Of a stretch of 60,481 bases of DNA, positions 1 to 60,481 are shown piece by piece. Where the stretch lies: the NCBI GenBank assembly GCA_024643985.1, contig JAHELW010000003.1:1-60481 (forward strand), given 5' to 3'. Source of the stretch: Myxococcales bacterium. GTDB taxonomy: Bacteria > Myxococcota_A > Polyangia > Polyangiales > Houyiibacteriaceae. The notes beneath the pieces are model-generated. The model was not told the origin of the DNA, made no database searches, and saw only the letters and a program-made list of their open reading frames with translations. The translations under genes were made by a program, and so were the position numbers. Position 1 is the first letter of the stretch. Each line of letters opens with the position of its first letter.

Positions 1-2
1 TC

Positions 3-428
3 GCCCACGAAGCAGGTGCTCGACTGTTCGAGAACCACGGTCCCGGTAAGGGGCTCGAGCTGATCGAGGAGGTCGAGCACGCGGCCGGTCGAGAGCGAGA
101 TCGCGAAATCACCAGCGATCGGCCGGGCCGGTCGTTCCGAAAGAACAGCGGAGACCCGCGCCGCGCTGCCATGAGCAGCAGCCAAGGGCCGCACGAGCGG
201 GCGGTCGCGAACTTCGCGCGAGAGCTCGCGCAGAGGCTTCAGCACGGGAGGACCCAGAACCGCTTCGAGCGTCTCGTACTGGTCGCCCCACCACGCTTCC
301 TCGGGCTGCTGCGTTCGTCGATCGACACCCCGACTTCCCATCTGGTCGTTGGCTCGCTCGACAAAGATCTCGCAACCACCAAAGAAGCCGAGCTCATCGA
401 GCATCTCGGCGGCGTGGTTGCCGTTTGA
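3..428 (+). CDS. Host-attachment (AtsE-like) family protein, 5'-truncated by window edge
   Basis: The frame of ORF 171..428 is open back to base 3 (AHEAGARLFENHGPG...SDRPGRSF...FARELAQRL...FERLVLVAPPRFLGLLR...DKDL). SDRPGR and LVLVAPPRFLG are typical of this family. Confidence 0.8.
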   Translation, partial: AHEAGARLFENHGPGKGLELIEEVEHAAGRERDREITSDRPGRSFRKNSGDPRRAAMSSSQGPHERAVANFARELAQRLQHGRTQNRFERLVLVAPPRFLGLLRSSIDTPTSHLVVGSLDKDLATTKEAELIEHLGGVVAV

Positions 429-473
429 GAGGCGTTCGCTGGACGAGCGCATGAACATGATGAGGTAAACCAC

Positions 474-1238
474 ATGGCCAACTTCGAAACTCCCGTCACC
501 GAGTACATGTCCGCTCCCGTCGAGACCGTGACCATCGGGGAGAGCTTGCTCGCTGCGAACGAGCTCTTTGCAGGTCAGGGAGTCAGCGCGCTCGGTGTCG
601 TGAACGACGAAGGCGAGCTCAAGGGCGTGATCTCGCGGACCGACGTGCTTCACGCTGCCGTGTACACGCACGGAGAGACCTTTCGGGTGCCGGATCGCGC
701 AGTCGAGGAGCTGATGAAGTCGCCTGCTCTGCAGGTCGGTTCTACTGCGCCCCTATCGGAAGCCGCCAAGCTCATGCTCAAGAACCACGTTCACCGTGTT
801 TTCATCACCGAGAGCGGTAGGCCTGTTGGCGTCGTGTCGACGCGCGACCTCATGCGCGCGGTGCGAGAAAAGCGGCTCAAGACGCCGATCTCCGAGATCG
901 CCTCTGGGTCGGTCGTCAAAGTGAAGGCCGACGATCCGATTGCGCTAGCCGTCGATCGCCTCGATCTCTCGAACAAGCACGGCCTCGTCGTCGTCGAGGG
1001 CGGCTTTCCGGTTGGCATCTTCGATCAGGCGTGTGCGTTGCAGTCCCGTCGGCTGCCGCCGCACACCGCGGTCGAGCACGCGATGGATGTTCGCATTCTG
1101 ATCTTGCCCCGCGAGATCGGCATGGGCCGCGCGGCAGAGCAGGCGCTCAGCATGAACGTTCGCCGAATCCTGATCGAAGACGATCGAGGCGTCATCGGCA
1201 TCGTCGGCGGCCTCGATTTCGCCCGAGTGATGGGCTGA
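474..1238 (+). CDS. CBS-domain protein (two CBS pairs, second pair degenerate)
   Basis: VTEYMSAPVETV...GVISRTDV; LMKSP...LMLKNHVHRVFI...GVVSTRDLM; RBS GAGG upstream. Confidence 0.85.
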   Translation: MANFETPVTEYMSAPVETVTIGESLLAANELFAGQGVSALGVVNDEGELKGVISRTDVLHAAVYTHGETFRVPDRAVEELMKSPALQVGSTAPLSEAAKLMLKNHVHRVFITESGRPVGVVSTRDLMRAVREKRLKTPISEIASGSVVKVKADDPIALAVDRLDLSNKHGLVVVEGGFPVGIFDQACALQSRRLPPHTAVEHAMDVRILILPREIGMGRAAEQALSMNVRRILIEDDRGVIGIVGGLDFARVMG

Positions 1239-1244
1239 GCCGGA

Positions 1245-1329
1245 GAATCGGTCGCGACGCCCGTGCTCGCGAGCGGGACCCGGTCGCTCCGCACCCCCCA
1301 CTCGCTGTGCTGGGCATCCCGACCGATTC
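1245..1329. other. GC-rich stem-loop just downstream of the CBS gene
   Basis: GAATCGGTCG (1245-1254) is the reverse complement of CGACCGATTC (1320-1329), with further inner pairing. No U-tract follows. Confidence 0.4.
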
Positions 1330-1343
1330 CCCTGCTCACCCAA

Positions 1344-1872
1344 GGGACAGTCTCCCCCCTCCAGACCCCCCTGATTCCAACTACTTACGACCCACACCGC
1401 GAAAACCCGAATTTCGCCCCGCATACGGGGCACGGAAAAAACACGACGCGGGCCTGCGCGGAGCGGGAGCGCCTGCAAATGCGGCCCGTAAGATTGGAGA
1501 TGTAGGCCGCGCACGCGCTCCCTCGGGCTGCGCGCCAATCGCCGGTGGTTGCTGGTGTGGCGATTGTCACTTGGCACGTCCGCTCCGACCCACGTCGTGT
1601 TTTTTCCGAGCCCCTAGGCAGACCGTTTTGCCCCTACTCAGGCGGGCGGGATGCAGGCGGAAGCGCGAGCCCGAAGGGCGAAGCCCGGCGCGCATGCGCC
1701 GCCAAGCCCGAAGGGCGCGGAGGGAGGATTACGGGTGGGGGTGGGTGGGTCGGATATAACTAAACCAAACCACGCCCCCAACTCAGCAACCATCCCCCAC
1801 GTCATCCGGGTTTTCGCGGTGTGGGTCGTAAGTGGCTGAAAAGAGGCGGGTTTTGGAGGGGGAGAATGTCCC
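1344..1872. mobile_element. Non-autonomous MITE/REPIN-like element, long copy (66-bp imperfect terminal inverted repeats, 397-bp structured interior)
   Basis: Arms 1344-1409 and 1807-1872 are reverse complements at 55/66 positions. The inner 27 bp (ACTTACGACCCACACCGCGAAAACCCG) match perfectly, and the termini read GGGACA...TGTCCC. The same arm recurs at 40546-40685. Mobility is inferred. Confidence 0.65.
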
Positions 1873-4800
1873 CTAGAGCCATTTTTGGATGTGCATGCCT
1901 AGGGCGGCGGGTCTCATGGGGGAGCGGTCTTTCGGGCGCACTCGGAATCTCAGCTCGTGACCGCCGCTTGCCTGCACCGCGAAGGCGCCCCGCCAGGTGC
2001 TGCGGTCGTGGTTGCCCTCGCCCTCGAAGGGAACCACGAGCCGGGTGGACAGATCCTGCATGCGACTGCCGAACGTCACGACTGCCTCGACGTCGAGCTC
2101 CCTTGCATCGAGCCCAGGGTGCTGAAGGCTGACCTCCGCGGACACGTTGGTGCCTACGACGACCTCGTCGCCGCTCAAGCCGCCAAAGCGGACGCTTTCC
2201 ATCGCGATGTTGTTCCAGTGGGTGCGCATGTCCTCCGCCAGATCCGCGAGTGCAAACAGCGGACGGTAGTTGCTGTCGCGAAGCGCGACCGCGTCTTGCA
2301 TGGCCGGCTCGTAAAACATGTCCGCATAGTTCGTCACCATTCGGCGAGCCGAAAAGCGAGGGATGATGCTCGACATGCTCGCCTTCATGCGTTCCACCCA
2401 CGCCACGGGCACGTCTTCCTGGTTCCGGTCGTGGTACATGGGAAGAATCTCACCCTCGAGGAGCGCCATGGTGGCCGCGCGGTCGTAAGCGCTTGGATCG
2501 TGGATGGTTGCGGGCGGGAGATCGATCACCCAGCCGTTGTCGCCCCGGTAGCCCTCGAGCCACCACCCATCGTCGACGCTCAGATTCAAGCACCCGTTCA
2601 TGGCCGCCTTCATTCCCGACGTCCCGCTCGCCTCGAGCGGCCGAGTGGGCGTGTTGAGCCAGACGTCGCAGCCCGCGACCATTCGGCGGGCCTCGTCGAT
2701 CGAGTAGTCCTCGAGGAAGATGACCCTGCCGGCGAGATCGGGATGTTTGGCCGCCTTGTAAACCCGCTGCAGCAGGGCTTGGCCGTGGCCGTCCGCCGGG
2801 TGTGCCTTCCCGGCGTAGACCATCATGGCGCCGGGGTTGCTCCCGAGGAGCTTGGCGAGCCTCTCGGGGTCGCTGAGGAGCAGATCCGCGCGCTTGTACG
2901 GTGCGAAGCGACGTGCGAATCCAATCAAGAGACGATCTTCGTCGAGCTGGTCGAGGACGTCCCGCAGCAACGAAAGATCTTCCCGCCGGCGACTCCAGGT
3001 CTGCGTCAGGTGTTCCTTGAGCCACTCGATGAAGTCGGCGCGAAGCTCGCGGTGGATCGACCAGATCTCACTGGGATCATGCTCGCGCAGCCACTCCCAC
3101 TGAAAGCGATCTTCGATGCTATTGCGCCAATCGTGGCCCATCTGCCGCTCGAAGAGCCTTTGCCAGCGCGGGGCCACCCAAGTCGAGACGTGCACGCCGT
3201 TGGTGATGTGGGTGCTTGGAACGTCGTCGGAATCATCGAGCTCCGGATAGAACTGCCGGAACATGTGGCGAGCAACCTCACCGTGCTTCGCGCTGACTCC
3301 GTTGATGCGCTCCGAGTTCCTGACGGCAAGCGCGGTCGTCCCAAACTCGTTCGGCGAGCCGTTCGGCGTGTGTCCCATCGCCATGAGACGCGGCCAGTCC
3401 ATTCGCAGCACCCGTTCGAAGCGTGCGAGATACGGTCGCACCATTTCCTCTGGAAAATGGTCGTGACCGGCGGCGACCGGCGTGTGCGTCGTGAAAACCG
3501 TCGTGTTGCGGATGTACTCCAGCGCTTCTTGTGACCGGAGGCCATGCCTTTGAATCAAGTGCGCGGCCCTTGCGATCAGCAAGAATGCGCTGTGGCCTTC
3601 GTTCATGTGAAAAACGTCCGGGTCGATGTCGAGCTCCGTCAACATCTGGTAGCCACCGAGGCCGAGGATAATCTCCTGTCGCAAACGGTGGGCCAAGTCG
3701 CCAGCGTAGAGGCGATTCGTAATCGCGCGATCTTCCGGTCGGTTTTCGGGGAGGTTGGTATCCAACAGAAACAGCGGCACCCGCCCGACCTGGAGCTGCC
3801 ATGCGGAAACCTGGACCTGACCTGTCGGCAGGGGCACCGTCACTTTGAGCGGCGCGTACTGCCCCGCCATCACCGGCCGAAAGGGTGGGCTTCCAAAGTC
3901 GTTGGTGTCGCCGAGGTCCTCCTGTCGACCGTCACGATCGATCATCTGGTGGAAGTAACCGTCGTGGTAGGCAAGCCCAACGGCGCACAATGGGATCCCC
4001 AAGTCGCTCGCGGCCTTGAGATGATCGCCTGCGAGGATTCCCAGGCCGCCCGAGTAGAGCTTCAGAAACCCGGCGATGCCGAACTCCATGCAGAAGTACG
4101 CAATCCTCGGATCTTCAACCTTGGTTCCGTCGACCATCTCAGCATGAAAGCGCCTGACGGCCTCGACGTACTCCTCGTCGATCGCCAAATCCATCAAGCG
4201 GTCGGGCTTGACTTGGTCGAGCAGCGCGTGTGGGTTCTCTTTGAGCCTGAACCAGAGCTCTGGGTCGATCCGCTTGAAGAGCGAAGCGACCTCGGGGTGC
4301 CATCGCCACCACAGGTTGGAAGCAATGTCCTGGAGCGGCTGGAGCTCGTCCGGCATCGCGTTCGCGACCGTGAACGTACGGGTGTACGGCGCCGCTACCT
4401 CTCCCTCCTTGGCGGGCGGCTTCACGAACAGGCCGAAGACTCCAGAGCTGTCGCTGCTGGGTGCCGCCGAGGGCACGCTCAGCCGTTCCATCGGGAGCTC
4501 TTTCCGCCGCGCCGCACCGGCAGCGAGGGCGCGGTGGTGGGCGTCCTCGTAGTGCTCCATGAAGTTCGACCAGTCGGTCAGCTCGGCCGTGCGCAGCGAG
4601 GCCGCGCGCAGTGAGTCCCGGCGGTCGGGAGTCAGGTCGATGAATTCGAGCAACGCCTTCTTCAGCGAGTTGCTGACCTCTTCGAAGGGCACGCCTTCAC
4701 GCGCGAGGACGCGGACTCCAGTGCTGTTGCCATCGCCCTGCGCCGCGACCCACCGACCGAAGCCCGCTCGATCGGTGGTGATCGCGGGAACGCCGAAAGC

Positions 4801-6126
4801 CACGGCCTCGAGCGGGGTGTAGCCCCACGGTTCGTAGAACGAGGGAAACACGCCGAGGTCCGCGCCCGGAAGCAGGTCCCAGTACTTGTGCCGGATCAGC
4901 GGGTCCGTTCCGTCCAGATAGATGGGAACGTGTACGACGTGGACCTTCGCGCCAGGGCGGTTGTCGATGCCGAGCGCGTTCAGCTGGTTCGTAATCGGGT
5001 CGTTGGGTTCGTCGACAAGGTCGTGAGTACATCGCAGCGGCGACGTCGACCCTGCGCCGTAAGCGCGATCCCAGAGCTCACGCTTCGGTTCGGCATGTCC
5101 CGCGGGAAGCATCGCGTACGCGATGACTCTCTTACCATCGCGCGCGGCCAGATCCTCCGCGAGGCTCGACGCCGCGTCGAGATAGACATCGACGCCCTTG
5201 TTCACGTACTCGTAGCGGCCTGCCAGAGCGAACACGAGAGTGTTTTCTCGATCGTACTGGTCCCCCGTCGTCAGCTCCGCGAGCTTGAAGAGCTCCTCGC
5301 GGGCGCTCTGCCGCTGCTCCTCCGTGACGGGCTTCGCCCCGAAACCGTTCGGTAGCACGACGTCCGGCCTTCTGCCGAGGAGGTGCTCGCACTCGAGTGC
5401 CGTGATTTCGCTCACCGTCGTGAACACGTCGGCCTCTCGGGCGGCGACGGTTTCCATGGAATGCTTCGAGGAGACCTCGAGCTCTTTGGCTGCCGATTCG
5501 GGGTCGATGCTCTCGAGAGATCGGTAAAAATGCGGATCGGCGCGACGGCCTGCAAGCGACCGCCCGAGCATGGTGGCGTGCGTCGTGAAGACCGTACCGA
5601 TGTCAGGCGCCGCCGTCTGCAGATGCAGGATCGCGCCCGCCGACATCCACTCGTGGGCCTGCACGAGCGCGGTCTGCCGCGCCGGAAGAAGAAACCGATC
5701 GCGAATGAGCTCGATGATCACGCCCGCGCCGTACGCAAACAGGACCGGGTCGTAGTAGTCCCATGCACCGAAGAGCGAATCGAGCGCATACCGCTCCCAG
5801 TACGTGCCGAGGATTTCGTCTTTTCGCGAGTAGAGGTTGGAGTGGTTGATCAGCAGACAGCGGGGCTCGCCTGGAACCAGCCAACGGCCCATTTGTACAT
5901 TCACCTCGTGATCGCGGAGCGCGAGCTCGAGGTCGGGGTTCCAGACGTCTGACCGAAACTCCGGTGCCACGCCTTCCGTACGAGGAACGTCAGGGCCGAT
6001 CGCGATGTAGCCGTCCTCGCCGTGCCGCTGCTGAACCTCCGGAACGCGGCTTGCCAACACGGTGTGGATTCCACCCACCATGTTGCAGACCTCCCAAGAG
6101 ATCTCGAAGAACACCGACCTGCTCAT
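1873..6126 (-). CDS. glgP: Fusion of GT3-type glycogen synthase (N-terminal) and GT35 alpha-glucan phosphorylase (C-terminal), about 1417 aa
   Basis: N-terminal FEISWEVCNMVGGIHTV, AHEWM, VFTTHATMLGR, FPSFYEPWGYTPLE (GT3). C-terminal YFCMEFG, YSGGLGILAGD, HMNEGH, FARRFAPYKRA, EASGTSGMK (PLP lysine). The start at 6126 overlaps the upstream stop (ATGA). Confidence 0.9.
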   Translation of the reverse strand: MSRSVFFEISWEVCNMVGGIHTVLASRVPEVQQRHGEDGYIAIGPDVPRTEGVAPEFRSDVWNPDLELALRDHEVNVQMGRWLVPGEPRCLLINHSNLYSRKDEILGTYWERYALDSLFGAWDYYDPVLFAYGAGVIIELIRDRFLLPARQTALVQAHEWMSAGAILHLQTAAPDIGTVFTTHATMLGRSLAGRRADPHFYRSLESIDPESAAKELEVSSKHSMETVAAREADVFTTVSEITALECEHLLGRRPDVVLPNGFGAKPVTEEQRQSAREELFKLAELTTGDQYDRENTLVFALAGRYEYVNKGVDVYLDAASSLAEDLAARDGKRVIAYAMLPAGHAEPKRELWDRAYGAGSTSPLRCTHDLVDEPNDPITNQLNALGIDNRPGAKVHVVHVPIYLDGTDPLIRHKYWDLLPGADLGVFPSFYEPWGYTPLEAVAFGVPAITTDRAGFGRWVAAQGDGNSTGVRVLAREGVPFEEVSNSLKKALLEFIDLTPDRRDSLRAASLRTAELTDWSNFMEHYEDAHHRALAAGAARRKELPMERLSVPSAAPSSDSSGVFGLFVKPPAKEGEVAAPYTRTFTVANAMPDELQPLQDIASNLWWRWHPEVASLFKRIDPELWFRLKENPHALLDQVKPDRLMDLAIDEEYVEAVRRFHAEMVDGTKVEDPRIAYFCMEFGIAGFLKLYSGGLGILAGDHLKAASDLGIPLCAVGLAYHDGYFHQMIDRDGRQEDLGDTNDFGSPPFRPVMAGQYAPLKVTVPLPTGQVQVSAWQLQVGRVPLFLLDTNLPENRPEDRAITNRLYAGDLAHRLRQEIILGLGGYQMLTELDIDPDVFHMNEGHSAFLLIARAAHLIQRHGLRSQEALEYIRNTTVFTTHTPVAAGHDHFPEEMVRPYLARFERVLRMDWPRLMAMGHTPNGSPNEFGTTALAVRNSERINGVSAKHGEVARHMFRQFYPELDDSDDVPSTHITNGVHVSTWVAPRWQRLFERQMGHDWRNSIEDRFQWEWLREHDPSEIWSIHRELRADFIEWLKEHLTQTWSRRREDLSLLRDVLDQLDEDRLLIGFARRFAPYKRADLLLSDPERLAKLLGSNPGAMMVYAGKAHPADGHGQALLQRVYKAAKHPDLAGRVIFLEDYSIDEARRMVAGCDVWLNTPTRPLEASGTSGMKAAMNGCLNLSVDDGWWLEGYRGDNGWVIDLPPATIHDPSAYDRAATMALLEGEILPMYHDRNQEDVPVAWVERMKASMSSIIPRFSARRMVTNYADMFYEPAMQDAVALRDSNYRPLFALADLAEDMRTHWNNIAMESVRFGGLSGDEVVVGTNVSAEVSLQHPGLDARELDVEAVVTFGSRMQDLSTRLVVPFEGEGNHDRSTWRGAFAVQASGGHELRFRVRPKDRSPMRPAALGMHIQKWL

Positions 6127-7325
6127 ATACGAATCCGCTTCTCCGCCGGGGCTAGAACCGAGAGCTTCAAATCTTTCAGGACGTTCATGTAATGAATGAA
6201 AGCATCGTAGGGGCCCTCGTAGGGGCTGAAATAGTCGTGCACCTCCCCGTCGGACGCGGATTTCGTGGCCATGTAATAGAAATGGTCGGAAGTCTGCAAG
6301 CGTCTCCACAAAGCGAGCAAATGGGAGTTGTTTCGTTGCCGAATTGCCTCTCCCAGCGAGTAGATCTCCGCAAGGGCCCGCTGCTGCATTTCATTGCCGC
6401 GCCAGGCGCTGATGTCGCGGGCCTCGTCGGCCCACGACACCGTGCGGTGAAACGGGAGCTCTCCGAGGGCAGGGTAGCGGTCGATGGCCTGGCTCGGCGT
6501 CAGGATGTCCCAGTGAGGATGCGTGAAGAGCAGATCCGGCAGGTGCTCGAGGAACTCGAATATTCCCGTCTCCTTCCACTGATGCTCTCCAAAGGTCTCG
6601 TAGTCCATGAAGAGATTGATCACATCGCCGGCGCCGCTGTGCCCATGCACCCAGCGAGCGAACTTGTCGGCCGTCAGTGGGTACTCGTTCCACGCCCGGT
6701 TCGAGAAACGAAACGCGATGTCGTCCGACAGCTTGTAGTTCTTCGTCAATAGCCGCATCTCGCGACCCGCAACCCGATAGACGAAGTTCGGGCTGCGCCA
6801 GTCCAAGACGTCATCTGCGCCTTCACAGATCATCCCGTCGAAACCGAGGTCCGCGATGAGCTGCCCGATCTGGTCATTGTAGATGAGCTCGGTATTCCGA
6901 AAGATCCGGGGCGTTTGGCCGAACTCTTCCTCGACGAGCTTCATCTGCAGATCGATCTGCGCTTTGTACTCTTCCTCGTCGTACAGTGCTGCGAGGCTGT
7001 GATAGTAGGTTTCCGCGACGAACTCGACTGCGCCGGTCTTCGCGAGGCGAACGAAGCTGTCCATGACCTCCGGCACGTATCGCTTCATCTGCTCGATCGC
7101 GACTCCCGTGACGGCGTACGAAATCCGAAAGCGGCCGTCCGTGCGCTCGATCAATCGAAGCATCGATTCGTTTGCAGGCAAGTAGCACTTGTCGGCGACC
7201 TTTCGCATGACCTCGGCGTTGAGCTTGTCGTCGAAGTATTCGTGGTCGCGGCCCACCTGAAGCGCGCCGTAGGGCTTCAGTCGATACGGTTGGTGGACTT
7301 CGAAATAGAAACAGACCGACGGCAT
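6123..7325 (-). CDS. Glycoside hydrolase family 57 (alpha-amylase type)
   Basis: MPSVCFYFEVHQPYRL, ETYYHSL, FRNTELIY, LSDDIAFRFS, FMDYETFGEHQW, LQTSDHFYYM. The real start is ATG 7325, not the ORF-track start 8159. Confidence 0.9.
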   Translation of the reverse strand: MPSVCFYFEVHQPYRLKPYGALQVGRDHEYFDDKLNAEVMRKVADKCYLPANESMLRLIERTDGRFRISYAVTGVAIEQMKRYVPEVMDSFVRLAKTGAVEFVAETYYHSLAALYDEEEYKAQIDLQMKLVEEEFGQTPRIFRNTELIYNDQIGQLIADLGFDGMICEGADDVLDWRSPNFVYRVAGREMRLLTKNYKLSDDIAFRFSNRAWNEYPLTADKFARWVHGHSGAGDVINLFMDYETFGEHQWKETGIFEFLEHLPDLLFTHPHWDILTPSQAIDRYPALGELPFHRTVSWADEARDISAWRGNEMQQRALAEIYSLGEAIRQRNNSHLLALWRRLQTSDHFYYMATKSASDGEVHDYFSPYEGPYDAFIHYMNVLKDLKLSVLAPAEKRIRI

Positions 7326-7327
7326 GA

Positions 7328-8818
7328 TTAACCTCGACTCCGTAGAACGGACTCGTAGAGGGGTACGAGCTTTTCCGCAGCAGCATCCCAATGGATGTGC
7401 CGTATCTCTTCTCTCGCGCGCTCGATGATGGTCCGGCGGAGCTCCGGAAGCTCCAAGAGCGCCACGATTTGGCTGGCCATCTTCTCGACGTCCCAGAAGT
7501 CGACCTTCAGCGCATTTCTGAGGATCTCCGAGACCCCGGACTGTTTCGACACGATCACGGGCCGGTCGTAGCTCATCGCTTCGAGCGGAGCTATGCCAAA
7601 CGGCTCCGAAACGGACGGCATCACGTACACGTCCGCCGTCGAAAAAGCCCGCTCGATTTCCGCTCCTTTCAACCATCCGGGAAAGCGGAACGACTCGGTG
7701 ATACCCAAATCGTCGACTAGGGCCTCCATGCGCGGGAGCATGTCGCCCGAGCCTGCCATGACGAAGACCGCGTCCGGAACCTGGCTGAGCACGCGCGCTG
7801 CCGCCTGAACGAAGTACTCGGGGCCTTTTTGAAAGGTCACTCGGCCCAAGAACAAGACGACCGGCCCGCTCGACGCGCGCTGCTCGGTGTAGGCGCGAAC
7901 CGTTTCCCGGGCGTAGACGCCGTTGTGCACGACCGATATCTTGTCGAGCGGCGTGTGGTGCACCCGGTTGATCAGGCCACGTGTGTAGTAGCTGACCGCG
8001 ATGACGCGCGTTGCAGCCTCGAGTCCCTGGTGCTCGAGGCTGACGATGTCCTTGTCGGCTCCGTGACCGGCGCGGTCGTATTCGAGGCTGTGCACGTGAA
8101 CGAGAAGCGGGGCTCCGGCGCGCTGAGCGACCTCGATCCCCGCCGGGAAAGTCATCCAATCGTGGGCATGGACGAGATCGTATTTCTGACCGGAAACGCG
8201 TCGCGCAGAAGCCATGGCGTAGCGGGCCACCTCGGCGAAGAGGTCCTCGCCGTAGTGGGCGCCTTCGCTCGGCTCCTCGTCATAGGAGAGATCGTCTCCC
8301 GGAACGTGCACGTGCTCGAGCCGAGCGATTTCCCGTGGCGGGCCGGGCAAGGCAGGATGCACCTCGGCGCTCGTGATCTCCTCGCGCTCCTTCTCGGAAA
8401 CGAGAGTTGTCTCGAGCAGCTCTCGATAAGTCGATGGATCCAGATACGGCTTCAGCATCGCCGGGACGCTGAGCGTCCGGACCGCCGACTGGTCGGTGGA
8501 TTTCCGACCGGCTCGGGCGGCCTCGAGCGCAGCCGTGAAGAGCGGATCGGTGCCGAGGGCCGGCTCGGCGGCAATCAGCGCGGCAAACGGCTCCAACGTC
8601 TCCGGCTCGAGCGGGACTCGGTACCCTCCGTCGGACCATGCCGACGCGGCGCCGAGAAGATGCATGTGGGGCGCGTCTTCCTCGCCGTAGAGCCTCGGAA
8701 CGAGAAAGTCGATTTCGACGCCGCGGCGTGCAAGCGCCGTCGTCAGTCCCTCGCATGCCGTTCCGAGACCGCCGCTGATGTGCGGCGGATACTCCCAGCC
8801 GAGCATGAGAACCTTCAT
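7328..8818 (-). CDS. Glycosyltransferase family 4 (glycogen-related)
   Basis: MKVLMLGWEYPPHISGGLGTAC, HAHDW, FLGRVTFQKG, MPSVSEPFGIAPLEAM. ATG 8818 overlaps the upstream TGA. Confidence 0.9.
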   Translation of the reverse strand: MKVLMLGWEYPPHISGGLGTACEGLTTALARRGVEIDFLVPRLYGEEDAPHMHLLGAASAWSDGGYRVPLEPETLEPFAALIAAEPALGTDPLFTAALEAARAGRKSTDQSAVRTLSVPAMLKPYLDPSTYRELLETTLVSEKEREEITSAEVHPALPGPPREIARLEHVHVPGDDLSYDEEPSEGAHYGEDLFAEVARYAMASARRVSGQKYDLVHAHDWMTFPAGIEVAQRAGAPLLVHVHSLEYDRAGHGADKDIVSLEHQGLEAATRVIAVSYYTRGLINRVHHTPLDKISVVHNGVYARETVRAYTEQRASSGPVVLFLGRVTFQKGPEYFVQAAARVLSQVPDAVFVMAGSGDMLPRMEALVDDLGITESFRFPGWLKGAEIERAFSTADVYVMPSVSEPFGIAPLEAMSYDRPVIVSKQSGVSEILRNALKVDFWDVEKMASQIVALLELPELRRTIIERAREEIRHIHWDAAAEKLVPLYESVLRSRG

Positions 8819-10815
8819 GGGCCCGCCATCTTCGCGACCCGCAGGACCTCGGAAACGCTCCACGCCTGCGCCGGCGCCCCGCCGGGGCGGTGTGGGGCAT
8901 TCCCATCGAACACCTCTCCTACCTGGCCGATGCAGCCCTCCGTGCGAAGATGTGCGCTCAGCGCGGCGAGCACCGGCATCATTTCTTCGCGCGCGGCCTC
9001 CTGCCCCTCGACTGCGGTCACCGCGTCGGCGTAAAGACCGAGGAGCCAAGGCCAGACCGTTCCCTGATGATACGCGCGGTCGCGGTCCGTCTGGCCACCG
9101 CGGTAGAACGGCTGGTATGCCGGATCGTCCGGCGAAAGCGTGCGTAGCCCGACCGGCGTGAGAAGCTTCTCGCGCACCGCCGCAAGCGCTCGCTGCTTGT
9201 GCGCCTTTTGCATCGGTATGCCGGGAAGCAAGAGCGCCCAAAGCTGATTGGGTCGCAGCTTTCCGTCGGGCTGATGTCCGTCGTGCGTGTCGGTCAAGAA
9301 GCCTGCATCTTGAAGCCAGAACTTTTCCTCGAAGTGATCGGACAGTTTCTTCGTGGTTTCACCCCACTTCTCCACGAATTCGGGGCGCAGCTTTTTCGCC
9401 CAGCGGAGCCCGGCGTGCAGGCCGGACAGCCAAAGTGCGTTGAGGTCGACCGCGTAGCCCTGCCTCGGGGTCACGGCGCGACCGTCGACGAGGGCGTCCA
9501 TCCACGTGAGCGCCCAAGGGCCGTGGTCGACGAACAGAAACCCTTCGGGGTCGACGTGAACGCGCGGGTCCGCGCCTGCCGCGATCCGCTCGATCAAATC
9601 GAGGCAGCTCTTCTGCAGCTCCGTAACGCGCCGGCTGCGGGTCCGTTTGCTCGTCAGCGCCGTGGCCCAGATGAAGAGCAGCGATGCATCGATGGCCTCG
9701 GCGTTCGACGGAACGTCCCCGCTCTGCGGGATGTTCGGGACCAGGCCGTTTTCGAGCCGGCCCGCCAGTGACTCGAGAATGTCGAGCGCTTTACCGATTT
9801 CGTCTCGCGCCAAGCAGAGGCCCGGGAGCGCGATCAGCGCGTCTCGAGACCATTCCCCAAACCAGGGATATCCGGCGATTACCCCGGTTCGGCCGTCCGT
9901 GAGCTCGACGAGGTACGCCTCGGCAGCGTCATCGAGCTCCTGCACGAAAGAACGCTGACGCGAAGAGACGGCGCTCAGCATCTGGCCCTCGTGCGAGCTT
10001 GGCGGCTCCGTGCCCAGCCGGATGGAGAAGGAACAGTCTTGCTCCACGCGCAGGCGGAACTCGCCAGGTGTGAAGAGATCCTCGGCATCGTCGTAGCCGC
10101 GATCGTGCTCCCACGCGTAGTGCACCCCCTCATACCAGTGACCGTCCGAGTGAAAGCCACCGGTGGCGCCGTGCATGCTCATGACGAGCGCGGGCACGTT
10201 TTTGTAGGGGTGCATCACGGCCCGGAGAGAGTCGCCGTCGTCGATGTCGACCTGGCCATTCATGAACGGATTGGCGAACGTCAGCTCGTGAATCGGGCGG
10301 CAACGAATCAGCGGCCGCAGCCGGAGGCTGACGGGCCCCGTCGAGCCCTCGATGGAGTACCGGACCCACACGGCGTCGGCTCCGTCCTCCAACCAGAGCT
10401 CTCGCGTGACGGTCAGCCCCGAGAACCGATAGGTCCAGCGTGGCAACGGCTCGAACTGCACGAGGTGCTCGACACCCCTCGGCTCCACCGTATTGCCCCA
10501 ATCGTAGCTGTGGAGGGCAACCTCGTCGGGCTCGCCAACGTCGAACCACTCCTCGAGCTCGGCAACCATGTTGATGGGCTCGCCGACGCCCGGCTCGCGA
10601 ACCGTCAGCAGGCCGTGGTACTTCCGGCGCGGGCAGCGGTCGATCGCGCCCATCGCGAACGAGCCTCTGCCGTTGGTGGCGAGCCATTCGGCATCGGGCG
10701 TCGTGGCCGCAGCGCTGAGCCCGGCGGTATCGTCCGGGGCGCCCGGCGGCCGCGAAAGAAGGCGCAAACCGGACTCGTCGTCGGAGCGCGCAGGGAACCA
10801 ACTAGGCAGGATCAA
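8815..10815 (-). CDS. Glycogen debranching enzyme (amylo-alpha-1,6-glucosidase, GH133-like)
   Basis: EWLATNGRGSFA, RRKYHGLL, IAGYPWFGEWSRD, TWMDA, LRPNQL, GLRTLSP, YHQGTVWPWL, AQAWS. TTG start with GGAGG upstream. Confidence 0.9.
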   Translation of the reverse strand: MILPSWFPARSDDESGLRLLSRPPGAPDDTAGLSAAATTPDAEWLATNGRGSFAMGAIDRCPRRKYHGLLTVREPGVGEPINMVAELEEWFDVGEPDEVALHSYDWGNTVEPRGVEHLVQFEPLPRWTYRFSGLTVTRELWLEDGADAVWVRYSIEGSTGPVSLRLRPLIRCRPIHELTFANPFMNGQVDIDDGDSLRAVMHPYKNVPALVMSMHGATGGFHSDGHWYEGVHYAWEHDRGYDDAEDLFTPGEFRLRVEQDCSFSIRLGTEPPSSHEGQMLSAVSSRQRSFVQELDDAAEAYLVELTDGRTGVIAGYPWFGEWSRDALIALPGLCLARDEIGKALDILESLAGRLENGLVPNIPQSGDVPSNAEAIDASLLFIWATALTSKRTRSRRVTELQKSCLDLIERIAAGADPRVHVDPEGFLFVDHGPWALTWMDALVDGRAVTPRQGYAVDLNALWLSGLHAGLRWAKKLRPEFVEKWGETTKKLSDHFEEKFWLQDAGFLTDTHDGHQPDGKLRPNQLWALLLPGIPMQKAHKQRALAAVREKLLTPVGLRTLSPDDPAYQPFYRGGQTDRDRAYHQGTVWPWLLGLYADAVTAVEGQEAAREEMMPVLAALSAHLRTEGCIGQVGEVFDGNAPHRPGGAPAQAWSVSEVLRVAKMAGP

Positions 10816-10870
10816 TTCAAACTCCCCTCCAAGCCCGGGCAGGAGCCGGGCTTAAGAAGCCAACCGTCTA

Positions 10871-10887
10871 AGCAGGAGGCGTGCCAA
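10871..10887 (-). promoter_or_regulatory. Sigma-54 -24/-12 promoter of the glycogen operon
   Basis: Minus strand reads TTGGCACGCCTCCTGCT (TGGCACG-N4-CTGC, GG-N10-GC), about 55 bp upstream of the 10815 start. Confidence 0.7.
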
Positions 10888-10949
10888 AGCTTGTCGCGCA
10901 GGCTCGCCCATTTCAGTCACAAGTTGACAACATTCACAGTGGCTTAGGA

Positions 10950-10993
10950 CGCAAAGGCTGCGGTTTCAAGAGGAGAGCGCGCAAGCAGTGCGC
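10950..10993. promoter_or_regulatory. Paired enhancer-binding-protein sites CGCA-N5-TGCG
   Basis: CGCAAAGGCTGCG (10950-10962) and GCGCAAGCAGTGCGC (10979-10993), 30 bp apart, upstream of the sigma-54 box. Confidence 0.6.
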
Positions 10994-10997
10994 GTGG

Positions 10998-12266
10998 CTA
11001 TGCGCGCGTCTCGTGCCACGCTCGCTCCAGCGCCTCCTGGTCGTCTGGGTGTGCGATCGAGATCAGCAGCTGAGCGCGCTCGTTGAGCGTCTTTCCGTAG
11101 AGATCGACCGCGCCGTTCTCGGTAATGACGAACCGGACGTGTGCTCGGGTCGTGACCACACCCGCCCCGGCCCGCAGCGCTGGCACGATTCGGGGAACCC
11201 CCTTCGCGCTACGGCTCGTCAGCGCGATGATCGGCTTGCCGCCCTCCGACGTCAACGCACCGCGGATGAAGTCCATCTGGCCGCCCACGCCCGAAATCAC
11301 GCGGTGCCCAATCGAATCCGCGCAGACCTGCCCGGTGAGGTCGATTTCGATGGCCGAGTTGATCGCGGTCACCTTCGGGTTTCGATTGATCACGTTGACC
11401 CGATTCACGTAGCCGATGTCGTATTGGGTGACCCTCGGGTTGTCGTCGATGAACTCGTAGAGCCGCTTCGTGCCCACGACGAAACCGGACACCGTTCGAC
11501 CCGGATGGACTACTTTCCGGCTGTTGTCGACCGCCCCGCACTCGAGCAAGGGAAGAAGGCCGTCCGACCACATTTCGGTATGTACCCCCAGATGGCGATG
11601 GCTCGTGAGTGAGGCCAGCACCGCGTCGGGAACCGCTCCGATGCCCATCTGGAGCGTCGCTCCGTCTTCGATGAGCTGAGCCGCGTGGTGCCCGATCGCG
11701 CGCTCCTCGTCGCTTGCCGGGGCCGGTGGAGACTCCGGAAGCGGCGCATCGTGCTCGACCAGCCAGTCGAGCTCGTCGATGTGGACGAAACCGTCGCCGT
11801 GCACCCTCGGCATGTGGCGATTGACCTGTGCGATGACCACTTTCGCGGAATCGACAGCGGCCCGCGCAACGTCCACGGACACGCCGAGACTGCAGTACCC
11901 GCGCTTGTCGGGTGGCGAAACTTGAACGAGGGCGATGTCGAGCGCTCGGCGTCCCGAGCGAAACAACTGGGGGATCTCCGAGAGAAAGCAGGGGAGATAG
12001 TCCACTCGGTCTCCGTCGAGCTGCCCGCGCATGTTGTGTCCGACGAAGAGGTTTGCGACGCGAAAGGAGCGAGCGTACTCGGGCCTTGCATAGGCAGCGT
12101 CGCCCGAGGTGTGTAGATGGATGAGCTCCACGTCCCTCAGACGGCTGGTCTCGCCGAGCAGTGCGTCGACCAGGGCGAGCGGCGTGGCGGCCCCACCGTG
12201 AACGAAAACCCTTTGGTTGGAGTTGATGTGGTTGACCGCTTCATCGGCGGCGCAGAGCTTCGACAT
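10998..12266 (-). CDS. Acetyl-CoA hydrolase / 4-hydroxybutyrate CoA-transferase family
   Basis: VFVHGGAATP, DGATLQMGIGAVP, LGVHTEM, INSAIEIDLTGQVCADSIG, SGVGGQMDF, GAGVVTTR. Confidence 0.9.
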   Translation of the reverse strand: MSKLCAADEAVNHINSNQRVFVHGGAATPLALVDALLGETSRLRDVELIHLHTSGDAAYARPEYARSFRVANLFVGHNMRGQLDGDRVDYLPCFLSEIPQLFRSGRRALDIALVQVSPPDKRGYCSLGVSVDVARAAVDSAKVVIAQVNRHMPRVHGDGFVHIDELDWLVEHDAPLPESPPAPASDEERAIGHHAAQLIEDGATLQMGIGAVPDAVLASLTSHRHLGVHTEMWSDGLLPLLECGAVDNSRKVVHPGRTVSGFVVGTKRLYEFIDDNPRVTQYDIGYVNRVNVINRNPKVTAINSAIEIDLTGQVCADSIGHRVISGVGGQMDFIRGALTSEGGKPIIALTSRSAKGVPRIVPALRAGAGVVTTRAHVRFVITENGAVDLYGKTLNERAQLLISIAHPDDQEALERAWHETRA

Positions 12267-12274
12267 GGGACAGA

Positions 12275-12559
12275 CTACTCCGGGGTGTTGGGTTCGGGCT
12301 CGGGCTCGGGAGCCGGCTCGGGCGAAGTGGGCGGGTCCGGCCGCCGCTCGAGGTCGACCTCGAGGACCGGGTAGGCCTCGGGCTGCGTCATCGAGCCGGA
12401 GGTTCTCTCGACGTTTCCAATCGGCGGCTCGACCTTGGTCTCCGGCTCGTACTCTCTTGCTTGACCCATTTCGGTCCCTTGCGCGCCCCGGACGCGGCCG
12501 CTCGCGCAGCCAAGTGCGACGACGAGCAGTAGAGACGCGCACGCGAAGAGTGCTCTCAT
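12275..12559 (-). CDS. Small hypothetical lipoprotein with Pro/Glu-rich tail
   Basis: MRALFACASLLLVVALGC lipobox-like signal; packed tightly between its neighbours in the operon. Confidence 0.55.
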   Translation of the reverse strand: MRALFACASLLLVVALGCASGRVRGAQGTEMGQAREYEPETKVEPPIGNVERTSGSMTQPEAYPVLEVDLERRPDPPTSPEPAPEPEPEPNTPE

Positions 12560-12561
12560 GG

Positions 12562-13365
12562 TCACTGGTGTGCCTTTCGTCGCTCTTCGGCGGTCAAGAG
12601 TGGCTTCACTTCGAGCATCGTGTGGCATTGATTGCAGGCCGCCAGCAGTTGGCCGAAGATCTGTGCCTGCCCCCACGCCGTCGGCTCATCCTCGACCTCC
12701 TCGCCGGGCCGCGGAACGTACTCGTCTTCCCGAACTTTCCCCTCGACGGCCGCCGCAAATGCGAGGTCGTGAACCTCGTAGGCCAGTCGGGTCACTCCGT
12801 CGTGGCTCTCTTGATCCGGGTCGCGCGAGCCGTGCAGGGGCGCTTCGGCCAGCACCTCGGCGGCCGCCTGAAAGCCCGACGTGGAGTCCGCAAGGAGCGA
12901 CTCCCACATTCGCTCGGTTGCCCAATAGTGCCGACGCATGTGCATCTCGAGGTCCTCTCCCTCCGGACTCGGCTCGAGCTCGATCGGAGGGCCTCGGTCG
13001 AGCGCGTGATGGCACTGTCCGCATGCGTACGAAAGCCTGGCGAACGCCATGCACGCTTCCTCGAGGTCGCTCGCCTCTCGCGCTTCCTCCGCGAGCTCCT
13101 TCGTGAGCCGCGCATATTCCTTGCCCTGCTCCGGAGTCGGGACGTGCTTCATGAAAAACACGAGCTTTCGCATCGCTTGCTGAGCCACCTCGAGCTCTCC
13201 GCGGATCAGTGCATTTCGGGCAGCCACGGAGAGCGCTGCGTGCTCTTGCATGACCTGGTCGAAGCCGGCGGGCGTACCGAGCTCCCCGGACTGCTTTCGC
13301 GGCTCGCACTCGCAGCCTCCTGACAGCGCAACCGTCAACCCCATCGCAATGGCCCGCCCCAGCAT
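12562..13365 (-). CDS. Di-heme c-type cytochrome, probable lipoprotein
   Basis: Two CxxCH motifs (CGQCH, CNQCH), each at the end of a helical half; N-terminal hydrophobic stretch ending LSGGC. Confidence 0.7.
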   Translation of the reverse strand: MLGRAIAMGLTVALSGGCECEPRKQSGELGTPAGFDQVMQEHAALSVAARNALIRGELEVAQQAMRKLVFFMKHVPTPEQGKEYARLTKELAEEAREASDLEEACMAFARLSYACGQCHHALDRGPPIELEPSPEGEDLEMHMRRHYWATERMWESLLADSTSGFQAAAEVLAEAPLHGSRDPDQESHDGVTRLAYEVHDLAFAAAVEGKVREDEYVPRPGEEVEDEPTAWGQAQIFGQLLAACNQCHTMLEVKPLLTAEERRKAHQ

Positions 13366-13370
13366 GGATC

Positions 13371-14267
13371 TCAGGGGGCGTCGTCGTGCGTGAGCAGGAG
13401 AGGCACCGGGCTGTCGTGGAGCAGCCGTCGAGCCACGCTGCCGATGAGGAGCCGCTCGATTCCGCTCTTGCCGGTCGTCCCTGCGCAGATCAGCGTGGCT
13501 CCCACGTCGGCCGCAACCTTCAAGATGCCGTCGGCCGGGTCTCCGGTGACGAGATGGGTCTGCACGTCCTTGGCGTCGTCGGGGAACATGGCCTTGGCAT
13601 CGGCTTCGAGCATGTCTTGAAGGCCGAGTCGAAGCGCCTCGCGGCGCTTTTCGGCAGCCTCGCCGACGACTGCGCCCCGGTCGGTGTACTCGCCCCACAC
13701 GTCGAGATAGCTGTGAACCAGGTGCAGTGGCCCCGGCTCGGCGCAGTGAATCGCTTGCGCGACCTCCGCTGCTCGTTTGGCGGGTCCCGAGAAATCGTAG
13801 GAGATGACGACCGAAGTTGGCGCCGTTCCGCCCTGGGTCGGCACGATGATGATCGGGGTGTGAACCGTCTTGATGACTCGCTCGGTGACGCTTCCGTACA
13901 TCAGCTTGGTGACCCCCGTCCGGCCATGGGTGCCGACGATTACGAGGTCGACGTCGTGCTCCTTGGCATAGTCCCGAATCACTTCGTGAACGGTGCCCTC
14001 GCGAATCGCGGTGAAGTGCTCTATGCCCGCGGCCGCGATCCCTTTGGCCTGCGAATCGAGCGCGTCCTGCGCGTCATTCAGGATTCGGGTGACCGCCTCG
14101 GGCCCCGGGCTGTAGCTCAAATCCATGAGCAGATACGTCGGGATCACCGGTGTGTGCAGCAGGTGTAGCTTCGCCGAGCAGTGCTTCGCGAGGTCGATTG
14201 CATAGTCGACCGCATGTTGTGCGTTCTCGGAGAAATCCGTAGGAACCAAGATCTGTTTGATTTGCAT
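13371..14267 (-). CDS. Universal stress protein, tandem UspA domains
   Basis: ILVPTDFS...VIVGTHGRTG...GSVTERV; second domain YDFS...GTTGKSG...GSVARRL. Confidence 0.9.
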   Translation of the reverse strand: MQIKQILVPTDFSENAQHAVDYAIDLAKHCSAKLHLLHTPVIPTYLLMDLSYSPGPEAVTRILNDAQDALDSQAKGIAAAGIEHFTAIREGTVHEVIRDYAKEHDVDLVIVGTHGRTGVTKLMYGSVTERVIKTVHTPIIIVPTQGGTAPTSVVISYDFSGPAKRAAEVAQAIHCAEPGPLHLVHSYLDVWGEYTDRGAVVGEAAEKRREALRLGLQDMLEADAKAMFPDDAKDVQTHLVTGDPADGILKVAADVGATLICAGTTGKSGIERLLIGSVARRLLHDSPVPLLLTHDDAP

Positions 14268-14300
14268 GCCGTGTCTCTCGCTAGGTGGCTCGAAAGCTCG

Positions 14301-14762
14301 CTAACCGCCGAAGGTATCGCTTGGAATGAGGTTATCGCGTAGCAGCTTCTCGTTCACGTATTCCCGCTCCTCTTCCTCGATGTCGCTTCGCAACATGTCC
14401 GCGAGCCTTTCGACGCTCGCAGCGAGGTCGTCCGTCGAGCTAGCCTCCCGGATCTGGTCGACGAGGCGGTCCAACTCCTGACGCTGCTCGGCGTGCTCGG
14501 CATGGAGATGCCGCACCCGCTCCGGTCCGAAACCGTCCGCCTCGTTGATGGCGGGCACCATGTGGGCCTCTTCGAAGCTCATGTGAAGCTCCAGAATCCC
14601 CCGCAGCGCGTATGCGGCTCGCTTCACCTGGCCTGCGTCGACCTTTCCATCGGCGAGGTGGGCAACGCCGGCTTCGAGCTCGGAGAGCATCTGTTCGATT
14701 TCGCGATGCTGGCTCAGGACCTTCCGCCGCACTTCGGAGGGCATCAACGCTTCGTCGCTCAT
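14301..14762 (-). CDS. Hemerythrin (HHE) domain protein
   Basis: QHREI...LHMSFEE...EHAEQR...DIEEEE pattern; RBS GGGAGG before ATG 14762. Confidence 0.75.
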   Translation of the reverse strand: MSDEALMPSEVRRKVLSQHREIEQMLSELEAGVAHLADGKVDAGQVKRAAYALRGILELHMSFEEAHMVPAINEADGFGPERVRHLHAEHAEQRQELDRLVDQIREASSTDDLAASVERLADMLRSDIEEEEREYVNEKLLRDNLIPSDTFGG

Positions 14763-14803
14763 GTGTTCCTCCCGTTTCTCACATCGTTTGCTCTCGAAGG
14801 TAC

Positions 14804-14820
14804 TGCAAACTCTACGCCAA
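14804..14820 (-). promoter_or_regulatory. Sigma-54 promoter of the hemerythrin-usp-cytochrome c-CoA transferase operon
   Basis: Minus strand reads TTGGCGTAGAGTTTGCA (GG-N10-GC, TTGCA at -12). Confidence 0.7.
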
Positions 14821-14850
14821 TGATGTAGCAGCAATTGGCTTCACGCGACA

Positions 14851-14892
14851 CGCAACTTCTGCGCGGCGCGGGAATCTTTCGCAGAACATGCG
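14851..14892. promoter_or_regulatory. Paired enhancer-binding-protein sites CGCA-N5-TGCG between divergent sigma-54 promoters
   Basis: CGCAACTTCTGCG (14851-14863) and CGCAGAACATGCG (14880-14892), 29 bp apart. Confidence 0.6.
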
Positions 14893-14933
14893 TGTTTTTC
14901 GCTATGCTCTACCGCTAGAACCGTACCTCCGGC

Positions 14934-14950
14934 TTGGCACGGAGCTTGAT
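14934..14950 (+). promoter_or_regulatory. Probable sigma-54 promoter of the usp-usp pair
   Basis: TTGGCACGGAGCTTGAT: perfect -24 element, but -12 is TTGA rather than TTGC. Confidence 0.5.
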
Positions 14951-14967
14951 ACGGATAAGGGGTGCAC

Positions 14968-15447
14968 ATGGACCAGCCTCGAACCATTCTCGTCGGCACC
15001 GATTTCTCCGACATCTCGGACGAGGCGCTCCGCGCGGCGTCTCTCTATGCGCGGACGTTCAACTCGCGTGTCCTCGTCACGCACGTCTTCGACCCGACGC
15101 CGAACGTCCCGCCGGTCGTGTGGTCCCGTCCGGATCTTCTCGAGCGAAACATTCGCGTCGAAATCGAGGAGGCGATCCGCGAGACCCTGACCGGCAAGAC
15201 CGCCGAGCTGTTGCAGGGTGTTGCCGAAGTGGAGCTGAGCGTGATTCAGCATCCATCGCCCGGCCGCGCTCTGGTCGAGATGGCGGAAGACGAAGATGTC
15301 GACCTGGTAATCCTCGGCTCTCACGGACGGAGCGGCCTTTCTCGTGCCTTTCTCGGCAGCGTCGCCGAGCGGGTCGTCCGTCACGCGCCTTGCCCGGTCT
15401 TGGTGGTCCGCGGTCGCTGCGATCACGAGCCAAAGGAGGGAGAGTAG
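14968..15447 (+). CDS. Universal stress protein (UspA)
   Basis: ILVGTDFS...VILGSHGRSG...FLGSVAERVVRHAPCPVLVV. Alternative GTG start at 14962. Confidence 0.9.
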   Translation: MDQPRTILVGTDFSDISDEALRAASLYARTFNSRVLVTHVFDPTPNVPPVVWSRPDLLERNIRVEIEEAIRETLTGKTAELLQGVAEVELSVIQHPSPGRALVEMAEDEDVDLVILGSHGRSGLSRAFLGSVAERVVRHAPCPVLVVRGRCDHEPKEGE

Positions 15448-15450
15448 CCA

Positions 15451-15861
15451 GTGTCGTTGATCCCACGTTTGGTAGTCGCGTACGATTTCTCCGATCCCGC
15501 GCGGCGTGCGTTCGAGCTGGCCGTGTTCATGGGACGTCAGCTCGATGCGGCGGTGCACGTGGTGACCGTGCTGGACTCCAAAGAGTCCGACGCCGAAGTC
15601 GCGAGCAAAGAGCTCGAGGACCTGCGTCAGCTGCTCGAGATGCGAACCTGCGGCACCGTCACGGCCGACGACGTGAAGCTCGAGTGCCACGCCTTGGTGG
15701 GCGAGCCCGCAGACGCGATCGTCGACATGGCGCGCGAGCTCGACGCTCCGCTGATCATTTGCGGAACGACGGGCAAAGGAGCGGTCGCTCGGACTCTGCT
15801 CGGCAGCGTGTCGCACGAGCTCGTGCACAAGAGCGGTGCGATCGTGATGTCCGTGCCCTGA
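15451..15861 (+). CDS. Universal stress protein (UspA)
   Basis: LVVAYDFS...CGTTGKG...LLGSVSHELV. Confidence 0.85.
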   Translation: MSLIPRLVVAYDFSDPARRAFELAVFMGRQLDAAVHVVTVLDSKESDAEVASKELEDLRQLLEMRTCGTVTADDVKLECHALVGEPADAIVDMARELDAPLIICGTTGKGAVARTLLGSVSHELVHKSGAIVMSVP

Positions 15862-15870
15862 GACGGCGCG

Positions 15871-17259
15871 CTAAGAGCCGGGGCCGACGAACGGCGCCTC
15901 GACGATGCGGCTCCCCTTGCGCTCGTCGTGCCCCTCCATCGAGATCGTCAGCCGAAGCTTGATACCCGGCTTCATTTCGTCGGCAGACAGCATGGCGAGG
16001 ATCGGCAGATAGGTGCTTCCAAGCGAGTCGAGCTCGACGCGCGTCTGGGGAATGATGTACTCGATGCCGGTCTCGCTCTCGGGCTCGACCAGGAATACCT
16101 GACGGTCGGACGTCTTGTTCACGAGGTGAATGCGGACGGAGTTACGCACCTGCCCATCGACGACTGCAAAAGGCGCCCCCTCGTGCCGGAGCACGTTGGC
16201 CTCGAACGCTGAGCTCTGCGCGAACGCGAAGACCGCTCCGACGAGCCAAAGGGTTGCGATACCGCCATAGAAAAGTAGACGGGGACGGCTCATGCGCTTC
16301 GACTTGCCCTCGAGGCCGTTGAGCGAATCGTAACGGACCAGCCCCTGCGGGCGGTCGATTTTGGCCATGATTTCGTCGCAGGCGTCGACGCAGGCGGCGC
16401 AGCCCACGCATTCCATTTGGAGGCCGTTTCGAATGTCGATTCCGGTGGGGCAGACGACCACGCAGCGTTTGCAGTCGATGCAGTCGCCATTGCTCGGATC
16501 GCTCGCTTTGCCGCGCGGTTCGCCGCGGTTGTAGTCGTAGCCGATGACCATCGTGTCCCGGTCGGTCATCGCCGACTGCAGGCGGCCGTAGGGGCAGATA
16601 ATCAAACAGAGCTGCTCCCGGAACCATGCGAAGTTGAACCAGAGGATCGCCGACATCACGATCACCCACGTGAACGCCGTCGGGTGCTCGGCAGGGCTAC
16701 GCTGCACCATGTCGACCAGCGATGGAAGCGAGACGAAGTAGCTGATGAACACGTGCGAGAGCGACAGCGCGATGACGATGTAGACCGCGTGCTTCAGCGT
16801 CTTGCGCCAGAGCTTGTCGAACGTGAGACCGGCTGCGTTGCGGCGTAGCCGCTGCGCGCGAGGGCCTTCGATGAGTCGCTCGATTCGCCGGAACACGCCT
16901 TCGAGGAACACCGTGTGCGGACATGCGTACCCGCACCAAAGCCGGCCCTTGACGGCGGTCACGACGACGAGCGTCAAGCCGATGCCGCTCAGGAGGAAGA
17001 ACATCAGCCAGAAGTCCTGAGCGTTGAACACCCCGCCGAACAAGTAGAACCGGCGATTCACGATGTCCATGAAGACCGCGGGATGCCCGCCGATCTTCAC
17101 GAACGGCAGGAGCACGTAGATCGCGATCAGGGCTGCGAAGATGATGTAGCGGAGCCGCGTGAAGCGGCCCTTCACGTCCGCGGGGTGAACGTAGTTGCGG
17201 CTGCCGTCCGAACGAATAGAGCTAGCGTGTTCGTCTACGACTGGCAGCCTCGTCGTCAT
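15871..17259 (-). CDS. ccoG: cbb3 oxidase accessory 4Fe-4S protein CcoG
   Basis: GRLWCGYACP, REQLCLIICPYGRLQS, CIDCKRCVVVCPTGIDIR, ECVGCAACVDAC. Confidence 0.93.
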   Translation of the reverse strand: MTTRLPVVDEHASSIRSDGSRNYVHPADVKGRFTRLRYIIFAALIAIYVLLPFVKIGGHPAVFMDIVNRRFYLFGGVFNAQDFWLMFFLLSGIGLTLVVVTAVKGRLWCGYACPHTVFLEGVFRRIERLIEGPRAQRLRRNAAGLTFDKLWRKTLKHAVYIVIALSLSHVFISYFVSLPSLVDMVQRSPAEHPTAFTWVIVMSAILWFNFAWFREQLCLIICPYGRLQSAMTDRDTMVIGYDYNRGEPRGKASDPSNGDCIDCKRCVVVCPTGIDIRNGLQMECVGCAACVDACDEIMAKIDRPQGLVRYDSLNGLEGKSKRMSRPRLLFYGGIATLWLVGAVFAFAQSSAFEANVLRHEGAPFAVVDGQVRNSVRIHLVNKTSDRQVFLVEPESETGIEYIIPQTRVELDSLGSTYLPILAMLSADEMKPGIKLRLTISMEGHDERKGSRIVEAPFVGPGS

Positions 17260-17873
17260 GGGTCGCTTTTAGGGTCACCCGCTTCGTCGGCAACTGCATC
17301 GCCGCCGGGTTCCCACACCTTTGCATTCTCTTCGACGGGCTTGCCACCCTCCAGGTTCGTGTTTCGCATCGTCAGCACGTATGCGACCACTTGATTCACG
17401 CCGGTTTCACCGAGAATCGGAGCCCACGGCGGCATCCCCTTGGCCGCGATGCCGTTCGTGACGATCGCGTGGATGTTCGTCGGCGCCCCGCCGTATACCC
17501 AGTATTCATCGGTGAGGTTCGAACCAAGTCCGACTCGGCCCTGACCCTTGTCGTGACAAGCCGAGCATTGCGCCGTGAAGATCTCTTTCCCTGCGGCGAC
17601 CGCCGTCTCGTCGAGCGCGAGCGCATCGAGCGATTCGTCGGTCACGATGCTTCGCTCGGCCTCGGCCGCGGCGACTGCGTCGGCGTACTTCTCCGGCTGA
17701 AGCTTTCCGATGGAGTACTCGTGGTAGTAGAACCAATACACCAAGCCGAAGGCGATAGCGCCGTAGAACGTCAGCAGCCACCACGTTGGGAGGTTGTTGT
17801 CGGCTTCCTCGATGTCGTCATAGACGTGCAGGATCTCGCCTTGTATTTCGTCGGTTCGCTTGCCCTCACTCAT
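17256..17873 (-). CDS. ccoP: cbb3 oxidase subunit III (mono-heme CcoP)
   Basis: HVYDDIEEADNNLPTWW N-terminal motif, a single CSACH, NLTDEYW, GMPPW. Confidence 0.88.
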   Translation of the reverse strand: MSEGKRTDEIQGEILHVYDDIEEADNNLPTWWLLTFYGAIAFGLVYWFYYHEYSIGKLQPEKYADAVAAAEAERSIVTDESLDALALDETAVAAGKEIFTAQCSACHDKGQGRVGLGSNLTDEYWVYGGAPTNIHAIVTNGIAAKGMPPWAPILGETGVNQVVAYVLTMRNTNLEGGKPVEENAKVWEPGGDAVADEAGDPKSDP

Positions 17874-18051
17874 GGGGTACCTCCAGCTCCTCTTCGAGCG
17901 GAATGCGTGCGTTGTGATCCACCTCTGATTTGCTCATTCGCAGCACGCGAATGACCACGACCAGGAACACCGTGAAAAACAGAAGCAGAGCCAGCACCGG
18001 GTAGAGGAGCGCGGGGCTCTGCGCGAAAAATTCAGCGGCAAAACGGCTCAT
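17866..18051 (-). CDS. ccoQ: cbb3 oxidase subunit IV CcoQ
   Basis: 61 aa, single TM helix, ARIPLEE motif, located between ccoO and ccoP. Confidence 0.75.
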
Positions 18052-20423
18052 CGTCCCACCTCCCGCGCGTCTGCGGCCGCGACGGGGCCCTGGCCGTCTT
18101 CGCCCTCATCAGGCGCCTCTTCCGGCGGGGCTTTTCCGAGGCGCTGAAGGTATGCGATCAGCGCAACGAGCCGGCTGTTGACGACCAGCTCGCAGCCGTC
18201 GGCCATCTCCTCGCACACCTCGACGTTCGCTTCCCCGGCGAGCCCGGCCGCAATGGCCGTTGCGGCAGCCTGCGCGTTCTGCTCGCTCATTTGGATTTCG
18301 TCGGCCCCGTACGGAACGCCCACCGCGCGGAGCGCCCGCATCTTGTCGGGAGTGCCCGCAAAGTCGATCGTAGAAGTAGCGAGGTGCGGGTACGGCGGCA
18401 TGTTCGACCCGACCGAGATCTCCCGCGGGTTGATCATGTGCTTGTAGTGCCAGGTGTCAGCGTACTTGCCGCCGACCCGAGCGAGGTCCGGACCGATTCG
18501 GCGGGACCCCCACTGGAACGGATGGTCGAAGATCGAGTCTTCGATGCTCGAGACCTCGCCATACCGTGCCGTCTCCCAGGTGAACGGTCGGATCATCTGG
18601 GAATGACAGGTGTAGCAGCCCTCGCTGATGAAGACGTCCCGACCTTCCAGCTCGAGCGGATGATAGGGGACGTTCTTCGTGGTGCGCATCGTTTCGGGTA
18701 CGGAGACGATCATCGGGATGATCTCGGCGACGCCACCGATCAGGATGGCAATGGTGACCAGCACCGTGAACACCCCGGCACGTCCTTCGAGGACGCTGTG
18801 CCAGGGCTCCCGTTCTTTGCCACGATCGCGGATCATGATCGCAATTGCTGCGACACCCCACATGAGGGCGACGATTGCGAGCATGGTGCTGACGAGACCG
18901 TCGAACAGCGCCATGCCGAACAAGAGCGCTATGACGACGATCGACGCCATCACGGGCTGACCAAAGAGGAGCTTCGGCCAGGGCACCTCGCGTACGCGCG
19001 GCTCCGTGACGACCGCCACCTCGATCTCGCCGTCGACGGGAGCGCCGCTTCGAGCCGTCTTCACGAGGTTCCACGCCATCAGCAGAATCCCCGCGATGTA
19101 GAGAATGCCCGCGATGAATCGCGCCCAGTACATCGGACGAATCGCGAGATAGGTCTCGACGAAGTTCGGGTAGAGAAGCCCGCCCGTATCGCTCATCGCG
19201 CGCCACATGAGACCCTGCGTGATGCCGGCAACCCACATCGCGACCACGTAGAGGAGAATGCCGATGGTCGCGATCCAGAAGTGGAAGTTGGCGGCCGCGC
19301 GCGAGTGAAGCTTGGTGCCGTAGAGGCGCGGAACCGCCCAGTAGAACATGCCGGCAGCCATGAGGCCGTTCCAACCGAGGCCGCCGCTGTGCACGTGGCC
19401 GATGATCCAGTCCGTGTAGTGTGCGAGGCCGCTCACGCTCTTGATCGAAAGCAACGGACCCTCGAACGTGCTCATGCCGTAGAAGGTCACGCCGGCGGCG
19501 AAGAACTTGAGCACGGGGTCGACCCGGAGCTTGTCCCAAGCACCCCGCAGCGTGAGCAGACCGTTGAGCATACCGCCCCAGCTCGGCGCCCAGAGCATCA
19601 AGCTGAAGACCATTCCTAGGCTCTGCGCCCAATCGGGCAGGGCGGTGTAGAGAAGGTGGTGCGGGCCCGCCCAGATGTAGATGAAGACCAGGCCCCAGAA
19701 GTGGACGATCGAAAGCCGGTAGGAGAACACCGGCCGCTCCGCGGCTTTCGGCAGGAAGTAGTACATGATGCCGAGAATCGGCGTCGTCAGGAAGAAGGCG
19801 ACCGCGTTGTGTCCGTACCACCACTGCACGAGCGCGTCTTGGACGCCTGCGTAGACCGAATAGCTCTTGAGCCAGGTGACGGGAATCGCGAAGCTGTTGA
19901 CGACGTGAAGCACCGCGACCGTGATGATCGTCGCGATGTAGAACCAAATCGCGACGTAAAGATGCTTCTCGCGGCGATTTGCAAGCGTCCAGAAGAAGTT
20001 GACTGCGAAGACGATCCAGATGACCGCGATCGCGATGTCGATGGGCCACTCGAGCTCGGCATATTCCTTCGATGCGGTGATCCCCAGCGGGAGAGTGACC
20101 GCCGCCGCCACGATGATGAGCTGCCAGCCCCAGAAGTGGACCGAAGAAAGGATGTCGGACGCCAGTCGAGCCTTCGCTAGGCGCTGCGTCGAGTAGTAGA
20201 CGCCGGCAAACAGCATGTTGCCGACGAACGCGAAAATGACCGCGTTGGTATGCAAAGGCCGAAGGCGACCAAACGACAGTAGCGGCGGGAAGTTCGCCGG
20301 CCAGAACGCGAGCTGGAGCGCGATGAGGACGCCGACCAGCATGCCGACGATTCCGAAGATGATCGACGCCCAGATGAACTGGCGGACTACCTTGTCGTTA
20401 TAAACGATCCGCTGGGTTTCCAT
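18048..20423 (-). CDS. ccoNO: Fused cbb3 oxidase subunits I/II (CcoN-CcoO)
   Basis: [27 protein letters not shown] (CcoN ligands); [29 protein letters not shown] (CcoO). Confidence 0.95.
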
Positions 20424-20598
20424 GTTCCTCTTCCTTCTCCGTCGTGGTTGGGGTCATCGGCTTTTCGTCGTCAAGCGGCAGCAGGGCGAGGCGATCGACC
20501 TGATCAAACGTGCCCTGCCGCACGGTCCACACGAAGGCCGCTACGGCGGCGCCGACCAGTGCCACGCAAACGAATATCAACAAGATCAAGATCTCCAT
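20398..20598 (-). CDS. ccoS: cbb3 oxidase maturation protein CcoS
   Basis: [10 protein letters not shown]...[11 protein letters not shown]...LLPLDD. Confidence 0.85.
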
Positions 20599-22985
20599 CG
20601 GAGCCTCTTTCCGGAAAGCATCATCACGGTGTATGCAAGCGTGAGAAGCGAGCTGAGCGGCATTAGCACAGCCGCGACCCAGGGCTTCATCCACCCCGCC
20701 ATGGCGATCGATACCGCGACCAAATTGTATGCGATTGCAAACGCCAAGATGCGGCGCACCACCTGCGCCAAGGTTTCCGCGGCGCGCAGGACTTGCGCCA
20801 CCGGATGCAACCCCGGGGACACGAAGTAGAAGTCACATCGTGAGGCCATGAACGGTCGATTTACGGCGGGTGTTCCCGAGCAGGCCGCCTCTCTCATCGC
20901 GACCCGATCGTTCAAGCCGTCTCCGACCAGCAAAGTCCGTGCCGGATCGTTCTCGCGCACATAGGCTGCCTTCTGCTCGGGGCTCTGCGCTCCGATGCAC
21001 GCGTCGGCGGACATCCCGAGACTCGCGCCGAGCGTCGTCACTCTGGGCTGTGCGTCGCCGCTGAGAATCGCCAGCTCGTAGCCGCGTTCCTCGAGTGTCT
21101 CGATCTCGTGTCGCGCGCCCGGGCGGAGCTGCTCGTCGGTCTCGACCGCAGCGATGCGCCGGTCGTTTGCCGAGAACACGACGTCTCCTGCATCTCCCAC
21201 GGCGGCCGGAGCCGCCCAGCTCGGTGCGCCGAGCTTGTAGTGCACACCTCGGTGCTCGGCCGAGACTCCGTAGCCGGTGTGCTCCCGGACCTCGAGCTCC
21301 GCGAATCGGGCGGCACGATGACCCTCGAGCGCCCTACGAACGGCCACGCTCTTCGGGTGCGCGCTTCGCGCCACCATGTTGTAGAGCACGGTGGTTTGAT
21401 CTTCCGACAAGGCGCGTAGAGGTGCGACATCGACCACTTCGAGGGTCCCCGTCGTCAGCGTTCCCGTCTTGTCGAACACGATGCGGGTCATCGACCGCAC
21501 GCGATCGAGGAAGTCTCCGACTCGAACGAAGATGCCGCTCCGTCGAAGCTGTGTCAGCACGAGCTCGTAAGCGAGAGGGGCCGCGATTCCGAACGCGCAC
21601 GGACACGTGACGACGAGCACGGCGGTGCCGACCTCGATCGCACGGAGCGGCTCGTCGCTCCGCAACCACCAGAAGCCGATCGCGAGCGCTGCCAGCGTGA
21701 TGACCCCAACCACGTAGTAGCGCGACAAGCGCGACCACCAGTCCGTCGTCAGCGGTCCGTCGCCTCGTGTCGCCGGGTCTCGCCCGAGCAGCCCGATCAG
21801 AGAGGAACCGGCGAAATCCGTCGCCGCCACGCCTGAAAAGGCCCTTTCGCCTACGTTGAAGGCGCCTGCGGGAACCGTGGCCCCGTCCTCGAAGCGTCGC
21901 GGACGGCTCTCTCCATCGATCCAGTCGAGCGAGCAGCTGGCGACTTCGCCGAGCAACTGCAGGTCGACCGGTACGAGATCGCCCGGCGCGACGAGCAGCT
22001 GGTCGCCCTTCCGAACAGCGATGCAGTGCACGATGCGCACGACTCCGTCCTTGACCTCCCGGGTGAGAAGGCCTTGGGTTCCGTCGTCTGCGAGGAGCTG
22101 CAGTCGGTTTCGCTCGAGCATTCGCTGCTGGAGCCAGCGACCGACGAGCATGAGCGCGATGAAGACGGTCAAGGTGTCGACATAGACCGCTTCGCCGGAC
22201 GCGAAGAAGAAGGACCACGTCGATCCGGCGAAGGCGAGCACGATGCCAAGCGCGATCGGGACGTCGAGATGGAGCGTTCGTTGGCGCACGGCTCGAGCCG
22301 CGGAGCCGATGAAGACCGAGCCTCCGATCAGGACGGCGAGAACGCCGGCCGCGTAGCTCAGGTCGTTCAAGATCTCGTAGATCGGCCCTTCTCGAAGCCC
22401 GAGGTACATCGCTGCCGCGAAGAGCATGACGTTCGCGGCAAGTGCGGCGCAGATGCCGACGCGTAGGAGCAGATCATCGGAGGCTCGCGCGCCTCGCGCT
22501 CTCGCAGGGCCGAGGAGGTAGCCGAGATCTTCGACGGCTGAGACCCAGTCGGAAAGCGCAAACTCCGGCGAAATTCGCAGGTCGATCCGGCCGAGCGCCG
22601 GGTTGATCGACATCATCCCCGCGCGAGGACCGCCGTGGCGTCGAAAGAGCTCCTCGATCAACCAAACACACGCAGCGCAGTGAATTCCCTGAATGTCGAG
22701 CTCCAAACGGGTGACTCCGCGATCGGCCGTCCGCTCTTCCTCGATCAGCTCGAGCCACTTGTGGTCGATGCGGCGGGAATCGATGTCTGCCGGAGGAAGA
22801 CCGGGGCCCCGTCTGAGATCGTAGTAGCGCGTCAGCCCGGCTTTGCGGAGAATGCCGTTTACTGCGCGGCAGCCCCGGCAACAAAACGGGGCGAACGCGT
22901 CGCTGACCAGCGGCTGGGCGCAGTGCGCGCATCGCGAGACCTCGAGCGAAGGCGTTTCACAGACGGCGGTTTGGGGCGCAGTCAC
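20586..22985 (-). CDS. ccoI: Heavy-metal P1B-type ATPase CcoI/FixI
   Basis: CAHC...FCCRGC, GIHCAAC, CPC, DKTGTLT, GDGLND. GTG 22985 overlaps the upstream TGA. Confidence 0.9.
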   Translation of the reverse strand: MTAPQTAVCETPSLEVSRCAHCAQPLVSDAFAPFCCRGCRAVNGILRKAGLTRYYDLRRGPGLPPADIDSRRIDHKWLELIEEERTADRGVTRLELDIQGIHCAACVWLIEELFRRHGGPRAGMMSINPALGRIDLRISPEFALSDWVSAVEDLGYLLGPARARGARASDDLLLRVGICAALAANVMLFAAAMYLGLREGPIYEILNDLSYAAGVLAVLIGGSVFIGSAARAVRQRTLHLDVPIALGIVLAFAGSTWSFFFASGEAVYVDTLTVFIALMLVGRWLQQRMLERNRLQLLADDGTQGLLTREVKDGVVRIVHCIAVRKGDQLLVAPGDLVPVDLQLLGEVASCSLDWIDGESRPRRFEDGATVPAGAFNVGERAFSGVAATDFAGSSLIGLLGRDPATRGDGPLTTDWWSRLSRYYVVGVITLAALAIGFWWLRSDEPLRAIEVGTAVLVVTCPCAFGIAAPLAYELVLTQLRRSGIFVRVGDFLDRVRSMTRIVFDKTGTLTTGTLEVVDVAPLRALSEDQTTVLYNMVARSAHPKSVAVRRALEGHRAARFAELEVREHTGYGVSAEHRGVHYKLGAPSWAAPAAVGDAGDVVFSANDRRIAAVETDEQLRPGARHEIETLEERGYELAILSGDAQPRVTTLGASLGMSADACIGAQSPEQKAAYVRENDPARTLLVGDGLNDRVAMREAACSGTPAVNRPFMASRCDFYFVSPGLHPVAQVLRAAETLAQVVRRILAFAIAYNLVAVSIAMAGWMKPWVAAVLMPLSSLLTLAYTVMMLSGKRLRWRS

Positions 22986-23713
22986 GGTCCGTGGTGGTGG
23001 TCGTGGTCGTTCGCGGGTTGGCCGTCGGTGCTCTGACCGTGAGCTGGGCCGTGGTGACCCTCCCCGTGACGCAGCGCGTGCACGGGTCGTATCACGAAGA
23101 GGATCGCCCCGAGAGCGAGCACGACCGCTAGCGCGCGCGTGGTCGTAGGCCTCGGGCGTCGGGAAAACCGCTCGAACACCCACGCTGCGCCAACGAGACC
23201 GACGCCGCTGACGACGGCAAATGCGAGCATGGTCGCAGAGCCTGCGAGCATGCCTCCAGTCGAAGCCGCGATCAGCACGGCGGCAGCCAGAGCGCCGCAA
23301 GGAAGCAGCGCGGTCCCGAGCCCGACGAAAAAGGGATGCCGACCGAGTGCCTGAAGCGCACGGGTACCCCGTGACTCGGACGCCACTTCGTTCTTGGCGC
23401 GGAGCGTGACGAGCGGTGATTCAGGACGCCGCCACAGTCGAAACGCTGCGAGACCCAGGCCGATCGCCAGCGACCAGCTCAGGAGCGCTCCGCCCCAGGC
23501 GCCGGGAAGGCTGGTTGCCGTGGCGCCTCCGACGGCGCCCGCGATGGCCCCGAGGGTCGAATAGCTGATGAATCGCCCGAGCTGGTAGCGCCCTTGTCCG
23601 GATGCACCGGGCCGCCCGCTGCACGCGTACGCGGCCAGCGGGCCGCACATCGCGGTGCAGTGCGGAACCGATGCGAGGCCTGCGGCGGCCCCGGCAATCA
23701 CCGCCGTCCACAT
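22982..23713 (-). CDS. DsbD_2 / TauE-SafE-like membrane protein of cco clusters, His-rich C-terminus
   Basis: HCTAMCGP, YQLGRFISY, LLPCG motifs; C-terminal HGEGHHG...HDHHH. Confidence 0.8.
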   Translation of the reverse strand: MWTAVIAGAAAGLASVPHCTAMCGPLAAYACSGRPGASGQGRYQLGRFISYSTLGAIAGAVGGATATSLPGAWGGALLSWSLAIGLGLAAFRLWRRPESPLVTLRAKNEVASESRGTRALQALGRHPFFVGLGTALLPCGALAAAVLIAASTGGMLAGSATMLAFAVVSGVGLVGAAWVFERFSRRPRPTTTRALAVVLALGAILFVIRPVHALRHGEGHHGPAHGQSTDGQPANDHDHHHGP

Positions 23714-23794
23714 GCGCGCTTCTTAGGGTCAGTCATCGGCACAGTCACCGCGGAACCCCTCGATGGACCTCCGGCCCCCGTTTATACCCGAAGA

Positions 23795-23807
23795 CGCATA
23801 TTTTGCG
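23795..23807. promoter_or_regulatory. CGCA-N5-TGCG site in the divergent cco / ywiC-nqr promoter region
   Basis: CGCATATTTTGCG, the same motif as at 10950, 10980, 14851 and 14880. Confidence 0.5.
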
Positions 23808-23875
23808 CGACGCTCTTCAATCCCGGGCGAAAATGCCGTGGTGCGTACCGGGACGGGTGCTATCCCGACAAGGCG

Positions 23876-24724
23876 ATGGCCTCGGAACGCCGCATGATCC
23901 CGCGCGAGCACGGCGCCTACGCCGAGCTCTTGTTCCCGATCGTGACGGTGCTTCTCGGCGGAAGGCCGTCCGGCTCGACCTGGCTGCTCGCCCTCGGCGT
24001 CATCGCGAGCTTCCTAGCCAACGAGCCGCTTCTCGTGCTGGTCGGTCAGCGGGGCACGCGAATGAAGCGAGAGGAGGGCGAACGTGCGAAGCGGGCGCTT
24101 CTGATCTTCGTCATGGTTGCGCTGGGAGCCGGTCTGTCGGGGCTCGCGCTGGCCCCGCAGCCCGCGCAAATCGCGGTCGTGCTGCCTCTTCTGCTCGGAG
24201 GCACCCTCGTGATGCTGGCCATTCAAGGGCTGGAACGCAGCTTGTTCGGCGAGGCCCTCGCAGCGACGGCCCTGTCCTCGGTAGCGATTCCGCTCGGATT
24301 GTCCGCAGGGCTCGGCCTCACCGCCTCCCTCGCGGTGGCGCTGATCTGGGCCGTGACGTCGCTGCTCGGCACGTCGGTCGTCCGTCTGACCGTGGCGCGA
24401 ACCAAGGCAAAGACCGATCACGAGCGACGAATGGTGGCCACCAAGCGCTCCGCTCTCATCCTGGTCTGCCTGGTCGTCATCGCAGTAGGCGTTAGCGCGC
24501 CCTTCGGCTCCAGGGTGGGGCTCTGGGTGCTGGCTGCCGCGGTTCCGGTCGCGGTCGTCGTGCTCGTGATGGCCGCGCTTCGACCGACCGCGCGGCGCCT
24601 GCGGCTGATGGGTTGGAGCCTCGTGGCGGCCAACCTCCTTTCACTGATAGCAGTGGTCACGACGCTAAAGATCATTCAGGATTTCGATGCGGTGGAACCG
24701 ACCCTGCCGTTCCCCATGTTTTAG
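23876..24724 (+). CDS. YwiC-like membrane protein
   Basis: N-terminal IPREHGAY (cf. the PxQHGAW signature) followed by multiple TM helices. Confidence 0.75.
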   Translation: MASERRMIPREHGAYAELLFPIVTVLLGGRPSGSTWLLALGVIASFLANEPLLVLVGQRGTRMKREEGERAKRALLIFVMVALGAGLSGLALAPQPAQIAVVLPLLLGGTLVMLAIQGLERSLFGEALAATALSSVAIPLGLSAGLGLTASLAVALIWAVTSLLGTSVVRLTVARTKAKTDHERRMVATKRSALILVCLVVIAVGVSAPFGSRVGLWVLAAAVPVAVVVLVMAALRPTARRLRLMGWSLVAANLLSLIAVVTTLKIIQDFDAVEPTLPFPMF

Positions 24725-24735
24725 AGGAGAAGGCT

Positions 24736-25149
24736 GTGCTCGCTAAAGACATCATGACCGAAAACCCCGTGACCTCGTCGGAGCTCATGTCCGTCAGCGA
24801 AGCGCTCGGGTTGCTGTACGAGCTCGATGTTCGCCACCTTCCGGTGGTTCGCGGCAACGAGCTCGTCGGCATCGTGAGCGATCGTGACCTGCGCGGCTTC
24901 ACGGCGCCCGACGAAGACACGGCAATCGAAGCCGTCGACGACGCCAACAGCTCGAGCGTCGGCAACTTCATGAATACGAACCCGGTCCGGGTCGATCCCG
25001 AGACGAATCTTCGAGAGGTCGTCGAGCTGATGCTTCTGCATCGAGTCGGCGCGATTCCCGTATGTGACCTCGATACGGGTGACCTTCTCGGGATCGTGAG
25101 CTACGTCGACCTTCTGCGGGTTCTTCAGGAGACCCTGGAACGCACGTGA
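24736..25149 (+). CDS. Stand-alone CBS-pair protein
   Basis: AKDIMTENPV...VRHLPVV...GIVSDRDL...FMNTNPV...GIVSYVDLL. GTG start after GAGGAG. Confidence 0.88.
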   Translation: MLAKDIMTENPVTSSELMSVSEALGLLYELDVRHLPVVRGNELVGIVSDRDLRGFTAPDEDTAIEAVDDANSSSVGNFMNTNPVRVDPETNLREVVELMLLHRVGAIPVCDLDTGDLLGIVSYVDLLRVLQETLERT

Positions 25150-26459
25150 AGCTCATCACGTCACACGAAACCACGGACTTCGATGGTCTGGCTTCGTGTG
25201 TCGCGCTGCAGAAGCTGCTGCCGGGTGCCCTCATCGGATTGAGCGGCGGATTCTCCTCGAACGTTCACCAGTATCTAGCGCTCCACCGCGATCGTTTTCG
25301 GACACATCGCTGCCAGGACCTCGATCTGAAGGCCGTCGACCTGCTCGTCGTGACGGATGTACGCAAGCGCGCTCGCCTCACGCACGTCGAGCCGGTCATC
25401 GAAAGAGCCGCGAAGGACCCCCTTCGCGTCCGCGTGGTCGTGTGGGATCACCACCCCGCGTCGCCCGACGACCTTCATGCCGACGAAGAGCACGTCCAGC
25501 CGGTTGGCTCGGTCACCACACTCTTGGTCGAGGAGCTTCGCGCGCGGGCGATCGACGTGGATCGCGAGGAGGCGACTCTGTTTGCCCTCGGCATTCACGA
25601 GGACACGGGCTCGCTGTCCTATGCCCGTTCATGTTCGCGCGATGCGGCGGCGCTCGCCTGGCTGCTCGGTCAGGGCGCGCAGTCGGGCCTCGTCCAGCGC
25701 TTCTTGAGGCCGCCTCTCGATCCCCTGGAGCGCGAGCTCCTGGTTCGATTGGTAGCGGTGGTCGAGGAGGTGCCGCGCGCCGGCGCTTCCGTCGCGATAG
25801 CGGCATTGGAAACGGAGGAGGTACCGCCGACTCTTGCTCGCGTGTCGACCGAGGCGTTTCGCATCCTCCCGCACGATGCGCTCTTTTGCGTGTTCCGTCT
25901 GCGTAACGGGAAGTCTCACATCGTCGGTCGCGGTCAGACGGACACGGTGCCGATAGGGGCCATCCTCGGGGATTTCGGCGGAGGCGGGCACGCCGGAGCG
26001 GGCGCAGCTTCCGTCCACGACACGCCGCTCGAAGAGGTGGTGGCCACGCTCCGGCAAAGCGTCGCCCGTCGATGCCGCCAGCCGGAGCTAGTGCGCGACC
26101 TCATGTCGAGCCCGGTCCGCACGGTGAGTCCAGATACGCCCCTTCCGGAGCTGACGAGCTCGCTTCGAGAGTGGGGCCATACCGGTGCTCCGGTCGTCGA
26201 TGGAGGCAGGCTCGTCGGGATCATCTCGCGTCGCGACGTGGAGCGCGCGCAGCGTCAGGGTCGAGCGGAGATGGCCGTGAAGAGCTGCATGGCGCATCGC
26301 GTGCACACCGTCGCGCCGGACGCACCGCTCAGAGACGCGCTCGCGCAAATGCGGGAGCACAACGTCGGCCGGCTCCCTGTCCTCGACGGCGCCCGCATCG
26401 TCGGCATCCTGTCTCGGGAAGACGTTCTCGGCTACCTCTACGAGGAGTCGCCTTGCTGA
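25146..26459 (+). CDS. DHH/DHHA1 phosphoesterase fused to a C-terminal CBS pair
   Basis: SHETTDFDGLAS, WDHH, GIHEDTGSL, GGGGHAGA, then VRDLMSSPV...VGRLPV...GILSRED. Confidence 0.85.
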   Translation: MKLITSHETTDFDGLASCVALQKLLPGALIGLSGGFSSNVHQYLALHRDRFRTHRCQDLDLKAVDLLVVTDVRKRARLTHVEPVIERAAKDPLRVRVVVWDHHPASPDDLHADEEHVQPVGSVTTLLVEELRARAIDVDREEATLFALGIHEDTGSLSYARSCSRDAAALAWLLGQGAQSGLVQRFLRPPLDPLERELLVRLVAVVEEVPRAGASVAIAALETEEVPPTLARVSTEAFRILPHDALFCVFRLRNGKSHIVGRGQTDTVPIGAILGDFGGGGHAGAGAASVHDTPLEEVVATLRQSVARRCRQPELVRDLMSSPVRTVSPDTPLPELTSSLREWGHTGAPVVDGGRLVGIISRRDVERAQRQGRAEMAVKSCMAHRVHTVAPDAPLRDALAQMREHNVGRLPVLDGARIVGILSREDVLGYLYEESPC

Positions 26460-26500
26460 TGGCGTCCCGTACCAAGATTGGCTAGTCTGCGCGGTCTCCA

Positions 26501-27850
26501 ATGCACGTCCGTGTTCGAAAAGGCTTGGACATTCCGATCGATGGAGAACCGGAGCAGCGCATCGAGGATTCGAACCCGGTCGGTTGGGTAGCCCTCGTGG
26601 CCCGCGACTACCAGGGACTCCAGCCGAGGCTGCTCGTGGAAGTCGGGGGACGTGTCTGTCTCGGCCAGCCGGTGCTCGTCGATAAGCAACAACCAGACGT
26701 GACGTACACCGCTCCCGGCTGCGGCGAGGTGGTCGCGATCCATCGGGGAGAGCGAAGGGCCCTTCAATCCGTCGTGATCCGCCTCGACGGAGACGACGAA
26801 GAAACCTTTGGCGCGCATCCTCGCGATGCGCTCGAGGCTCTCGAGCGCGAGACCGTCCGCGAGACCTTGCTTCGCTCCGGCCTCTGGACGTCGCTGAGAA
26901 CACGGCCTTTCGGGAAAGTCCCCAAAGCGGACGCAACTCCGCACTCGATCTTCGTCACCGCAATCGATACGAACCCGCTTGCCGCGGATCCCCGAGTCGT
27001 GATCGCGGAGCGACCCGACGAGTTCCGCGACGGCCTCGCCGTCATCAGCCGCCTGACCGACGGCCGAGTTTACGTTTGTGAGGGGCCCGGCCCCAGTCTC
27101 GACCTACCGAGGCTCGAGGCGATGGCCCCGGCGGTCTTCGAGGGACCGCACCCGGCAGGCCTTCCCGGAACACACATTCACTTCCTCGATCCGGTGAGCG
27201 AGAAGAAGTCGGTCTGGTACCTCAACTACCAGGACGTCATTGCGATCGGCGCGCTGTTCACGACGGGCCGGATTCTCACCGAACGCGTGATTTCACTCGC
27301 GGGCCCGCTCGTGAAGAGGCCGCGCTTGCTCCGTACGCGATGGGGGGCGAGCACGGAGGATCTGCTCGACGGCGAGGTGGAGCCCGTGGCAAGTCGCGTG
27401 ATCTCCGGGTCCATTCTTAATGGTCGTCGCGCGGCGGGGCGGGCGCGCTACCTCGGCCCGTACGACCTTCAGCTGAGCGTGATCCAAGAAGACCATTCCC
27501 GGCACTTCCTCGACTGGCTCGCACCCGGCTTTGGGAAGTACTCCGCGACTCGTGCGTTTGCCGGAGCGCTGCGGCCCCGGAAACGGCGTTTTCCTCTAAC
27601 GAGCTCGCAGCAGGGTAGCCCTCGCGCCATGGTGCCGATCGACAACTTCGAGCGGGTGATGCCGCTCGACATTCTGCCCGCGCCGCTGCTCAAGGCGCTC
27701 ATCGTTCAGGACACGGAGACGGCCAAAGCGCTCGGCTGCCTCGAGCTCGAGGAAGATGACCTCGCCCTCTGTGCTTTCGTTTGCTGCAGCAAGTACGAGT
27801 ACGGCTCCTTCCTCCGTAACGCTCTCAATCTCATCGAGAAGAACGGCTGA
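26501..27850 (+). CDS. nqrA: Na+-translocating NADH:quinone oxidoreductase subunit A
   Basis: [50 protein letters not shown]. Confidence 0.93.
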
Positions 27851-29064
27851 TGCGTCCCCTGCGAAATCTCTTGGATCAGCTCGAGCCCTACTTTCGAAAG
27901 GGCGGACGGCTCGAGAGCTATCAAGCGATCTACGAGATGCTCGATACTCTCTTCTACTCGCCATCGGACGTCTCGCGGGGGGCCCCGCACGTACGAGATG
28001 CACTCAATTTGAAGCGAGTGATGGGGCTCGTCGTGCTCGGGGTGCTTCCCTGCGCAGTCGTCGGCATGTGGAATACCGGCCATCAGGCACACCTCGCGAT
28101 GGCTGAGCTCGGTCTTCCGCCGCCGACGGGCTGGCGCGGGACGCTGATGGCGCTCTTGGGGGTCGGGCACGATCCGAGCAGCGTCGGCGCGGCGATATTC
28201 CACGGTTTTCTCTACTTCCTTCCGATTTACGCGGTCACGATGCTCGCGGGCGGGTTTTGGGAGATTCTGTTTGCCGGCATACGCAATCACGAGGTCAACG
28301 AGGGCTTCTTCGTCACTTCGATTCTCTACGCGCTCACGCTCCCCGCGACGACGCCGCTCTGGCAGGTTGCCGTCGGGATTTCGTTTGGTGTCGTGATCGC
28401 GAAAGAAGTGTTTGGGGGAACGGGCAAGAACTTCATGAATCCTGCGCTCGCAGGGCGGGCTTTTCTGTACTTTGCCTACCCCGTGCAGATGTCCGGGGAA
28501 TCCGTGTGGGTGCCGCCAGTCGACGTCGTGACGGGGGCCACGCCCCTTGCCATCGGCGCCGAGAGCGGAGTTGCGGGCATCGTCGAATCGGGGGTGACGT
28601 GGATGGACGCGTTTCTCGGTCCAATTCAAGGCTCGCTCGGGGAAACGTCGGCGCTCGCGTGCCTGCTCGGGGGCGCATTCATCGTCTACACGGGGGTCGC
28701 GTCCTGGCGGATCATCGTCGGTGTCATGATCGGCATGGTCGGCACCGCGGTGCTCTTCAACGCGGTTGGCTCCGACGTCAATCCGATGTTCGGGATGCCC
28801 TGGGAGTGGCATCTCGTTCTCGGCGGCTTTGCCTTCGGCATGGTCTTCATGGCTACCGACCCCGTCACGGCGTGCGTGACCAACACCGGCCGCTGGATTT
28901 TCGGGGCGGTCGTCGGGGCCCTCACCGTCGTCATCCGAGTGGTGAACGTGGCGTTCCCCGAGGGCATCATGCTCGCGATCCTATTCGCGAACATCTTCTC
29001 CCCGACCATCGACTATTTCGTGATGCAAGCGAACATCAACCGGAGGCTGAAGCGGAGTGCCTGA
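27850..29064 (+). CDS. nqrB: Na+-NQR subunit B
   Basis: HEVNEGFFVT, KEVFGGTGKNFMNPAL, FMN-attachment motif TGATPL, FMATDPV. Confidence 0.95.
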   Translation: MRPLRNLLDQLEPYFRKGGRLESYQAIYEMLDTLFYSPSDVSRGAPHVRDALNLKRVMGLVVLGVLPCAVVGMWNTGHQAHLAMAELGLPPPTGWRGTLMALLGVGHDPSSVGAAIFHGFLYFLPIYAVTMLAGGFWEILFAGIRNHEVNEGFFVTSILYALTLPATTPLWQVAVGISFGVVIAKEVFGGTGKNFMNPALAGRAFLYFAYPVQMSGESVWVPPVDVVTGATPLAIGAESGVAGIVESGVTWMDAFLGPIQGSLGETSALACLLGGAFIVYTGVASWRIIVGVMIGMVGTAVLFNAVGSDVNPMFGMPWEWHLVLGGFAFGMVFMATDPVTACVTNTGRWIFGAVVGALTVVIRVVNVAFPEGIMLAILFANIFSPTIDYFVMQANINRRLKRSA

Positions 29065-29857
29065 GGCGGATCCGAAAGCGATGGCAAAGAGAGAGGGTGT
29101 CGCTCGCACGCTGCTCGTCGCCCTGCTCGTAAGCCTCGTCTGCTCGTCCCTGGTCGCATCCGCGGCGGTCGTCCTGAAGCCCCTCCAAGAGGCCAACGCC
29201 AAGCTCGATGCGCGTAAGAACATCTTGGACGTTGCGGGTGTGTTCGACCCCGACCGCGACATCGACGAGCAGTTCGAAAGCATCGAGACGCGCGTGGTCG
29301 ACCTCGAGACCGGGACGTACCGGGGGGACATCGATCCCGATGCGTTCGATCCGGAACAGGCCAGAAAAGACCCGGAGCAAAGCACGGCCGTCCCTCCGGA
29401 GCTGGACGCTGCGCGCGTTGGAAGAAGGGCCGATCGCGCGCTGGTCTACCTGGTCCGAGATGGTGACTCCGTCACGCGTATCATCTTGCCTGTGTACGGC
29501 TACGGCCTCTGGTCGACGATGTACGGGTTTCTCGCGCTCGAACCGGACGGCAACACCGTGGCCGACATCGTGTTCTATTCGCACGCGGAGACGGCGGGCA
29601 TCGGGGACTTCGTCTCGAAGCCGAAATGGCGGAGCCTGTGGCCTGCAAAGCGCGCCTTCGACGAGGACGGCGAGCTCATGCTCCGCGTGGTCAAAGGACG
29701 TGTTTCACCCGACGATCCGCTGGCCGACTACCACGTCGATGGCGTATCCGGCGCAACGCTAACGGGCAACGGGGTGACGAACCTCATTCAGTATTGGTTG
29801 GGTCCGCACGGCTTTGGGCCCTACCTGCGCGAAATCCAGCAAGGAGCAGGAATATGA
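29057..29857 (+). CDS. nqrC: Na+-NQR subunit C
   Basis: [25 protein letters not shown]-attachment motif DGVSGATLT. Confidence 0.93.
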
Positions 29858-30516
29858 ACCCCGCGGCCAAGCGCGCTCTTCTCGAGCCGATCGTCGACGA
29901 AAACCCCGTCACGCTTCACGTCTTGGGGATCTGCTCCGCGCTCGCCGTGACGACTTCGCTCCTGCCGTCCCTCTACATGTGCGTTGCGCTCACGGTAGTT
30001 GCGTCGCTTGCAAACGCCGCGGTCAGCGCGATTCGCGGCGTGTTGCCCGGAAGCATACGCATCATCGTCCAGATGACGATCATCGCGTCTCTGGTCATCG
30101 TGGTCGACGAATCGCTCAAAGCGTTCGCGTTCGAGACGAGCCGCGAGCTCTCGGTATTCGTGGGCTTGATCATCACCAACTGCATCGTCCTCGGCCGGAC
30201 GGAAAGCTTCGGCTCCAAGAATTCCGTGGGGCTCAGCTTCCTCGATGGTATCGGGAACGGCCTCGGATACAGCGTGATTCTGATCCTCGTCGCGACGTGC
30301 CGCGAGCTTCTCGGCAAAGGCACGCTCCTCGGATACACCATCCTTCCAAACGTCGCGGACGGCGGTTGGTACAACCCCAACGGGATGATGCTTCTGCCGC
30401 CGAGCGCGTTCTTCGTCATCGGGCTCATCATTTGGGGCGTGCGGAGCTTGAAGGTGGAGCAGGTCGAGCAGGCCGAGTTCCGGATTCATGAAGTGCACCG
30501 AACGGAGGCCCACTGA
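29854..30516 (+). CDS. nqrD: Na+-NQR subunit D
   Basis: [41 protein letters not shown]. Confidence 0.93.
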
Positions 30517-31127
30517 TGAGCGGTCACTACGTCGAGCTCTTCATCAAGGCGGTGTTCGTGGAGAATCTGGCGCTGTCCTTCTTTCTCGGGATGTGCACCT
30601 TCCTCGCGGTTTCGAAGCGAATCGAGACCGCATTCGGGCTCGGCGCCGCAGTCATGTTCGTGCAGCTCATCACGGTCACCGCCAATGCGTTTCTCTACAA
30701 TCACGTTCTCAAAGAAGGGGCGCTCGCCTGGGCCGGGCTTCCCGACCTCGACCTCAGCTTTCTCGGCTTGGTCACGTACATCGGTGTGATCGCGGCGATG
30801 GTGCAGATCCTCGAAATGATCCTCGATCGTCATTTCCCGCGGCTCTTTCACGCGCTCGGGATCTACCTACCGCTGATCACGGTGAACTGCGCGATCCTCG
30901 GGGGCAGCCTTTTTGCCGTCGAGCGGGACTACACCATGGGCGAGAGTGCGGTGTTTGCGCTCGGTAGCGGCTTCGGCTGGGCCCTCGCACTCGTGGGCCT
31001 TGCTGGGATTCGCGAGAAGCTCAAGTACAGCGACGTCCCAGCCGGGCTTCAGGGGCTTGGCATCGCGTTCATCATCGTGGGCTTGATGTCGCTTGGTTTC
31101 ATGGCGTTCGCCGGGGTTCAGCTGTAG
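30516..31127 (+). CDS. nqrE: Na+-NQR subunit E
   Basis: [46 protein letters not shown]. Confidence 0.95.
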
Positions 31128-31140
31128 AGGGGGCGGCGCC

Positions 31141-32367
31141 ATGGGTCTGCAAATCATCGCTGCCGTAGCCGTTTTCACCGGGGTGATCGTGCTGCTGTCG
31201 ACCGTGATCCTGGTTGCCCGATCGCGGTTGGTCGAAACCGGCAGCGTCACGCTCGTCGTCAACGAGGACCGCGAGTTCGTCGTGCCGGCTGGTTCGAAGC
31301 TCCTCGAGGCGCTTGCGGACGTCGGTCTCTACCTGCCGTCCGGCTGCGGGGGAAAAGGCACCTGCGGCCAGTGCCGAGTCAGAGTCCCGGTGGGTGGAGG
31401 GCCTCTGCTGCCGACCGAGGAAGCGTCGATCGGACCGAACGAGGCGGCTCAGCACGTGCGGCTGTCTTGCCAAGTCGCGGTCCGCGAGGACGTGCGCGTA
31501 TGGATTCCCGAGGAGGTCTTCGGGGTCCGGCAGTGGGACTGTACCGTGCGGTCTACGCGCGGCCTCAGCACGTTCATCAAGGAGATCGTGCTCGAGCTCC
31601 CCGAGGGCGAAGAGGTGCCGTTTCGGGCCGGGGGCTACATCCAGGTCGAGTGTCCGCCATTCCACACGAAGTTCTCGGACTTCGACATCGAGCCGAAGTA
31701 TCGAGAGGAATGGGACCGCTTGAACCTGTGGCGCTACGTCGCTGGCACGAAGAGCCCGACGACTCGAGCCTACTCGATGGCGAACTATCCGGAGGAAAAG
31801 GGGATCATCCTCCTCAATATCGGCATCGCCCTTCCGCCGCCGGGCGCGAGGGACGACGTGCCGCCCGGTGTGGTCTCCTCGTATCTCTTTCAGCTCCAAC
31901 CAGGTGACGAGACGACGATTTCCGGCCCCTATGGCGAGTTCTACGCGCGAGAGACGGACCACGAGATGGTATTCATCGGCGGTGGCACGGGGATGGCGCC
32001 GATGCGTTCGCACATCTTCGACCAGCTCGAGCGGCTCGAGACCAATCGCAAGATCTCGTTCTGGTTCGGCGTTCGAAGCAAGCGTGACCTCTTCTATCAC
32101 GAGGAGTTCACGCGTCTTGCCGAGGAGCACCCGAACTTCACGTACACCGTTGCGCTTTCCGAGCCGCAGAAGGATGACGACTGGGACGGGCCCGTGGGCT
32201 TCATTCACGCGGTGGCGTACGATGAGTACCTGGCCGACCATCCGGCTCCGGAGGACTGCGAGTACTACATGTGCGGCCCGCCCTTGATGATCTCGGCGGT
32301 TCAGAGGATGCTAACCAACCTCGGGGTGCCCGACGAGAACGTGATGTTCGACGATTTTGGTAGTTGA
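31141..32367 (+). CDS. nqrF: Na+-NQR subunit F
   Basis: CGGKGTCGQC...RLSCQ (2Fe-2S), RAYSMAN, GGGTGMAPMRSH, YYMCGPP, FDDFG. Confidence 0.95.
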   Translation: MGLQIIAAVAVFTGVIVLLSTVILVARSRLVETGSVTLVVNEDREFVVPAGSKLLEALADVGLYLPSGCGGKGTCGQCRVRVPVGGGPLLPTEEASIGPNEAAQHVRLSCQVAVREDVRVWIPEEVFGVRQWDCTVRSTRGLSTFIKEIVLELPEGEEVPFRAGGYIQVECPPFHTKFSDFDIEPKYREEWDRLNLWRYVAGTKSPTTRAYSMANYPEEKGIILLNIGIALPPPGARDDVPPGVVSSYLFQLQPGDETTISGPYGEFYARETDHEMVFIGGGTGMAPMRSHIFDQLERLETNRKISFWFGVRSKRDLFYHEEFTRLAEEHPNFTYTVALSEPQKDDDWDGPVGFIHAVAYDEYLADHPAPEDCEYYMCGPPLMISAVQRMLTNLGVPDENVMFDDFGS

Positions 32368-32558
32368 TGGTGATGCTAGTCTACGTGCTCAGCTTTGCAG
32401 CGTTTGCCTTGGCCCTCGGCGGGCTCGGCGTCGGGCTGATGATGGGGCGCGATGGCATCCGCGGCACGTGCGGCGGTCTCAACAGTCCCGAAGGATGTGG
32501 CGCCTGCGGCCGCAGGGCCGGCGAGGCCCGCGAGTGCCCGAGGGGTCGCATGCGATGA
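32367..32558 (+). CDS. nqrM: Na+-NQR maturation factor NqrM-like
   Basis: Single TM helix followed by IRGTCGGL...CGAC...C, directly after nqrF. Confidence 0.7.
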   Translation: MVMLVYVLSFAAFALALGGLGVGLMMGRDGIRGTCGGLNSPEGCGACGRRAGEARECPRGRMR

Positions 32559-32962
32559 AAGGGGTGCAAGACCTGCGGGCGAGGGACGTCATGATCAAGA
32601 AGCCCCTCGTGCTCAGCCCCGAGCGACGGCTTCTCGATGCGGTGCGGATGCTGGTCGACCAGCGAGTCCCCGGTGCCCCGGTGGTGGACGAGCGAGGCAG
32701 CCTCGTAGGTGCGCTGACCGAACGCGACTTTCTCGAGGCTCTGGTCGTCGCCGGCTATCACGCCGAGGAGGGCGGCCGAGTCGGAGACCACATGAACACG
32801 GACGTCCAGACCGTGCAGGTCGACACCAGCCTCTTCGACGTGGCCACGCTGTTTGCCAAATCAGGTTACCGATGGTTTCCGGTCGTCGACGAGAACCGAG
32901 TCGTGGGCGTGGTCGCGCGGCGCGAAGTCCTGCGGGCCCTCATCGATGCCTTTGGGCGCTGA
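32555..32962 (+). CDS. Stand-alone CBS-pair protein
   Basis: RARDVM...GAPVVD...GALTERDF...FPVVD...GVVARREVL. ATGA overlap with nqrM. Confidence 0.85.
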   Translation: MKGVQDLRARDVMIKKPLVLSPERRLLDAVRMLVDQRVPGAPVVDERGSLVGALTERDFLEALVVAGYHAEEGGRVGDHMNTDVQTVQVDTSLFDVATLFAKSGYRWFPVVDENRVVGVVARREVLRALIDAFGR

Positions 32963-32982
32963 AGGGCGAGCTCTCGGCGGAG

Positions 32983-33759
32983 CTAGCGGTCGAGCGCGTC
33001 GAGCCCGCGTTGCTCCGCATCGTCCATGCCGCGCGAGAGAAGGCCGGGAAAGAGGCCGAGCAAGCGGACGAGCTTTCCGCGCCCGCTCGGCAGCAACACC
33101 TCGCGCCGCGGCGAGCGGATCACGTCCAGCACCGCATGCGCAACGCGTTCCGGCGGCATCGGCTTTTCCGTGAATACGACCGCGCCGGCGCGCTTCTTTC
33201 GCATCCCCTGGAGCATTGGCGTTTCGACGGCGCCCGGACAGACGACCGTCCAGTGGATCGGCGCATGACGATGGTCGAGCGCGCAGCTGTGCGTGTAGGC
33301 GCGCACCGCGTGCTTGGTGGCGCAATACGCCGCGAGATCGGGCGCCGGCGCAAACGCAGCCATGCTCGCGACGTTGATGACGTGTCCGCGCTCGCGTTCG
33401 AGAAAGCGAGGCAGGAAGGCTCGGACTCCGTTCATGACCCCGATGAGATTGACGTCGATCGTGAGGCGATCGTCTTCTTCCGAGACGGCACCACACGGAC
33501 CCGGCAAGCAGACCCCTGCGTTGTTGACCAGCACGTCGATCGGTCCGCCTGCCGCCTCGGCCGTGTCGGCCGCGCTCTCCCACGCAGCGAGCTCCCGCAC
33601 GTCCAGGTTCGTGATCTGCAGTCCGGGGAGCTCCGCACGAAGCGTCGAGAGCCCGGCAGAATCGACGTCGGCCGCAACCACCTGATGCCCCGCGCCGAGG
33701 CAAAGGCGAGCAATCGCGGCACCGATCCCTTTTGCGGCGCCTGTCACGAAAACACGCAC
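32983..33759 (-). CDS. Short-chain dehydrogenase/reductase
   Basis: TGAAKGIG, NNAG, YCATK. Confidence 0.9.
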   Translation of the reverse strand: MRVFVTGAAKGIGAAIARLCLGAGHQVVAADVDSAGLSTLRAELPGLQITNLDVRELAAWESAADTAEAAGGPIDVLVNNAGVCLPGPCGAVSEEDDRLTIDVNLIGVMNGVRAFLPRFLERERGHVINVASMAAFAPAPDLAAYCATKHAVRAYTHSCALDHRHAPIHWTVVCPGAVETPMLQGMRKKRAGAVVFTEKPMPPERVAHAVLDVIRSPRREVLLPSGRGKLVRLLGLFPGLLSRGMDDAEQRGLDALDR

Positions 33760-33793
33760 GATGCCCCGGTGTGACAGATGACCGAACCGGACG

Positions 33794-34819
33794 CTACTCG
33801 AGGCTTTCGAACTCGCGCAGCTTGTCCACGAGCTGGGCGCGCGTCCGAACGTCGAGCTTTCGCATCGCGTTTCGGAGAAGAAGCGACACGCGTGACTTCG
33901 AGAGACCGAGGCGGTACCCGATCATCTTGTTCGTCTGACCGAACGCGGCGCAAGTCGCCACTTGTCGCTCACGCTCGGTCAAGCCGCGCGGATCCGTGAC
34001 GTGCGGCGCGTTTGGAATCGCGAGCACGAAGCGCCTTCCGTCGGTGTCGAACCAGTCGACCGTCGACCAGCGTCCTTGAACGAGGGCCTTCCAGATCTGA
34101 AGGGCCTTTTCCGGATCGGTTTCGCGCATCCGCCCGCGGGCTTTGTCCACGGCGATGGCAGCTTCGCGAAGCTTCTTCGAAGCGCTCGCGTGTTTCGCGT
34201 GGCCGACGGCATCGGTGATCCGATAGCTGTGCACGTCGAAGATCGCCTCGGCGTCGTGAGGCAGCTCGGTTTCACTGTCGACGAATGGCTCTCTCGCCGC
34301 GAGACCCCGTCGCAGGCGATGTCCTGCTTCGAGGTGCGCCGCGAGCATCGCCCATTTCTCCTGCTCCTGCGGCGTGAGGGTCGTGATCTCCTTCAGCGGA
34401 GCCACGAGAGCAATGCCCGCCCCCGTGGGATCGACCGTCGTAATGCCAAAGACGTCTCGGCAGTAGTCGACGTGGGAAGTATAGAGCTCGAGCGCCTCGG
34501 GATGGGCGGCGGTGCTCACCGACATCGTCGTCGCTTGACCCGGGCGCGCCTGCTCTCGGAGCATGTCCGGGGGAGTGGCGGCGAGGGCGGCCATGTGGCG
34601 CTCCGCGAAGTCTTCAGGCCCGGAACCGATGTGGATGTTGAACACCTGCACGTCCCCCTCGTCCGGGGGACGGCCATACTCGACCGCAGCGACGCCCAAT
34701 CCGCGGTCGAGGACCGGAAGACCACGCTCTAGCACCGCGGGAAGCCACTCTTGGTCGTCCAACCCGAGGTCGTAGGCGGCCTCGGTGAAATCAATAATTG
34801 CTGAGCCGACGCGGTCCAC
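33794..34819 (-). CDS. LuxR-family transcriptional regulator (C-terminal HTH)
   Basis: LTERERQVA...GQTNKMIGYRLGLSKSRV...AMRKL. Confidence 0.85.
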   Translation of the reverse strand: MDRVGSAIIDFTEAAYDLGLDDQEWLPAVLERGLPVLDRGLGVAAVEYGRPPDEGDVQVFNIHIGSGPEDFAERHMAALAATPPDMLREQARPGQATTMSVSTAAHPEALELYTSHVDYCRDVFGITTVDPTGAGIALVAPLKEITTLTPQEQEKWAMLAAHLEAGHRLRRGLAAREPFVDSETELPHDAEAIFDVHSYRITDAVGHAKHASASKKLREAAIAVDKARGRMRETDPEKALQIWKALVQGRWSTVDWFDTDGRRFVLAIPNAPHVTDPRGLTERERQVATCAAFGQTNKMIGYRLGLSKSRVSLLLRNAMRKLDVRTRAQLVDKLREFESLE

Positions 34820-34970
34820 GCGAGTCCCGCCCGTGGGCCGTCACCATCGAGTGCTTGCGCACATCAACCCACAGACGCCTTCAAAGCTGCACGAGCCGGC
34901 TGCCGAGGTCTATACGTAATTGTTTACGTCCCGATTCGGCGAGGACTAGCGCCCGCAGCGCGCAATCGCC

Positions 34971-35993
34971 CTAAAACGCCGGGACAGCGAGCACCCCGCC
35001 GCAGGCCGTTTCATTCATGTAGATCCCGTCGGCGCTCTGGCCCTTCGGGGAATTCGCGCCCGAGGTCGCCCCGATCACCAGATCCGCATCGGTATACGCG
35101 AGGAACACGCACATCTCTTGTCCGCCGAGCCCGTATTCCAGTCGCCGATCCGTGTTGTTCGCGTAGCCGCACTCGACCCGGAGCATCGGCGCCCCGTTCG
35201 AGCTGACCGGCGGATTGATGGTGGTCCCGAGCGGCTCGCCCACCGAGTTTCGAAGCTCGAAGATCGTGCGTTCCTCGTCGGCGTCGTCGACGAAGCTGAG
35301 CCGGAAGTAGTTCCCCCACTCGTGGTAGTGGGCGAGGACGTAATAGACGTTGTAGTTGGCAGGCTTGCCAAGCAAGTTTTGAAACTGCTCGCCGAGGTCA
35401 CAGGTCATCGCGAAGCGGGATTCCGCCTGCGGCTCGATGTCGAGCGCGGTATTCGTAAAGCTGATCGGGCGAAGTCGAATCTCGACGTCTTCTTCGGCTA
35501 CGGTTTGGATGTCGAAGCTCAGCGCCGTCTGTAGCGGGCTCGGCGAGATGTTCAGCAGATGAACCCCGCCGACGATTTTGTGCCGCGGCGGGATCTCGAG
35601 CACCGCGCCCTCTTGAAACGCTTGAAGCTCCCCAAGCGCCTGCGTCGACTGCGCGAAAAACACACCGCCGGCCAGCGCGGACGACACGTCGCCAAAGCCG
35701 CGTTCGTCACAGTCCCAGGTGCCGTCCGGGCCCGGATACGTATCCTCGGGCACGAAATACCAGTTCGAGTGGTGCCAGGCGCCGTCGTTCCGCTGGCGGA
35801 CCTTCGAGACGTAGAGGGGCTCTTCGTTCCCAAGCGTCCAGCTCTGGCACACGCCGCTGATCTCCGCGCCGGAGTCGATCGCGAGCGCCTCGAACGTATG
35901 CGTCATCGTCGGATCGATTTCGGGCGGAGCCGTCTCCGTGGCGCAGGCCGTGAGGCTCAGTCCGAGGACGACGAGGTACAATGTACGGCCCAT
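34971..35993 (-). CDS. Lipoprotein with type II copper monooxygenase (PHM/DBH-like) motifs
   Basis: Lipobox LTAC; HH (WHHS), H (VHLLN), HxH (HYH) and M (EMC). Confidence 0.65.
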   Translation of the reverse strand: MGRTLYLVVLGLSLTACATETAPPEIDPTMTHTFEALAIDSGAEISGVCQSWTLGNEEPLYVSKVRQRNDGAWHHSNWYFVPEDTYPGPDGTWDCDERGFGDVSSALAGGVFFAQSTQALGELQAFQEGAVLEIPPRHKIVGGVHLLNISPSPLQTALSFDIQTVAEEDVEIRLRPISFTNTALDIEPQAESRFAMTCDLGEQFQNLLGKPANYNVYYVLAHYHEWGNYFRLSFVDDADEERTIFELRNSVGEPLGTTINPPVSSNGAPMLRVECGYANNTDRRLEYGLGGQEMCVFLAYTDADLVIGATSGANSPKGQSADGIYMNETACGGVLAVPAF

Positions 35994-36059
35994 CGCACGG
36001 GAGGATCGCCGCAATTGCGACGCCTGGCAAGCCATGGGTCGAAGCATCACGAGCCAACT

Positions 36060-36105
36060 TCGGAGCGGGTGAAGAGATTCGAACTCTCGACCTCGACCTT
36101 GGGAA
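36060..36105 (-). repeat. att site (displaced 3' half of tRNA-Gly)
   Basis: TCGGAGCGGGTGAAGAGATTCGAACTCTCGACCTCGACCTTGGGAA, identical to 39154-39199. Confidence 0.92.
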
Positions 36106-36195
36106 TACTCTCTCAGCCTAGAACACCATTCGGGAAATCCAACAACATCAACCACATGAAGTCCTGCGGCGTTGCGTGCCGTCCCGAGGTGTCCT

Positions 36196-36220
36196 GTGGA
36201 AAGTGGAAGAATTCGTGGAA
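36196..36220 (+). repeat. Putative integrase arm-type sites (left)
   Basis: GTGGAA at 36196, 36203 and 36215. AAAGTGGAA-N6-GTGGAA recurs at 39064-39084. Confidence 0.55.
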
Positions 36221-36288
36221 TATTTGGCTTCGACGTTCAGAGGGTCGAAGCCTGACGCTTAGCCCAACTGCGGTGCGGTTGGCGCCCC

Positions 36289-36597
36289 TCAGGGCACGGG
36301 CGGATCGCTACCGCGTGCTCGACTCCAGACGGCAGCGATGAGAACCTCCCTCGCTTCGCGGTTGACCGAATAGAAGACTGCGTAGGGTGTGCCTTCGATC
36401 AACAACCGCCGCACGCCAGGCAACTGGATATCGTCGCATGGTCGCCCGAGACCTGGCATCCGGGAGATGTGGTCACTTGCTGCGCTGAATGCTTCTTTGA
36501 AGGTCGCTCGGGCAGCCGGCCGGTTCGCAGCCCACCAAGCCTCGAGCTCGCGCACTTGCCACTCCGCTTCGGGCGAAATGCGGACGCGGAAGCTCAC
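36289..36597 (-). CDS. Type II toxin, ParE/RelE superfamily
   Basis: 102 aa; RVRISPEAE...MPGLGR...GVRRLL...YAVFY...IAAVWS. GTGA overlap with the antitoxin. Confidence 0.85.
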   Translation of the reverse strand: MSFRVRISPEAEWQVRELEAWWAANRPAARATFKEAFSAASDHISRMPGLGRPCDDIQLPGVRRLLIEGTPYAVFYSVNREAREVLIAAVWSRARGSDPPVP

Positions 36598-36812
36598 AGC
36601 TCTTTCATGAAATCTTCAATCGGTCGGCTCTTGCCCGCTTCACCTTGCGCCAGGCCACGCCGCACGGATGCCCGAAGTCTTTCGAGGTCGTCTTCGCTTA
36701 GGCTCTCGAAGCCATCCTCGGCGCGAACGGCGTTCAGAACAGTACGCACTGCGTCGAGCTCGTCGTCGGCCAGTTCATCGATCAATGCATGAATGTCGGA
36801 CCGGGTTCCCAT
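36594..36812 (-). CDS. Cognate antitoxin (ParD-like, acidic)
   Basis: 72 aa, immediately upstream of the toxin; ends in RRGLAQGEAGKSRPIEDFMKEL, a typical antitoxin tail. Confidence 0.75.
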   Translation of the reverse strand: MGTRSDIHALIDELADDELDAVRTVLNAVRAEDGFESLSEDDLERLRASVRRGLAQGEAGKSRPIEDFMKEL

Positions 36813-36898
36813 TTCGCTCAGCTTAAGCCCGGTGGGACTGCTCGTCCAGGCTGCGGAACAGATCTGACAGCTCTCTCATTTCCACCCTGGGTCGGGCT

Positions 36899-37078
36899 TG
36901 AAGCACACTGGCTCGTCCTGCTCTTTTCTGACACACGCCGCATCTTCTTGCGCAAGAGTGGTTCGGTCTGACCCACCCTGCCGCAAAATGCGTCATCACG
37001 AGGCAAAGGGGGTCGCTTCGCTTCATATTTGCGCAGTAAGCTCCAGAATTCTTCATCGTGCGTCAAAAGGAACCGGAC
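36899..37078. repeat. 10-bp-phased degenerate array 1, (TG-NNN-CA-NNN) x18
   Basis: Counted by eye over 18 units: G at position 2 in 16, C at position 6 in 16, T at position 1 in 12, A at position 7 in 12. Confidence 0.75.
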
Positions 37079-37092
37079 TTTGTTCGGGCAAG

Positions 37093-37119
37093 GTGGAGTT
37101 TTGTTTAACAAAACTGCAC
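37093..37119. repeat. AT-rich palindrome
   Basis: AGTTTTGTT-T-AACAAAACT (37097-37115), extendable with GTG/CAC after one mismatch. Confidence 0.75.
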
Positions 37120-37162
37120 GGCTCTCGCGTCGGGTCTTCGCCCCAAGCTCGGCGGTGAGGGG

Positions 37163-37436
37163 CGCGCTCAACGCCTTCGGCTTATTCGCGCGAGGCGGCG
37201 GCCTAGAGCCCGGTCTGACGCGTGTCCTCGTGTGCGCCGGCCCGCGACGGCAGGTTTCGAATCGGAGAGTCCAATGGCGAGAAACGCTCCACCGCTTCGC
37301 AGAACTCAGGACGACCCGCAACGGCATCTGCCACCATCACGGTCGGCTGGTAGGTCGCATGGATCTGCCAGTGCGGGAGAAAGAAGTTCTTGCCCTTGTT
37401 TGGTCCGCTGCGAATAAGCCGAAGGCGTTGAGCGCG
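37163..37436. repeat. Perfect 27-bp inverted repeat enclosing 220 bp
   Basis: CGCGCTCAACGCCTTCGGCTTATTCGC (37163-37189) and GCGAATAAGCCGAAGGCGTTGAGCGCG (37410-37436). Confidence 0.9.
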
Positions 37437-37488
37437 GCAAGCGGGGATTGGGACATCTTCGATGTCCTACAATCCCACATCTTGAAAA

Positions 37489-37618
37489 TGTCGCACTTCG
37501 CTCTGAACTGACTTCTCTTGTCGCCTTCTGCATCGTTTTGGTTCTTCGTGAAGCACAATGCGTCGTTTCACTCCAAGAAGCTCCAAAGTGCGTCACTTCG
37601 TCGCAGAAAACGCCAAGA
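37489..37618. repeat. 10-bp-phased degenerate array 2, (TG-NNN-CR-NNN) x13
   Basis: 13 units: TG at positions 1-2 in 8, G at position 2 in 11, C at position 6 in 11. Same register as array 1. Confidence 0.7.
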
Positions 37619-37766
37619 GGTGAGAGCTGGTGACAGCCTCGCGTGGCACTTCTTGTCGCTGGATGACGCACTCGCGTTCCAAGCACTTCCTGCTCGCGCA
37701 ACTTTTCGGGGTGCAAAGCCGATAACAGGGGATGAGCATGAACGCGATTCCCAATCACGAGCTTCG

Positions 37767-38222
37767 ATGACGGCGTCATGGGACGACGATCCATGGCTCG
37801 ACTGTCGCAGCGCTGGAGCCTTTCTCGGGCTAACGCCCTCCGGTGTCCGATCGCTCGTCAACCGTGGTGTGTTGTTTCGTCGCTCCACCCTCGACCGCTG
37901 GATTATCGATGGCTGCCGGCGCTATGCTCCTCAGCGGTACGCAACGTCCGGGACGGGAGGAGCGCATGAGCAAATCTCGGTATCCGGGAATCGAACGCCT
38001 GTCGTCGGGTCGCTATCGAGTGAGAGTGACTTGGAACGATCCGAAGACGGGCAAGCGAAAGGATCAGAAGAAAGTGATTGCCGCCACCAGCATGGCCGAA
38101 GCGAGCTCCCAAAGGGAGTTGCTTCGTACCCGCTTGCTGACGGGCGGCACGACCCCAGAGCACCGTCTTCGCCTTGGCGAATACGCGAGCTCGTGGATGC
38201 GTGGGAAGATTCCCACTCTTAA
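37767..38222 (+). CDS. Excisionase-like HTH (HTH_17/Xis type), apparently lacking the wing; possibly inactive
   Basis: WLDCRSAGAFLGLTPSGVRSLVNRG-VLFRRSTLDRWI lies immediately upstream of the integrase, and its 3' part overlaps the integrase in another frame. Confidence 0.55.
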   Translation: MTASWDDDPWLDCRSAGAFLGLTPSGVRSLVNRGVLFRRSTLDRWIIDGCRRYAPQRYATSGTGGAHEQISVSGNRTPVVGSLSSESDLERSEDGQAKGSEESDCRHQHGRSELPKGVASYPLADGRHDPRAPSSPWRIRELVDAWEDSHS

Positions 38223-39150
38223 GCCCTCGACGCGGGACAAGTACGCGGTGGTCCTGGACCACCATATCCTTCCCGCCTTGGGGGATTACTACGTCGACGC
38301 CATCACGCCGCAAGACGTGCTCCGGTGGCGTGATGCCCAGCATGCCAAGCCCAGCACCGTCAATTCGCGGCTGAGGGTGCTTCGTACGCTCCTCCGGGAC
38401 GCGCAGGCACAGCTCGGGCTGCCCCGGGACCCCTGCGCTCGCGTGAGAACGCTGCCGGAGGAGCCCACGGTCGGAAACCGGCTCAAGCCCGAACAGCTGA
38501 GGCAGGTCCTCGGCCATCTCCAGGAGCATGAGCGACAATGGTATCCGTTGTTTCTCACGATGGCGCTCACCGGCGCTCGCTTCGGCGAGGTCTCGGCCCT
38601 TCAGTGGTCGGACATCGACGAAGACGCCGGAGTGATCTGGATCCGGCGTGCCCAGTCGCAGGGGCGTGTCGGCACGACCAAAACCGGGAAGGTCCGAGAC
38701 GTTCCGCTCCCGCTGCCGCTCATGGCAGTGCTCAAACAGCATCGACAGCGGCTCGTTCGAGACCAGGCACCAGGGCTCTCCGAGGGATTGGTCTTCCCAA
38801 GCCGCGTCGGAACCTACCTACGGAACTCCTCGCTCCGGAAGCCCCTGGGGCGAGCTCTCGAGGCAGCCGGCGTGTCCGAGCGGTTTACCGTTCACGGTTT
38901 CCGCCGAACCTGGAACAACCTGCTCCGCCAAGTGGCGTCGGGCGCGATCACGCGATCGATGATCGGCCACGAGACGGAGGAGATGTTCCTTCACTACTCG
39001 CACATCGAGCGCGATGAGAAGCAAAGCGCCGTCGAACGAGCGCTCGCGCTGGTCGACGGTCCCAAAGTGGAACATCGTGTGGAAGGTTCCCCGCTTGGGG
39101 ACGCCGGCCGGAATGCAGACAGTTCAGAAACCACCCGTAACGACAAGTGA
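37966..39150 (+). CDS. int: Tyrosine recombinase / phage-type integrase
   Basis: N-terminal arm-binding region (GRYRVRV) and core-binding region (STRDKY...HILP). Catalytic R (TGARFGE), K (TKT), HxxR (HGFR), H (IGH) and Y (HYSH) are all present. GGAGG RBS. Confidence 0.93.
   Translation: MSKSRYPGIERLSSGRYRVRVTWNDPKTGKRKDQKKVIAATSMAEASSQRELLRTRLLTGGTTPEHRLRLGEYASSWMRGKIPTLKPSTRDKYAVVLDHHILPALGDYYVDAITPQDVLRWRDAQHAKPSTVNSRLRVLRTLLRDAQAQLGLPRDPCARVRTLPEEPTVGNRLKPEQLRQVLGHLQEHERQWYPLFLTMALTGARFGEVSALQWSDIDEDAGVIWIRRAQSQGRVGTTKTGKVRDVPLPLPLMAVLKQHRQRLVRDQAPGLSEGLVFPSRVGTYLRNSSLRKPLGRALEAAGVSERFTVHGFRRTWNNLLRQVASGAITRSMIGHETEEMFLHYSHIERDEKQSAVERALALVDGPKVEHRVEGSPLGDAGRNADSSETTRNDK
39064..39084 (+). 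repeat. Putative integrase arm-type sites (right)
   Basis: AAAGTGGAACATCGTGTGGAA, with the same 12-bp spacing as the left copy. Confidence 0.55.
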
Positions 39151-39157
39151 TTCTCGG

Positions 39158-39229
39158 AGCGGGTGAAGAGATTCGAACTCTCGACCTCGACCTTGGGAAG
39201 GTCGCACTCTACCACTGAGTTACACCCGC
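39158..39229 (-). tRNA. tRNA-Gly (anticodon CCC), CCA not encoded
   Basis: GCGGGTG acceptor stem pairs with CACCCGC; D-loop AGTGGTA; anticodon arm CGACC-TTCCCAA-GGTCG; T-loop GTTCGAATC; followed by TCCG. Confidence 0.95.
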
Positions 39230-39270
39230 AAAGAGGATGGAGAACTAGCCTTGCTGCCCGAACGCGTCAA

Positions 39271-39298
39271 GCCTGGACCCTTTGGCGAGGGTCCAGGC
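39271..39298. terminator. Stem-loop between the SPFH gene and tRNA-Gly
   Basis: GCCTGGACCCT-TTGGCG-AGGGTCCAGGC; only a weak U-tract. Confidence 0.45.
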
Positions 39299-39311
39299 GT
39301 CGTGCGCGCGT

Positions 39312-40130
39312 TTAGCGGGTGTGGACGAGGGGTAAGCCGTTCGGACCGACGGGGATGTAGACCGTCGTGTGGTTTGGGGCGTCGGCCATCGTCTTTTGCG
39401 CCTCGATCGCCTCGTGCTGCAGGTAGTTGGGCGTCAGCGTTGCGTTGATGATCTTCTGCGCTTCGGCGATTCCCTTGGCCTCTTCGATGCGAATCTCGGC
39501 ATCCCGCCGTGCGATTTCGCGCTGGGTTTCCTTTTCCTCGAGGAGCTGCCTCGCAGCGAGCTTCTTTTCGACGGCCTGCGAGACGACCGGCGGATAGTCG
39601 ATGTTGCCCACCGCGAGCCGGACGACCTCGAACGGAGCGCTCTCGAGGTACTCGCCGAGTGAGGCCTCGATGGTTGCTGCGATCTCGTCGCGCTCTGCTT
39701 TCAGCTCTCGGCTCGAATACTGCTGGACGGACTGCCGCACGATGGTCCGGAGCGGCTCCCTGACGTATCGGTCGTACCAGTGCGGCCCGCCGAACGTCTC
39801 GACCACCGATTGCACCTGACCGTCTTCCGCTTTCATCACCGCGTGAACGCTGAAGGCGACGTTGAGATCGTCTTTGACCAGGATCGCGAACTGCTCGGTG
39901 TACGTGGCCGGCCGAGTGTCGATGTGGATGACTCGGTTCCGGAACGCGCTCACGCCGTAGTTGCCTGGACCGCGGACGACTCCGCGAAAGCCGCCTTCTC
40001 CGAGCACGCGGGGATCTTCGAAGACGTAGCCTTCGTGCCCGGCAGGGGTGTGCGGGTTCGTGCAGCCCGTCACCGCGAGGGGGAGGGCCGCCAACAGGGC
40101 GGCGACGAGGATGAATGGGGTGCTGCGCAT
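39312..40130 (-). CDS. SPFH / band 7 / prohibitin-domain lipoprotein
   Basis: Lipobox VTGC; PAGHEG, NIDYPPVVSQAVEKK, RIEEAKGIAEAQKII, YIPVGPNGLPL; GGAGG RBS. Confidence 0.85.
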   Translation of the reverse strand: MRSTPFILVAALLAALPLAVTGCTNPHTPAGHEGYVFEDPRVLGEGGFRGVVRGPGNYGVSAFRNRVIHIDTRPATYTEQFAILVKDDLNVAFSVHAVMKAEDGQVQSVVETFGGPHWYDRYVREPLRTIVRQSVQQYSSRELKAERDEIAATIEASLGEYLESAPFEVVRLAVGNIDYPPVVSQAVEKKLAARQLLEEKETQREIARRDAEIRIEEAKGIAEAQKIINATLTPNYLQHEAIEAQKTMADAPNHTTVYIPVGPNGLPLVHTR

Positions 40131-40140
40131 GACTGCCTCC

Positions 40141-40250
40141 TTTATTTTCGGATATTTCGTGTATTTATATAATATAATATAACAAAGCATAATGCAGCAC
40201 AGAGTGGTATTTTCGTATTGTTTCGTGTATAAAAACACCAAAAGGGGGTT
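40141..40250. promoter_or_regulatory. Very AT-rich divergent promoter region with direct repeats
   Basis: TATTTTCGGATATTTCGTGTAT (40143-40164) resembles TATTTTCGTATTGTTTCGTGTAT (40208-40230); an ATATA x3 tract lies between them. Confidence 0.6.
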
Positions 40251-40252
40251 CC

Positions 40253-40546
40253 ATGACGGACGAGTTTCGGCGAATCAGCCTGATGATTCGGGAGGATCAG
40301 CACCAGCGGCTGTTGGACCTCGGCGTGAACATGAGCGCCCTGATCCGCAGCCTCATCGACGACCATCTGAGCGAATCGAAGATCACGCTCGCGGTGCCCG
40401 AGGAGACGGCGCACCTCTATCGGCAGGTGGTCTCCGACACCGGCAGCACCGACGCGGAGGTCGAGCCGTATCTTCGAGCCGCCCTGAAAACCATGCTCAA
40501 AGACCGAATCGCCCAGCTGCAGACGCTTCACCGAAGCATCGAGTAG
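40253..40546 (+). CDS. Small ribbon-helix-helix-like DNA-binding protein
   Basis: RRISLMIREDQHQRL...NMSALIRSLIDDHL beta-alpha-alpha pattern. Confidence 0.6.
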   Translation: MTDEFRRISLMIREDQHQRLLDLGVNMSALIRSLIDDHLSESKITLAVPEETAHLYRQVVSDTGSTDAEVEPYLRAALKTMLKDRIAQLQTLHRSIE

Positions 40547-40685
40547 GGACACGCAGTGCCCCGCAGACCAGCCTTTTTCCGGTAAGTTGCCACCCACGCC
40601 GCGAAAACCCGGCTCTCGTTGGGTTTTCGCGGTGTGGGTTGTAACCATTTGAAAGGAGGTCGGTTTTCGAGGTGCTGCGTGTCCC
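40546..40685. mobile_element. Short copy (140 bp) of the 66-bp-arm element
   Basis: Arms 40546-40611 and 40620-40685 with an 8-bp spacer; GGGACACGCAG...CTGCGTGTCCC termini; the ACCCACRCCGCGAAAACCC core sits at the same offset as in 1344-1872. Confidence 0.65.
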
Positions 40686-43029
40686 CCTGATTCTTTTTTT
40701 GCTTGGGCTGTCTTGGGGGGTGGCGTACGCGCAGGATCTGGTGGCGCCGAGCGTGCGGTCGCTGCCGGGGATTCAGGTGCCCGAGGGGGTCGACGTGCCC
40801 GAGTCGGGGGTCGTGCAGGTCCGGGTCGCGATCGACGCCGACGGCAGCGGGACCGTCACGAGCTGCGATGCAGGGCGCGTGCTGTGCGATCTCGTCGTCG
40901 ACGCGATTCGGCGCGCCGAGTTCGACCCTGCGACCCGGAACGGGAATCCGGTTCCCTCCGAGGTTGCCGTCGAGCTGAGGGTCCGAGCTCCTCCCACCGA
41001 CGAGGACCCCGAGGCATCGGCCACCGAAACGGTCCTCGAGCCGAAGACCGCCCGCGTCGAAAAGGAGCTGATCTTCACCGAGACCGCTCAGGTCGATGCG
41101 CGCGCGCAGGTTCCGATCAAGCTCCAGCTCGAAGGGATCCGAAACATCCCGGGAACCTTTGGCGAGCCGTTTCGAACGCTCGAGCTGATGCCCGGCACCG
41201 TCCCGGTCGCCAACGGGCAGCCCTACGTGTACGTCCGCGGCGCGCCGCCTTCGGGGACCGTGTACCTCTACGACGACATCCCGATTCCGCTGCTCTTTCA
41301 CTCGGCGCTCGGTCCAGCCACCATTCACCCGGGGTTGATCAAGAGCATTTCCCTCTTTTCGGGGGCGGCGCCCGCGCGCTACGGCGGCACGGTCGGCGGC
41401 GTCGTCGCGGCCCGAGCCCGTCGATTCGACGACGATCGCGTGCACGGCGAGGCCGAGCTCCGGGCTATCGATGCCTCGGCGCTGGTGAACGTTCCCATGC
41501 CGAAGGAAGGCTCGATGACGTTCGCCGGCCGCTACGGCTTTCCCAACCTGATTCTCGGCGCCATCGATGTCGACGCGGACGTGAAGTACTGGGACTACCA
41601 GTACCGCACGGGCGTGGCGATGAGCCCGCGGTCCCGGTTCGAGGTGGTCGCGATCGGGGCACGCGACCGATCGATTTTCGACGCCTCCGATCCCGAGGAA
41701 ACCCTTGCCTTCGACCTTCAGTTCCATCGCATCGACGCGCGGTTCGTCGGAAAGCTCAAACGATGGGACCTCGTCGGGACGATGATGTACGGCTACGATT
41801 TCTCGGACATTCTCGACGTCTCGGGCGCGGCCGTACCGGATGCGCGTGCCGACATCCACCGGTTCGGCCCGAGGTTCTGGGCTGTTTACGGTGCGCGAAA
41901 AGCCCAGCTTCGCATCGGCGGCGACCTGGCGGGTCTGTTCGGGCCGGTGGAATGCGTCGGCGGCGACCAAAACCTCTCGGCGCCATGCGACCCCGAGTTT
42001 CTCGAGAGCCAGACCCGCCGCCTCTTCGGCGGCGCCTTCGTCGATGCAAACGTGTCGGCGCTCTCTTGGCTCGACCTTTCGCTCGGCGTGCGCGCCGACG
42101 TGTGGAACACGGGCGGTCAACGAGATGCGGGCGTCAGCCCCCGCGCCCGCGCCACGTTTCACGCGAAGGACATCGCCGACGTGTTCGTCGGTTGGGGGCT
42201 CGGGGTCCGACCGGCCACCTTTGCAATTCCGCTGCCCGGCCTCGGCGACGTGCCCCTCGAGCCGGGCCTGCAGCATGCAAATCAAACCGAGGGTGGGGTG
42301 CGCTTCTTCCTCCCGCGAAACGTCACCTTCGAGACACGCGCGTACCTCAACGTCTACAGGGACCTTCGCTTCGTCGACGTCTTCACCAACCCCGAGGTGA
42401 CCGTCGATGCCGATCCCAGTGCATTAGCCGTCGCGCCGGTGGCAGTCGGCCTGCTCGACGACTCGGCCGACGGAAGGAGCTACGGTCTCGAGCTGCTCCT
42501 TCAGCGGCCGTTCGACATCGGCGTCTCGACGATCGCGAGCTACACGCTCGGTTTCAGCAATCTCACGGCGTCCGCGGGACCGCTCGAGCCCACCATCCCG
42601 TTTCCGGTTCAGACCTTCGACTACACGCCCTCGTATGACGTGCGGCACGTGATCAACGCGGCGCTCGCGTGGCAAGCCAAGTTCGGGCTGATCCTTTCGG
42701 CCCGGGTGTTCTCTCGATCGGGTCGCGCGGAGGGCTGGCTTTGGCTCGATGAGACCGGCGTCGTGCGGCAGTACGTGCAGCGAATCCCCTGGTTCACGCG
42801 GCTCGACCTGATGGTTGCGTACGAGTGGGCCAAGCCTGGACGCCGCATGCGTATCTCCTTCGAGTGGATCAACGTGACCCAGGCACAGGACGCGCAGCAG
42901 ATCGACTCCACGAACCCCGATGCGCCCCTGGCGTGTCAGTTTCGGTACGGCGAGCCCTCCGAGCCCTGTCCGATTCAGCTCACGACCGCGATCTGGTTTC
43001 CAAACCTGTCGTTTCGCGCGGTGTTCTAG
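40672..43029 (+). CDS. TonB-dependent receptor with N-terminal TonB_C-like domain
   Basis: Signal peptide ending AYA-QD; GVVQVRVAIDADG...FDPATRNG (TonB_C); plug motifs IPGTFGEP, VRG, PARYGG; C-terminal F. Confidence 0.85.
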   Translation: MLRVPLILFLLGLSWGVAYAQDLVAPSVRSLPGIQVPEGVDVPESGVVQVRVAIDADGSGTVTSCDAGRVLCDLVVDAIRRAEFDPATRNGNPVPSEVAVELRVRAPPTDEDPEASATETVLEPKTARVEKELIFTETAQVDARAQVPIKLQLEGIRNIPGTFGEPFRTLELMPGTVPVANGQPYVYVRGAPPSGTVYLYDDIPIPLLFHSALGPATIHPGLIKSISLFSGAAPARYGGTVGGVVAARARRFDDDRVHGEAELRAIDASALVNVPMPKEGSMTFAGRYGFPNLILGAIDVDADVKYWDYQYRTGVAMSPRSRFEVVAIGARDRSIFDASDPEETLAFDLQFHRIDARFVGKLKRWDLVGTMMYGYDFSDILDVSGAAVPDARADIHRFGPRFWAVYGARKAQLRIGGDLAGLFGPVECVGGDQNLSAPCDPEFLESQTRRLFGGAFVDANVSALSWLDLSLGVRADVWNTGGQRDAGVSPRARATFHAKDIADVFVGWGLGVRPATFAIPLPGLGDVPLEPGLQHANQTEGGVRFFLPRNVTFETRAYLNVYRDLRFVDVFTNPEVTVDADPSALAVAPVAVGLLDDSADGRSYGLELLLQRPFDIGVSTIASYTLGFSNLTASAGPLEPTIPFPVQTFDYTPSYDVRHVINAALAWQAKFGLILSARVFSRSGRAEGWLWLDETGVVRQYVQRIPWFTRLDLMVAYEWAKPGRRMRISFEWINVTQAQDAQQIDSTNPDAPLACQFRYGEPSEPCPIQLTTAIWFPNLSFRAVF

Positions 43030-45245
43030 CTCGAGGTTCGACCGATCCCCGACCAGTGGTCGGGGTTGAGGGCGCCGGCCGCCGGGCGAACGTCGACCAG
43101 GATGCCGGTGAGGTGCGCCATCCCAGACACGCGTTCGAGCTTGTCCGGGCCGTCCGCGGCCAAGAGGTTCACGTTGACGCCCGTCGTCTTGCTCGCGACG
43201 CTCATCTTGCTGTCTTGGTGCCCCCAACCATGCGGCAGGGCGACCGTGCCCGGCATCAGATCGGACAGCAGCTTCACGGGCACACGGACCGTGTTGGTTT
43301 CGCTCGATACGTCGGCAAGCTTGCCGTCGCCGAGGCCGATGCGGGTCGCGTCGTCGGGGTGCATGTAGAGGTGATTCGTCGTGCGCTCGCCCGAGACGAA
43401 ATCCTCGATGTTGTGCGTCCACGAGTTGTGCGTCGTGATCGCCCGCTTCGTGATCAGCTTGAGCTTGTTCTTGGTGGTACGCTCGAGCTCGAAGTCTTCG
43501 TCGAGCTTTTTCGTCTGTTCGAGCAACACGTCCGGTGCGAGGTGCATCTTGCCGTCCTCGTGAATGATGCGGCTGCCGAGAAAGCTTCCCGGGTCGTGCT
43601 CGGGGCGGAGCCGCCCGTGCGTCTCTTTGAGGAGCTTTTTGAAGCTGCCCTGCTTCGTCGCGCGCAGCAGGCCCGAAAGCAGAAGCTCTTGGGGAATCGA
43701 CGGCTGACGGTCGCCCCGCCCGACGGAGCTCACGCCTTTCGCGAGCTCCATCGCGCGCTGGGCGACGGCGGAGCCCCACAGGTTGATGCCACTGGCCTTC
43801 GCGATGTCGACGTAGATCGTCGCTTCGTCGCGCTGCTCGCCCTGCGGCGGCACGATGGCGCGCGTGGCCTGCAGGTAGGGCTTGGACTGAAGCCCGAGCA
43901 TCAAAGGAAACACGAAGGGCAGGTCGGGCCGCTGGAAGGGCGAGGTGCACGGAAGCACGTGGGTAGCGACCGAGGCGGTTTCGCTCGGCTGGATGTCCAG
44001 CACCACGAGCAGCTCCAGCTGCTGGAACGCGTCGCGCAGGCGCTCGGAGTTCGCCATCGTGATCAGCGGATTGCCGCCGGTCACGAAGAGCGCCTTGATC
44101 TGGCGGTCTCCGGGGGTGAGGATCTCGTCGGCCAAGATACCGCCCGGGAGCGCATCGTTCACGGACTTGAAGCCTCCGATGCGGCTCTCGTTCTGCTGCA
44201 ACAGAATGCCGGTTTTCTTGCCGAAGGCAGCGAAATCGATGACGCCGTTGCCGACGAGCGTGCCCCCTTTGCGGTCGAGGTTGCCGGAGATGGCGTTGAT
44301 GCACTCTTGCAGCCAAAAGGCGAGGGAGCCGTTGGTCCCCATGTTGACGCCGGTCGAGCAGTAGAGTGCCGCGCCGTCGGCTTTCACGTACGCGCGCACC
44401 ATCGCTCGAAGCGTGTCGGCCGGAATCTGCGTCACCTCTGCCGTCCTCTCGGGCGGCCACGCGTCGGCGACCCGGCAGAGCTCGTCGAAGCCGGTCATGT
44501 AGCGGTCGATTCGGGAGCGATCGGGCGTCGTCGTCGCGAGAAGCTCGTTGAGGAACGAAAGGTAGAAGAACACATCGGTGTTCGGGCGGATGAATACGTG
44601 CTCCCCCGCAACCTTCGCCGTCTCGGTCCGGCGCGGGTCGACGACGAAGATCTTCGTGCCGCGAGCCTCGAGCTCTTTGAGGCGTCGAATCGGGTTCGGC
44701 ACTTGGAGAAAGCTCCACTTGGAGATCGCCGGGTTCGCGCCGACGATGATGAGGCATTCGATGTGGTCGAGGTCGGGGAAGGGCTGCGTGAAGGGGAATC
44801 CGTAGACTTGATGGGACACCGCGAACTTGTTGGCGCAATCCTGAGTGGCCGACGCGAACATGCTCGCCGAGCCCACCCCCTGCATGAAGCCCGACGCGAA
44901 CACGGGGTGAAGCACGCCGAAGCCAGCGGCCGTGCCGACGTACATCGCGATGCTGTCGGGCCCGTGGTCGTCGATGAGCTGGCGGACTTTCCCGCCGATG
45001 CTCGAGAGTGCGTCGTTCCAGCTGACGCGCTGAAGCTCGCCGTCGACTCGCTGCATCGGGTAGAGCAGCCGGTCCGGCGTGTTGTACATCTTGTGTTGCT
45101 TGAGGCCTTTCAAACACCCGTAGCCGCGCGTCGCCACGTGCTGATCGTCGGGTTTGATGTCGACCACCCGGTCGCTGTCGATCGTCACCTCGAGGCCGCA
45201 AAGCGCCTCGCAGATCCGGCAGAACGTCTGCACTGTCTCGGCCAT
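43026..45245 (-). CDS. Molybdopterin-dependent oxidoreductase (DMSO reductase superfamily), cytoplasmic
   Basis: CRICEALC...CLKG 4Fe-4S motif, VVDPRRTETA, C-terminal MHPDDA...LPHGWG; no Tat signal. Confidence 0.88.
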   Translation of the reverse strand: MAETVQTFCRICEALCGLEVTIDSDRVVDIKPDDQHVATRGYGCLKGLKQHKMYNTPDRLLYPMQRVDGELQRVSWNDALSSIGGKVRQLIDDHGPDSIAMYVGTAAGFGVLHPVFASGFMQGVGSASMFASATQDCANKFAVSHQVYGFPFTQPFPDLDHIECLIIVGANPAISKWSFLQVPNPIRRLKELEARGTKIFVVDPRRTETAKVAGEHVFIRPNTDVFFYLSFLNELLATTTPDRSRIDRYMTGFDELCRVADAWPPERTAEVTQIPADTLRAMVRAYVKADGAALYCSTGVNMGTNGSLAFWLQECINAISGNLDRKGGTLVGNGVIDFAAFGKKTGILLQQNESRIGGFKSVNDALPGGILADEILTPGDRQIKALFVTGGNPLITMANSERLRDAFQQLELLVVLDIQPSETASVATHVLPCTSPFQRPDLPFVFPLMLGLQSKPYLQATRAIVPPQGEQRDEATIYVDIAKASGINLWGSAVAQRAMELAKGVSSVGRGDRQPSIPQELLLSGLLRATKQGSFKKLLKETHGRLRPEHDPGSFLGSRIIHEDGKMHLAPDVLLEQTKKLDEDFELERTTKNKLKLITKRAITTHNSWTHNIEDFVSGERTTNHLYMHPDDATRIGLGDGKLADVSSETNTVRVPVKLLSDLMPGTVALPHGWGHQDSKMSVASKTTGVNVNLLAADGPDKLERVSGMAHLTGILVDVRPAAGALNPDHWSGIGRTSS

Positions 45246-45263
45246 CGGCGTAATGTATAGGGC

Positions 45264-47429
45264 CTAGTCGTCGTGGATCAACGCGTCGAAGGCCCGGTTG
45301 ACGTCATCCATCGATTCCATGAGCAGGTTGTCCGCGGTGCCCGAAGGGCCGCCGAGGCGCCGCAAACGCTGACCAACCTCCCGGAATTGCGGCTCACGCT
45401 TGAACACGAACTCGTAGTGAAGGCGGGCTTGGTCGGTTAGGCCCGCCGCCTCGCAGGCCATCGCGAGCTCGTAGTGCAAACCGACGGTTTCGGCAGGCGT
45501 TTGCTCGGGGCTCTCGAGGCCGGATTGAAACGCTTCGATCGCGTCGTGCGGCTGGCCTTCCTCCATGTAGATGAGGCCGATCATCGTCCAACAGAGGCAG
45601 CGCCGACGGGGGTCGCCCATCGCGACCTGGAACTCCCGTCTGGCGTCTGGGAGAAGGCCCATCTCTTTGTATGCGATGCCGAGATCGAAGTGCGTGTCAC
45701 TGTCGTCCTCGCTCACCTGCTCGGCGACGCCCCTCTTGAACTGCTCGAAGACCGTCTCGACGTCGATCATCTCCGCGCCCTCGTCGATTGGCGCGATCTC
45801 GGCGACCTCGGCGAGCTCTTCGGCAAGCTTCTCTGCGAAGTCGAAACCTTCGTCTCCCGGTACGAGCTCCTGGTACTCCATTTCGAGCTCGGGCGGATCC
45901 GACGCGGCTGCTGGCATCGAAGACACGGCAGGGTGGAGTGGCTGCGCAACGGCCGAGACCCCGGAAGAGACGGCCGCGAGCTCTTCGATCTCACGGGCTT
46001 TGTCGAGCACCAGTGGGTGCGATGGAACCGTCAACTGCAGCTCGCTCACGATCGCTCGCGCCTGCGTGTAAAGGCCCTCCACCAGATACGAGTCGGCGAG
46101 CTCCAGCGTCTGCTCCATGAGGCTCGGGGCGATGGCGGCGGTGGCCGGCGCGACCTGCGAGCTCACGAGCGGGAGTGCGAGGAACTCGTCGTAGCTGATC
46201 GGGTTGAGGGCGCGCATCGGAATGACGCGTGCGCCGCCTCCGGGCGGTCGCATCGGAGCCGAAGGCTGGGACGTGTAGAGCTCCTCGACGTCGTAGGTCT
46301 CGTCCACCTCGATCGTGGCCTGCGAGATGTCGGGAAGTGAGCCTGTGAGAGTGCTGGTCTCTTCGACTTCTTCTTCCACGTACATGATTCCGGACGGCCC
46401 GCTCAAACCCGATGCGCTCGTCATCGAGTGCGCGGTCAGGTCGGGTTGGCTCATCTGCATCGAGGAGACCGAGCCAATCGATGGGACGGACTGACCCGTC
46501 ATGGGCGGCACGAAATGCTGACCCGACGCCGCCGCCGTCCGATCTAGTGCGGCGCGCGCCTCCTTGTCGTGCGGATTGAGCTCGAGAATTCGGTGTAGAG
46601 CGCTCATTCGTTCTCGCGGCCGAAGCGCCTCGCGATGGATGCGCGCGATCTCGCGGTAGACGCTGATCGCCTTGTCGGTCTGCTGCAACATCAAGAACGC
46701 CTCGGCCAAGAGAGACAGCGTCGAGACGTCGCGAGGGTCCGCCTTGAAGCAGATCTGCAGCTTGCCGAGCGCGCGTTTCGGATCGCGCCGAGCGATGTAA
46801 GTCTCGGCGAGCTCCTTCGCAATGCGCACGTCGTTACTGCGATGGTAGAGCAACCGCTCGGCGACCTTGATGTAGTCGTCGAGGCGTCCCTGATCTTTCA
46901 GGAGCTGCGCGCCCTGCTCGAACTCGACCGCCGCATCCTGCGTGCGGCCCGCGCGCGACAGCGCTTCGGCGTACTTGATTCGAACAGGGATGTGCTCGGG
47001 ATCCAAGTCGACCATCTTGCCGAGCATCCTCAGAGCTCCGTCGGTGTCGCCCGCGCGCATGTACCCGGTCGAGACGTCCTCGAAGACACTCATCGCGTCG
47101 CTGATCAGCTGGAGCTGCTCGTACATCTCCCCGAGCCTGACCTGCGCGTCGAGCCGCGAGGGGTCGAGCTTCAGAATCTGCTTGTACACGGCGATCGCTT
47201 TGAGGAAGAAACCCTGCGCCGCATAGTGGTCGGCCACCCCCTGGTACGTGTCGATCGCAGAGGCCCGATCGCCCTTGCGCACGAAGAGATCGCCGATCTT
47301 CAGCAGCGAGCGCACGTCGCGCTTGTCCGCGTCGACCAGCTTCCGGTACTGGGCGATGGCCTTGTCGTACTGGCCCCGAGACTGGTGCTTGCGCGCCGCC
47401 TCCAACACCTTGTTTCTGTTGATGCCCAA
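45264..47429 (-). CDS. sgmX: Large TPR protein, SgmX-like
   Basis: N-terminal TPR array (GQYDKAIAQYRKL...GFFLKAIAVYKQIL), low-complexity linker, C-terminal TPRs (THFDLGIAYKEMGL); lies downstream of accBC as in myxobacteria. Confidence 0.65.
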   Translation of the reverse strand: MGINRNKVLEAARKHQSRGQYDKAIAQYRKLVDADKRDVRSLLKIGDLFVRKGDRASAIDTYQGVADHYAAQGFFLKAIAVYKQILKLDPSRLDAQVRLGEMYEQLQLISDAMSVFEDVSTGYMRAGDTDGALRMLGKMVDLDPEHIPVRIKYAEALSRAGRTQDAAVEFEQGAQLLKDQGRLDDYIKVAERLLYHRSNDVRIAKELAETYIARRDPKRALGKLQICFKADPRDVSTLSLLAEAFLMLQQTDKAISVYREIARIHREALRPRERMSALHRILELNPHDKEARAALDRTAAASGQHFVPPMTGQSVPSIGSVSSMQMSQPDLTAHSMTSASGLSGPSGIMYVEEEVEETSTLTGSLPDISQATIEVDETYDVEELYTSQPSAPMRPPGGGARVIPMRALNPISYDEFLALPLVSSQVAPATAAIAPSLMEQTLELADSYLVEGLYTQARAIVSELQLTVPSHPLVLDKAREIEELAAVSSGVSAVAQPLHPAVSSMPAAASDPPELEMEYQELVPGDEGFDFAEKLAEELAEVAEIAPIDEGAEMIDVETVFEQFKRGVAEQVSEDDSDTHFDLGIAYKEMGLLPDARREFQVAMGDPRRRCLCWTMIGLIYMEEGQPHDAIEAFQSGLESPEQTPAETVGLHYELAMACEAAGLTDQARLHYEFVFKREPQFREVGQRLRRLGGPSGTADNLLMESMDDVNRAFDALIHDD

Positions 47430-47505
47430 AGCCCCTACGAAGCCCCCATACGTTCAGTGCCCCCACACAAGTCTACTCAGGCCGCACGGGGGCGGTCAAC
47501 AAGCC

Positions 47506-48840
47506 CTAACCCCGTAGGTCGTCGAGAAAGCGCGTTGAAATCCGGCCTTCCTCGAACGCAGGGTGCGCCAGAATCCGCCGATGAAGGGGAATGTTGGTGC
47601 GAATGCCGCCGATGATCGTTTCGCTGAGCGCTCGCTGCATCTTCGCGATCGCTTGCGGGCGTGTCGGTGCATGTGCGATGAGCTTGGCAACCAGCGGGTC
47701 GTAGTGGGGCGGCACGATGCCGCCGCCGTAGACCCCGCTGTCGACGCGCACTCCCGCCCCGCCCGCCATGTGAAGCTCGGTGATGACGCCGGGCCAGGGG
47801 ACGAACGTGTCCGGGTCCTCGGCGTTGATTCGGCATTCGATCGCGTGTCCCCTCGGAGAAAGCGGGGCGTCCCGGCGCTCGAGGCTCCCCCCCTCGGCGA
47901 TACGAATCTGCTCCAACACGAGGTCGATGCCCATGACGAGCTCGGTGACCGGGTGCTCCACCTGGATGCGGGGATTCATCTCGAGAAACGTGAGCGCGCC
48001 GCTCTCGTCGAGAAGAAACTCGAGCGTGCCCGCGGAAAGATAGCCCGCCTCGCCCATCGCCCGGCGAATCGTCGCGGACATGTCGCCTCGCTGCTCGTCG
48101 GTGAGTGCGACGCTCGGCGCTTCTTCGAGGACCTTTTGATGCCTGCGCTGAATGGAGCATTCGCGCTCTCCGAGAACGTGGATGTTGCCGTCCGCGTCGC
48201 CGAGGATCTGGAACTCGATGTGCCGAGGGCGTTCGAGATAGCGCTCGAAGTAGAGGGCGTCGCTGCCGAACGCCGCGAGCGACTCGGCTTTGGCGGTCTC
48301 GAATGAAGCGCGCACTTCCTCGGCGGTGCGAAGGACCTGCATGCCGCGCCCGCCGCCGCCGCCCGACGCCTTGAGAAGGACCGGAAAGCCGAGCGCCTCG
48401 GCCTTCGTCACCGCGTCCTCGACGTCCTCGATCAGCGCGCTGCCTTCGAGGATGGGCAACCCGAGAGACTTCGCGAGCGACCGCGCCCGGACCTTGTCGC
48501 CCCACTGCCGCATTTGCTCGGGAAGCGGGCCGATGAAGCGAAGCCCGCACTGAGCGCAGGTTTCCGCGAACTCGGGATTTTCCGAAAGGAAGCCGTACCC
48601 CGGGTGGATCGCGTCGGCACCCGTGATTTCTGCTGCCGCGATGATCGCCGGAATGTGTAGGTAGCTTCGAGAGGGTTCCGCCGGCCCGATGCAGATCGCC
48701 TCGTCCGCCAGCCGCGTGTGAAGCGCATCGGCGTCGACCTCGCTGTGGACGGCTACCGTTCCGAGACCGCGCTCTTTGCACGAGCGAATCACGCGCAGCG
48801 CGATTTCTCCCCGGTTTGCGATCAGGACTTTGTCGAACAC
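47506..48840 (-). CDS. accC: Acetyl-CoA carboxylase biotin carboxylase
   Basis: KVLIANRGEIA, HPGYGFLSEN, GGGGRGM, ERECSIQRRHQK. Confidence 0.95.
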   Translation of the reverse strand: MFDKVLIANRGEIALRVIRSCKERGLGTVAVHSEVDADALHTRLADEAICIGPAEPSRSYLHIPAIIAAAEITGADAIHPGYGFLSENPEFAETCAQCGLRFIGPLPEQMRQWGDKVRARSLAKSLGLPILEGSALIEDVEDAVTKAEALGFPVLLKASGGGGGRGMQVLRTAEEVRASFETAKAESLAAFGSDALYFERYLERPRHIEFQILGDADGNIHVLGERECSIQRRHQKVLEEAPSVALTDEQRGDMSATIRRAMGEAGYLSAGTLEFLLDESGALTFLEMNPRIQVEHPVTELVMGIDLVLEQIRIAEGGSLERRDAPLSPRGHAIECRINAEDPDTFVPWPGVITELHMAGGAGVRVDSGVYGGGIVPPHYDPLVAKLIAHAPTRPQAIAKMQRALSETIIGGIRTNIPLHRRILAHPAFEEGRISTRFLDDLRG

Positions 48841-48841
48841 G

Positions 48842-49288
48842 TCAGGTCGTTTCGATTCGGAAGAGACGGTCGCCGTACTCCACGGGCTTTCCGTTCTCGA
48901 CGAGCACCTCGACCACCGTTCCGGCAGCCTCTGCCTCGATCTCGTTCATGAGCTTCATGGCTTCGACGATGCAAAGGACCTGCCCGGGAGTCACCTGGTC
49001 GCCAACGTCGACGAATGGATCTGCGTCGGGCGACGGCGATCGGTAAAACGTTCCCACGAATGGCGACGTGACGTAGGTCGACCCTTCCTCGGCGGCCGGC
49101 GGAGGCCCGGCTTGCGCTGCATCGGCGCGTGCCGGGGACGCGGCCTCTGCAACCGCGGCGCCCGCAGCCGCTGCGGGATCGCGGCGAACCCGGATGCGGT
49201 CGTCGTCGTGCTCGACTTCGATCTCGGTGAGATTCGCCTCGTCGAGGAGTCGAATGAGCTCGCGCAGTTGCTCAAGGTCCAGTTTCAT
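48842..49288 (-). CDS. accB: Biotin carboxyl carrier protein
   Basis: [20 protein letters not shown]. Confidence 0.95.
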
Positions 49289-49310
49289 GGTCCGTCCCCG
49301 CGGAAAAAAC

Positions 49311-49766
49311 TCAGCCGGCAGCGTTCAAATAGTCGATCAGCGCACGGAGACCAAGCGTGTAGCTGTTCTTTCCGAAACCGATGACCGAGCCGATACACAC
49401 GGCAGCCGTGACGGACTGGTGACGGAACGACTCTCGCGCGTGCGTATTCGAGATGTGAACCTCGACGGTCGGTAGGCCCGCCGCGGCGATGCCATCGCGG
49501 AGCGAAACCGAGGTATGCGTGAGCCCGCCCGGATTGATGACGACGCCATCGAACGAGTCGCGCGCATCGTGCAGCCAGTCGAGCAGCTGCCCCTCCTGGT
49601 TGGACTGGCGGCACTCGACCGTGGCGCCGAGGTCTTTGGCCAAGTCGGCGAGCTCATCGGCGATGTCATCCAGCGTGGTCGAGCCGTACACGTCGGGCTC
49701 GCGCGTCCCGAGCAGGTTGAGATTGGGCCCGTTGAGCACCAGGATGCGTTTCACCGCGGCGGCCAT
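49311..49766 (-). CDS. aroQ: Type II 3-dehydroquinate dehydratase
   Basis: [34 protein letters not shown]...RESFRH. Confidence 0.95.
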
Positions 49767-49770
49767 CGCG

Positions 49771-50127
49771 TCACAGGTTTTCGATGATCGCGGGCGCGCT
49801 GGCTCGCAAGAGGTAGCGTGCCTTGCCCACGTTTCCTCCGGGTGCGACCGCGAGCGCGACGAAGTACTCCTCGGTGAGCATGCGCACGACCGTCGTGAGC
49901 CTCTCCGTCCGGACCGAAACCTCTTCGGTCTCGCCGGCATCGAGCATCTCGGCGGCGCGCTGCACGCCTTTGAGCACCACGCTGTACTCCATGCCAACCG
50001 ATTCGATGTCGAATGGACCGTCGCCCGTCGAGTACTGGTCGATCGCGATCCCATCCGAGGCCATCAAAAGCCCGGCTACTCCGCCATTGGTTCGTTCGAC
50101 CAGGTCCTGCAGGATCTCTTTGAACAT
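49771..50127 (-). CDS. mglC: Roadblock/LC7 protein, MglC-like
   Basis: 118 aa; [10 protein letters not shown]...[11 protein letters not shown]; located upstream of accB-accC-TPR gene. Confidence 0.65.
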
Positions 50128-50169
50128 CGCCCCTCCGCCCGGCAATCACCGCACGGACGGAGCCTTCGG

Positions 50170-51654
50170 TCAAGTATCGCGTCTGGCGATTGCCTCGGCG
50201 GTGCGGACGCCACCGAGCGCCACCGCGAGCGTGCTTTGACCGAGCAGCACGGAGTCCCCGACGGCGTAGAGCCCGCGCTCCGCCTCGCGCGGCCAAAGCG
50301 AACGCGGCCGGTAGTGCTGAAGCCCGACACGCCTCGGCACGCCTCCAACGTAGCCGAGATGGCGGCCCGTGAATCGCTCGAAGGTCCGGGGACTCGCCGT
50401 CGTCTCGAATTGCTTGCCTCTCCAGAGCCGCGGCGCCCGCTTCCGGAGCGTCTCTCTCATTTTCTCTTGAATCGCGGCCACGTACTCGCCCTGCTCATCG
50501 GCCGAAAGGCTTCGAAGCTTCTTCATGGGAACGTGGGTCGACACGGTCACCGTGCGCTGACCCGGCGGGGCGCGTTCGGTTTCCCGGCCCGAGCTCACCG
50601 AGCAAAAGACGTGATTGCCCTCCGTGAAAGGAGCGGAGCGATCGTCGATGAGCTGGAGGTGGTGGGCGGCCTCGCGCTCGGCCGCGTCGGCGTCGATGGC
50701 GAGGTAGAGCATCGCTGCGCCCCAGCCGTCCTCCACGGCCTGCTCGACGTCGCGTAGGGCTCCGTTGAGCTCCGGCGTGACGAGCTTCGACATCGTCTGA
50801 GGGAGCACGTTGGCCACCACGGTCGACGCGAGGATTTCGCCCTTTCGCGTCTGGAGGCGCCAGACGCCGTCGTCCCGCCGGATGCCTTTCACCCGGTTCG
50901 CGAGCGACACTCGGCCGCCGGCTTGCTGAATCGCATCGACCAAGGCCCACGCCAAGTGCCCGATGCCGCCGTGCACGTGTCCCGTCCCGCGAAAGAAGTA
51001 GTCCACCGCTGCCATCGCGAACGGAGCCTCCGCGTCGCCGGCGTGGGTCTGCACGGTGATTTGGCTCACCGCATCGAGGTAGATCCGCAGCGGCTCCCAG
51101 TCCTCTAGGCGATGATGAGCAACGACGTCACCGAGCGACTTCCGCATCCACCGAAGCACCGGAGCGTACGACGGAGACCGCTTGAGGTGCTTCAAGATCG
51201 ACGCGCCGCTGAACGGAGGCAGCAGTGACGGGTCGTCGAAGAGCTTCCAAAGCGCGTCCGCTACCTCGCGCTGCGTGTGAAAGAAGCCCTCGAGCGCGTC
51301 TGCGTCCGCACCTGGAAGCTCGAGCAACCTACGCTGAAGCTCGTTCGGGTCGGGCGGAATGGCGAGCGACCACTGGTCGGTTCTCATCTCGACGAGCGGG
51401 TCGAGCGTCTCGAACTGGAGACCGAGGCTCCACTTGTCGTTCCAGTTGGAAAAAAGCTGACCTTCACCGAGGCCCGAGAACAAGGTCGCGCCGGCTTCGA
51501 ACTGATAGCCGTTCCGCGTGAACGTGCTGGCGCACCCACCGGGATATCTAAGCGTTTCGCACAGCGTCACGTCGGCCCCGAGCTCGGCGAGCCGCAGCGC
51601 CGCCGCGAGCCCGCCGAAACCTGCCCCCACGACGGCGACATCGGCGCTCTGCAT
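50170..51654 (-). CDS. FAD-dependent oxidoreductase, phytoene desaturase / CrtD-like family
   Basis: VVGAGFGGL, PGGCASTF...FEAGATL, ASPRTFERFT...GYVGG, GLYAVGDS. Confidence 0.8.
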   Translation of the reverse strand: MQSADVAVVGAGFGGLAAALRLAELGADVTLCETLRYPGGCASTFTRNGYQFEAGATLFSGLGEGQLFSNWNDKWSLGLQFETLDPLVEMRTDQWSLAIPPDPNELQRRLLELPGADADALEGFFHTQREVADALWKLFDDPSLLPPFSGASILKHLKRSPSYAPVLRWMRKSLGDVVAHHRLEDWEPLRIYLDAVSQITVQTHAGDAEAPFAMAAVDYFFRGTGHVHGGIGHLAWALVDAIQQAGGRVSLANRVKGIRRDDGVWRLQTRKGEILASTVVANVLPQTMSKLVTPELNGALRDVEQAVEDGWGAAMLYLAIDADAAEREAAHHLQLIDDRSAPFTEGNHVFCSVSSGRETERAPPGQRTVTVSTHVPMKKLRSLSADEQGEYVAAIQEKMRETLRKRAPRLWRGKQFETTASPRTFERFTGRHLGYVGGVPRRVGLQHYRPRSLWPREAERGLYAVGDSVLLGQSTLAVALGGVRTAEAIARRDT

Positions 51655-51664
51655 CCCTCGGTCT

Positions 51665-53068
51665 CTAGGGTTGACCGGCGGCCTGTCCAGAGCGGCGGAG
51701 GACGGCGGTCAGACCGCCGCCCGGCGTCTCCCGGAGCTCGAGCTCGAGCCGATGACGCTTGGCGACGTCGCTCACGATGTGCAGCCCGAGCCCCATCCCA
51801 TGCGGATGCCTCGTTCGCGCGGCGCTGCCGCGAAAGGAAGGCTCGAGGACGCGCGCGCGCTCTTGCTCCGGGATTCCGGGCCCGTCATCGATGACCTCGA
51901 GCGCCCACGAATCGGTGTCCCCCCGAAGCACGACGGCCACGTGGCGTCCCGCCCGATTGTAGCGCACCGCGTTTTGAACGAGGTTTCCAAGCGCCTGCTC
52001 GAGCAGCGTCAGATCCCCGAGCAGCGTCACCGGCTTTTCTGGGGCGGCCATCTCGAGGGCGATTTGCTTGCGGCTGGCAACGGGACGGTGGCGGTCGACC
52101 ACCCGTTCGACCAGACGGTTGAGGTCAACCTCGTTCTCGTGCGCGAGCCCAGTCGAAGCTTCGAGCCGCGCAGCCGCGTTGAGATTGTGCAGGAGCGAGC
52201 CGAGATACTGCGACTCCTCGATGCTCGGCAGCATGGCTTTCGGGTCGAGGGTTTCGCCGGCTTCGATTCGCTGCTGGAGCGACACGAGGTGCCCTTGCAG
52301 GACGCTCAGCGGGAGCATGACGTCGTGGGTCGTGTTCGCGATGTAGTTGCGAAGCGCGGCCTCTCGATCGCGGAGAGACGCGAGCTGAGCTTGAATCGTT
52401 TGGCGGCTCTGCTCGAAGGCGGCGCCGAGCTCGGCGATCTCGTCGTTTCCGTCGACGTGAATCGGTTCTTCCGCGCCGGCGCCGAGCTGTCGAACCGCCT
52501 CGGTGAGCTGGCGCACGCGGCCCACGATCGGCCCTGCCGCGAAGAGCGCCACGAGGATGACCACCAGTGCGACGACGAAGGCCGGCATGAGCACGGCTCC
52601 CGAGAACCACGGCGGCGGCCCTTTGGCGCGGATCAGAACGATCGCGCAGGGTCCTTCGCTCCACGGCATTCGCACCGCCACCTGAGCGCGCTGGTGAGCC
52701 GCCGAGCGCGTCGCAGCCACGTCGTCCCCCGTGTCGAGCCGTCGCGCGAGCTCGGGTGGAAACGGCGGGCTCGACGGGTTGCGGCTCTGATAGCTCGCGT
52801 CGTACGCGAAGAAGCGGGGGCGCGGGAACGGATGTCGCGCCGAGGGCGGTCTTCGGCGCGCTTCCCGGCCGCGACGCGCCGTCGGCCAGGATTCCGGCCG
52901 GGCCTCGCAGCGAGTGCGTCCGCCTGACTCCATGCGGTGCACCGCGGCTTCCGCGAGCGCCTCGACGCGCATCTGGGAGTACCAGCGAGACTGCGCCCAG
53001 CCCAGGGCAACGAGCACGGCAATCGTTGCGACGCCCAACGTCAGAGCCAGTCGGGTGCGAAGCTTCAT
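51665..53068 (-). CDS. Sensor histidine kinase (2 TM, HAMP, HisKA, HATPase)
   Basis: DEIAELG (HAMP), THDVMLPL (H-box), NLVQNAVRY, DDGPGI, GLGL. ATGA overlap with the response regulator. Confidence 0.88.
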   Translation of the reverse strand: MKLRTRLALTLGVATIAVLVALGWAQSRWYSQMRVEALAEAAVHRMESGGRTRCEARPESWPTARRGREARRRPPSARHPFPRPRFFAYDASYQSRNPSSPPFPPELARRLDTGDDVAATRSAAHQRAQVAVRMPWSEGPCAIVLIRAKGPPPWFSGAVLMPAFVVALVVILVALFAAGPIVGRVRQLTEAVRQLGAGAEEPIHVDGNDEIAELGAAFEQSRQTIQAQLASLRDREAALRNYIANTTHDVMLPLSVLQGHLVSLQQRIEAGETLDPKAMLPSIEESQYLGSLLHNLNAAARLEASTGLAHENEVDLNRLVERVVDRHRPVASRKQIALEMAAPEKPVTLLGDLTLLEQALGNLVQNAVRYNRAGRHVAVVLRGDTDSWALEVIDDGPGIPEQERARVLEPSFRGSAARTRHPHGMGLGLHIVSDVAKRHRLELELRETPGGGLTAVLRRSGQAAGQP

Positions 53069-53733
53069 GTCTCTTCTGACAGCCGGTAGCCGATGCCCCA
53101 AACCGTTTCCAGCTGTGACGCCGCGTCCCCGAGCTTGTTGCGAAGCCTGGAGATGTGAACGTCGAGCGTGCGCCGGCTCGAGTCTTGCGCGGGGTCGAGC
53201 GCGGCTTCTACGAGCGCGTCCCGCGTGACCGCAGCGCCTTTGCGGCGCGCGAGGGCCGCGAGGATCTCGAGCTCTACGGGCGTGAGCGAAAGCGCGCTGC
53301 CGTTCGCGGTTACCTCCCTGCGCTCGAGGTCCACGACGATGGCGCCCACGACGAGGCGCTCGGTGTTCGAGAGATTCGGGCGGCGTAGACATGCCTGGAC
53401 ACGCGCCAGCAGCTCTTCGGGAAAGAACGGCTTGGTCACGTAGTCGTCGGCACCGAGCTGAAGACCGCGAATCTTGTCGGCCGTGTCGTCGCGTGCGCTG
53501 AGGATCAACACGGGTACCTCCGATTTCGCGCGGTACAGCTTCAGAAGGTCCATTCCGTAGGTGCCGGGCAGCATCAGGTCCAAAACGATGAGGCGGTAGT
53601 CGTCGGGCCGAAGCTCGCGTGCGTCATCACCGTCTTGGACCCAGTGCGCCTCGAATCCTGCGTCGTGGAGCGAGTCCACCACTTGTCGACCAAGCGCGGC
53701 GTCGTCTTCCACGAGCAGGATACGATTGGACAC
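53065..53733 (-). CDS. OmpR/PhoB-family response regulator
   Basis: LLVEDD, LDLMLP, GADDYVTKPF, RTLDVHISRLR, TVWGIGY. Confidence 0.93.
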   Translation of the reverse strand: MSNRILLVEDDAALGRQVVDSLHDAGFEAHWVQDGDDARELRPDDYRLIVLDLMLPGTYGMDLLKLYRAKSEVPVLILSARDDTADKIRGLQLGADDYVTKPFFPEELLARVQACLRRPNLSNTERLVVGAIVVDLERREVTANGSALSLTPVELEILAALARRKGAAVTRDALVEAALDPAQDSSRRTLDVHISRLRNKLGDAASQLETVWGIGYRLSEET

Positions 53734-53746
53734 TGGGTTGTTTCTC

Positions 53747-54184
53747 TTACTGATCCGAGCCGTGGCGACGTTCGAACCGCTTCTCCATCATCTCGGCCCT
53801 TTTTTCGCGCTTCAGGACCCGCAGCTCCTCGCGCTGCTCGCAGCTCAGGTTGGCATAGATCTGATCTTCGGTCGCGAAACGGAGGTCGCGGAATGCGACG
53901 AACTTCTCTTTGCCGCGGGGCATCTCTCGGATCTCCTCGGCTCGGGTCTTCGCGCCCTCCGCGATGGTCCGGACCTGCGTCTCCTGAGCCTGGCTGAGGT
54001 CGAGTCGCTCGACCATTTCCTCCAGGAATTGGTTGATCTTCTCCTCGGACCACGGGCCGCCCTTGCCGTGAGGGCCGCCGGGGCCCCCTCCGTGTGCGAG
54101 CGCGACACCGCTCGCCGTCAGCGCCAGAGCCGAAACGCCGCCCACGAGCGCCGCGATGATCGTCTGCTTGTTGATGAGCTTCAT
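53747..54184 (-). CDS. Spy/CpxP-like periplasmic protein
   Basis: Signal peptide, Gly-rich linker, LDLSQAQ and LSCEQR (LTxxQ-like) motifs; first gene of the two-component operon. Confidence 0.7.
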   Translation of the reverse strand: MKLINKQTIIAALVGGVSALALTASGVALAHGGGPGGPHGKGGPWSEEKINQFLEEMVERLDLSQAQETQVRTIAEGAKTRAEEIREMPRGKEKFVAFRDLRFATEDQIYANLSCEQREELRVLKREKRAEMMEKRFERRHGSDQ

Positions 54185-54300
54185 GATTCGTTCCTTTCCG
54201 GGGATTTCGTTTCCCTCATGAAGTAAACGGCCCGAACCTTACGTGACTCTTAACCAGGGCGATTTTTCGCTCGGCGGTGGGCTTTTTGGGCTAGCTTTCG

Positions 54301-55032
54301 GTGGTGGCGCGCTCGTTTCTCGTGCTCGACATCGAGACGGTCCCCGACCCGGAGCTGGTTTGGGACGCCGCCGTCGATGGCTTTCCGCCTGCGCCATTTC
54401 ATCAAGTGGTGGCCCTCGGCGTGCTGTGGCTCGACGGCGACCACGCGTTTCGAAAGCTCGGAGCATTCGGCGGGGAAGAAGACTCTCCGCCTGACGAGTC
54501 GAAGGTGCTCGAGGAGTTTGCCGACTTCATCGGAGAGCGACACCCGACGATGGTGACTTTCAACGGGCGACGTTTCGACCTGCCCGTGCTGGCCAACCGC
54601 ATGCTAAGGCACGGCGTCCCGTTCCCTGCGTATTACGCCGGGCGAAGCGGTCGGCTCGACTACCGCTATCGGTACAGCGACGAGGGCCACCTCGACCTCG
54701 CGGACGTTCTCACCGACTTTGGCGCGAGCCGAATGCCGAGCCTCGACGCCCTCGCGCAGCTCGTGGGCATGCCGGGGAAGATGGGCGTGGACGGCTCGAA
54801 GGTCCAAAGCATGTACGAGCACGGCCGCCATGCCGAGATCCGAGACTACTGTTTGCACGATGTCGTTCAGACCACATTCGTCTTTCTGCGTGCCGAGCTC
54901 CTGCGCGGCCGGATGACCCGGGACGAATACCGTGCCCGGGCCCGCTCGCTTTGGGAGGCCCTCGAAAAGGACGCTCGCGTCGCCGCGGTCTTGGAGCAGG
55001 CGGACAGCGCCCGTGTGCTTCTAAGCGACTGA
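54301..55032 (+). CDS. PolB-like stand-alone 3'-5' exonuclease
   Basis: LDIETVPD, VTFNGRRFDLPVL, HLDLAD, YCLHDV (DEDD set). Confidence 0.85.
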   Translation: MVARSFLVLDIETVPDPELVWDAAVDGFPPAPFHQVVALGVLWLDGDHAFRKLGAFGGEEDSPPDESKVLEEFADFIGERHPTMVTFNGRRFDLPVLANRMLRHGVPFPAYYAGRSGRLDYRYRYSDEGHLDLADVLTDFGASRMPSLDALAQLVGMPGKMGVDGSKVQSMYEHGRHAEIRDYCLHDVVQTTFVFLRAELLRGRMTRDEYRARARSLWEALEKDARVAAVLEQADSARVLLSD

Positions 55033-55161
55033 AATCACGCAGTTTTGGCCGCCGCGCCTCTTTTTCTTCGTCGCTTAAGAAGTCGGCAAGGTCTTCGCTC
55101 GTCGAAGGGGTGAACCGCGGGGGCGACCTCGCACTCACTCAAACGGAAAGACGAGGAAACC

Positions 55162-55776
55162 ATGCGAGCACTACTTCATCTTGGATTGTTTGCGTTTGCG
55201 TTCGCATTCGTGAGTCAGGCCTCTGCGGACGACGACGATCGCGGTCGTAAGCGAGGACGCAAACATCACACGACCGTCGTCATTGCGCCGGAGCCTGCGC
55301 CCCGGGTCGTGCGGCCCGTGCGTGTTGTGCACACACCGAGACCCCCTGCCTATGACTGGCGGTACGGACGCCATGAGCGGCCCGACTTCGTCGGGGCGCG
55401 GCAGGAGCTCTACGAGCAGCGGCGGGATCACGATCGGATCGTTCGACTGGTCAATCGCTGGGAGGAGGCGAGCGCGTATGGCAATCCGCACGCGCAGCGC
55501 AACGTCGAATGGCGCGTCGACGGATGGATCGAGCGAGAAATCGCGGAGTCGAGCCGGCGACGCGGAAACGGCCGCTACGTGCTGCGCCTTCATGAGCTGC
55601 GCCGTCAGCTTTGGACGACACACCGTTGGCATCCGCGTGGGCACGCTCGCCACCGCCGAAACGCCCACAAGGCAAGGGTCCTCGGCGAGCTCGTCGTGCT
55701 TTCGGAAAACCAGCTGCGGCGTGCTCGAGCGCTCGTTCGATCGGCCCGGCCCGCCGCGGTTGCCTACTACCGTTGA
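55162..55776 (+). CDS. Hypothetical secreted Arg/His-rich protein
   Basis: GAGG RBS, signal peptide ending ASA-DD; followed by a terminator. Confidence 0.55.
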   Translation: MRALLHLGLFAFAFAFVSQASADDDDRGRKRGRKHHTTVVIAPEPAPRVVRPVRVVHTPRPPAYDWRYGRHERPDFVGARQELYEQRRDHDRIVRLVNRWEEASAYGNPHAQRNVEWRVDGWIEREIAESSRRRGNGRYVLRLHELRRQLWTTHRWHPRGHARHRRNAHKARVLGELVVLSENQLRRARALVRSARPAAVAYYR

Positions 55777-55798
55777 ACGTGCGGCTCTGCTGAAAGAG

Positions 55799-55829
55799 GG
55801 CGCTCCGGCAGATGCCGGGGCGCCTTTTT
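55799..55829 (+). terminator. Intrinsic terminator between convergent genes
   Basis: GGCGCTCCGGCA-GA-TGCCGGGGCGCC followed by TTTTT. Confidence 0.7.
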
Positions 55830-55833
55830 CGTT

Positions 55834-56163
55834 TCACCCGCTGAATGCGCGGCGCTCTTCGTCGAGCGCCCGCTCGATGTTGCCGCAGACGATTTCACAC
55901 AGATCGAAGACGGCAGGGTCGGCGACCGAATAATAGGCCGAGTTGCCCCGCTTCTCGCGCCGAACGAGCCGGTGCGCGAGGAGCGTCGTGAGGTGCTTCG
56001 AGACGTTCGGCTGCGTGCTCCCCGTCGCGTCGACCAGGTCGCCCACCGTGCGCTCGCCGTCCGCAAGCTCGTTCAGAATCTGAAGCCTGAGCGGCACCCC
56101 GAGAATGCGGAACCGGGTCGCGACCGACTCGAGATTCTGCGGATTGAGGGCGGTTTTCGGCAT
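55834..56163 (-). CDS. ArsR/SmtB-family repressor
   Basis: FRILGVPLRLQIL, STQPNVSKHL, RREKRGNSAYY; C-terminal CEIVC. Confidence 0.9.
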   Translation of the reverse strand: MPKTALNPQNLESVATRFRILGVPLRLQILNELADGERTVGDLVDATGSTQPNVSKHLTTLLAHRLVRREKRGNSAYYSVADPAVFDLCEIVCGNIERALDEERRAFSG

Positions 56164-56204
56164 GGCCTCCTCTATATAGCGCTCTTCGAGGGAAAAATCA
56201 CCAC

Positions 56205-56233
56205 TTGACTATATGATTATGTGAGCATATAGT
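56205..56233 (+). promoter_or_regulatory. Sigma-70 promoter overlapped by an ArsR-type 12-2-12 operator
   Basis: TTGACT-N17-TATAGT; imperfect palindrome ACTATATG-N10-CATATAGT (56208-56233). Confidence 0.75.
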
Positions 56234-56260
56234 TCTCGACAACCTCAAAGGGAGCTGTCC

Positions 56261-58867
56261 ATGAAGCGAAAGATCCTCGATTTCCCCCTGCAGCATGCGC
56301 GCCTGGTTTTCGTCGGCCTGGCGGTCCTCACGATCGGCTTCGGCTCGGCCATCCCGTGGATTCAAATCGACACGGATCCGGAGAACATGCTCAAGGAGGA
56401 CGATCCGGCCCGCGTCTTTCACGACGAGACGAAGGACGAGTTCACCCTTCACGACCTGATCGTCGTCGGCGTCGTCAACGAGTCCGAGGCGGAGGGGGTC
56501 TTCAACCCCGAGTCGCTCACGCGCATCCACGAGCTCAACGAGCACGTCAAGACGATCGACGGCGTCATCGCGCGCGACGTCCTCGGGCCGTCGACGATGG
56601 ACAACATCGAGCAGGCGGGCCCCGGGACGATTCGATTCGAGTGGTTGATGGAGGAGCCGCCGAAGACGCCCGAGGAAGCGCTTGCGATCAAAGAGGCTGC
56701 GCTTCGGCTTCCCATGCTGCGCGGCACCGTCGTTTCTGACGACGGCAAAAGCGTCGCCCTGTACGTTCCGATCGAGAACAAACACGAGAGCCATCGAATC
56801 TCCGAGGAGATCGAGGCGTTCATTGCCGGGCTCGGCGACAATACAGACGAGTTCTACATCACCGGGCTTCCGGTCGCCGAGGACACGTTCGGCGTCGAAA
56901 TGTTTAAGCAGATGGCGATCAGCGCACCGCTTGCTGCGCTCGTGATTCTGCTGCTGATGTGGTGGTTCTTCCGCAGCTTCTCCCTGGTGCTGTCGCCGAT
57001 GATCGTGGCGATGACGACCGTGACCATCACGATGGGCGCGCTGATCGCAAGCGGGTTCACCGTCCACATCATGAGCTCGATGATTCCGATCTTCCTGATG
57101 CCGATCGCGGTGGTCGACTCAGTGCATCTATTGTCGGAGTTCGTCGACATCTACCCTCGTCACGGCGACCGCAAGAAGGCGATCAGAGAGGTCGTCGGGC
57201 ACCTGTTCGCCCCGATGCTCTACACCTCGCTGACCTCGGCTGCCGGCTTTCTCTCGCTGATGTTGACGCCGATTCCGCCCGTGCGCGTCTTTGGAGGCTT
57301 CGTGGCGCTCGGCATCGGTCTCGCGTTCGTGCTGACGATTCTGTTCGTCCCTGCGTACATCTCTGCGCTGCCCGACAAGCGGCTAGCCGCGCTGCTTTCG
57401 AGCAAGCGCGACGCCAGTGAAGGCGGTCTGCTCGGGCGCATGGTCGAGGCCGTGGGTCAGCGAAGCCTGCGCCTCGCCAAGCCGATCCTCGTGCTGACCG
57501 TCGCGGCCATCGCCGTGAGCGGCTACGGGATCTCGAAGATCAACATCAACGACAACCCCGTTCGCTGGTTCAAGCCCTCGCACAAGATTCGCGTGGCCGA
57601 TCAGGTGCTCAACCGGGAGCTGGCAGGGACCTACACGGCGTTTCTGGTGATGAAGCAGGACGCGGAGGCCGCGGAGCGGATCGTGGCGGCCGGCGACGCA
57701 GCCGCGGTTAGCGGGGGCAGCGCTGTTTCCGCCAAGTGGGCAGAGCTGAAAGAAGCCGCGCAGGCCGCCGCCGAAGAAGAAGACACGAACGTGGTCGGTG
57801 CGCTGATCGAGGCGACCGCAGACCTCTCGTTCGAGACCACCGGCGAGGAGTCCTTGCAGTGGCAGGCAGTCCAGACCGCGCTCGAGAAGGCAGAGACCGC
57901 CTCCAAAACGTTTCAAAACCCCGAGCACCTCGCCTACATCGAGCGTGTTCAAGAGACGGCCGACGCCCATCCGCTGGTCGGCAAGACGACGTCGATCGCG
58001 GACGTCGTGAAGACGGTCTACCGCGAGCTCATCAGCGGCAAAGACGAGGACTATCGCATTCCAGCTACGACCGAGGGCGTCGCGCAGACGCTCCTTCAGT
58101 TCCAATCGTCCCACCGCCCGAACGACCTCTGGCACCTCGTAAGCCCCGACTACCGCGAGAGCGCGGTTTGGATGCAGCTCAAGAGCGGCGACAACCAAGA
58201 CATGCTCGCGGTCAAGACCGAGCTGGATCAGTTCCTCGCGGAGAACCCGCCCCCCGAAGGCCTTCGCGCCGAGTGGGCGGGGCTCACCTACATCAACGTC
58301 GTTTGGCAGGAGGAGATGGTCGGCGGAATGCTCGAGAGCCTGATGGGCGCGTTCGTCATCGTGTTCCTCATGATGATGCTCCTGTTCCGGTCGCCCGTGT
58401 ACGGCGTGCTCGCGATGGTTCCTCTCACGATCACCATCGTGTTCACCTACGGGCTCATCGGTTTGGTCGGCAAGGACTACGACATGCCGGTCGCGGTGCT
58501 CTCGTCGCTCACGCTCGGCTTGTCGGTCGACTTCGCGATTCACTTTCTCGAGCGGGCTCGGTCCATCCAGGCGGAGACCGGTGACTGGAAAGAGACGATG
58601 ACGCTCATGTTCCAGGAGCCGGGTAGGGCGATCACCCGCAACGCGATCGTCATTGCCATCGGCTTCCTTCCTCTCTTGGGAGCGCCCCTCGTTCCCTACA
58701 ACACCGTGGGCTTTTTGATGGCCGCGATCATGGCCGTCTCGAGCGTCGTCACCGTCCTGCTTCTGCCCGCAATCATGGCGAACATTCAACCGTGGCTTTC
58801 GAAGAAAGAGAAGGTCTCCGCCGACGCGGACAACGCGGCGGCACCTCTCAAGGAGCAAACGACATGA
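56261..58867 (+). CDS. MMPL/RND-family transporter
   Basis: Two repeats of TM1 + periplasmic domain + 5 TM; IAVVDSVH and GLSVDFAIHF motifs. Confidence 0.88.
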   Translation: MKRKILDFPLQHARLVFVGLAVLTIGFGSAIPWIQIDTDPENMLKEDDPARVFHDETKDEFTLHDLIVVGVVNESEAEGVFNPESLTRIHELNEHVKTIDGVIARDVLGPSTMDNIEQAGPGTIRFEWLMEEPPKTPEEALAIKEAALRLPMLRGTVVSDDGKSVALYVPIENKHESHRISEEIEAFIAGLGDNTDEFYITGLPVAEDTFGVEMFKQMAISAPLAALVILLLMWWFFRSFSLVLSPMIVAMTTVTITMGALIASGFTVHIMSSMIPIFLMPIAVVDSVHLLSEFVDIYPRHGDRKKAIREVVGHLFAPMLYTSLTSAAGFLSLMLTPIPPVRVFGGFVALGIGLAFVLTILFVPAYISALPDKRLAALLSSKRDASEGGLLGRMVEAVGQRSLRLAKPILVLTVAAIAVSGYGISKININDNPVRWFKPSHKIRVADQVLNRELAGTYTAFLVMKQDAEAAERIVAAGDAAAVSGGSAVSAKWAELKEAAQAAAEEEDTNVVGALIEATADLSFETTGEESLQWQAVQTALEKAETASKTFQNPEHLAYIERVQETADAHPLVGKTTSIADVVKTVYRELISGKDEDYRIPATTEGVAQTLLQFQSSHRPNDLWHLVSPDYRESAVWMQLKSGDNQDMLAVKTELDQFLAENPPPEGLRAEWAGLTYINVVWQEEMVGGMLESLMGAFVIVFLMMMLLFRSPVYGVLAMVPLTITIVFTYGLIGLVGKDYDMPVAVLSSLTLGLSVDFAIHFLERARSIQAETGDWKETMTLMFQEPGRAITRNAIVIAIGFLPLLGAPLVPYNTVGFLMAAIMAVSSVVTVLLLPAIMANIQPWLSKKEKVSADADNAAAPLKEQTT

Positions 58868-59673
58868 GAAACGTGACCAAAACCGGGCTTGCAGTGCTTG
58901 CTGCTGCAGTCGTTCTTTCCACCTCGGCGTCGCCCGCCGACGCCGTCGACCTGAGCGACGCCGCTGCAATCGTGAAGCGAACCAACGCCGCGCAATACTA
59001 TGCTGCGAAAGACGGTCGCGCCCTCGTCCGAATGAAGATCGTCGACGGTAAAGGACGCTCGCAGCGCAGGCAGTTCGCCGTTCTGCGGAGGGATCTGAAG
59101 GACGGCGGCGACCAGAACTACTTGGTCGTGTTTGATCAGCCCGCGGATGTCCGAAACACGGCGTTCCTCGTGAAGAAGCACGCCGGCAAGGACGATGACC
59201 GCTGGCTCTATCTGCCTGGGCTCGACCTCGTGAAGCGAATCGCGGCAAGTGACGAGCGGACGAGCTTCGTCGGCACGCATTTCTTCTACGAGGACATCTC
59301 GGGGCGACACCCGTCCGAGGACCGGCACGAGCTCCTCGAGACCACCGACACGGAGTACGTCGTCAAGAGCACGCCGAAGAGCACCAAGGGCGTCGAGTTC
59401 GCGCACTACACGCTTCGAATCGACAAGAAGACCTTCTTGCCGACCAAGATCGAATACGTGAGCGAGCAGGGCAAAGTCTATCGGCGCATCGAAACCGTGA
59501 AGGTCGACACGGTCGGGGGCATTCCGACCATCACGCGCCTCAAGGTGAGTGACCTCGAGTCGGGCGGCTACACGCTCAGCGACGTCAGCAACGTGCAGTA
59601 CGACCTCGGCATTCCCGACGACATCTTCGTGGAGGGCTCGCTTCGGAATCCTCCGCAGAAATGGCTGCGATAA
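58864..59673 (+). CDS. LolA-like outer-membrane lipoprotein-sorting protein
   Basis: Signal peptide; PADVRNTAFL, DDRWLYLPGL..VKRI, SFVGTHFFYEDI. Confidence 0.85.
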   Translation: MRNVTKTGLAVLAAAVVLSTSASPADAVDLSDAAAIVKRTNAAQYYAAKDGRALVRMKIVDGKGRSQRRQFAVLRRDLKDGGDQNYLVVFDQPADVRNTAFLVKKHAGKDDDRWLYLPGLDLVKRIAASDERTSFVGTHFFYEDISGRHPSEDRHELLETTDTEYVVKSTPKSTKGVEFAHYTLRIDKKTFLPTKIEYVSEQGKVYRRIETVKVDTVGGIPTITRLKVSDLESGGYTLSDVSNVQYDLGIPDDIFVEGSLRNPPQKWLR

Positions 59674-60481
59674 ATGCTCGGTCCGAAGAGGCAGTGCCGG
59701 AGCGGGCTTCCTTCTCTTCGGTGCATGGCGGTCGCCGCGCTCGTCTTCGCGGCGCTCGCCCTCGCCTCGGGCGCTCTTGCGCAGAGTGACCCGCCCGGAG
59801 CGGCCGGTGGAGAGGAGGCGACCGACGAGGCCGACGAAGAGCCATCGACCTCGGAGTCCATAGAGGACGATTGGGGAGAGTTTGACGAATGGGACGAGGA
59901 GTCCGAGTCCGGCAGCGGCTCCGACGGTGGCGCGTGGGATTTCCAGCTCGGGGGCTTCGTCGAGGGCCTCGTCGCCCCGCGAGTGGTTCGGAGCGCGGCC
60001 AGCGCCAACGAATTCACCGCTGCTGAGGCACGTTTCCGCCTCAACGTCGATGCGGTTCACGAGATCGCAAGCGCGCGCTTTCGGGGCGACGTGTTTGTCG
60101 ATGGCGTCGAGTCCCGCGTCTGGTTCGACATTCGAGACGCTTCGATCTTCGTGCGCGGAGGCAACTGGTTCACCATGCGCTTCGGCCGCCAAGTGCTGAC
60201 CTGGGGCACCGGCGACTTTCTCTTCTTGAACGATCTCTTTCCGAAGGACTTCAATTCGTTCTTCATCGGGCGCGCGGACGAATACCTCAAGGCGCCCTCC
60301 AACTCGATCCAGACCACTTTCATGATCAAGAAGGTGGGCCTCGACTTGATTTGGACTCCTATCTTCGAGCCGGACCGCTTCATCGACGGGGAGCGGCTTT
60401 CGTTCTTCAACCCTCTGCCGCCCGAGCCTGGAATCATCGGCGACCGGTCGCCACTGACGCCGATTCAGCCGGCCTCTCCCG
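59674..60481 (+). CDS. Probable outer-membrane partner of the MMPL/LolA-like system, 3'-truncated
   Basis: Open frame from ATG 59674 (or 59725) to the window end; signal peptide, acidic linker, GRQVLTWGTGD...NDLFPKD motif. Confidence 0.7.
   Translation, partial: MLGPKRQCRSGLPSLRCMAVAALVFAALALASGALAQSDPPGAAGGEEATDEADEEPSTSESIEDDWGEFDEWDEESESGSGSDGGAWDFQLGGFVEGLVAPRVVRSAASANEFTAAEARFRLNVDAVHEIASARFRGDVFVDGVESRVWFDIRDASIFVRGGNWFTMRFGRQVLTWGTGDFLFLNDLFPKDFNSFFIGRADEYLKAPSNSIQTTFMIKKVGLDLIWTPIFEPDRFIDGERLSFFNPLPPEPGIIGDRSPLTPIQPASP

What the first reader, a model, noticed from the sequence alone, without database searches (positions are those of the whole stretch)
36899..37618. Two in-register arrays of a strictly 10-bp-phased TG-NNN-CA motif
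Seen: from 36899 successive 10-mers begin TGAAGCA, TGGCTCG, TGCTCTT, TGACACA, CGCATCT, TGCGCAA, TGGTTCG, TGACCCA, TGCCGCA, TGCGTCA and so on for 18 units (G2 16/18, C6 16/18, purine at position 7 16/18). From 37489 there are 13 more units (TGTCGCA...TGCATCG, TGGTTCT, TGAAGCA, TGCGTCG...TGCGTCA). The arrays start 590 bp apart, so they share the same register. The N positions are unconserved, so this is not a tandem duplication, and a period of 10 cannot come from codon structure. The arrays flank palindromes and a 27-bp inverted repeat almost symmetrically. Inference: a helically phased platform with a flexible YR step every 5 bp, for a protein that polymerises on or wraps DNA (Xis-like filament, centromere-like site, or a packaging/transfer/replication signal for a helper). 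I know of no described element with this layout; it is the best candidate for a new system here.
Basis: partly seen in the sequence, partly recalled or inferred. Interest (0 to 1): 0.88.

Follow-up and report, generated by a model that had tools for sequence, protein, structure and literature searches.

The report
Phased repeats beside transfer-origin-like sites
The two strictly 10-bp-spaced repeat arrays are real and unique in this genome, and they begin right next to the likely DNA-nicking sites of two inverted transfer-origin-like modules in a tiny mobile element that has no nicking enzyme of its own, so they most likely hold a protein train that helps the element to be mobilised and keeps its integrase genes in check.

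Summary
Observation confirmed. Stacked at period 10, 36899-37078 and 37489-37618 give chi2 135.6 and 85.1. None of 5000 dinucleotide shuffles reaches either value, and they rank 1st and 2nd of 3.48 million windows in the 3.52-Mb assembly. There is no period-3 signal. The 10-bp unit is a two-fold symmetric 7-mer, T-G-v-n-b-C-A, plus a 3-bp spacer.

Context: the arrays lie in a 3.1-kb element bounded by a 46-bp repeat of tRNA-Gly. It carries ParE and an antitoxin, an excisionase-like HTH and an integrase. The element belongs to a multi-copy family of integrative mobilisable elements in a Polyangiales genus.

The family backbone is: relaxase <- NikA-like RHH <- 27-bp "arm" -> inverted repeat -> YTTG|CCC (MOBP-like nic motif) -> array from nic+24 -> conserved 45-mer -> xis/int. 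Homology between copies breaks exactly at the nic-like motif. The window holds two such modules head to head, with no relaxase.

Best reading (0.55): each array is the leading-side, helically phased protein platform of an oriT, comparable to the RP4 TraK-binding region or R388 stbS. The binding protein was not identified, and no T4SS was found in five near-complete genus genomes. I rate it a new variant of a known kind, interest 0.55.

The parts
36060..36105 (.). attL: 46-bp direct repeat of the 3' part of tRNA-Gly; left end of the 3.1-kb element
   Evidence: 100% identical to 39154-39199 (blastn)
36289..36597 (-). ParE-family toxin gene
   Evidence: Pfam ParE_toxin, E 2.2e-12
36594..36812 (-). 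72-aa putative antitoxin. It is the first gene on the leading side of module A.
   Evidence: Overlaps the ParE start. No Pfam hit; only a weak ParD-like NCBIfam hit, E 0.082. The role is inferred from position.
36899..37065 (-). Array 1: 17 units of 10 bp (TGvnbCA + 3), read on the minus strand away from the nic-like site of module A
   Evidence: Homologous unit by unit to arrays in L030, L057, L067 and L068.
37066..37088 (-). Conserved 23-nt stretch between the nic-like site and array 1 (minus strand CCCGAACAAAGTCCGGTTCCTTT)
   Evidence: The same or a very similar 23-mer recurs in many modules
37086..37093 (-). Nic-like motif CCTTG|CCC of module A; putative cut between 37089 and 37088 on the minus strand
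   Evidence: 47 of 50 modules carry YTTG + CC/AA 7-8 nt after the repeat core. Homology junctions fall here. Cutting was not shown.
37093..37119 (.). Palindrome ('pal'): 13-bp arms, CAGTTTTG..CAAAACT core; the oriT-type inverted repeat of module A
   Evidence: the repeat finder I10; conserved in the pal-type modules
37163..37189 (+). Left 27-bp arm
   Evidence: Perfect inverted repeat with 37410-37436. The 24-mer core occurs 5-14 times in each of 5 genus genomes and 0 times in the reversed control.
37190..37409 (.). 220-bp stretch between the arms: an empty cargo or mob slot
   Evidence: In G009 the same position holds 3.8 kb with MCRA and WS/DGAT genes. In autonomous relatives nikA-relaxase sits on this side of the arm.
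37410..37436 (-). Right 27-bp arm
37444..37476 (+). Hairpin-type inverted repeat ('hp2'), GGGATTGGGACATC-TTC-GATGTCC-TA-CAATCCC, of module B
   Evidence: Read from the sequence. 89-98% identical in the other hp2-type modules. It is part of the 80-bp piece kept at 94-98% in most copies across the genus.
37477..37484 (+). Nic-like motif ACATCTTG| of module B; putative cut after 37484
   Evidence: Unlike its relatives it is followed by AAAA, not CCC. About 30 bp are missing here relative to L064.
37489..37618 (+). Array 2: 13 units of 10 bp with the same symmetric weight matrix
37692..37736 (+). Conserved 45-mer (c45, ..GCGCAACTTTTCGGGG.GCAAA.CCGATAAC..) just before the first leading gene
   Evidence: 84-100% identical in 30 of 52 modules. 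The first ORF starts 17-29 nt after its core in most of them and 53 nt after it in the window. A promoter or leader role is inferred; no sigma-70 consensus was found.
37767..38222 (+). Excisionase-like HTH gene (xis-like). Its 3' extent is uncertain because the frame overlaps the integrase start.
   Evidence: HTH_17 is only E 0.067 for the window protein. It is 1.8e-6 and 6.5e-7 for the same-position proteins in L028 and L044, and 1.9e-4 in the G009 homologue.
37966..39150 (+). Tyrosine integrase
   Evidence: Pfam Phage_integrase 1.4e-19, Phage_int_SAM_3 4e-12
39154..39199 (.). attR: 46-bp repeat inside tRNA-Gly(CCC), which spans 39156-39229 on the minus strand

Best explanation
The arrays are the leading-side parts of two oriT-like modules. 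These lie head to head in a 3.1-kb relaxase-less integrative mobilisable element.

In the family's autonomous members the order is: MobA/VirD2-type relaxase <- NikA-like RHH <- 27-bp arm -> inverted repeat -> 7-8 nt -> YTTG|CCC (nic-like) -> 23 nt -> 13-20 units of a two-fold symmetric 7-mer at exactly 10 bp -> conserved 45-mer -> first transferred genes (xis and int; in the window's second module, the toxin-antitoxin pair).

Proposed mechanism (inferred):
- A small dimeric DNA-binding protein of the family or its helper sits on one face of the helix every 10 bp. The symmetric 7-bp unit fits a ribbon-helix-helix-type dimer.
- It forms a continuous train or wrap from next to nic to the promoter region.
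- Exact 10.0-bp spacing on roughly 10.5-bp DNA implies a slowly winding, left-handed path.
- The complex would help relaxosome assembly or melting at nic.
- It would also keep the leading genes (xis/int) silent in the donor, so that they fire once in a new host that lacks the protein.

The window's element would depend on relaxase and accessory proteins supplied in trans. It offers one oriT of each of the family's two repeat types.

Shown: the periodicity, the symmetry, the conserved register, the genomic linkage to nikA-relaxase in relatives, and the homology junctions at the nic-like motif.
Inferred: nicking, protein binding, wrapping, repression and mobilisation.
For: Periodicity and uniqueness.

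Symmetric unit. The weight matrix mirrors itself about column 4. r is 0.89 for the 31 units; 3 of 2000 permuted matrices reach it. Each array alone gives r 0.85 and 0.82, with every other axis at 0.15 or less, and the two matrices correlate at r 0.89 only at shift 0.

Family:
- The gap DNA hits 21 of 24 other genomes of the genus and 0 of 16 other families of the order.
- The arm 24-mer gives 50 hits in 5 genomes and 0 in the control.

Relaxase and accessory gene:
- A 504-aa ORF sits at a fixed -1895..-381 from the arm. Pfam gives Relaxase 3.6e-25 and TraI_middle 3.2e-20.
- The gene between it and the arm is NikA-like (5.4e-10) and RHH_1 (2.4e-6).
- NikA-like lies directly next to the arm in 12 of 34 pal-type modules.
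- In a search keyed on the relaxase instead, 17 of 30 loci carry the arm and 16 carry repeat plus nic motif. Five have arrays with chi2 above 80, among them L068 126.7, L075 121.7 and L073 117.7. Four of the 30 loci overlap loci already held.

Nic:
- 47 of 50 modules have the repeat core, then 7-8 nt, then YTTG + CC/AA.
- This resembles the MOBP layout of an inverted repeat followed by (C/T)ATCCTG(C/T) (PMC3772185, passages; the 8-bp gap in RP4 from PMC7314908).
- Homology switches at this motif. L060 against L057 and L029 is 53-58% identical over the 45 nt before it and 94-97% over the 180 nt after it. L057 against L064 is 100% before and 56% after.

Arrays in relatives:
- 23 of 51 modules have a best 130-bp chi2 above 80, and 26 of 51 exceed the own-genome 99.99th percentile.
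- Periods 7, 8, 9, 11, 12 and 13 give at most -log10 p 5.5, and usually below 2.5.
- The register relative to nic is fixed: phase 3 in 10 and phase 4 in 3 of the 13 strongest arrays.
- Between the two array families the skeleton columns are 57-71% identical, while the other columns are 23-31% identical, which is about chance level.

Known parallels:
- TraK binds an intrinsically curved ~200-bp region of RP4 oriT and represses traJp and traKp (PMC7314908, passages).
- R388 stbS (bioRxiv 10.1101/2022.04.29.490116).
- The TraY train in the F relaxosome (PMC12117103, passages).
Against: - No protein was shown or predicted to bind the arrays.
- The array class does not follow the NikA-like type, the first leading gene (HTH_17, DUF5338 or a 65-aa ORF) or the integrase type. 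No cognate binder can therefore be named.
- About half of the modules (25 of 51) show no strong exact-10 periodicity. Many relaxase-linked ones have looser repeats of about 10-11 bp (TGTCAC/TGTCGC) with chi2 of 42-60.
- The nic motif is only similar to ATCCTG, not identical, and cutting is untested.
- In module B the sequence right after TTG is deleted or changed, so that oriT may be dead.
- The window's own assembly (80.6% complete) has no relaxase, NikA-like, VirB4 or coupling-protein match.
- Five near-complete genus genomes have 2-10 relaxase hits each but no VirB4 (PF03135, PF12846) or coupling protein (PF02534, PF12696). A conjugative route is therefore not documented for this genus.
Confidence: 0.55

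Rival explanations
1. Pure operator array. A repressor coats the 130-190 bp upstream of the leading genes (xis-int, or the toxin-antitoxin pair). It controls excision, integration and addiction only, with no role in DNA transfer.
For: The arrays always end at the conserved 45-mer that precedes the first gene. StbA and TraK are both repressors of neighbouring promoters.
Against: The arrays keep a fixed register to the nic-like motif rather than to the 45-mer, and they start 24 nt from it. The same array class precedes unrelated first genes. This reading overlaps the best explanation, in which repression is one of two roles.
Confidence: 0.12
2. Centromere-like site for the excised circle, bound by a ParR-, StbA- or TubR-type adaptor. 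It would position or stabilise the element after excision.
For: Two sets of phased short repeats are the layout of R388 stbS and of tubC, as described in the StbA preprint. A symmetric unit suits RHH adaptors of the ParR type (recalled).
Against: The element has no partition NTPase or adaptor gene. It has only four ORFs, and none has such a Pfam hit. Single-module relatives have one array, not two. The linkage is to nic and relaxase, not to replication genes.
Confidence: 0.12
3. Protein-independent structural DNA. Phased TG/CA steps and lower G+C would make the first 200 bp after nic easy to bend or unwind. This would help strand opening for transfer or for relaxase-driven rolling-circle replication.
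For: The arrays are 54% and 50% G+C against about 59% locally and about 64% in the window. The YR steps every 5 bp are real. No T4SS was found, which leaves room for a replication role of the relaxase.
Against: The two-fold symmetric 7-mer, with constraints at columns 3 and 5 as well (not-T / not-A), looks like base-specific recognition. Single-strand folding is not special: z -1.5 and -1.7.
Confidence: 0.1
4. Excisionase or integrase arm-type sites: a long Xis/Int filament forming part of the attP intasome.
For: An excisionase-like HTH gene and the integrase lie next to array 2. Phased direct sites are known for lambda Xis and P2 Cox/186 Apl (recalled, not checked here).
Against: The arrays are about 0.8 kb (array 1) and 1.5 kb (array 2) from the 46-bp core. 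Homologous arrays sit beside integrases only 24-29% identical to the window's and beside non-HTH_17 first genes. The unit is symmetric, whereas head-to-tail filaments use asymmetric sites.
Confidence: 0.07
5. Chance, composition, or a decayed tandem duplication with no function.
For: None beyond the low information in 6 of the 10 columns.
Against: 0 of 5000 shuffles reach the observed values. The arrays rank 1 and 2 in the genome. There are no indels over 17 units in copies from other species, and the skeleton columns are kept while the others drift.
Confidence: 0.01

Closest known systems
RP4/RK2 oriT with the TraK-binding region (IncP, MOBP)
   Same: The order along the DNA matches: relaxase operon with a small accessory gene, then inverted repeat, a short gap, nic, then a roughly 180-200-bp protein-covered region on the side that is transferred first, then the first leader gene. 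The bound protein also represses the flanking promoters (PMC7314908, passages). The nic motif is similar: ATCCTG|C against (C/T)CTTG|CCC (PMC3772185, passages).
   Different: No exact 10-bp array of a symmetric 7-mer is described in the RP4 passages I saw. The RP4 sequence could not be fetched for a periodicity test. No TraK homologue was sought, because no TraK sequence was at hand. Here the leader genes are xis/int of an integrative element, and an extra, perfectly conserved 27-bp arm lies between the accessory gene and the repeat.
R388 stbS / StbA
   Same: Two sets of short phased repeats lie next to oriT, in the promoter of the first leading-side operon and divergent from the relaxase operon. 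They are bound by a small protein that represses leading-region genes and modulates conjugation (bioRxiv 10.1101/2022.04.29.490116, passages). The repeat word C/TTGCATCAT resembles window units such as TGCATCG and TGCGTCA.
   Different: stbS is 2 x 5 units of 9 + 2 = 11 bp, and the word is asymmetric. Here there are 13-20 units of 10 bp and the unit is two-fold symmetric. The window's two arrays are two separate oriT modules, not one site. No StbA-like gene was identified, and the gene after the array varies.
F-plasmid relaxosome accessory trains (TraY, TraM at sby/sbm sites)
   Same: RHH-type accessory proteins bind side by side on oriT DNA and bend it. Several sites lie within a roughly 400-bp oriT (PMC12117103, passages).
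   Different: Three TraY and a few TraM sites, against 13-20 units here. The F sites lie on the tra-gene side of nic (recalled).
R64 nikA-nikB mobilisation module
   Same: A NikA-like RHH gene (Pfam PF21983, 5.4e-10) lies directly upstream of a MobA/VirD2 relaxase gene and next to an inverted repeat plus nic-like motif.
   Different: Membership rests on Pfam domains only. The phased array has no counterpart that I know of in R64 (recalled, not checked). The window's element lacks both genes.
Type II/III plasmid centromeres (parC-ParR, tubC-TubR)
   Same: Runs of phased 10-12-bp repeats, sometimes in two blocks, coated by a small adaptor into a filament or superhelix (tubC and AspA as summarised in the StbA preprint; parC recalled).
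   Different: No partition motor or adaptor gene is present, and the arrays are tied to nic-like sites.

Membership tests
MOBP/MOBQ-type origin of transfer (oriT) | Inverted repeat 5' of, and a few nt from, a conserved nick motif on the same strand | tested here: met
   Module A (minus strand): CAGTTTTG..CAAAACT, then CCACCTTG|CCC. Module B: hp2 hairpin, then ACATCTTG|. 47 of 50 modules show the layout. The motif resembles but does not equal (C/T)ATCCTG(C/T).
MOBP/MOBQ-type origin of transfer (oriT) | Cognate relaxase (and accessory) gene adjacent to the site | tested here: not met
   Not met in the window or its assembly: no PF03432 hit and no tblastn hit. Met in relatives: NikA-like plus a 504-aa relaxase next to the arm in 12 of 34 pal-type modules, and 17 of 30 relaxase-keyed loci carry the arm. 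The window's sites are therefore orphan oriT-like sites.
MOBP/MOBQ-type origin of transfer (oriT) | Site- and strand-specific nicking and transfer | not testable with these tools
   Indirect support only: homology junctions coincide with the motif.
Integrative mobilisable element (IME) | Integrase with att repeats at a tRNA, plus oriT/mob functions but no mating apparatus | tested here: met
   46-bp repeat of tRNA-Gly; integrase; oriT-like modules. No VirB4 or coupling-protein hit in the assembly. Mobility itself is untested.
RP4 TraK-type oriT region | A roughly 180-200-bp protein-binding region on the leading side of nic | tested here: inconclusive
   Position and length match: 130-190 bp starting at nic+4 and nic+24. 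Binding and curvature were not tested.
RP4 TraK-type oriT region | TraK homologue encoded by the first leader gene | not tested
   No TraK sequence was available (one search failed). The first genes are HTH_17, DUF5338 or a 65-aa ORF.
R388 stbS/StbA | 9-bp asymmetric direct repeats with 2-bp spacers (11-bp period), 2 x 5 units | tested here: not met
   The period is 10, not 11 (period 11: chi2 28.8 and 25.4, p 0.53 and 0.70). The unit is two-fold symmetric. There are 17 and 13 units.
Type II partition site parC/ParR-ParM | Adaptor and actin-like motor genes next to the repeats | tested here: not met
   The four ORFs of the element are ParE, an antitoxin, an HTH and an integrase.
Xis/RDF binding sites of attP | Sites within the arms, some 100-200 bp from the crossover core | tested here: not met
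   The arrays lie about 800 bp and 1500 bp from the 46-bp core.

The most novel reading that the evidence does not exclude
The arrays mark an undescribed kind of leading-region nucleoprotein filament. It would have 13-20 two-fold symmetric sites at exactly 10.0 bp, starting one or two turns from nic and running to the promoter of the integrase operon. The binder would be a still unknown protein shared by a whole swarm of mobilisable islands, with 5-14 oriT arms and 2-10 relaxases per genome. The genus shows no detectable type IV secretion system. The relaxase-oriT-array unit may therefore serve a transfer or rolling-circle maintenance route that is not classical conjugation. Relaxase-less mini-elements such as the window's, with one oriT of each repeat type, would parasitise it.
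Probability: 0.25. Interest if true: 0.75.

Novelty: new variant of a known kind. Interest (0 to 1): 0.55.

Why it matters
If the reading holds, this is a natural and unusually regular example of how DNA next to a transfer origin is organised. A long, exactly phased train of symmetric sites is fixed in register to the nick site. It would be a clean substrate for structural and footprinting work on relaxosome architecture and on 'zygotic' control of integrase genes.

It also uncovers a family of small tRNA-targeting mobilisable islands in uncultured Polyangiales (Myxococcota), a phylum in which I recall few mobile elements having been studied. My one literature search on this point returned a single paper, on Mollicutes. 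Finally, it raises the question of how these islands move when no mating apparatus is found in the genomes.

Tried and rejected
- Coding explanation: no period-3 signal, and no Pfam hit for the four long ORFs that overlap the arrays.
- Known RNA: Rfam at E up to 1 finds only the tRNA.
- MITE explanation for the 27-bp inverted repeat: the 274-bp unit is not repeated as a unit in the assembly. The arms are instead single components of oriT-like modules.
- Plasmid and phage databases: no blastn match to the 965-bp gap.
- Single-strand structure (Frpo- or sso-like): folding energy is not unusual, z -1.47 and -1.71.
- Sigma-70 promoter scan: 0 sites in 36500-38000.
- Plain Fourier power at period 10: not discriminating.
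- Search for a cognate binder by co-variation: array class against NikA-like type, first gene and integrase showed no pattern.
- NCBIfam naming of the first-gene proteins and the antitoxin: nothing useful.
- PDB sequence search with the NikA-like protein: nothing below E 0.09.
- Fetching RK2 by accession for a periodicity comparison: the record is not in the collection.
- Literature: 'integrative and mobilizable' + myxobacteria + relaxase gave 1 paper, on Mollicutes (listing only). 'oriT' + 'helical phasing' + 'direct repeats' + 'auxiliary protein' gave 18 papers with at least 3 of the terms; 10 were listed, and none by title or abstract start describes such an array (listing only). Supplementary files were not seen.
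Full report
1. THE OBSERVATION

For the 18 units from 36899 I count G at column 2 in 16, C at column 6 in 16 and a purine at column 7 in 16. For the 13 units from 37489 the counts are 11, 11 and 10. The complete word TGNNNCA occurs in only 6 and 3 units.

I stacked each stretch at every period from 3 to 22. Period 10 stands out, with chi2 135.6 (p 2e-16) and 85.1 (p 6e-8). Its sub-period 5 and the multiples 15 and 20 follow. Period 3 gives nothing (p 0.85 and 0.38), so the stretch is not coding. None of 5000 dinucleotide-preserving shuffles reaches the observed values.

In a scan of all 3,482,638 windows of 130 bp in the 3.52-Mb assembly, the two arrays rank first (114.2) and second (88.0). 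The third place scores 76.8, the mean is 26.4 and the sd 7.0. The simple Fourier power at period 10 is less telling. Another place in the window scores as high with 180-bp windows, because the signal is spread over the harmonics.

The pooled weight matrix of the 31 units is T(20) G(27) v n b C(27) A(19; purine 26) followed by three weak columns. It mirrors itself about column 4 with r 0.89, which 3 of 2000 permuted matrices reach. Each array alone shows this symmetry (r 0.85 and 0.82, all other axes at 0.15 or below). The two matrices match each other only at shift 0, with r 0.89.

2. WHERE IT LIES

- A tRNA-Gly(CCC) gene at 39156-39229 follows a tyrosine integrase.
- Its 3' 46 bp (39154-39199) recur identically at 36060-36105. 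The integrated element is therefore only about 3.1 kb.
- Its genes are a ParE toxin (Pfam 2.2e-12) with a 72-aa upstream partner, an excisionase-like HTH and the integrase.
- The remaining 965 bp (36813-37777) hold the arrays, a palindrome (37093-37119), a hairpin (37444-37476) and a perfect 27-bp inverted repeat (37163-37189 and 37410-37436).
- Rfam finds only the tRNA.
- Titles of related records place the organism among Polyangiales/Myxococcales MAGs.

3. A MULTI-COPY FAMILY

The 965 bp match 21 of 24 other genomes of the genus and none of 16 genomes from other families of the order, often many times per genome. They match nothing in the plasmid or phage collections.

The 24-nt core of the 27-bp arm occurs 5-14 times in each of five near-complete genus genomes. 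Most copies have no mismatch, and a reversed control pattern gives 0 hits.

I fetched 41 loci around these arms and oriented 52 arm-centred modules. They share one backbone:
- the arm;
- one of two inverted repeats, 'pal' (CAGTTTTG..CAAAACT) or 'hp2' (the hairpin);
- a 200-290-bp repeat-rich stretch;
- a conserved 45-mer;
- a first gene that starts 17-29 nt after the core of the 45-mer in most modules and 53 nt after it in the window;
- in most modules, a tyrosine integrase that may be only 24-29% identical to the window's.

4. THE LINK TO DNA TRANSFER

Clustering all ORFs of these loci showed a 504-aa ORF at a fixed position, -1895 to -381 from the arm, on the opposite strand. It carries the MobA/VirD2 relaxase domain (3.6e-25) and a TraI middle domain.

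Between it and the arm lies a gene of about 110 aa that starts about 40-66 bp from the arm. It is NikA-like (PF21983, 5.4e-10) and ribbon-helix-helix. This pair sits next to the arm in 12 of 34 pal-type modules and in none of 15 hp2-type modules. A second relaxase type of about 415 aa lies near some hp2 modules.

In 47 of 50 modules the 3' arm of the repeat is followed after 7-8 nt by (C/T)TTG and then mostly CCC. This matches the MOBP layout, in which an inverted repeat lies next to (C/T)ATCCTG(C/T) (PMC3772185, passages). In RP4 the 19-bp repeat lies 8 bp from nic (PMC7314908, passages).

Homology between family members switches at this motif:
- L060 (pal) against L057 and L029 (hp2): 53-58% identity over the 45 nt before it, 94-97% over the 180 nt after it.
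- L057 against L064: 100% before it, 56% after it.
This is what relaxase-mediated joining of two oriTs would leave. It is indirect evidence, not proof of cutting.

A search keyed on the relaxase instead of the arm found it in 18 of 26 genus genomes and 4 others of 201 in the order. Of the 30 loci returned, 17 carry the arm and 16 carry the repeat plus nic motif. Five have arrays with chi2 above 80. One locus from another family (L079, relaxase 43% identical) has the same layout with a 10-bp GACGnC pattern. Four of the 30 overlap loci I already held.

5. WHAT THE ARRAYS ARE WITHIN THIS LAYOUT

In the pal-type modules the array starts 24 nt after the nic-like cut and runs as 17-20 units up to the 45-mer. 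In the window this is array 1, read on the minus strand from the cut between 37089 and 37088. Array 2 belongs to an hp2-type module on the plus strand, with the cut after 37484. It starts 4 nt after the cut, because about 30 bp present in relatives are missing there. That is a multiple of 10, so the register is kept.

The window thus holds two oriT-like modules head to head, one of each repeat type, with 220 bp between the arms. The G009 homologue carries 3.8 kb of lipid-metabolism cargo at that position, and autonomous relatives carry nikA-relaxase there.

It also shows that the shared 590-bp register is incidental.

Evidence that the arrays are under constraint:
- 23 of 51 modules have a best 130-bp chi2 above 80, and 26 exceed the own-genome 99.99th percentile. 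Periods 7-9 and 11-13 give nothing comparable.
- The register relative to the nic-like site is phase 3 in 10 and phase 4 in 3 of the 13 strongest arrays.
- Array 1 is homologous unit by unit, without any indel over 17 units, to arrays in other species. Skeleton columns are 75-91% identical and the other columns 51-72%.
- Between the array-1 and array-2 families the skeleton columns are 57-71% identical, while the others are at 23-31%, about chance level.
- The remaining modules, many of them next to relaxase genes, have looser repeats of about 10-11 bp of TGTCAC/TGTCGC type and low exact-10 scores.

6. MECHANISM

Shown: a strictly phased, two-fold symmetric, conserved-register array on the side of a nic-like site that would be transferred first, ending at the control region of xis-int.

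Inferred:
- A symmetric dimer binds once per turn and builds a train or wrap. A 7-bp palindromic unit fits one major groove, as for ribbon-helix-helix proteins (established knowledge, recalled).
- With 10.0-bp spacing on roughly 10.5-bp DNA, successive sites rotate by about -17 degrees. The complex should therefore wind left-handedly, which could store negative supercoiling next to nic.
- By analogy with TraK of RP4 and StbA of R388, the complex could both assist the relaxosome and silence the leading genes in the donor. This would allow a burst of integrase expression in a naive recipient.

I could not name the binder. The array class does not co-vary with the NikA-like type, the first gene or the integrase. 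Single-strand folding is unremarkable.

7. OPEN PROBLEMS

The window's assembly is 80.6% complete. It has no relaxase, NikA-like, VirB4 or coupling-protein match, so both of its family members (this element and C208:1300-3000) are orphans there.

Five near-complete genus genomes carry 2-10 relaxase hits each, but none for VirB4 (PF03135, PF12846) or coupling proteins (PF02534, PF12696). Three possibilities remain: the mating apparatus may sit on unbinned plasmids, it may be of an unknown kind, or the relaxase may serve rolling-circle maintenance.

The role of the perfectly conserved 27-bp arm is unknown. It is kept even where no mob gene is adjacent.

8. COMPARISON AND VERDICT

The closest known systems are the RP4 oriT with its TraK region, R388 stbS/StbA and the F TraY/TraM trains. 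The layout and the likely logic are the same. Three things differ: the exact 10-bp period over 13-20 units, the two-fold symmetric unit, and the fixed start one to two turns from nic.

My two literature searches (listings only) turned up no description of such an array or of this element family. Supplements were not available.

I rate it a new variant of a known kind.

Noticed in passing
window 36060-39199: The integrated element is only about 3.1 kb (46-bp tRNA-Gly repeats). It has four genes and 965 bp of non-coding DNA, so it is a minimal, relaxase-less island.
   Followed up: yes
G009, G012, G015, G021, G024 (whole genomes): Each genome has 2-10 relaxase hits and 5-14 oriT arms but no VirB4 or coupling-protein hit with four Pfam families. 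The transfer apparatus is missing or unknown.
   Followed up: partly
window 37485-37488; L064 module: About 30 bp present in relatives directly after the nic-like TTG are missing in module B. The deletion starts at the putative cut and is a multiple of 10 bp.
   Followed up: partly
window 37767-38222 and 37966-39150: The excisionase-like reading frame overlaps the integrase start by about 250 nt in another frame. Similar overlaps of about 160 nt occur in relatives, e.g. L028 ORFs 384-758 and 599-1828 in module coordinates. This could be a real overlap, a mis-called start or a frameshift.
   Followed up: no
L027 (G009:C1:1220500-1233500): The homologous element carries an MCRA-family oleate hydratase and a WS/DGAT wax-ester synthase between the two arms, and a Fic/DOC protein instead of ParDE.
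   Followed up: partly
own genome, contig C208:1300-3000: A second, diverged family member: TA pair -> arm -> pal -> nic-like -> GTCAC-type repeats (best period 11, -log10 p 4.5) -> 45-mer -> xis-like -> integrase, which may be disrupted.
   Followed up: partly
L079 (G048:C722:449-4678), about 3450-3690: An out-of-genus relative has a true tandem duplication of about 70 bp, made of 10-bp GACGnC units, after the nic-like site.
   Followed up: no
L059 (G021:C10:1-16500): Two modules face outward, 9.1 kb apart, with two nikA-relaxase operons reading inward between the arms. This is a larger version of the window's head-to-head arrangement.
   Followed up: no
modules L034, L038, L041 and relatives, first gene after the 45-mer: Many modules start their leading region with a 120-155-aa protein that matches DUF5338 (PF17273, down to 5.3e-7) instead of an HTH_17 excisionase. 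Its function is unknown.
   Followed up: no
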